DNA of 64,000 bases from positions 5,704,001-5,768,000 of the forward strand of contig NW_026889772.1 of assembly GCF_033153115.1 (NCBI RefSeq). The letters run 5' to 3'. The notes beneath the pieces were generated by a model. That model worked only from the letters and a program-made list of their open reading frames with translations. It was not told where the DNA came from and did no database searches. Within the stretch, counting starts at the first letter, position 1. Each line of letters begins with the position of its first letter. This stretch comes from Saccostrea echinata. Taxonomy: Eukaryota. Positions 1 through 64,000 of the stretch are shown one piece after another. Both the position numbers and the translations under genes were made by a program.

Positions 1-11989: not shown

Positions 11990-12765
11990 TAGAATTTGTT
12001 CAAATCTTTTACGCGAAAAGAAGAAAACACTTGCTGTGGCCTTCACCTCCACATTTAGATATATCGACGACGCATTGTCAATTAACAATGGTTATCTCCA
12101 TTCTTATGTCGACACGGTATATCCCGGTGAGCTTGAGATAAAAAAATACCACGGAGTCTGACACATCTGTTTCATATTGGGATATTTTATTAGAAAAAGA
12201 CGTTAATGGTAATCTAACAACCAAGCTTTATGATAAACGTGAATAATCGACTTTCACTTTTCAATCGTCAACTTTCCTTACTTATGCAGCAATATACCCT
12301 TATCACCTGCATACGGGGTTTATATCTCTCAGTTGATTCGATACGCAAGAGCATGCTCTACGTGTGAACAATTTCTATTACGAGGTAAATTATTGACAAA
12401 CAAGTTGAGGAAGCAAGAATATCAGCAGTCTTGTTTAAAGTCATCATTTCGTAAGTTCTATGGTCGATACAATGACCTTGTCAGCAAATACAATCTTTCA
12501 TTAAGTCAAATTCTGACTGACTTATCTCAGACTAATTGCTAGGCAATTATTTACACACTGATTTGTTGACGGATTTTCCCGTCATTTCTCGATCATGACA
12601 AGGAGCACACGGCGGGTGTGACCGATCGGCAGGGAAGGGAATGGTCACTCCTCTATGGCACCTGATCCCACCTCTGAAGTCTTAGAGGTCCGTGTTTGCT
12701 CTGCCCCAACTTTGTAATGTTTGATGGACTTTTGAGCTCGAATACTGTTCGTTATCTCCACATAT
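11990..12765 (+). mobile_element. Naiad-type PLE, 5'-truncated (RT C-terminus + 3' motif)
   Basis: Degenerate coding for FRYIDD...LYDKR...[30 protein letters not shown]...FYGRYNDL. The ORF ends after the RT thumb with no C-terminal GIY-YIG. The conserved 3' motif is at 12600-12712. Confidence 0.8.
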
Positions 12766-12779
12766 TTCATTTAATTCAT

Positions 12780-14085
12780 CAAATAAGCTTGCTGTTTGGG
12801 GGAATTTTTAATAACTATGTCTTTCATCTTTTTCTCAAACACCTTCCCTGTGTAATCAATAAAGCCCTGTCTTAGCAACAGAACCCCTGATTCAGTGATC
12901 ATCAATTCCACAAATCTGGTACAAACATATTGATTTATCATGACTATTAACTTTGTTTGCCTAATAAAAAAAACCAAGGGATAGAAAGAGAACTTTTAAT
13001 AATAAAATATATGATCAGTAGAGCACTGCCTTAACACCAGACACCCAGACCCAGAGAACATGAATTTCACAACTGATAGAGAGGCAAAATGTTCATCATA
13101 ACCAAACTCATAATTTTCCTTTCTCACCAGGAGCAGGAAAGAAGAATTTCAAAGAATTTATACATTTCCACTATGTGTTTTATAGTGCCCTGCCCAAATA
13201 CTTCTGACCCAGAGGCCACGAATTTAACAATTTTGTGTAGAGGACTCATTGCTTTTAATAATCTTGCCAATTCTCCAAGAATACAGAAGATTTTTGAAAA
13301 GTATTCATAAAACTCGGCTAAAAGAAAGTTAGCTTCTTTATTATCGAGATCTTTTATATTTGTATAAACCGTCACGTTCAGTCGGTAGAGCGATCGCTCC
13401 GTGATCGGAAGGTCGTGACTCGCAAGTTCGAATCTCTTCTGCGACTGACCCAAGTCGAAAAAAATAGGTAGCAACTGTTCCTTTGCCAAAAGCTCGGCAC
13501 TTTGAAGTGAAAGTTGTGGGTCCTTCAGATGAGTCCTTAAAAACCGAAGCCCCGTGTCACGACAGGCGTTGGCACGATACAGATCCCTCACTGCTCACTG
13601 ACCCTGACTGCCGAGTAAAGGTCTAAATTTGAAGCCCTTCACCGGTATATGACGACGTCTCTATATAATTGAAAAAGTCTCGAATGGGACATATAAGTAC
13701 ATACAATCAATCAATCAATATATTTGTATAAGAAACATAATGAAAAGTCTTCTAAAATACCTACAAATGATACAAATCCATGAAAGTGCAATTTGCAGAG
13801 GGGGATGCATAACCAAAATTTCCTAATAAGCGAATTCTTTATAACAGAGTTTTACTGTATTAAATTTGAGAGTTTTCGCCCTTAGAATCTTGGTTGCAGA
13901 GATCATGAAATTCATAGCTTATATTCTTTTTTGTTCATGCTATATAGCACAATTAGTTGGAATTATTCAGATGTTCAAGAGAAGAACCTGAGAATGTTCA
14001 AGTATTAACGAACGACTGACGACGCACAAAGACGGACAAAAACAGATAGCAATTAGTCACTTGTGCTGGTAAGGTGACGTAACTG
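12780..14085 (-). mobile_element. Helentron-associated (HINE-like) element with Cg170-like repeats, interrupted by a SINE
   Basis: Reverse-orientation satellite units (CAGAACCCCTGA...CATGAATTTCACAA). It ends in GACGGACA...ATAGCAATTAGTCAC...GGTGACGTAA, resembling the HINE terminal microsatellite plus hairpin. Confidence 0.55.
13368..13718 (+). mobile_element. Full-length Meta+Deu tRNA-SINE
   Basis: Homologous to 11173-11506. It has a perfect 13-bp TSD TATATTTGTATAA (13355-13367 and 13719-13731) and a (CAAT)n tail. Confidence 0.85.
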
Positions 14086-14555
14086 CGGTTTAATATGAAC
14101 AAACACAAATTGTAGTCCCGATCTTTCATAAAAATAAGTCTTCTTCTTTCATTCTTGTTAGGAACCCTAAGTTAAAAAGGAAAATAAATATTTGACTGGG
14201 ATTTGAACAAGTTACCTCAAATTTCATTCGATGTTTTGAGAACAGGAAGATGAATTAAGTTGATGTAATTTATCTAGTACATTTGAAATATGACTCTGGT
14301 CAGGAACGCTATATAAGTAATACATGGCATTTCCTTTTCCATTCCATTTGTGGATTGATTTTAAACACTTAATTTTTTTTACTATTTATGCCAGAAATAT
14401 TGATTGCCCGCCTTTAGCAATCACTTTTAAACTCGCTTCTTTAAGCATGCATATGGACATACCCGATGATTTCTTGTTTCTAATTTATTCGTAACAATAC
14501 GGTTTCTTCATGACAAGCATTTGTAATGAAGACAAAGACAAATAGAAACAAAAGT

Positions 14556-14953
14556 ATGCTTGTGTTTACAAGTTTTACCATTGTAATAATAAAACAAGCT
14601 GTATCTTTGAAAGAGTGTTTGGATAAATGGGCAAAGGTATGTACTAAACTCAGTCACGCAAAATTTAATATAAAGATTTTTGATCATACAAAAAAAAGAC
14701 CATATCAGTTATGTCACATTGAAAGTTCCTGGCGTAGTTTATTGACTTAATAGGGTATTTAACATTTAAAAAAACTTTGATGTATACTAAGACTATTTGT
14801 ATCCTAATGTCACCAATACAAATACTATTTTAATGAATTTTTCTTTATAATGCCTTTTTAAAGATAATAGATTTGATATGGTCATGGCCATTGATTTGCG
14901 TGAAGATTTTTTTTGTCATATTTGGTCTATAGGATACAGCAAGAAAATTATAA
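14556..14953 (+). CDS. Possible very small secreted peptide (2 exons, 33 aa), speculative
   Basis: 14556-14636 encodes MLVFTSFTIVIIKQAVSLKECLDKWAK and ends at a GTATGT donor. 14933-14953 follows a pyrimidine-rich TAG acceptor and gives DTARKL-TAA. TATATAAG is near 14310. Confidence 0.2.
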
Positions 14954-17949
14954 AGTTTTAAATTATAAGAAAAGAGATCTGAAGATTCCTTGCAATGTAA
15001 GAATTTATCTCCTTAGAATACATTTAATTTGTTGATGTAAGGTATGGAACATTACTTCATGCAATGTAACGTTCGAGTAGAGTAATCTTTATTTTGTAAC
15101 AAAGCATATTAATAGTATTTTTTTTTCGAACATTAAATCGATTCTCTAAATCTTGTCTTGTCCTCTTTCTATGCTGATTCTTTCAAACCACAATGTCGAC
15201 AAACCCTTAAATTCACTTCATTAAATTTTGTATATAATGTAAATTTAAAAGATTGTCTTTTTCTTGTAAAATACTCAAATATGAAACAGATACACAATGT
15301 ATATCATACTCTATGGTGTCTTTTGTTTCCAGTTCATTGGGATATTTCGAATAAAAGTCTTCTGTTTATTGATAAAAATATCAATCCATGAAACCGTTTA
15401 ATATAAACAAATTATCATATCTCTGTTCAAATGATATATGTGTCATACATAATAGATTATTGAATTACACTTTTTTGTTGTTTTTATTATATTTATGCCA
15501 TGGGAAATTGAAATCACTTTGCTGTAAATGTCAATATATTATAAGCGGAATTGCTATAAGCGTGTTTTATTGTATACTGAAATCCATAGAAAAGTAGATG
15601 TTACATTATTAGTTAAATAAATCAGCAGATAAAAAAAATTCCGAGTTGAATATAAAAAGGATACCATGGAAGCTAATTACTAAATGGATTACAACAAGTA
15701 ATTAAATTACCATGTATATGAAATAAGTAAGTAGTTTATGCTTTGAAAAATAATTCTGAAGAATTGTCACTTATAAATTCATATAAGTCCCCCTCTGCGT
15801 TCATGTTTCTTACCTGTCAGTCAAGATCACGGACTCCTGATTAACATGACAATACATATATAATTTCGCGTTATAACATGTAACTTTTGCATTATATTCG
15901 CTTCTCCGAAAAATATTGATGGTCATTCAATTTTTACTATTGACCGGCAAATAGTTTCACCCCCATATTATCGATTTTGATTCTGATAAGCAGATTGATT
16001 CATTGTGACTACATCGTCGCCACTTCCAAAAAACACAACGTCACAATAAAGAAAAAAAAACAAGTAACCCCATCATGGCAACTTCGCTAGCACTGTGTAC
16101 AATCAAGGTGAAGAATTGCTGAATGAAATCAAAATACTAATTTATTGGTTTGTTTTTTTTTTATAAGAAAACAATTATTGACTGTGTTTTCGGGCAACAA
16201 TGATTATGTAAGTCCCAAAGGGGTGAAATATTGCCAAACGGAGGAAATTCATCAGTGTGATCAAAGTTCGCATGACGTGCAGGCACAACTATGAATAAAT
16301 TCAGGTCTAAGTAGCATCATATCATTATCTATGAATGAATTAGCAAAGACCCCCTGTAATTGGATGATTTCTGCATTTAATTACATGTATTTAAACATAA
16401 TGACTAGGGATAAGATCTCTTCAATGAGAGAAATGATGAGTAGTAAACTATATCTGATTGGATTTTTTTTACTTATAAGAATATGTAACACAAGCATGTA
16501 CGGTCATGTACAGGTATCGGGGCCAATAGGATATGCAGGTAAACGTTAGAAGATGATTTAATGGATCTCCCTCACCTTTGCAGAGTAAGACATCTTGTAT
16601 TCTTCTTATTTTTATGTTTTTCTGGATTTATATTTCTTAATATATTATTAGAGAATTATTATTTTCAAATCAACTCTCTCGAAAGACAGTTTGAAATGCA
16701 AGATGATATTGTTAACGTTTTAAAGGTTTTCATAATTTTAAAAAAAAAAATATAAAGTATATAATGTATCTTTATCTAACCGATAAAGCCAATTTCTTAG
16801 TTTTAAAATTACACTTTCAAACTTCGATGAGTCTGGGCTTCATCTCTTTTTTCGATAATTGGTGAATATTAAATTAGTAGTTTAAAGAAAAGACTATTAA
16901 ACAATTTCCTTCCTCGGTATACTTAAACTGAATAATTTTTGGCTCTAATATATTATTATAAGAATAGATATTTATTATTTTTTCTCGTGTAACTGTTTCT
17001 TTTATCTCAAAAGGCGACGGGTTGTCCCATAATTGTTTTGTCGATAGTAGTTTTTAGTTCCATGCGAATTCCATGTGAATTTCTTTTAACATGCAATGGC
17101 ATTTCTCGCTGTTTTCACAGTAAAATTTATAATTTTTGATGTTTGACAATTTTTTTAATGGAATTTTAAAGACAAAAAATAGTGCAATTCTTTGATGAAT
17201 TTAACAATGTCTTGACTTAAAAAAGATATTTAGCAAAAACGGAAAGTCTCATTTATAGGGTAAGTTTTAGATATCTAAGAAAAAATATGTAAACATCAAT
17301 AGATGAATGATTATTGAATTAATGATGGATGGTTTATCCAGATTTTTTATTGATGGTTTATTACAGGTAATGTGCGAAATTTGAAAAAAAAAATCAAGTT
17401 AAAAACACTAATTTCTTATTTCACCTGACTAACAAAACCATGAATCTCAAAACTGGACCTTTCCAAAATAATTTTAAGGAAAAACAATACAAACAAGATT
17501 GAGAAGGTGAATTGCAATTTTCGGAATACAGATTTCACTTATGTGCCATTTTAAATTACTATTAGAATAAAATTTTGAGTAATTTCTATGCATATGTTTC
17601 TTAGGATAAATTTAAACTTTTTATACTTAAAACAATAGAGGGCTTAACAGTTGTATTATAAGGAGTGTAAAGGTAGCTTACTTAGAAGAATTGTCACAGA
17701 TTTGTATAATTGATATATTTTCTGGACGAATTGTAACCGATAAGCATAATCAATTGTCCCTGCTGCTCTGTGGGAAATGATATGTGATTTTTCCGGAGGA
17801 CTCTCTTCATACAGTGCCATTTCTCTCGATAGATTAACGGTACATAATTATAGTCCTAGTAGCCTAGTTTAAAACATCAACACAAAAATGGAGTTCATGA
17901 AAGAGCAATATGAATCGAGAATATGAGTTGTATAGTACTGTTTTTTGTT

Positions 17950-19492
17950 AGACCTGGGGTCAATAACTTTGAAATGTAATAAATGAAATTATAATTACTT
18001 CGGAATTTTCACCATTAAACTTAACATTACCATAACTTTCATTCATGAAAGTTAATTAAATTACATTTATTTTGTGAAAGTAATAAAGTACATTACACAT
18101 TACATTTTATACGAGAACAACACAATTTTATGACCACACAATTTATTTAAAACTAACAGTAAGTCAGACTTCAAATGATATTTGGTATTTCTGATTCATT
18201 TTTCTGGCCGATGTAAGTTTCTCTCTGGGTTTCTTTTTCTTAAAAAATTATAACACTTCAATACCTTTATTGTAAAACGAGTAGTAGTTAGTGTATTTAT
18301 TATAGTAATGTGTTTTATAAAGTGAACAATTTTTTTAAAATAAATTTATTCGTATCAATACAATGTTAACACCCGGCCCATTTGACCTATATGTCACCTA
18401 GAGAAAATAACTATAATGTACATCACGTGATTTCAAATGATACTATCGATATGTACAATGGACAGTGTTTTCATCATAACAAGTGATTTGACATGTTTAA
18501 ATAAATTTCATTGGATACAAATGTAGACATTGAATAATGTTTATTCAGAACTCGTAGTTTTTTATTACTGTCTGATCAATTAATGTTTAAGTGAATTATC
18601 CTAATGCATCTTGAAAGCGAGCGGATCTTGTTGGGATGCGTGGTCTACATGTACATCTTGAGTAACATGAGGTACATGTAGTTTTGGTTTGATACAACGA
18701 TTTTCGTCAACACGGAGCAAATTTCCTTGTATTGATATTTAAATAAATTAGCTGTAATCAGCTGACAAAAATCAATTAAGAAATGTTTAATATATCTTTA
18801 ATTTTAAGATATAAAGTTGAATATAACCGGTATTTAAAAGTTGAAGTTAGGGGTGACGCTTAAGATACCAGAAATGAATGATGGACAATATTTCCATAAT
18901 AATTCCCTTTGTGTCTTTACAGTAAATCATACTGATCAGGTATTTTGTTTAACAAGTCCATTAAACCAGAATGAACTTTGTGAAAAGAAAAATCATGTTG
19001 AAAATATAGTTTATTTGTCACTAAAAGTCCAATCTGGTAATCACAGGGTATACTATTGTCAATTGTTTTGGGGCTGTTTTTGGAATTTTAAGATTTCCTT
19101 TATATTTTTCTGGCCCCCCTTTTTTTTTTTTTTTTTTACTGATTTTATAACTGTCTTGTCAAGAAGTTTTGTATAAAACAATCTTTATGATTATAAATTG
19201 AATAAACAGCAGGAAAGATAAGATTTTAATTTCAAAAATGCAATGTTATTAATAAAAAATGGCCTATTAGAGACATTGCTTTGTTTCAGATTTAATAATA
19301 AAAAAAAAAGAGATAAAACAAAAAATGTAACTGAAAAGTAATGGTCATAACTGACATTAATTAAAGTAATGCATTGCATTTAAATAACTCATACAATATT
19401 TTATCGAAAGATGGATCCATTTCAATTATATCCCATTACTTTGAAAAAATAAACGTAATGATTACAATGCATTACCAATTACCCCCAGATCT
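17950..19492. mobile_element. Old hAT-like non-autonomous element with GTAAT/ATTAC subterminal repeats
   Basis: Imperfect termini AGACCTGGGGT and ACCCCCAGATCT, with clustered ATTAC/GTAAT motifs at both ends. No TSD was recognised. Confidence 0.45.
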
Positions 19493-19605
19493 GAGCAGAT
19501 AAATTTAACTAAAAGCAATATTTTGATGCAGATCGCTAAGTGAATCATGAAGAAATATCCACAGTGATTATGTTAGAAACCTTTGTTAATTTTAGGTTGC
19601 CATTA

Positions 19606-20896
19606 ATGGAGAATACAGGTCTGGTACTTCTACTATCAATGTTACTTCTGTCTCATCATTTTGGTAAAGTTCAAACAATGTTTGACTGCAAGATGCTACA
19701 AGCTGCGATTCTTGTCCTGTCAACCGTGGTTTTCACTGCAGGTATCTAGAAACATATTTTAATATTCATGTATATAAAAACATTATTTAGAATTTTTTAA
19801 GTATTTACTTTTGAACTAATATACTGATTGAATTGCTTTCAGACTATGTTGGAGGTAAAAGTATTTCTTTGGAAAAGCTGACATTGTTTATAGCAGCTTT
19901 TCTTTTGGTACAATGTCCAGAAATCAATCTTCTAAAACATTTCTTCAGTTCACCTGAGCTGAGAGGTGAGTTTTGTTTTGTTTTGTTTTGTTTTTAATTA
20001 TCTTTTGTCTGCCTGTGAAGTTAACACTTCTACCGCTCAATAACGTCAACAAAGACTTCTCACATAGGGTGCTTCAGAGTGTAAATGAGTCCCAAATTTG
20101 TGACCAACTTAGAAATTGCTTTTTTTTTGTTTAAGAGTCAGATTTATTGGAAATTATGAAAATAGAAACGGTCATTAAAACGTTTTTTAAAGAATAATTA
20201 CGACAGAAACTACAAAACAAATGCAAAAATACTTCTTTTTAATTTAAAATGTAAGTTTCTTGTTGGATGGCAAATTAGATAATTGTATTTTACCTCTACC
20301 GGAAGAGCTTATTGATAATAAGGTGTCCGTCGTCCATTCATCTGTCTGTTTGTCTCTAAACAATTGTTCAAAATACTTCCCCCGCCCTTCAGTTTTGATT
20401 GGATTTCAATGAAACTTTCTAAACAAGTAGACTACCCTAAGATACATAATTCTGTATATCATTTTGTTACCATGCTTACTAAAAATAAAATATTTGTGCA
20501 AATCTTTTAAAATGTTATGTTTGTAACAGTGATGAGGAACAAATAATTTACACTTTTTAAAACAAGGCTTCTTTTTTCGTGAATGCACTTTTTTGCATTC
20601 CGTGAGTGGAAGATTAATTATGATTAGATTAGGTTTAAGTTTGAATTTAGATTTTAAAAATAAATCAATGTGCTTCAAATACACAGCGTGGCTTGAGAGC
20701 TTCAATTTTTCATACTTATTTTTATTTTACATTAAACTTCGCTAATATAATAGATGTTATTAATGATATTTTTAACATTATAGGAAATGGTATCCCAGAA
20801 ACGATTATTAAGACCACCGCCACCACAAAACCACCAGATACTACCACAGTTCCTACCACAGTTCCCACCACAACGGCAGGGGTTATATCAAAATAA
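19606..20896 (+). CDS. Orphan small secreted Thr/Pro-rich (mucin-like) peptide gene B
   Basis: Two candidate signal exons: 19606-19663 (MENTGLVLLLSMLLLSHHF|GTAAAG) and 19678-19741 (MFDCKMLQAAILVLSTVVFTA|GTATCT). A probable 12-nt microexon lies at 19843-19854. The last exon, 20784-20896, encodes GNGIPETIIKTTATTKPPDTTTVPTTVPTTTAGVISK-TAA. All junctions are phase 1, and three AATAAA follow at 20923-20950. Confidence 0.65.
19945..20560 (+). mobile_element. HINE/pearl-like repeat fragments in the intron of gene B
   Basis: AGTTCACCTGAGCTGA start motif, a GTCCGTC/TCTG microsatellite and the GGATTTCAATGAAACTT block typical of bivalve Helentron-associated elements. Confidence 0.4.
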
Positions 20897-21374
20897 GGAA
20901 AAAATCTGTAAGAGGAAACTTCAATAAAATATCAATAAAATATCAATAAACTTTCTTGTATAATGTTCTAATGAAACAAAAACGAAACGAAAACGAAAAA
21001 TACTTTTAGATCAAGTAAATATTGACTTATTTAACTTGATATTTTACTTTCGAAAAGTGTTTAAAAAAAGCATTAAGAACCAATTGTTTTATACCGAAGT
21101 GCAATGCTTAAAAAGATCAATTAAAATTAACATTTTCTTGCAAGTGTAGAGACCCAGGTTCCAGAGGCATAAAACTACAAACTACTGAGATGAGTTCTCT
21201 TATTGGTCGTAGTCTCAGTTTCACAAAGGAATTCATTACTGAAAAATGAAACTGAGATCAAAAGTAAGCTAGTCTACTATAGTAACTTTGATGGCTCCGA
21301 ATACTAAGTACTATAAACAATATTTTAAAAAAACGTACATGTCAAGGACCGTATAGTTAGATTATGACGACTTT

Positions 21375-22705
21375 TATACTCAGGACCTATAAAATCTGCA
21401 TTAATTAATCTGCATCAAATCAATCATTCTGACCTATTTATCCAGGATCTATATACTATATTTCAAACTCCATCATCCCTTATTTTCTAATCCAGAATCT
21501 ATCTACTAGCATCATATGAAGCATCTTCCAAATTTCCCTACTTAGTACTATCTATTATTTATCAAACTCCATCAAACTTACTTCCCTACCCAGGACCTAT
21601 CTACAATATATCAAACTCCGTCATTCTAGTTCTCCTATGCAGGACCTATCCACTATATATCAAACTCCATCACCCTAGCTTCCCTATCCAGGACCTATCT
21701 ACAATATGTCAAACTCCATCATCCTATCCAGGACCTATCCACTATATATCAAACTCCGTCATCCTAGCTTCCCTATCCAGGACCTATCCACTATATATAA
21801 AACTCCGTCATCCTAGCTTCCCTATCCAGGACCTATCAACAATATATCAAAATCCATCATCCTAGCTTCCCATCAAGGACCTATCCACTCTATGTCAAAC
21901 TCCATCATCCTAGCTTCCCTATCCATATCTAGGACCTATCTACAATTTATCAAACGCCATCATCCTAGCTCCTTATCCAGGTCCTATCCACTATATATCA
22001 ACCTCCATTATCCTAGCTCCCTATCAAGGACCTATCTACTATATATCAAATTCGATCATTTTACTTCTATATCCAGAACATATCTTCTACTTTCCAAACT
22101 CCATAGTCCTGTCTTTCATACCCAAAACCTATTTACTATTTATCGAACTCCATCAAATTAGTTTCCCTATCCTGGACCTATCTACTATATATCCAACTCC
22201 GTAATCATGACTTTCCTACCAACAACCTAGTTTCTATATATCAAACCCCATCATCCTAGTTCACTTTCCAGGACCTTTCTACTATATAAAACTCTAACCT
22301 CCTGACTTTCTTTCCAGGACATATCAATTATATATCAAACTCCATAATCCCGACTTCCCCACAACCTAATTTCTATATATCAAACTCCGTCATCCTGTCT
22401 TTTCCATCCAGAACTTATCCACATATATATAAAAACTTCATCACACTTACTTCCCTATCCAGGACTGGACCTAAATTTCCTTTATATATGGAACTAGACC
22501 ATGACTTTTATATCCAGGACATATAGGACATCTGGTATCTATATACCGGGTATCAAACACCATAATCCAGACTTTCATATCCAGGACCCATCTACTTTTT
22601 ATCAAACCCCATCATCCTGATTTCTATATCCAGAACCTATCTATTACATATTAAACTCCATAACCTTAGTTTCTGTTTCCAGGATCTGTCTACAATATAT
22701 CAATT
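21375..22705 (+). repeat. 49-bp minisatellite (~25 degenerate units)
   Basis: Unit CCAGGACCTATCCACTATATATCAAACTCCATCATCCTAGCTTCCCTAT. CAGGACC recurs at 21591, 21640 and 21689. Confidence 0.9.
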
Positions 22706-23339
22706 AATCTGACATTCATTGATTTTTTTTCTAAAATTTTTTCTCATGCAGGCAAATAAACAAGCAAAGCTTACAATAATGAAACCAAGACAACTTGGTT
22801 AATTATACATAAAACATGTTGTTTTGAAAAATTACAATGTGATGAGAACAATTATTTTTTAATATAACTTAAGCTCCTCATGCACTTTTATGGTGTATGT
22901 TTGACTGTACGTATCGTGATCAACAAGCATAAATGCCCGATATTCGACCCCAGTAAGGGAACCAGACACAAATCAGACAAGTTCATGTAAGATGAATGAA
23001 TAGTTCTCGTTATAACGTAATGGCAACACTGAGAGGTGTGAAATCTGATGGAAGTGTTCATAATCTAGGTTTTTGGATGTTTAACCATATTTGACTTCCA
23101 TGGGCTTTCACACTCAGAATATTATGGAAATTCATTTTCTTGGAGAATTCTTGCATATTGTACACATTCACGAGAAAAAAAATGAGAATTTTATTGTAAA
23201 GGTGATTCAAACATAATACAATATTACTTTTGTGCAAAATGTATATTCATATCTATGTTATGAAGAGATTCTTTGAAATGCTTTGGTATTGATTACGAGT
23301 GACAGTGAAAATGTAATGGAAAAATCTATCTACACAACA

Positions 23340-24610
23340 TAAAGGTAAAAAATAACGAACAGTGATCTGAAAAAAATATATTAATAAATCCGAGAACAGG
23401 TCATAAAACACGGACCCCTAGAAATTCCAAGGGTGGGATCAGGTGCATGGGAGGAGAAAGCATCCCCTGTTGACCCATTACACCCACCATGAGCCTTATG
23501 TATTGATCTAGTAGTAGAACATTCCGTAGTGAAATTCAGTATAAAAATAAAGGCCTGACGACACATCAGCCAAAATACGACTAAATGATAGGTTATATAC
23601 GCAAACAATGTCTATATAACGACCAAACAATTTACGAAATACTTTCTTAAAACGAGGTTGTTTAAATTCCTGTAACATCATGTTACTAGTATCTGTCAGT
23701 ACCCTGCCTCGGTTTAAAAAGTGATCGTACTTAGAGCATGCTTTTTAGCAATGAATAATTTGGGAGATATAAACACCATACGCGGGTGATTGCGGGATAT
23801 TACTGCATAAGTAAGAAAAGTGGAAAGTGGAAAAACTGAAGTCATCTCGTTTGTCGTACAATTTAATTGTTAGTTGACCTGTATCGTTTATAGTCAGTAA
23901 ATCATGCAAATATGAAACAGATGTAGCAGACGCTATGGTATCTTTTATTTTAAGTTCATTGGATATATCGAGTCGAAATAAGAATGGAAGTATCTATTGT
24001 TAATTGATAATACGCCGTCTAAATGTCGAGTAGAGGGCAGTAGCAAGTGTTTTCTTCTTATGTTAAAGTTTTTGTATAATTCTACTTCATAGGAAAATAA
24101 CAACAGGTCGGCTAATAAAAGGGCACAATTAGTGTTCGTGGTAATTCCAAAAGTTTGAACGAAGACTTGGTCTCCAAAGACTGTGTTCATGTTGTCAATG
24201 AGTAACATCTGCTTTTAATATCAACTTCAGAGTACTTGTGTGTAGAATCAGAGTGAATTTTAACAAATTAATTTGGTTAGTGACCAATCATAGAGACGAA
24301 ACTTTCCGAGGTCCATTTTTTATTGAAGAAGGAGTTATCTATGATATCAGAAAGCATAGTTTTTAATTCATCTTGAGAAATTGTTGCATTAAATGGAGAA
24401 AAGTCGTTCGTTTTGATGATACTGACACATGAAAAATTTGGCAATTTTAAATTTTCTAACAAATTTTTGGATTTTGCGAATCCACATCTGATTTACACCA
24501 TATTCTAGAATATGCTGTAGAGAAGAACGTCAAAAAATTTCTCCTTAACAGCAGTTAATATTTTTGTGAGGAGTAACGAAAGGAGCTTAGTAGGTCCTTG
24601 CTGAACTGGT
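23340..24610 (-). mobile_element. Naiad-type PLE, degraded RT region
   Basis: Minus-strand remnants include SIIKTNDFS, FGDQVF, CALLLADLLLFSYE and the thumb. The 3' motif is at 23397-23497. Confidence 0.8.
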
Positions 24611-25235
24611 ACAAAATTTTTTTTGTTGTGCTTGAAAAATAATTCTCTATAGAAAGTTTCCACTTTCGTAAAATCATATTCTCAGAGTCGGTTTCTCTCA
24701 AAAGATATAAATATATTTAATTTTCGAAACTATTTTTGTTGTGTCACATAAACAAAAATAGAGAGAATGCAGAGCTAGCGCATGTGTAGTGGCTTTATAA
24801 ACAAATTGCACGATTGAAGTCAGAAAAACACGGGGTATTCTCTTACTTACTCTTGGCTTAAAAAGAAACCCAAACTGATCAAAAGACCTAGAGTAGGTAT
24901 TTATACAAGAAATCACATATTTAGTATCTGCGGAAATTGCCAGTACTAAACTCCAATTCAGAACATGATAAAAGGTATGTCAAACGATATTTTCACGTGT
25001 TTCTCACCTCAAAGTTTGTCTAACTTTGCTAAACTCGTGGTCTCAAACAATTTAATTTCCAAAACTTTTTTTGTTTTGTCAACGTGGTTTTTGTCTTTGA
25101 TTTCTATTAGTTATATTTTTGTTAGCCAAAGAAAAAGCAGTCGCATGATTTATTTCTTTACTAATGGTAAACTTTGGGTAATGACAAGTGGCAAGAACCT
25201 TTGAATCGCACACGTTGTAATTAACTTTGATCATT

Positions 25236-25266
<31 letters not shown>

Positions 25267-25714
25267 TTTCATAACACAATAATATTGGCCTAGATAATAT
25301 AAGAAGTCCAATTGTTTTGAAATTTTCAATACATATTTTTGAACTAAATTTTTGCGATAAAATAGGTTCCTTTTTCAATACTTGAAAGATCGAGCATTGT
25401 TTCCGATTTTCATCAATCGTAGATCTGGACATATTTACTGTCGATAATGTTTTTCAGGAATTTTGTTCATGCAATGCATTCAATTTTTTTTAATAAGTTA
25501 AGAAGAAATAAAAATTATTATATTTATTTGTGTAGGTTTTCTTTCGAATGTATTTTATGTGAGATCGCTTTCGTTTCAGATATGATTAATGTATAATGAT
25601 TGTGGACCACTGATTTTACGTTATCAAATCAAAAAAGAAATGAAGTTACATTTGAGAATGAAACTCGCATTTTAAACAACCATGAAATATGCTGACCGAA
25701 GTTTATCATACTTA

Positions 25715-27000
25715 TTGTTAGGCCATTATTTATACACTGAACTGTCTACTGATTTTTCCGGGGGGTTTTTCGATCATGACAAGGAGAACACGGCGGGTGT
25801 GACCGGTCGGCAGGGGATGCTAACTCCTCCATGGCACCTGATCTCACCTCTAAGTTTTGAGGTCCGTGTTTGCCCTGCTCCAAATTTGTATCGTTTCATT
25901 GGACTTTCGAGAATGAATACTGTTCGTTATCTTCATATTTCTTATATAACATAAATAACATTGCTCTTTCTCATTAATCCTTTCAACAATACAAATTGTG
26001 AACTGGACAAAAAAGACTTCTGAAACAGTAGAGGTGGGATCAGCTGTCTAAGAGGAGAAGTATCCGCTGTAGATCGAACACCCCGCATTGATCAGGTAAC
26101 AGAAGTAAAAAGAAAACTATGTCACAATTATAGTACGAAACATCTCCGGCAAAATATGTCTTTGCAATGAAGATAACAAACAATGGTCGATTTCATAAAA
26201 ACCTACAAACAATACAAATCTGTGAATAGTGCATGAAACATGGACCTATGGAAATTCTAGAGGTGTATTCATTTGCTTCGGATGCGCAAGCTTCCCTGTC
26301 GACCGAGCAAGCCCGCTGTTATCCCTGTAATGATCAGGTAGAAGGAGTCCTCTATAATCAAATGCAATGACTTAACAAATGGTATGAAACATGCAGACAG
26401 AATGCCAAACCCAACGAAAGGTTGTATTTGCAGTACAAGTAAGTTATTCAAAGGAAATATCGGCGATTTTTGTGATAAAAAATACAGTCTAAATCAGGAT
26501 GACGGTTCTTTATAATACGTTACTTATATGAGACAAAAGTAAATTTGGTAATAAATTACGTATTGAGGGCGATTAGATTTTCCATTTAGAACAGTCACGT
26601 GATTTAAGCATAAATGCTTGCAGTACTGAGGCCATTTATAAATTCGACGATATATCTGAATGTTGAGTTTAATGTCACAACAAGAGTTTATTTTTCTTAA
26701 GTATTTGTTTTTGAATAAATTTTGCTTCAAGGAATATAATGAAGGTATGCAATTAGTGCCCAGTGGAATTCCACAGATTGATGGAAGACCGTGTCTCCAA
26801 TGACTAAATAGATATTGTGAATGAGGAACTGTAGCATTTTTATGACAACTTCAGAGTACTTGTGTGTAGAATCAGAATTATTTTTAACGAAGTAAATTTG
26901 TAGCTGACCAATCACAAATTATAAAAAAAAAAATTTTGAGGAAGCAGTTGGCTATGCTGTCAAAAAGCTAGCTCTTTAAATGGTTGTATTAAGAGTAGGA
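25715..27000. mobile_element. Cluster of Naiad-type PLE pieces (plus-strand 3' end, then minus-strand copy with duplicated 3' end)
   Basis: A plus-strand 3' motif lies at 25780-25885. Two minus-strand 3' motif copies (25990-26100, 26180-26345) are followed by RT remnants (FLIHNIYLVIGDTVFHQSV). Confidence 0.7.
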
Positions 27001-27858
27001 ATGGTAAGTTACCCAAACAGGTAAATATCAATCAGAACACTATAATTAACCAATTCACTTTTCTTTGTTTTATATTATGCAGTAAAAGGATGGTCCAACT
27101 ATTTTAAACTTTATTTAAGAGAAGACATATCAATATACTTATATTTGTTGCAAATTATCGCAATCAAGCTATTTGAATACTTGATGACATTAGGATTGCG
27201 AAAAAATATTTTTCGTGATTTTTGAAATTTCCAAAACAAGGCATTTCATTTTGCTTTTTTAAAAAAATGTAATTCTATTACTGATCGAATTCCATTTAAG
27301 TACAAAACAAATATTGTGTGTATTTCTTACTGGTCATTGCATCATGTAGAGAAATACATATACAGAGTTATACTCCTTACAGAAGTGATCGATTGCATTC
27401 CATAACGTACTATGTACTTACTCGTATTCGCCTTTCATTTTCCCTCTTACCTTTATGAGGCACCCACCACGGGATTAAATGTTGATTTCTCTCTAACAGA
27501 AAGATTGTTGCCCTCTTATGTAAACCAACATAATGCTGATGTGTAAAGATCTGAACATCATTTTTCGAGTATTTTCAGGTAATACAGAAGATTTCTCACG
27601 TCAATCTCCAATTCGGAAAATGTTTTTGTGACTAAAAACGAAATATGAAAATTTTTCAGTTTACATTGGAACAAAGAATGATAGCAAAATATGTCTTTTT
27701 ATTCCGCCATTTCCGGTAAAATTATACCTCTACCTAAAAATTGATTCAAACTTCTCAGGAACCTGAAAGACATGGAACAAAGATCTCTAGTCCATTTGAT
27801 TACTTTACTTTTGTTGTTGAACCTGATTGGAAGTGCTAAAACTTATTTATATTTTGAT

Positions 27859-28704
27859 ATGGAGTGTTTAGAATGGAAAATTATAATCAGCATTTTGTCC
27901 TGCTTACTGCTATCAGGTAGGTGATTTATTTGATCGTTAATAGTTTGGCTCCCATGTCCCCTCTATCCATGCCAACAGCAACATGTTTTCTTTTCTAGTC
28001 ACTAAACTTGGCAGAAATATTTATCAAAACTTGAGAGTAACCAAGTATTTCTTATTTTATATTTTTTACACAGTGTCTGTACATGATATGCATTTTAGTT
28101 TTTTAAATTTGAATTTGTGGCACTTTTTTTTCGTACATTTTCAGGACAAAACGTTACAGATGAAAGCCGTGCTCTTATTATAACGGTGATCATTCTTATT
28201 CCTTGTCCAAACAATCAAAGTCCAGGTAATGCTCAAGGTGTAACATCCAGTCATTAATGATACTGCTGGTAACAGGTTAAGCTCAATTAATGTGTACTAT
28301 CTTTACTGTTACCACCTCTAAGACCATAACTTAATTGCTGGTAACTGGTAAAACAGGTATGATATCCTGTCGTAACTGATACTGCAGGTAACAAGTAAAT
28401 CAAAAGGTATAATATCCCGTTTTTACTGATACTGCTGGTAACGTGTAAAGTTCTACATATTTTGTATTTTTTATACTATTGCACTCATTCTATTTAGAAA
28501 ATATCAAAACAGTAGCAGAAAAAAAATTAGAAATTTGACATGAGTTTTGCAATTGAGTCTCTGTTCTTTAGTTTGTTTCTAATTTCAACAGGTTCCATCT
28601 CTGGAACTAGGTCATCGGTGTCAACAGCGGAATTTGTTCCCAGTGGCAGGGGCGGATCTGTAATTCCTGTAACCACTGACCCAAGCATTACCATTGTGTC
28701 CTAG
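27859..28704 (+). CDS. Orphan small secreted Ser/Thr-rich peptide gene C (3 exons, 83 aa)
   Basis: Exons: 27859-27916 (MECLEWKIIISILSCLLLS|GTAGGT); 28145-28225 (GQNVTDESRALIITVIILIPCPNNQSP|GTAATG); 28592-28704 (GSISGTRSSVSTAEFVPSGRGGSVIPVTTDPSITIVS-TAG). All junctions are phase 1 with pyrimidine-rich CAG acceptors. AATAAA occurs at ~28760 and ~28796. Confidence 0.65.
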
Positions 28705-29439
28705 ATATTTCAATAAGACTGTATGAATATTAAAAGTTATTGATTGGTTGTGATTTGTGAATAAAGATCAGTTTATTAGATAAAGTTCAACGACAAATAA
28801 ATGAAATTATTATGAAACAAGAATGCTGTATTCACGTATGTTTATATATGAAACTTTGCTAAAGCGGACGGCTTATCATTCCATCAAAATAGTCTTTTCA
28901 CTTTTTTCCGAACGTCAACATTATGTATTTCTTCGAGATAGCCGTTAGAATTGACAGTTTTGGTGTATGTGAGAGATTATGGATCAGTCTATCAAATATG
29001 ATTCATTACGTGGCGAGTGAGTTACCTTTTTACCCACGTAGTCGCACGAGTCGCCACGTAACATTCACAGGTTATATCTAACCATTCATATTTGTTGAAC
29101 AGTATTTTTATTCTTGTCCATAAGGAATTATATCATTTATTAACTACTGCAGAAATATAGAGATAAAATCTGGATATATTATCATACTCTACATCCATAC
29201 TATTCTATTACGTCGAAAAAAGTTAAATGTGCAATGATTGCTATATGATTAAATATCGTTATGAGTAGGTATTTCATTTTTCTGTATTAATTTCTTAATT
29301 TATTATGAACAGTTTTTATTCGTGAAAAGAAAGGAACGTAATAAAAGAAGTTTTGTAACAAGACAATAAATTCTTAAATTGATTATACTAATTAATTTTC
29401 TGAATCGTTCAAATATGCTTACATGAAATATGGAGTTAA

Positions 29440-29730
29440 AGAACGGTAATTAAGTTCCAAAGATCATTGAAACAATACAAATCGGGAGCAGAGCAAACTT
29501 GGACCTCTTAAAGCATCAGAGTCGGATCAGGTGCCATGGAGGAGTAAGCATCCTTTGTCGGCCAGTCACACAAGCGTGTGCTCCTTATCAAGATCGGGCA
29601 AACATAAAAATCCGTCGACAATTCAGTGTGTAATTAATGTCCTAACAAATAGTATGAGAAACATCAGTGAGCATTCGTCTTGAAAGTTTGTATTTGCTGA
29701 TAAGGTCATTGTAACGACATTAGAACATAC
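29440..29730 (-). mobile_element. Naiad-type PLE 3' fragment
   Basis: Degenerate 3' motif at 29480-29590 plus the end of the ORF. Confidence 0.7.
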
Positions 29731-30944
29731 CAAATATTTTTCTCTCTAATTTTCTCAATATTTGATTTACATCAGATTTCAAAATAATGCAAATGAATAG
29801 ATATACATGTACTATAATTAATGATATTGAATAGAGTGATTTTTTAATTATATAATATTTCCGATTACATTCCTCATTATGTCTGTATACTACAGATTAC
29901 TGAGTAAACGCAGGAGAGCATTTCCACATATTAATGAACATAAGGAAATCAAAATTGATTACTGGTGTATACTTTCGATAACATTATATTTATATCGTCT
30001 CAAACTTTCCTTTAATGATTTTGTGATGTAACTAGCTAAAAATTTATACATCAGTAAATCAAGTGTATTTTTTAGATAAAAATCTATCAATCAAAAGCTA
30101 GATAAAACAAATCCTTGTTACATTATATGAACAATTTTTTTAAGGTAACTAGTTTAACATTTCGTTCTTGCAGAAGATTGAGGTGACACTATTGCAATCG
30201 CTGAAATTGATCATTGATATTTCATGTCATTTTTAATCTTTTCGAAAATGAAATATTTATCTGTACGTCAAAAAATCTTAAATATGTCAAACTACGAAGA
30301 CAGTATGTTTGCAAAGTAAACAGTAAGAGGAAATGATTTTGAAAATGATCAGGAAATTGACAAGACATTTACCTATCTAGATTAACCAGGGGTAGACTTC
30401 TATTGGGTACATTTGACCTATCTTAGAACCTTTTGTATTTCATGATTACAACGTGAGTTTTCACTTACCTAAGCAACTTCACAGGGGTCCAAAAGTATGG
30501 AGAAGACCACAATATTACATATTATTACATATTACATAATCTAAATTTGCATGCATTCCGTTATTTTCACAAATAAGACTAAGAGAGATGAAATAATCAT
30601 TGTTACATCATACAGATGAAGTTTTCATTCTCCCAGATTTAAGTTTCCCAGTATTTTTTTTTTTCTTACTACCTGAACACAACGTATACGGTTTCTACTC
30701 AATTCAAGTAAAACTTGTTATATAGAGGAAATAAATAATATTTTTAAAAAATCTCATTCTAAAGAAAAAAATTCGAAATATGAAAAACCTTTAACAGATC
30801 TAGTTATGATGAGTATATTATCGTAGAACTGGTTCGTCTTTTTTTATATTCCAGGATACTAATTTTGTAAATTTCTGCGGTAAAGTTGCATCGCAGAAAA
30901 TTAAATTGAAAGGAAAAAAAACTCATGTAATATTTCATTTAAAG

Positions 30945-31600
30945 AAATGTAAATATAACGGACAGTTATATTCAAAAGTCCAAGGAAACAATACAAAGTC
31001 TGGGCAGAGCAAGCACAGACCTCTGAGAACATCAGAGGTGGGATCAGGTGTAATAGAGACTAAGCAGAGATAACGAACAGTATTCAAGCTCAAAAGTCCA
31101 TTCATACAATACAAATCAGGAGCAGAGCAAAGACGGACCATTAAAACATCAGATGTGGGATCACGTACCATGCAGGAGTGAGCATCCCCTGCCTACCGGT
31201 CAAACCCGCCGTGAGCTCCTTGTCATGATCGGCAAAAACGGGAAAATCCGTAGAAAATTCAGTGTGTAAATAATTTTTTAACAATTAATATGAAAAACAT
31301 CAGTCAGAATTCGACTTAATGATAGATTGTATTTGCTGACAAGGTCATTGCATCGACCATAGAACTTGCAAAATGATGACTTTAAACGAGACTGTTGATA
31401 TTCTTGTTTCATCAACTTGTGTGGCAATAGCTTGCCTCGTTTTAGAAATTGTTCGAACGAAGAGCATGCTCTTGCGTATCATATCAACTGAAAGATATAA
31501 ACCACATATGCAAGTGATAAGGGTTTACTGCTACATAAGTAAGGGAAGTTGACGATTGAAAAGTTGAAGTCATCACGTTTATCAAAAAGTTTGATATATT
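30945..31600 (-). mobile_element. Naiad-type PLE with partial tandem duplication of the 3' end (pseudo-LTR)
   Basis: An RT-thumb remnant and full 3' motif (31120-31225) are followed by a second partial 3' copy (30950-31050). A further RT piece lies near 32050-32160. Confidence 0.8.
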
Positions 31601-31635
31601 TTAAGGCCACTACAAGTTTTCTTCTTCACGGGTAG

Positions 31636-31985
31636 ATTGATTAATTGTATGTTGTTTTACGTCCCATTCGATAATTTTTCACTCATATAGAGACGTCATC
31701 ATACACCGGTGAAGAGCTTCAAATTTAGGCCTATACTCGGCACTCAGGGCCGTTGAGCTGTGAGGGTTCTTTATCGTGCCAATGCTTACTGTGACACGGG
31801 ATCTCGGTTTTTAAGGTCTCATTCGAAAGACCCGTGACTTTCACTTCTAGTGCCAGGCGCTTGGCGAAGGAACAGTCACTAGCTACCTATGTTTACGTCT
31901 TAGGTTTGACGCGGCGCAGCGAGCGGGAATCGAACCCCGGTCTCACCATCTCGAAGCGAACGCCCTACCACTAGGCTACCGTGAC
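31636..31985 (-). mobile_element. Meta+Deu tRNA-SINE with a different tRNA head
   Basis: Body and tail are homologous to the 11173 and 13368 copies. The head is GGTAGCCTAGTGGTAGGGCG...GGGGTTCGATTCCCG. Confidence 0.85.
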
Positions 31986-33239
31986 TAGTTTCTCGTGTAG
32001 AAGATTTTTTTATATAAATTTTCTTCAATAGACTATAAAAACAGGTCTAATCATAAAAGGGGCATAATTAGTGCCTATCGAATTGCTGCAGAGAGTTGGA
32101 AGACTTGTCTCTAAAGAAAACAAAGATATTTTGAAAAAGGAAATATAATCATTTTAAATTGTCATTTCCCTCGGAGAGATTATAGATAATCATGAATCAT
32201 TGTACGAGGATTGAATGCCTGAAGTGAAGCTGGCGGTCTAGCAATAAAGACTGTGTGAAGTTTATATTACAATAAGTAAATTAATATTGTTTTTAAATTT
32301 AATGTCTCTAGAAAAAAATAAAAAAATAAACAGTTGTTCTTGCTTATAAATACCATCTATATGTCTTTTTTCGGATTTTTTTTTTTTCAATCTAAATTAT
32401 CCGAAAAACTTTTCTTTTATATTATATACTCTAGTCATTCGATAACCTGCAGCCTTTTGTAAATTTGAACAATATTCGGCATCAAATTTTGTCAAAAGAT
32501 CAAACATCAAAACTTAAAGGCACCAAAAAATGATATTGCCCAAGTGTTGGAATACACATGATTAAGAATCATTGTGGGTGGGTTTTTTTTCCTTTTTTTC
32601 ATGGATATCGGGAATAGGCTTATTTATATTTCCTGTTTACATGTATTGAAAAATTTTCGCCCAGCTTAACAACTCAAAAAAATTTACATTTCACTTTTTA
32701 ATCTGTAACATTATTGAAACCAAATAAATGATATTTAAGGCTTTCTTGAAAACCTACTTGTGTTAAAGAGGTTTTGTTGATGTAGTACGGATGCTGACAT
32801 TTAAAAAAATTATAGAACATAGGTTTAAATAAAATCAGTTTACCTAATATCGTTATTAAAATGCCGTATATCAGGAGGTCAAAACGGACAATTTATTGCT
32901 TTTTCATATCTCCCAGCCAGATTGTTTTTATAACTGATAAGATATATGAAAAATTATATAAGATTTTCCTCTTTGCTGCGGCGTGAAACTCTCATAAACG
33001 TCTTTTTACCACCACAGAGGGAAGGGAATATGTTTTTGCGACGACATGTACCTCTAATGCATATCTCGCATATATGTAAAGAATGATTTTTTGAAAATTT
33101 ATTTATTTATTTATTGGGTCTTAAAGAGTCAATAAATATTATTTTCATTAGATAATTCGAAAATTAAATTCAGATAAATTAAAAATTTTATATGCTTCAG
33201 TTGATTACTAAGGTAATCGTAAACTTAATTTAATTTTGA

Positions 33240-33510
33240 TCAGGCAGACGGAATATTCCATAGTCAAATTTAATATAAAAACAAAGGCCAATAACAATTG
33301 GCATAAAATGTGCCAGACAAAATCGATGTAATGATAGGTTATATTTGCTAATAAGATCATTACAATAACCATAGAATTTACAAAATGTCGACTTTAAACG
33401 AGGTATTTAAATCTCTGTAACATCAACTTATTTGTCAGTAGCTTGGCTCGCTTTAAAGAGCATTTTCTTTAATATCAAATAAGTTAGGAGACATAAACAT
33501 CATACATGTA
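33240..33510 (-). mobile_element. Highly degraded Naiad-type PLE fragment
   Basis: Matches the ORF end of the other copies (CCATAGAATTTACAAAATGTCGACTTTAAACGAG...CATCAACTTATTTGTCAGTAGC). Confidence 0.6.
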
Positions 33511-34359
33511 GCAAAAGATATTACATTCAGAAATTTTCTATTTTACTTTACTTTTCATGTAATATTATGTGCTGATAGGAGGAAATGTGAAATTGAATAA
33601 TATATATGAGAGGTTTGTTGATTTAGAAAATAAGGGTTTTGATATCGAAATATGCCTCCAAAAGGTTGTTTTTCTACAAACAATGCAGAGGGGTTTTTTT
33701 TTTTACTAAATGAATGAGATAAATTACGTACGGCCAAATTTTCATGTTTTCAACAATCCTTATTAATGTTGCATCAAGAAAGATTGAAATAAATCTATTT
33801 GCTTCTAGCATTAAAACAAAGGGGAAAAGTCCATAAATAGTAAGATCGATAGAATAACATTTATTATATAAAATCTGACAATCAAATAGAAACATGATAT
33901 CCCAAACCTGAAAGCTATAGTAAATTATAAATATTTATTTATTTTATACAGACGTGTTTCATTCATCCTCCATAAGAGATTTCAGTCTTTCTTTACTGCA
34001 ATCATTGTCAGTCTATATAGATTCTTTTAGTATACCGATTAATTTTCATAACACTTAAATTTCAGGTTGTGTGATAACAAGATAGCATACAGGTTCAAAG
34101 TACAGTGTCATGAGCTCATAAACATGTTATATAATTTTTTTAAATAATAAACATGTAATATAATCAATAATTTTCAAAACCCTGCATCTCAAAATCAAAA
34201 AATACATGTTATATCAATCGCCCGGCATATTTCTGTAAAGTAGGTCAAAGTTCAATGTTAAGAGAACTGTAACGCTGTAATTTTTCATAATGTTTTATGG
34301 TAAATAATGCACATGCTAAAGAGATATGCTTTCCTCTTGAATGTTCAAAATATGCTGTA

Positions 34360-34600
34360 TATCGGCACAATGAACAATTTTGAAAAGGTGGTCAAGGTCA
34401 AGTTTAAAGGTCAAGGTCGGTAAGCATGGTATCTTACAAAAGTCAAAGTGCCGAGCAATATACGTGCAAATTATCAAAACCATACCTATTGCAGTTCTCA
34501 AGGTTGTGACCAACGGAAAGACTGACGGATGAACAGCTAGATAGACAACGCCTGGTAAGTGATCCTTAAGTGTCGCTCTGCTCTGTAGACGACACAAAAA
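34360..34600 (-). mobile_element. HINE/Helentron-associated element end
   Basis: GGTCAAGGTCA repeats, a GACGGA-type microsatellite and terminal hairpin TGTCGCTCTGCTCTGTAGACGACACAAAAA. Confidence 0.5.
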
Positions 34601-35827
34601 GAGTGATTGATCTTTGAGATAAAAAACATTTTCATTGTTAACAAACCTCGCCATCCAATCAAATGAAACTTCCTGAGAAATACGAAAACGGATATAATAC
34701 CGCATATTTGAGCTCGTCTCACAATATGCGTCGTTATCAAAGCTCTACCCTATTATTAATGTCATCATTCGCCTCTTATTTTGCAAGAAACTGATGATTG
34801 AGTAAAGTCGGAATTTTGTTATCCACCCATACAGTGTCGGTACTTAGTCACTATGTTTCCGGGTTATCTCCCCTTTTCTATGCATCAATGAAAGTGAAAG
34901 GTGGGTGATGAAAGTATCTGATTTAATTTTTGTATTTTGAAATACCCTCCCACCTCAACCCTTGAGCTAGGTGTTTAAGTATACCCTTTCTCCTTTCGTA
35001 CATCTACATAGTTTTACATGATTGGGCTATACCTATATTTATTGACAGTTATGGAAATGTTAATGAGATTCTTTTCTGCTTTGGGTTTTTTGTTTTTGTC
35101 TTTTTAGAAATTAGCGGTGCCGTTGAAGGAGACCAACGATGTTGATCAGGATTGCCTGTTATTTCCGTTTAGGACCTTTTGAATGATTTTGGGCCAAATA
35201 CAGTATCCAGCCGAGGAGTTCGGGGAAAAACCATACTTCACAGTGGTCAGATTGGCGAAATCGTCACCTTCAATTTAACCGTTGAACTATTTATATTCTT
35301 GACTTGTTGTGGTTGATGTTGATATATGTGATGGTTGATGTTGATATATGTGATGTTGACTTTGAAAATTATATCTCATATTGAGTAAATCTAAAGCAAA
35401 ATTATGTAATATAATTGATATAATTAATTATAATTAATATAATTAAAGATAATTTGTGTTGAAATGTGTCCGTAGCACGATTGAGGTCAACCCAGCGTGC
35501 TACTTTTCCCGTCAGGGAGGGCACAACTTAATTGTTGATGTTGGGGGATGTGCCAGTTTGCCGGCTGCCCCACTGTTGTGTAGACCACTGTGGACAATAC
35601 CTGCCAACTCGAATAAAACATATAAAATAAATAAGGCATTTGTTTTAAATATATTAAGGTCTTTGATAAAACAAGTTTATTCCTATGACAAAAAATACAC
35701 TTAAAGGTAAAATGGATAAAAGCAGTGAAAATTGTGCTTTAATTATTAAATTTTGATTTCTTGGGTGATTTTCATATATTTTATATATCTACATCTGAAA
35801 GATTGCAACCTTTTGGGGATATTATTA

Positions 35828-36380
35828 GTTACATAGTTTTGTAGTGACAGGGTACGGGATGATACCTGGTTAGTAAATTTCATACCTGGCGAGGCGAAGC
35901 CGAGCCAGGTATGAAATTTACTAACCAGGTATCATCCCGTACCCTGTCACTACAAAACTATGTAACGAATTTACCCCACCGTTGAAATGTTTATGGTCTG
36001 TGGTTTGTAAAATTGTTTTTCTCCGCTATATGTTTCATCACTCATACAATGCCTATTATGACGTCACGTTGTGTGACGTAATGTTGTTTTGCGAGTGTTT
36101 CATAACGTACTGACAGTTTCGAAGACTTTTAGTAAAGTGAGAAAAAGGTTCCATCTCGTTAATCAGGTTGATTAACTTTTTACTTATCAACAGACACCCG
36201 CAAACCTCGTAAACTCGAGTTGTTTGAATTGTTACAAAAGAACGATAAAACGATAACTCTGCATCAACCATGTATTGATTTTCAAGCGACTAGGTATAAG
36301 TAATACACCCCTTTCACGTGACAGACTTCAACCAATCGGAAGCAAGGATTTCATCGAAAAATCATCAGAGGTGGGGTAAA
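35828..36380. mobile_element. Long-hairpin + short-IR non-autonomous element (copy type 2)
   Basis: Perfect 63-bp inverted arms (35828-35890 and 35904-35966) flank GAGGCGAAGCCGA. An 11-bp IR pair, TTTACCCCACC (35970) and GGTGGGGTAAA (36370), encloses TGACGTCA. Confidence 0.8.
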
Positions 36381-36488
36381 GAAACTTTACAGCTGATTTT
36401 GTTTACCGATGTATCCTACAAATGAAATATCCTTACCCCAGTATATAAACAAAGCTATCTTAAACTCTAACGTCATTGATTGATTGTT

Positions 36489-36897
36489 CTTTCTATATTA
36501 ATATTACTTCACTTAGGGCAGTTATGTTAGTTTAAGAGTTGTTGTAAAATGTGCTTTATAAATAAAATTAATTATTACATTGTGAATCGGTAACGATCTT
36601 CTAATAAAACTAATGTCCAAATAACTATATCTCACTTCCATTCCCAATGACCGTGTAGTGTAGGACAGAATTCCATCGGCATCGAAAACAAGGTTTTTGA
36701 CTTGCCTACGTGGCCGAGCGGCCTAGCGCGCTGTTCCTGTACTACCAGGAGAAAGATTCCGTAGGTCGAGAGTTTAACCCAGGGTTATGGCGGAAGTGGG
36801 TATCCTTATGAAAGTGAATTTCTTTGTGCTTTCTATATTAATATTTCTTCACTTAATTAGGGCAGTTATGTTAGTTTAAGAGTTGTTGTAAAAATGA
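36489..36897 (+). repeat. 340-bp tandem unit (1.2 copies) containing a tRNA-like Pol III head
   Basis: A ~65-bp block CTTTCTATATTAATATT...GTTGTTGTAAAA repeats at 36489 and 36829. GTGGCCGAGCGG (A box) and a degenerate B box lie at 36703-36790. Confidence 0.65.
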
Positions 36898-36907
36898 GGT
36901 AATATAT

Positions 36908-36995
36908 ATGAAGGCCGGTAACACGGTTGAAATATTCAAATACAACACTACTGATGAAGGCCTGTAACACGGTTGAAATATTTCAAAAAGTGTTT
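36908..36995 (+). ncRNA. Minimal/degenerate hammerhead-ribozyme-like motif, 46-bp partial tandem (Penelope pLTR type)
   Basis: CTGATGA (36951), A, stem II GGCC/GGTT, then GAAA (36975) and palindromic GAAATATTTC. AACACT/AGTGTT could form stem I. A 5'-truncated second copy starts at 36908, and the flanks are (TA)n. The cleavage-site geometry is imperfect. Confidence 0.45.
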
Positions 36996-37324
36996 TAAAG
37001 TTTTTTTTAATTATATATATGAATCAGTTGCGTAGATGATTTGTTTCTAATTTCTAGTATTTATCACAAAAAGAATTTTGTTCCTTTTATATTCAACTCA
37101 ATATAAATCAAATTTCATTTTGAAATGAAGTTTTTGGCAAAAATATATGATTTTGCTAACATCATATTTTGATTATTCTAAGGAGCTAAACTATTTTAGC
37201 AAAACATTGAATGGGTCATGAGTTGCATTTTTTTTCTTTAGATAACAGTAAAAGATGAATCAGAAAAAGGTAGCCAATCGAGTAAAACTTTGGACAACTT
37301 CCTTAAAGATTTATTAACCCTTCC

Positions 37325-37334
37325 TATATATATA
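37325..37334 (+). promoter_or_regulatory. TATA box of the EGF/C-type lectin receptor gene
   Basis: TATATATATA lies ~50 nt upstream of the ATG at 37380. Confidence 0.4.
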
Positions 37335-37379
37335 GAAGAGAAATATTTTAAAATACATATGCAGATTCTTGTTATCAGC

Positions 37380-50260: not shown

Positions 50261-52644
50261 CAGCAAAGATTTGTGTAACAAAAGGTTCCGAAGTATTTCC
50301 CATATGTTTCTCTTTGCAATAATAAGGAATTATTTACTTTTCAACCCCGGTTGTTAGCAGATTGAAAAAATTCAGAAATTTGAATGTTAGTTTAGCAAGG
50401 GTGAGCTCCATCAGACCGCAGAGACTTTTGTTTCAAAACAATTTTTTTTTAAAAGCTTCAGAAACAAGGCTGATAAACGAGACGTCTTCCGCTAATGAAA
50501 ATACAAGCACGGTTAATAAGATAATATACTGTTGTTGCATGGTTCTACTCTTCCACATAATGGTTTAATTAACGTTGATGCCTGCGTGGGGCTTTTTAAA
50601 ATGGAAATTGTATACTGATTGATCATTGTATCAATCAATGTATTATTGTTACAGGCTCTAGCTGTCCTACCTGAACAAAATCATTTAATCAAGAAACAAA
50701 GAACCATGCAGCAAACGGGTTGTTACATGTACAAAGATGCCTTGAGCGTCAAGTCGTGTAACAACCCTTACCTTGTAATTTGCCCTGAGTCTGCTTTTGA
50801 TGAGGATAAGCCTGAGCTTATTTTAAACGCGAAAATTTCCTTTTCGTGTATATTTGTATTGTAAGAAATACTGTACATGTACAACAATAATCAAAATTCA
50901 TGAAAATTTGGTTTCATATAAAAAAAATACCAAATATTTATTCACGCCAAAATAAGTTTTGTGATTTACAGTTAATTGATTCAAAATATTATATGTAATT
51001 CATAGTTAATTGACCCTGTAATCACTTTAGAGACTTCTAGAGTAATCAGCATTCTTGTATAAAAACTTCGAATCCAAATTAAATAGCTAACTGTCATTTC
51101 AAGTGAATAAAGGAGAATGATAATACACTTGTGGGGAAAGTAAATTAAAAAGAACTTGTATAAACACATCAACCTAAATTGATAATCTCAGATGACTTTC
51201 CAGAAGAAAACGACTGAACAGTTTACTGTACATTTTATGAACATCTACTGACGTCAAGACTATGCAAAACCAATAAGACCTTAATGCTTGATTGAAGTAT
51301 GTTATCATGTGAATTGGATAATACAAGATCGCAATAATCTCCTCTGTCCAATGTACAAATTAATTTCGTTACCTACTTGACCTAATAAATTTTTATAATC
51401 AAATGCACTATGTAATGAACATATATACGTTGCGCATGGTGTGGGTACACATTGACGTTACGTCAAAATAACGTTATTAAAGTCATAACGTTGTTACAAC
51501 GTTCTAAACATTATAATTGCATATCTTAGTTGTTTAATGTGAATTTATTTTATCGGTTTTTAACGTATGCCTAGAAATTATTTGTGTATTTTTTTTCTGG
51601 GATATACATTTGAGCTTGAATACTGTTCGTTATCTCCATATATTTCATGTATATACACGTGAGGACATTTGATGAAATGTGGTCAAGCTCAAAATCCAAT
51701 TTTAAAAAAAAGTTGAGAACAGGGCAATCGCGTACCCCTGGAAACACTAATGGTGGGATCAGGTCTCATAGGGGGAGTAAGCATCCCGTGGAACAATTAT
51801 TCTCTACTATGAACTGATTTGCTTAACCAATTTTTATATGTACTGTGGCATTCTGCAAATAAATAAGAAAAAATAGGTATTCCTGAGAATATCAACAGTA
51901 TTTCACAAGAGGGTCTGCTAAAAAGGATACATTTAATTAAAAAAGAAATAAGCAAAAATATTTCTGCAAACTCATTTAAGATGTATTTTAGGAGCAATCA
52001 ATATCTTCTAAATACTGTGTAATTATCAATTCTGTATGTTGATTTTGAAGTTTATTTGTGTTCAAAAGAATAAAAAACATAATGTTTAAAAGCTCTGTGA
52101 AGCCTTGTCCTATCTTTTTAACTTTTAAGCAGCTTGGTTTATGCGGATTACGTGATTTGTTTCTGCAATAGTTGGAATCATTAATCTCTTTTTTTTAAAT
52201 GCTTTGATCCAGAGATGACTTTTTGACTTAGAGTTAATCAATTTATTTACGGCAATCGTTTTTCATAAGAGTTTCAGTGGGTATAAATATTGGTTTATAA
52301 TAAACATATTTACTAGTAAATAGAAAGTATTCAAGCTCATACTTTGCAGATTTTATTTCATTATCAATGTATATTATTTATTTTTAAGAAAAAAAAAGGA
52401 AAGGAGAAAATTATATTTTTTAAATAAAATCAAAGTACTTCCGCAAATGCTATCTAAATTTAAAGGGGGTATAGGAACAAAAGATATACATGTAAATACC
52501 ATTTGTTAGCAGATGAGAACAAGTGAAAAGATGAAGTGAAACATAACGCAAAGGGCTTGAAATACCAAGGGCAAGGGAGATAATGAATACATTCAGATAA
52601 CACAAACATTACACTGATGATGCTACAAGCGACACTTCTGCATG

Positions 52645-54093
52645 TTACAGTGAGGTGCAATAACGAATCATATTTAAGAAATCAAAGACTACAATTATCC
52701 CTACAACCAACAGCAATCCACCGAGTCCTAGGTATCCGACATCTTTAGCAGATGGTCGCGGATTTTCAGCACAGGACAATTTTCGCTTTGTCGATGACAA
52801 TTCTGTCTTGTTCAGATATAATTTAGATAGACGTTCTTTTAGAATTTCCTCAATGCTGGCATTACTCTCTCTACAAATACATGTACACAGCGATTCTCTT
52901 GTTTCTGTGGTCGTTGGTGCAATTACAGAAGTAGGAGCTAAAAAGAAGCATCTCATTTAGAATCGTTTTCCTTCGTCGATATCACTGATTCTAAACTATT
53001 TGAGCATTATATTTTTAACTGAAGAGTATTATTTATAGAAATTACCTTCCTGTGTAGGTACTTCCGGTTGTAATGGGCAACTTTTCCATCCAGATAGACA
53101 ATATGAACAACTATCTGTGTAGGTCTTGTACCACCAAAAAGAGTAGGATTTCACGTCATAAAGCTTACAACGAGATGTTAGGTTTTTGTACGTAAACACT
53201 GTACACTTGTCATCATCTTTACACCGGCTTAGACAGTAAGAGAAGAAAACAGGCTCCATTGTATCGTAAAGACGGTAATCACTCCAGGAAAGCTCGGTTC
53301 TACTGTAGTTAAAGGTACAGTTTCCGTTGGAGTCTAATTTTAGTACAAATAGTAAATTTAATTTAAGATTGATTTGATAGGTAAAAATATTACTCTTTGA
53401 ATTTTATGTTAGGAATCAGTCAAATAAACCAAATTTATTTTGCAGAGCAAATAATACGACGGTATTCTACATCCTCGGCAAGCATGTGTCAGAGAAGACA
53501 ATGACAAACGTGAAATCTGAGAATGATAAATAGAGAGAAACTTCTTTAGGAAAGAATAATTATACATTTTATTTAATACGATTTCCATGCTTCATAAATA
53601 AAGAGTAGTTCTTACCGCCGAGATCCGTTTGAATAAACACAACTATCATAAATATTGCAAAGTCTATGACCTGAAAATATATAGATACATATTATTTCAT
53701 GACTATCAGGTAAACTCGAATATAAAAAAGTAAATAAGATAATACAATCTACCTTCAATAATTCTTTCCTCATTTTTTCATAATACGTGTTCCTGATGGT
53801 GTGTTTATATAGATATTCGTGATTTTGATAGTCACTAAGTGATAATCGTGGCATTGAACGCTGTGTTTACTTTTACATCTTCAGTGCTTTGTTTTTTTTG
53901 TATTGACAAATTCAAAATAAAGTACGAATAGCTTTCACGGCAAAATAAAATGAAGGCGTAAAAGTAAACACAAATGTTGAAAAGATCGATTGTGTATCCT
54001 TTAAAAAAATTACATCTGGCAGTTTTAAAACAATATTTTCAAATCAAGTGCACTTACCTCTGTTTTGAACTGTAATCGACTTTATTTTAACAT
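52645..54093 (-). CDS. PAN/apple-domain type I membrane protein with mollusc-type juxtamembrane CxC..LSS..RKL.SA...RPSA motif (4 exons); nonsense codon in exon 1
   Basis: Exons: 54093-54058 (MLK*SRLQFKTE|GTAAGT); 53670-53616 (VIDFAIFMIVVFIQTDLG|GTAAGA); 53333-53046 (C..YCLSRCKDDDKCTVFTYKNLTSRCKLY, PAN pattern); 52937-52645 (Thr-rich stalk, CTCIC, helical segment, TM GYLGLGGLLLVVGIIVVFD). Phases are compatible. Confidence 0.78.
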
Positions 54094-54194
54094 TTTAGTG
54101 AATTTTGGCAGCAAAAGAAAAATTTATGACAATAGGCGAAAAAACTTTGCTGAATGGAACAAGCATTAGTAATTATTTGTACTTAAAAGGTGAT

Positions 54195-55770
54195 CGATCT
54201 AAAAAAAAAAAAAAATACAATTCATATAAATCTGTGAACAGGGTATAAAATACGGACCTATGAAAATTCCAGACATGATCAGGTACCTAGAAGGAGTAAG
54301 CATCCCCTGTCGATCGGTAATACCCAAAATGAGCCCTCTGTATTGATCATGTAGATGGAAAATTCCGTAGTCAAAATTAGTATAAAAACAAAGGCCTAAA
54401 AAAATATGAAATATGTCAAAATACGACTCAATGATAGGTTATATTTGCGAAATGAGTCATTATGTTGACCACAGTTTTTACGAAAGGCTGACTTTAAACG
54501 AGGTTGTTGAAATCCCTGCATGTAACATCAATTTATCTGTCAGTAGCCTGTCTCGGTTTAAAAGTGATCGTACTCAGAGCATGCTCTTGAGTATCGAATA
54601 AGTTGGGAAACATATATGAAAAGCATATGCATGTGAAACATAACTACATAAATAACAAACTGAAAGCCGATGATGAAAAAGCTGAAGTCATCTCGTTTAT
54701 CATACAATTTTGCTGGCCTTTATCGTCTATAGTCAGAAAAACATCCAACTAGGAAACTGATGTCTTTTATTTATCTAGTTCATTGGGATATATCGAGTCG
54801 ATATATGAATGAAAGTAAATATTGTTAATTGATAAAAAGTCGTAGATATATTTGAATGACGAGTTGAAGGCCACAATAAGTGTTTTCTATTTTTAATGAA
54901 CAGGTTTTTGAAAAAAAAAATTCAGATTCATAAAAAAATATGAAAGCAAGTTGCCTAATAAAGAAGCACAATTAGTGCCAATCGAAATTCCAACAGTTTC
55001 GTTATAATGACCTTACAAATTGAAGTTTTTGAATAAATTCTGCTTCATAAAAATTTGAAACAGGTCGATTTATAAAGGTTCACATTAAGTGCATATCGGA
55101 TTTCCAACAGTTTGTTGGAAGACCTTGTCTCTAAAGACTACAAAGATGTTGTCAATGAGGAACTCCAGCACCCTTTTAATATCAACGTCAGATTACCTAT
55201 GTGCAGAATTAATAGTGATTTTCAACAAGGCAATTTTGTTGATGACCGATCAAGATGCGAAAATTTCCGAGTTCCATTATTATTGAAGGAGCATGCAGTT
55301 TTCTATGATATCAAAAAGCTTAGTATTTTTTTATCGAGAGGAATGGTTGTATAAAGCGTTGAAAAATCATGCGTTTTTATGTTACTAACTTTTGAACATT
55401 ATGTGCTTTTAATTTTTTAAAGCGTTCTAAGGAGTTTTTGAGAATCCACATCTGATTTACACTACTTCTAGAATAAGCTGAAGCAGAATATGTTTGAAGT
55501 ATCGCCTTTACATCAACAATACTTTTTGTGAGGAGTTAAAACAGGGTCATGGTTGAGACTTGCTGGACCCGGCATTGTATCTTTGTTTTTAAGGATTTTT
55601 ATGAAGTTTAGGAATCCAGAAAATGTAGGGTAGATCGAACTCACCTTTGTTGACTGGAATGTTAAAAGTATTAATTAAAGACTCAAAATGTGATTTTGAA
55701 GAATTTCATATTTAGAAAGTGATCTGTGACTTCAAGTAGGATTGAATCATAACCAAGTTCTTTTAAAATA
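54195..55770 (-). mobile_element. Longest Naiad-type PLE remnant in the window
   Basis: Minus-strand FDLPYIFWIPKLHKNP*KQRYNAGSSK (RT motifs 1-2) and LEFLIDNIFVVFRDKVFQQTVG, through the thumb and 3' motif. Confidence 0.85.
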
Positions 55771-56489
55771 CTAGCAAGCGATGTATGTCACATTTATATA
55801 AAAATATCTAGTTCTAAGATGTATGTTTATTCAAATATATAACAGAATTTGTATTCTAAAATTCCATTGATTTAATACTTACATATACATTAGAACTGGT
55901 CTAAATAATCAATTTTAGAATTTGCATAAGATTTTATTTTTTTTTTTTATTATTTTCTTTTTATTAGTACTATTCTTTAGCCTAAAATAATTCTAAGAAA
56001 AAATAATTAAATAATACTTAATGGATCGATGATTTGAGTATTTTTTATAGAAAGCTTAAAATTCAGTTCCTTTACAAATAATAATTAGAAACGGCACCTC
56101 GTCTACATTTACATAATATTACACTTCAAGATCCCATTGTAAGTCACTGAAAAATCACTTCAAAATTTCAGACACGATAGTATGACGTGGCAACTCTCTT
56201 TTTCCAACCAAAATGTTTTACAGTTTATTTAGAATGTAAATGTTCATGAACAGGCCGTTGACCCCCGCCCCCCCCTTTTTTTTGCAGCATGATCATATCC
56301 TCACATCGAAATTTATCAAAATATTTGGAACCAATCCTTACAACCTCCCCTTTGTTAAAGAATTTTTATGTTTGGACAATTCTATCGTGTCTTTTGTTCT
56401 TTTTTATTTACCAAAGATTACGTTGGAAAGGCTGAAGTCATTTTTTTAACCTCCTTACCTTGCTACGTGCTCGTGCCTCCATTTGTAAT

Positions 56490-57000
56490 GAAAAAAGTGA
56501 AGATAACAAACAGTAATCGATCTCAAAAAATCTGCAAGTAATAAAAATCTGTGAAGAGGGACAGAAACACGGACCCCCGGAAATTCCAGACGTGGGATCA
56601 GGTGCCTAGGAGGAGTAAGCATCCCCTGTTGACCAGTCACACGCGTTGTGAGCACTATGTATTGATCAGGTAGTAGTCGAATTTATTTGAAAAAAAAAAG
56701 CGTAACAATTGGTTTGAAACACGTCAGTCAAAATATGACTCAATGACAGGTTATATTTGTAAACAAGGTCATTATAACGACCAGAGAATTTGCGAAATGC
56801 CGACTTTAAATGAGAAGTTTGAAATTCCTGCAACATCAACTTAACTGTCAGGAGTCTGCCTCGGTTTAAAAAGTTATTGTTCTCAGAGCACGCTCTGTAT
56901 CGAATGAGTTGGGAGATGTAAACACCATATGCAGGTGATAACGGAATACTGCTTCATAAATATGGAAGGTTGACGGTGGAAAGGCTGAAGTCATTTTGTT
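56490..57000 (-). mobile_element. Naiad-type PLE 3' fragment
   Basis: Thumb remnant and 3' motif at 56556-56660. Confidence 0.8.
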
Positions 57001-57380
57001 TGTGTAATTTTGTTACTTTCTTTCATCAATTGCTTGATGTTTGACATTTTATCATTAGTGATAAAAGATGTAAACTTTTTGCAACAACGAAACCAGAACA
57101 ATATTAAAATCAAAAAGTAAAAGTTCAAAATTAGTAATATTTGTATTAGAGAGAGAGAGAGAGATTTTAACACCATCGTAGTATAACAAAACTTTGCCTA
57201 TATGGTATTGTTCAATAGTTTCCTTTGAAAAGATCTCCGAAACAATGTTGGTAAATTACACGTATGTGTGATCAGTACTTGATAAAATAGATTCCATAGA
57301 TAGTGTATGCGTGTGTGTGTGTTTGTGGGGGAGGGGGGTGTTTAACCTTAATGCACCTTGGTCTTGTCCTCCACACAACT

Positions 57381-57621
57381 TCAGGGGTCCTGAGTCAACA
57401 CGTTGCCGTTGGGTCCCTGACAAATTTTATTTGACATTCTATGAGCTTGCTTCTTTTATTGAGAAACATCAATCAGATCGGGGCTTTGATCCGTTAATAT
57501 AAAACAAAAGCAGAAAGTGAGATTTGCATTTTCCCCGAAAGACGTCGCTGAAGTCAGCCCGTAGAATATCGAATGAAATTTGTCAGGGGTCCTAAGGCAA
57601 CGTGTTGACTCTGACCCCTGA
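57381..57621. mobile_element. Foldback-type MITE
   Basis: Imperfect TIRs of ~70 bp: TCAGGGGTCCTGAGTCAACACGTTGCC...CCCTGACAAATTT and the reverse complement ending GACCCCTGA. Confidence 0.75.
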
Positions 57622-57989
57622 CATTGTCTTGTAAAAATATCATTGGTCAGACAAATATTGTCATATTGTATTTTTTTTAATTTACTGGGAGGAAGTAAAT
57701 ACAAAATCATGACAAGTTGTCATCCTGTAATTTTGTGTTTACTGCCACCCGGTTCAATTCAAAAAATACAAAATGATAGAGAAAGATAAGTCGTTATAAA
57801 AAAGAAAGGATCAGTGTCAGTACGATGGAAATGTTATAAAATCACTGCATGTTATACACAGTTCTTCAGTAGCTTCCCATTCAAATCACCTAGAAATGAT
57901 TCAATTATTTCTAAAAATAACAAAAAAAAAAATCTGTTTTAATGTTAATAGTGTTGGTATACTGAAATATCTCAGAAATCACATGGAGA

Positions 57990-59033
57990 TCAGAAATAGC
58001 AGCAGCAAATTTTGCTCCAGAAAGTTTTCATTGGAGGCGTGATTAGGAATAGAAGCAATGGCTTGATGCTAAAATTGATGATCCATGGTAAAGGATTGAT
58101 CCGGAATATTCTAAATTCGGAGGATGTCGTGAGTTGTTTCAACCAGTCGGGTAAGTCAGTACCCCAGATAAGATGTACAGAAATAAGTACAACTTCCTGA
58201 AAGCATGCCAAATTGATTATGGTCAACATAATGGTAATAATGACCACCAGACTTTTCTTGACATAGTAGAAATTATTTCTGATTTTTAGGCGCATAAAGT
58301 GGAGAATAAACCCTGGAATAAACGGAAGTGACGTCAGGACGAGTCTTAGATATAAATGCGCGGTGGAGAACTTCATGACAAGTTGTTGGTACTCTCCTGT
58401 CCGAGTGTAGTTGGTCGAATTGATATCTATGAACAAAGGTGTCACAAAGGCTACACCAAGAGTTAATCCTATGGTAAAAAACATCACGTTGGAAGTGATA
58501 ATTTTACACTTTATGCTCTTTGAGTTCGACTCCTTTTGAAGATGATAGCGAACCACTGTGAGTAGTGTGGCATTGAGACATGACCACGTGGTTGTACATA
58601 TAATAAACACAAAATTAACAGCCAATACGATATCGAATACAACAATGACTTCTGTTATGTATCCAGTGACGAAGAAGGAAACCAAGGCGACAGAATCCGA
58701 AACAATTACACAAGCTAGAGCGACGAAGATATCCGAATGGAGCCTCTTGTCGGATACTATCTTTACAAATGCAATCAGATTTCCTATCATTCCAGCACAT
58801 GCAATGATCACAGCTGCCAAAGCAAAGGCGTAAGTAGAGCCTCCGAAACAAGACCAGAGTTGTGTTTGATAAAATCCAAGACATCCATTGCGGAATTCCC
58901 GGACGAAATAGTCGTCAATTACACTCTTGCCACCAATAGGAAGTTCAATAGTTCCATTTGAAATACGGACAGTCGTGTTCGTATTGCTCGTTGATGTAGT
59001 GGATTCATATGTTGTTGTGAAGTTATCCATCAT
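57990..59033 (-). CDS. Intronless divergent class A (rhodopsin-like) orphan GPCR, ~347 aa
   Basis: Seven hydrophobic segments and an N-glycosylated Thr-rich N-terminus. Motifs: TM1 GN, TM2 LA...SD, TM3 VRY (DRY variant), TM7 NFSIKP (NPxxY variant) and a C-terminal CCC. The first ATG is at 59033; the track's 59051 start is TTG. Confidence 0.88.
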   Translation of the reverse strand: MMDNFTTTYESTTSTSNTNTTVRISNGTIELPIGGKSVIDDYFVREFRNGCLGFYQTQLWSCFGGSTYAFALAAVIIACAGMIGNLIAFVKIVSDKRLHSDIFVALACVIVSDSVALVSFFVTGYITEVIVVFDIVLAVNFVFIICTTTWSCLNATLLTVVRYHLQKESNSKSIKCKIITSNVMFFTIGLTLGVAFVTPLFIDINSTNYTRTGEYQQLVMKFSTAHLYLRLVLTSLPFIPGFILHFMRLKIRNNFYYVKKSLVVIITIMLTIINLACFQEVVLISVHLIWGTDLPDWLKQLTTSSEFRIFRINPLPWIINFSIKPLLLFLITPPMKTFWSKICCCYF

Positions 59034-59819
59034 GCTCTTCTTTGTTGACAAAATGTAGCTATATATTAGGAAAGACCTTTACTTTTGCGAAATTCCAACA
59101 AAATGTTAAAAGTGTCTTAATCTCTCTTCTTCTCTTTCACAAGACGACATCTTTGAGTTACAAGCAAAATGTTGGGGATTTGATTTGACATCCGTTTTTA
59201 AACTAACATTGTAATGTTTACTGCATGAATCACTATATTCAAGGAAATCCGTTCGCTCGATTGTCATCTGCCCTCGCAGTAGTTCAGTGTTGTCTAGATG
59301 GGATTACGGCTTCGTGCGTGGTATCAACTGCATCATTTCCTCCCTTTATATCGACTGACTTCAATGCACTTCTTATATATAATTATTTCTCAAAGGTCAC
59401 TAAGTGATAACAATTTTTTCTCGTGCAATAATTTCGTTTATTTTTGCTATACAATGGTGAGAAAGGAATGAGATTTTGCTTGCAGTTTAGTTCAGACTGT
59501 CAGCTAATGCATCGCAATTCTCACTGTTTGGACGAAGATTTATTTGGCCTGTAAAAAATTTTCCAGGATGTTTGGGGTGTTACGGATGAGGCAAATTCTA
59601 ATAAGTTGACAGCTACTGACTTAGTTTCTTCCATCATTTTTCGAATCTAAGGGGAGTGGGGGTTCCAATTAAGGCAAAAAATTAAATGAAATGAAAAGTT
59701 AAGGAGAAAGACCCCCCCCCCCCCAATATATATATCTACTTTTCATAGTATGTATATATATATGTGGAAAAGTATATATACATACTATGAAAAGTAGATA
59801 TAACGAATAGGTAAATGCA

Positions 59820-60900
59820 AAATATATACACATAGAAAACCCTGAAGTGTCTGACTGATATACATGAAGAAAACTCTTCGATGTCTGACACTTGATAAAT
59901 CTGAAGAAGACCCTGGGATGTTCGACTCTGATATACATATAGTAAAACCTTGGGGTGTGGGACACTAATATACATATAGTAAAACCTTGGGGTGTGGGAC
60001 ACTAATATACATGTAGAAAACCATAGGGTGTAGGACACTTAGTCTAATATACATGTAGAAAACCCTGGAATGTGGGGCACTAATATACACATAGAAAACC
60101 CTGGGGTGTAGGACACTAATATATATGTAGAAAACCCTGGGGTGTGGGGCACTAATACATATGTAGAAAACCGTAGGGTTTGGGACACTTAGTCTAATAT
60201 ACATGTAGAAAAACCTGGAATGTGGGACACTAATATACAAGTAGAAAACCCTGATTGTGGGACACTAATATACACATAGAAAACCCTGGGGTGTAGGACA
60301 CTAATATACATGTAAAAAAAATCCTGGGGTGTGGGACACTAATATACATGTAAACCCTGGGATGTGGGACACTAATATACACATAGAAAACCATAGGGTG
60401 TAGGACACAAATATACGTGTAAAAAATCCTGGGGTGTGGGACACTAATATACATGTAGAAAACCCTGGAGTGTGGGACACTACAATACACGATGAAAACC
60501 CTGGGGTGTGGGACATTAATATATATGTAGAAAATCCTGGGGTGGGGGTCACTAATATACACGTAGAAAACCCTGGGGTGTGGGACACTTATATAAAGGT
60601 AGTAAAATTTGAGTGCCCCACGCTGATAATTATAAATGTAGAAAACCATGGGGTGTGGGTCATTAATATACCTGTAGAAAACGCTTGGGTGTGGGTCACT
60701 AATATACGTTTAGAAAACCATAGGGTTTGCGACACTGATATACTTGTAAGAGATCCTGTGGGTGTCCGACACTGGTTACATGTATAAGACCCTGAAATGA
60801 CCGACATTGATATACTTGTAGGAGAACCCGAGATGACCGACACTGATAAACATGTTACTGTAGAAGACCCTGGCCGGGGTGCCCGTTACTGATAAACATG
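59820..60900 (+). repeat. 36-37-bp G-rich minisatellite (~28 units)
   Basis: Unit GAAAACCCTGGGGTGTGGGACACTAATATACATGTA, degenerating at both edges. Confidence 0.92.
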
Positions 60901-61402
60901 TACATGTATATGTAGAAGAATGTCCTACAATTTGTGCCCATCGGTATTCCAACAGATTGTAGATATAGACATGGGCCCTGTTTTACTATAGAACTTGTAG
61001 TAGTTAAATAAACGACTAAGGCAATAATCTAATTTGCTAATAACTCTGTTTTTTAAATTAATTTGGAAATCTTTTTGATCTTTTTACGGAGAATTTTGGA
61101 AGATATATTTATGAATACAATTTTAAAACAGAATTTATTAATTTTGCAAGATTTTACAAGCAAGCTAAATTTAAATTTTGTGCTCTTTTATTAGCCTACC
61201 TGTTGTTATATTTTATATTCATATGAAGCAGAATTTATTTAAAGAAATCGAAATGAGAAGAAAAAAAAATTATTACTGTGGCCTTCAACTCCACATTCAA
61301 ATATATCAGCGACATTTTATCAATGAATAATATTTGTTACTTCCATTCAAAATCTACTCATTATATACCAGTAAGCTCGAAATAATAGACACCACAAATC
61401 GA

Positions 61403-61443
61403 GTCTGACCATAGACCTGAAGCAAATAGGTCTATGGTCTGAC
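61403..61443. mobile_element. 27-bp TIR-only insertion with 7-bp TSD (probable P-superfamily excision footprint)
   Basis: GTCTGAC|CATAGACCTGAAGCAAATAGGTCTATG|GTCTGAC. The uninterrupted site GAGTCTGACACATC is seen in the PLE copy near 12154. Confidence 0.7.
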
Positions 61444-61568
61444 ACATCAGTTTTATATTTTGATGTTTTACTGACTATAGACGGTAATGGCCAACTAACT
61501 ATACTGTGTAACAAGATGTGATGACTTCTGAATCAGCTTTTCCATAGTCAACTTTCATTATTAATGTA

Positions 61569-62578
61569 CGCAGCACAGTTAAGGCTGCAGTAAGGAGGCG
61601 GGGCCTAATTTATACGGGAAATGCTTACTATGACATCACACAAAAATATAAGTTCTTCAAATTACCACAAAATGAAATGATTTGCTATTTTAAACTGTTG
61701 ATTAGCTTTAAACTACATCAATACTAACTAGTGCATGCATTATTGTCGTTGATTAAATCCCACACAGCAATATATAAACAATTCACTGATCGCAATGCAC
61801 TTGTCAATGTGACGTCATATTGTAAAATTTGACGCAGTTTGTATGCAGTGAGAGGCGGATCAAGTTATATTTATGAAAAATGTATTTTGTAATTAAATAG
61901 AATATAAATGGTAGATATATAAGAGGCCATTAACTTGGATGCGATGTCTATTTTATGATTTTATTCATATACTTCCCGTACATTCCCTAGACAAGCGATA
62001 CTGTCGTATATTTGTATGCAGATTCATTGAAGGGTAATAGAAGGGTCGTAATAAATCGATATATTGCAAGGGCATACCCTCAATGAATTAGGACAAGCTT
62101 TTACACATAAACTCAAGAGGTATGAAGATATTTGAAAAGTGCTGCGAACCTGTTGAAATCTTGCAAATGAATTAATTATATCTATATTTAATGTACTTGA
62201 CCAGCAAAATATTCAACATACGGTCTAACAAATGTAATTTTAGCAATTAGATAGTAGAATCTATATAGGTTCGCAGCACTTTTCACAAACTACAAAGAGT
62301 GTTGAAAATAATTATATGTTAAACTTAGATGTTTAACTTGGATATGCCCTTGCAATATTAGAATTTATAGATGACCTCAATACTTCAGGTATATTTGCTA
62401 AAATCACGTGACAAGTCTAAATAAGAAATCTAATTGTCCTCAGCAGGTAGTTTTCAACCACATTGCATTTGTCCGATAATAGTAAAGTCCTAAAAAGAAA
62501 CGCCCATCCTTGTAAAGAATTTGTTTTCTATCTAAAAAATTCGCCGATATTTCCATTTGGCACCTTAACTGTACTGCG
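61569..62578. mobile_element. ~1-kb TA-targeting MITE
   Basis: TA|CGCAGCACAGTTAAGG...CCTTAACTGTACTGCG|TA, inserted in the PLE ATGTAGTAAT site. Homologous to 38688-40647. Confidence 0.85.
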
Positions 62579-62899
62579 TAGTAATATACCACTATCAATT
62601 GCATATGGTATATATATTTATAATTATATGTGTGTCTCCAACTTATTCGATATCAAGAGCATGCTCTGAGTACGATCGATTTTTAAACTGAGGCAGGCTA
62701 CTGACAGATAAGTTGATGTTACAGGGATTTCAATAACCTCGTTTAACGTCAGCTTTTCGTAAATTCTTAAGTCGTTATAATGATCTTGTAAGCAAATACA
62801 GCCTAACACTGGGTCGTATTTTTACTGACATATTTCATACCTATTAAGCCTTTGTTTTTATACTAATTAATTTGTCTACGGATTATTCCGTCTACCTTT

Positions 62900-63170
62900 C
62901 AATACACAGGACTCACGGCGGGTGTGACCGGTCAACAGGGGATGCTTACTCCTCCTGGGTACCTGATCAATACACAGGACTCACGGCGGGTGTGACCGGT
63001 CGGCAGGAGATGCTTACTCCTCCTGGGCACCTGATCAATACACAGGACTCACGGCGGGTGTGACCGGTCGGCAGGAGATGCTTACTCCTCCTGGGCACCT
63101 GATCAATACACAGGACTCACGGCGGGTGTGACCGGTCAACAGGGGATGCTTACTCCTCCTGGGCACCTCA
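62900..63170 (+). repeat. 68-bp tandem repeat x4 of the PLE 3' motif core
   Basis: Units start at 62900, 62968, 63036 and 63104. Confidence 0.95.
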
Positions 63171-63241
63171 GTGATTCCACCTCTGGAGTTTCCAGGAATC
63201 CGTATTTTATGCCCTGTTCACAGACTGGTATAGTTTGTAGG

Positions 63242-63276
<35 letters not shown>

Positions 63277-63927
63277 CCGATCACTGTTTGTTATTAAATC
63301 TTCATCCTTTTCACTATCCTTTCTTTAGTTTTTACATTGAGTTGCACGGTTATACATTAATGCACGCCCCGGCCTATACCTTCATTTTTTTTCAAAAGTA
63401 TATGTATACATACATGTACAAATGCACAGTTAATATTCTTTTTTTTTTCGTTTTTAATTAAAGAAAAAAAAACAAACTCGTTGAGGTTTTACATGATATA
63501 AATATACTAATGCTTTTTAAAGCAGCTTTTAAAAACAGTGCATGGGGGATTTAGGGGGATTTGGGGGGTCGGGAACCCTAGTTCCGCTCCCCCCCCCCCC
63601 TCGTTGTAAGATAAAAATATAAAGCCAGCACGTAACAGGAAGTCCCATATAGGTTTAGAGGGTGATATGATCCGTCGTGCAGCTTGTGGTGACACAAGGT
63701 CATAAACAAACAACCAAACAAAACTGCACAGCTACAGCATTGTTTTGGTATTGCTTTAAAGTAATTAATATTCTCCCGAGCACTTTATCTGATAATTGTT
63801 TTAACGTTATTGAACTACATGGACAAACTTTTGTTGAATTGAAATATTGCTTACAGTGTAATACAATATTTTGACAATCCAATCAGACCGTCTGACTTTA
63901 TTATTTGGAAAAGTAGTCCCTCCAGAT

Positions 63928-64000
63928 CAGGGATGGGGTAATCGTAATCGAGTAATCGTAATCGATTGTAATGATTACTTTTTTTCAAGTAATCGACAGT
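63928..64000 (+). mobile_element. Left end of a hAT-like element (truncated by window)
   Basis: CAGGGATGGGG followed by GTAATC repeats. Confidence 0.5.

What the first reader, a model, noticed from the sequence alone, without database searches (positions are those of the whole stretch)
12598..12712. Conserved, covarying, probably pseudoknotted ~110-nt RNA at the 3' end of Naiad-like retroelements
Seen: at least 10 copies carry the motif (12600+, 23400-, 25780+, 29480-, 31120-, 41686+, 45292+, 49780-, 56560-, 63110+), and it looks better preserved than adjacent UTR. The same helices can be drawn across copies. (a) Outer stem GGAGCA/TGCTCC in one subfamily versus an AGGGC/GCCCT-type pairing in the other. 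(b) CACGG/CCGTG. (c) A terminal hairpin whose sequence changes but stays paired: CCTCTGA-agtc-TTAGAGG, CCTC-taaatttt-GAGG, CCTCTGGA-att-TCCAGGGG, CCTCTGA-tgttc-TCAGAGG. (d) An inner core ordered a(GGGTGT)-b(GGTCG)-[GGGGA/TCCTC hairpin]-a'(GCACC)-b'(TGATC), i.e. crossing helices, with a G.U to A-U change in the 12600 copy. Known: these ORFs end at the RT thumb as in Naiad PLEs, whose RTs are telomerase-related and which were reported to lack the hammerhead ribozymes of canonical PLEs. Inference: this is the cis-acting RNA that replaces the hammerhead, either an RT-recognition pseudoknot reminiscent of telomerase RNA or an unrecognised self-cleaving motif.
Basis: partly seen in the sequence, partly recalled or inferred. 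Interest (0 to 1): 0.8.

Follow-up and report, generated by a model that had tools for sequence, protein, structure and literature searches.

The report
Conserved pseudoknotted RNA in Naiad retroelements
The 3' untranslated end of a hugely abundant Naiad-type Penelope-like retroelement carries a roughly 125-nt RNA fold, kept by compensatory base changes across very distant relatives and matching no described RNA family, that most likely marks the RNA for its own reverse transcriptase and can pair two RNAs together.

Summary
The motif is real. It always lies on the ORF strand, downstream of the stop codon and about 55-70 nt before the element's 3' end.

It is also present in 22 metagenome contigs carrying Naiad-like ORFs, some with RTs only 32-36% identical to the query.

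Comparative analysis confirms:
- a long outer helix;
- a terminal hairpin;
- a crossing (pseudoknot) core.

The core is mis-drawn in the finding. The covarying partner of the GGGAU-type strand is the 5 nt right after CACCUG, not UCCUC.

Two segments are always self-complementary, which suggests RNA-RNA dimerisation.

Paired cells: 94% versus 68% in shuffles. G.U outnumbers A.C 46 to 6, so the sense RNA folds. No Rfam family matches even at E <= 10, and no paper found describes it.

RNA-seq shows no discrete cleavage ends, but this is a weak test.

Best reading: a cis-acting RT-recognition and dimerisation module. A new ribozyme is not excluded.

Other first-stage readers noted the same motif elsewhere in this genome.

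The parts
12590..12719 (+). Whole RNA module, index copy (decayed)
   Evidence: R2 covariance model, 73.8 bits, E 2.5e-19; sequence read
12602..12612 (+). Outer helix, 5' strand (GGAGCA + CACGG)
   Evidence: Pairs with 12690-12702. Inner 5 bp covary across families; own-flank duplex test
12690..12702 (+). Outer helix, 3' strand (CCGTG, UU bulge, TGCTCT)
12613..12618 (+). S1a, the near-invariant CGGGUG; pairs with S1b
   Evidence: 96% of cells paired; G.U to C-G in five sequences, U-A to G-C in L116, G.U to G-C in L068
12619..12628 (+). P2pal, the fully self-complementary 8-10 nt segment. Here it reads GACCGATC; nearly all of the 64 aligned genomic copies read GACCGGTC
   Evidence: 5 of 5 pairs covary, including the central pair, which a hairpin cannot form.: hairpin dG 0 to -1.2 kcal/mol, homodimer -9 to -18 in 21 of 23 sequences. 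Common sequence
12629..12632 (+). Conserved GCAR linker; in this copy it is followed by a 5-6 nt insertion
   Evidence: alignments
12638..12642 (+). S2a. Here GGAAT; nearly all aligned genomic copies have GGGAT
   Evidence: Pairs with 12665-12669
12643..12649 (+). Conserved GCUYACY block (mutated here to GGTCACT)
   Evidence: near-invariant columns
12653..12658 (+). pal2, the second self-complementary hexamer. Here CTATGG; CCATGG in nearly all aligned copies of this family; UCCGGA, GGUACC, GGAUCC and others in other families
   Evidence: helix 4: 3 of 3 pairs with double changes.: homodimer -5 to -11 kcal/mol. Common sequence
12659..12664 (+). S1b, CACCUG
12665..12669 (+). S2b, ATCCC. It crosses S1, which makes the pseudoknot
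12670..12689 (+). Terminal hairpin Pc (ACCTCTGA / TTAGAGGT)
   Evidence: helix 5
12333..12542 (+). Last open piece of the RT ORF remnant (thumb); stop at 12540-12542
   Evidence: It matches the C-terminus of the open 480-aa and 808-aa copies
12720..12770 (+). 3' terminal stretch of the element. The shared 3' end of copies lies at about 12770
   Evidence: Common 3' end of 30 genomic copies with variable 5' ends
25771..25893 (+). Motif copy
   Evidence: R2, 105.5 bits
45282..45404 (+). Motif copy
   Evidence: R2, 103 bits
49771..49887 (-). Motif copy
   Evidence: R2, 89.1 bits
23384..23509 (-). Motif copy (subfamily B)
   Evidence: R2, 87.2 bits
56543..56668 (-). Motif copy (subfamily B)
   Evidence: R2, 84.8 bits
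63100..63229 (+). Motif copy (subfamily B), preceded by the tandem array of its 5' half
   Evidence: R2, 69.3 bits; TRF
31107..31231 (-). Motif copy
   Evidence: R2, 66.1 bits
29473..29596 (-). Motif copy
   Evidence: R2, 57.1 bits
41674..41794 (+). Motif copy (subfamily B, decayed)
   Evidence: R2, 55.3 bits
54202..54349 (-). Motif copy (decayed)
   Evidence: R2, 40.7 bits
51704..51829 (-). Motif copy (old, divergent)
   Evidence: R2, 25.7 bits
26214..26336 (-). Motif copy (decayed)
   Evidence: R2, 24 bits
25986..26105 (-). Motif copy (decayed), tail-to-tail with the 25771 copy
   Evidence: R2, 19.8 bits
805..940 (-). Weak motif copy
   Evidence: R2, 22.8 bits

Best explanation
This is a cis-acting structured RNA module, about 110-140 nt long, in the sense-strand 3' UTR (and pseudo-LTR) of Naiad-type Penelope-like retroelements.

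Architecture (shown):
- An 11-14 bp outer helix whose sequence differs completely between families.
- It encloses a pseudoknotted core and a terminal hairpin.
- In the core, near-invariant CGGGUG (S1a) pairs with CACCUG (S1b).
- The 5 nt before the invariant GCUYAC block (S2a) pair with the 5 nt directly after CACCUG (S2b), crossing S1.
- Between these lie a fully self-complementary 8-10 nt segment (P2pal), a GCAR linker, and a second self-complementary hexamer (pal2).

Mechanism (inferred): the invariant junction nucleotides, held in place by the variable helices, form the surface by which the element's own reverse transcriptase recognises its RNA. The RT assembles on it and starts target-primed reverse transcription from the 3' end about 55 nt downstream. 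This would explain why every 5'-truncated copy keeps the module.

The two palindromic segments cannot form stable hairpins on their own. They most likely pair between two copies of the module, either in two RNAs or in the two pseudo-LTR copies of one tandem transcript. That gives a dimer, as proposed for the minimal hammerheads of canonical PLEs.

The confidence given (0.5) is for the function. The fold itself I hold at about 0.9.
For: Position and strand. The module is on the ORF strand. It begins about 55 nt after the stop codon in genomic copies with open ORFs, 16-183 nt after the end of the ORF match in the closer metagenome families, and 400-560 nt after it in the distant clade. All 30 sampled genomic copies share one 3' end and have variable 5' ends.

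Depth of conservation. It is found in 22 metagenome contigs with Naiad-like ORFs, down to 32-36% RT identity.

Structure:
- 94.0% of pair cells are standard pairs versus 67.7% in shuffles (0 of 500 shuffles reach it) and 32-48% when partners are slid by 1-3 columns.
- S2 and P2pal each have double changes at all 5 pairs.
- The inner 5 bp of the outer helix all have double changes, as do all 7 pairs of the terminal hairpin.
- Own-flank duplexes rank 1-3 of 22 in 14 families.

Sense RNA. G.U:A.C is 46:6 and 58:10.

Pattern typical of functional RNA. Unpaired blocks are 91% identical, while helix columns are only 42% identical yet complementary.

Dimer capacity. The central P2 pair, which a hairpin cannot form, is complementary in 22 of 23 sequences (AU, UA, GC, CG and one UG). 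Isolated hairpin dG is 0 to -1.2 kcal/mol, against -9 to -18 for the homodimer in 21 of 23 sequences.

Precedent. PLE hammerheads with palindromic helix III are thought to act as dimers (PMC4209133).
Against: - No binding, reverse-transcription or dimerisation experiment exists; the function is inferred from anatomy only.
- S1 rests on few independent changes: one clade has G.U to C-G, and there are two single sequences. The pseudoknot is therefore less secure than S2.
- An alternative nested extension (GCUU/GAGC) is neither supported nor excluded.
- The module was not found in many Naiad-like contigs at 38-44% RT identity. In the five examined (L072-L075, L077), four have an ORF that runs on, so the 3' UTR may not have been reached.
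- The palindromes could in principle be protein-stabilised mini-hairpins rather than dimer contacts.
- The RNA-seq coverage could come from genomic DNA or pre-mRNA, so expression of the element RNA is not shown.
Confidence: 0.5

Rival explanations
1. It is a new class of small self-cleaving ribozyme, probably active as a dimer. It would do in Naiads what hammerheads are thought to do in canonical PLEs: process tandem or read-through transcripts.
For: - Naiads lack canonical hammerheads, yet canonical PLEs carry them in pLTRs near the 3' end, and this module occupies the same region (PMC8557442).
- There is a compact pseudoknotted core with about 27 near-invariant junction nucleotides.
- The palindromic segments resemble the dimer-forming helix III of PLE hammerheads (PMC4209133).
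- The S1/S2 crossing with a small closed loop between them resembles the P1/P2/P3 order of HDV-like ribozymes (my reading of the topology, from general knowledge).
Against: - No Rfam ribozyme model matches, even at E <= 10.
- There is no CUGANGA/GAAA core. There are no nucleotides between S1b and S2b where an HDV-type catalytic C would sit.
- Raw RNA-seq of three runs shows no place where molecules begin or end inside the module (table 6). This test is weak: the libraries are oligo-dT and unstranded, the sequence is multi-copy, and many reads fit only partly.
- Inserted copies run about 55 nt past the module, so cleavage does not define the 3' end that is reverse-transcribed.
Confidence: 0.17
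2. It is a structured 3' UTR element with another post-transcriptional role, such as 3'-end formation, RNA stability, nuclear export, localisation or translation control. It would not be an RT recognition site.
For: It is a sense-strand RNA fold in a 3' UTR. No AAUAAA is visible by eye in the last 60 nt of the element, so 3'-end formation may need another signal.
Against: Conservation across RT lineages only about 33% identical, in unknown and probably different hosts, points to a partner encoded by the element itself rather than host factors. There is no match to known UTR elements in Rfam, including SECIS.
Confidence: 0.15
3. The conservation acts on DNA. The module would be part of the promoter in the pseudo-LTR, or a protein-binding or endonuclease site. 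The palindromes would be binding sites for dimeric proteins, and CACCTG would be an E-box-like site.
For: In Penelope and Chlamys the pLTR holds the transcription start and promoter (PMC8557442). The module has invariant blocks and palindromes.
Against: The palindromes and helices change sequence freely while keeping complementarity. Distant non-palindromic partners (S2, the outer helix, Pc) covary. G.U is tolerated on the sense strand only, 46 versus 6. DNA-binding sites would conserve sequence, not pairing.
Confidence: 0.06
4. It is the source, or a copy, of one of the highly conserved central domains of metazoan SINEs (Nin, Mesc and others). In that case it would already be described under another name.
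For: Mollusc SINEs carry deeply conserved domains of unknown function (PMC4758252, PMC5804259), and non-autonomous partners of PLEs share their 3' ends (PMC8557442).
Against: None of the papers read prints those domain sequences, so no comparison could be made. A text search for a 13-14-nt core string found only an unrelated E. coli metabolic-engineering paper.
Confidence: 0.05

Closest known systems
Minimal hammerhead ribozymes in the pseudo-LTRs of canonical Penelope-like elements (Cervera and de la Pena 2014, PMC4209133)
   Same: A small conserved RNA motif in the pLTR/3' end of a PLE. Massive copy number. High sequence variability with compensatory changes. A palindromic segment that allows two copies to pair.
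   Different: No hammerhead catalytic core and no Rfam hammerhead match. Different topology: an outer helix enclosing a pseudoknot plus a hairpin. About twice the size. Self-cleavage not shown.
HDV-like ribozymes of non-LTR retrotransposons (R2, RTE, L1Tc)
   Same: Associated with retrotransposons. Crossing helices with a small closed loop between them, in an order like P1-P2-P3-P1'-P2' (from general knowledge).
   Different: Those sit at the 5' end of the element. Here there is no J4/2 strand for a catalytic C, no P1.1, and no match to the Rfam HDV, CPEB3 or drz models. An extra palindromic segment sits between S1a and S2a.
3' UTR recognition structures of stringent non-LTR retrotransposons (R2 3' UTR; L2/CR1-type terminal stem-loops)
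   Same: A conserved fold in the 3' UTR of the element's own RNA, retained by all 5'-truncated copies. It is presumed to recruit the RT for target-primed reverse transcription.
   Different: No sequence or structure homology. A different RT clade (PLE, sister to telomerase RT). A pseudoknot plus self-complementary segments.
Telomerase RNA pseudoknot and three-way junction
   Same: [quoted passage not shown] The RNA has an H-type crossing of two helices inside a multi-helix junction.
   Different: No template, and no evidence of a triple helix or of TERT-like RNA-binding domains contacting it. The resemblance is topological only and was not tested.
Retroviral dimer initiation sites (for example the HIV-1 DIS)
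   Same: Short self-complementary sequences whose identity drifts while self-complementarity is kept.
   Different: The location (3' UTR rather than 5' leader), the context, and the presence of two palindromes, one of them 8-10 nt and wholly self-complementary.

Membership tests
Naiad clade of Penelope-like elements (host element) | RT at the C-terminus of the single ORF, with the DKG motif changed to DKA | tested here: met
   PADKAGNN in the 808-aa ORF of L155 and HADKAGNN in the 480-aa open frame of L032. A-D-K-A columns are invariant in the 7-protein alignment. Criterion from PMC8557442.
Naiad clade of Penelope-like elements (host element) | N-terminal GIY-YIG endonuclease linked to the RT by a CxC motif | tested here: inconclusive
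   A CxC motif is present (..PPSCSCSSS..). By eye the N-terminus looks like the end of a GIY-YIG domain (..REEFWIRKLG..PYG.N), but Pfam reported no GIY-YIG domain.
Naiad clade of Penelope-like elements (host element) | 5' truncation, pseudo-LTR or tandem and inverted arrangements, no canonical hammerhead | tested here: met
   Common 3' end with variable 5' ends. Upstream same-strand motif copies in L064, L135 and L158, and an inverted one in L157. No Rfam hammerhead in the window or loci.
Hammerhead ribozyme | Catalytic core CUGANGA ... GAAA ... UH around three helices | tested here: not met
   No Rfam hammerhead model hit at the gathering threshold or at E <= 10. The conserved blocks are CGGGUG, GCAR, GCUYAC and CACCUG.
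HDV-like ribozyme | P1/P2 nested double pseudoknot with P1.1, P3/L3 and a catalytic C in J4/2 | tested here: not met
   No Rfam HDV, CPEB3 or drz hit. There are zero nucleotides between S1b and S2b, where J4/2 would lie.
Other small self-cleaving ribozymes (twister, twister-sister, pistol, hatchet, hairpin) | Match to the family covariance model | tested here: not met
   No match at the motif in 10 loci at E <= 10, searching all 4227 Rfam models.
Self-cleaving ribozyme (any class) | Site-specific cleavage of its own backbone | tested here: inconclusive
   No pile-up of read starts or ends in three raw RNA-seq runs (table 6). The libraries are oligo-dT and unstranded and the target is multi-copy. 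This needs a bench assay.
SECIS element (some Naiads encode selenoproteins) | Kink-turn AUGA ... AA ... GA stem-loop; match to the Rfam SECIS models | tested here: not met
   No Rfam SECIS hit. The AUGA seen upstream in family A is not conserved in other families.
RT-recognition 3' UTR element of a retrotransposon | Specific binding by the element's RT and a requirement for reverse transcription | not testable with these tools
   Only the position, the retention in all truncated copies, and the conservation across RT lineages speak for it.

The most novel reading that the evidence does not exclude
The module is a previously unrecognised class of self-cleaving ribozyme that works as a dimer through its two palindromic segments. 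It would be the functional replacement for the hammerhead in Naiad PLEs, present at roughly 10^5 copies in one bivalve-like genome and in distant Naiad lineages.
Probability: 0.15. Interest if true: 0.92.

Novelty: new variant of a known kind. Interest (0 to 1): 0.72.

Why it matters
Naiads are among the most abundant retroelements of many marine invertebrates. They were reported to differ from all other endonuclease-bearing PLEs by lacking the hammerhead, with no replacement known (PMC8557442).

A deeply conserved, covarying, pseudoknotted RNA in that position gives the clade a concrete cis-acting signal to test. The questions are whether it binds the telomerase-related RT, whether it dimerises RNAs (which could bear on the tandem and inverted insertions typical of PLEs), and whether it cleaves.

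It also gives a sensitive covariance-model marker for annotating Naiad 3' ends. It is a candidate new RNA family for Rfam.

Tried and rejected
- Single-sequence folding. z-scores were -1.1 to +0.9, so it was uninformative.
- RNAalifold on 13 decayed window copies gave only a weak structure. Neutral decay of old copies hides the signal, so I switched to different families from metagenomes.
- The nested extension GCUU/GAGC proposed by RNAalifold shows no covariation.
- Hammerhead, HDV-like, other ribozymes, SECIS and SRP/Alu likeness: no Rfam match.
- Divergent Naiad families inside the same genome. Three protein queries all hit one dominant family, which gave no useful diversity.
Hosts and 3' flanks of the ENA and NCBI protein hits, such as Pinctada, could not be fetched.
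- pLTR boundaries of full-length copies. The three small pieces fetched showed variable arrangements and decided nothing.
- Comparison with SINE conserved domains. The sequences are not held in the papers read.
- Consensus and repair. I built no consensus of the element and repaired no frame. Natural copies were used throughout, and the consensus lines printed by the alignment tools were not used as sequences.
Full report
**What is there**

The stretch 12598-12712 is one copy of a repeated module. An HMM built from the window's own copies finds about 15 full and 4 partial copies.

The genome is 923 Mb in 425 contigs. The first look of the same model gave about 153,000 candidates. That figure is rough, but it fits the density in the window.

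Thirty genomic copies share one 3' end and have variable 5' ends. The shared end corresponds to about 12770 in the window, some 55-70 nt after the module. This is the 5'-truncation pattern of target-primed reverse transcription.

**The host element**

Upstream of the module lies the end of an ORF. A copy elsewhere in the genome keeps 480 codons open and another keeps 808. They carry the CxC motif, the DKA variant of the DKG motif, YIDD, and end at the RT thumb. These are the diagnostic traits of Naiad PLEs given by Craig et al. 2021 (PMC8557442).

Pfam sees only a sub-threshold RVT_1 match. The word search found 2781 relatives, among them proteins of the pearl oyster Pinctada imbricata. Genomic copies with open ORFs all carry the module about 55 nt after the stop codon.

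Rfam finds no hammerhead, and nothing else at the module, either at gathering thresholds or at E <= 10 in ten loci.

**Getting real comparative power**

Copies within one genome are decaying relics of a few masters.

I therefore scanned metagenome and prokaryote-labelled contigs with an alignment of seven Naiad proteins. This gave 91 loci with Naiad-like ORFs at 30-87% identity. The HMM, then two rounds of covariance models (R1, R2), found the module on the ORF strand in 22 contigs at its expected place downstream of the ORF. It also turned up elsewhere in four more: upstream of the ORF in L135, on the opposite strand in L067, and twice in L111.

By RT identity to the query, among loci with enough 3' flank:

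| RT identity | Loci with the module |
|---|---|
| >= 55% | 13 of 14 |
| 45-54% | 3 of 5 |
| 38-44% | 0 of 15 |
| < 38% | 6 of 25 |

I examined five of the 38-44% group (L072-L075, L077). In four of them the reading frame continues into a further domain, so the true 3' UTR may lie beyond the contigs. Absence is therefore not established.

**The structure**

On a 23-sequence alignment of the core (A7), RNAalifold and pair counting show four paired sets.

- **S1.** Near-invariant CGGGUG pairs with CACCUG; 96% of cells are paired. It varies little, but where it does the change is compensated. G.U becomes C-G in five related sequences, U-A becomes G-C in L116, and G.U becomes G-C in L068.
- **S2.** The five nucleotides just before the invariant GCUYAC pair with the five just after CACCUG. 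Examples are GGGAU/AUCCC, AGACU/AGUCU, GAUCU/AGAUC, ACCAU/GUGGU and GGAGU/ACUCC. All five pairs have double changes and 95% of cells are paired. S2 crosses S1, so the core is a genuine pseudoknot.
- **P2pal.** An 8-10-nt segment between S1a and a GCAR linker is wholly self-complementary in nearly every family. Examples are GACCGGUC, UCCUGCAGGA, CCGUAUACGG, UUGCAUGCAA, GCACUAGUGC, AUUCUAGAAU and UCACGCGUGA.
- **pal2.** A self-complementary hexamer lies between GCUYAC and CACCUG. Examples are UCCGGA, CCAUGG, CCUAGG, GGUACC, GGAUCC, AGUACU and UUGCAA.

Taken together, 94.0% of cells are standard pairs. Shuffles give 67.7% (0 of 500 reach the observed value), and sliding the partners by 1-3 columns gives 32-48%.

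On the model-fitted alignment A6, the inner five pairs of the outer helix all show double changes (94% paired). So do all seven pairs of the terminal hairpin (82% paired). That alignment is fitted to the structure, so its counts lean towards it.

The outer helix continues for a further 6-8 bp whose sequence is unrelated between families. Examples are AGGGCU/AGCCCU, GUAGUU/AACUAC, GAACAU/AUGUUC and AAGAAA/UUUCUU. In a duplex-energy matrix of every 5' flank against every 3' flank, a family's own partner ranks 1-3 of 22 in 14 families.

G.U pairs outnumber A.C mismatches 46 to 6 (A7) and 58 to 10 (A6). The strand that folds is therefore the sense strand, meaning the RNA or, less likely, plus-strand DNA.

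Between ten families the unpaired blocks are 91% identical. The helix columns are 42% identical and the flanks 34-41%.

- Right: the outer stem and its covariation between subfamilies, CACGG/CCGUG, the terminal hairpin, and the idea of crossing helices with GGGUG/CACC as one of them.
- Wrong: the second crossing helix (GGUCG/UGAUC) and the GGGGA/UCCUC hairpin. Tested on the same alignment they pair in 52.9% of cells against 50.7% in shuffles, with no excess covariation.
- The strand called b is the 3' half of P2pal. The GGGGA strand belongs to S2.
- The index copy is also a worn one. It has an insertion after GCAG and changes in P2pal, S2a, GCUYAC and pal2.

**The palindromes**

A hairpin needs only its stem to be complementary. 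Here the centre of P2pal is complementary too. Pairs 15-18 and 16-17 are paired in 23 of 23 and 22 of 23 sequences, switching among AU, UA, GC and CG. The isolated segment has essentially no hairpin stability (0 to -1.2 kcal/mol). As a self-duplex it gives -9 to -18 kcal/mol in 21 of 23 sequences; the two exceptions are the copies in L111. pal2 cannot form a hairpin at all and gives -5 to -11 kcal/mol as a self-duplex.

The simplest reading is pairing between two copies of the module. Canonical PLE hammerheads have a short palindromic helix III and are thought to act as dimers in tandem transcripts (PMC4209133). A dimer-forming RNA in this position therefore has a precedent in the superfamily.

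Upstream same-strand copies of the module exist in L064, L135 and L158, and an inverted one in L157. This fits the pseudo-LTR and inverted arrangements described for Naiads.

**Is it a ribozyme?**

Three raw oligo-dT RNA-seq runs labelled as the same species were laid on a genomic copy with an open ORF end. Depth rises towards the 3' end, peaks over the module at about 1200 reads, and falls to zero just past the element's end. No position stands out where molecules begin or end (table 6).

This argues mildly against efficient self-cleavage, but the test is weak:
- the libraries are unstranded and oligo-dT primed;
- about 80% of reads fit only partly, because they come from thousands of diverged copies;
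- a small admixture of genomic DNA or intronic pre-mRNA could give the same profile, so even expression of the element is not proven.

Structurally there is no hammerhead core and no room for an HDV-type J4/2 strand.

**Mechanism proposed**

Shown: a sense-strand, multi-helix, pseudoknotted fold with invariant junction nucleotides. It sits near the 3' end, is kept by all truncated copies, and is conserved across Naiad lineages with about 33% RT identity.

Inferred:
- It is the signal by which the element's RT recognises its own RNA and begins target-primed reverse transcription. The comparison is with the 3' UTR of R2 or the terminal stem-loops of stringent LINEs, and rests on general knowledge.
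- Its two self-complementary segments join two modules.

The ribozyme reading stays open at about one chance in six. A purely DNA-level explanation is contradicted by the covariation and the G.U asymmetry.

**Novelty**

Craig et al. state that Naiads lack canonical hammerheads and describe no replacement. Full-text searches for Naiad with ribozyme, UTR or RNA structure, and for a core string of the motif, found nothing relevant.

Two caveats apply. The library lacks most subscription journals. The conserved central domains of mollusc SINEs could not be compared because their sequences are not in the papers held.

Two other first-stage notes on other windows of this genome describe the same motif. 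They are unverified and were not used as support.

**Limits and rules**

- Hosts of the metagenome contigs are unknown, so "across phyla" cannot be claimed.

Noticed in passing
window 62899-63168 (+): Four tandem copies of a 68-nt unit, 96% matching. The unit is the 5' half of the module plus the UTR just upstream, from UCAAUACA.. to ..GGCACCUGA. The array runs straight into a complete module at 63100-63229. The unit ends share CCTGATC-like microhomology, so slippage or template switching inside the module is likely.
   Followed up: partly
L072-L075 (metagenome contigs), about 170-200 nt after the end of the RT match: In this Naiad-like lineage (42-43% RT identity) the frame seems to continue past the RT thumb. 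The added part contains LGNSCYLNA, which by eye looks like the Cys box of ubiquitin-specific proteases. This may be a Naiad with a C-terminal deubiquitinase-like domain.
   Followed up: no
window 57990-59051 (-): A 353-aa open frame that by eye looks like a seven-transmembrane receptor. It is the only long non-repeat ORF in the window.
   Followed up: no
window 11177-11249 (+): A tRNA-like match just above the Rfam threshold (31.6 bits against 29), 1.3 kb upstream of the index copy. It may be a SINE head or a tRNA pseudogene.
   Followed up: no
window 59700-60850: Both strands carry long repetitive open frames (..PHPRVFYMYISV.. and similar), which suggests a minisatellite of about 36-39 nt units.
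   Followed up: no
window 25771-26336: Three module copies packed together. One is on + (25771-25893). It is followed tail-to-tail by two on - (25986-26105 and 26214-26336). This is the kind of complex inverted and tandem insertion described for PLEs.
   Followed up: partly
3' UTR just after the stop codon, e.g. window 12570-12585: A small hairpin upstream of the module also seems to change while staying paired between subfamilies: CGGAUUUUUCCG versus GGAAUGUUCC. Seen only within this genome.
   Followed up: no
Genome-contig loci L144-L154: Naiad-like ORFs sit in contigs filed under bacterial names (SUP05 cluster, a Bathymodiolus symbiont, Flavobacteriaceae MAGs and others). These are most likely host-animal DNA binned into symbiont or environmental genomes.
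   Followed up: no
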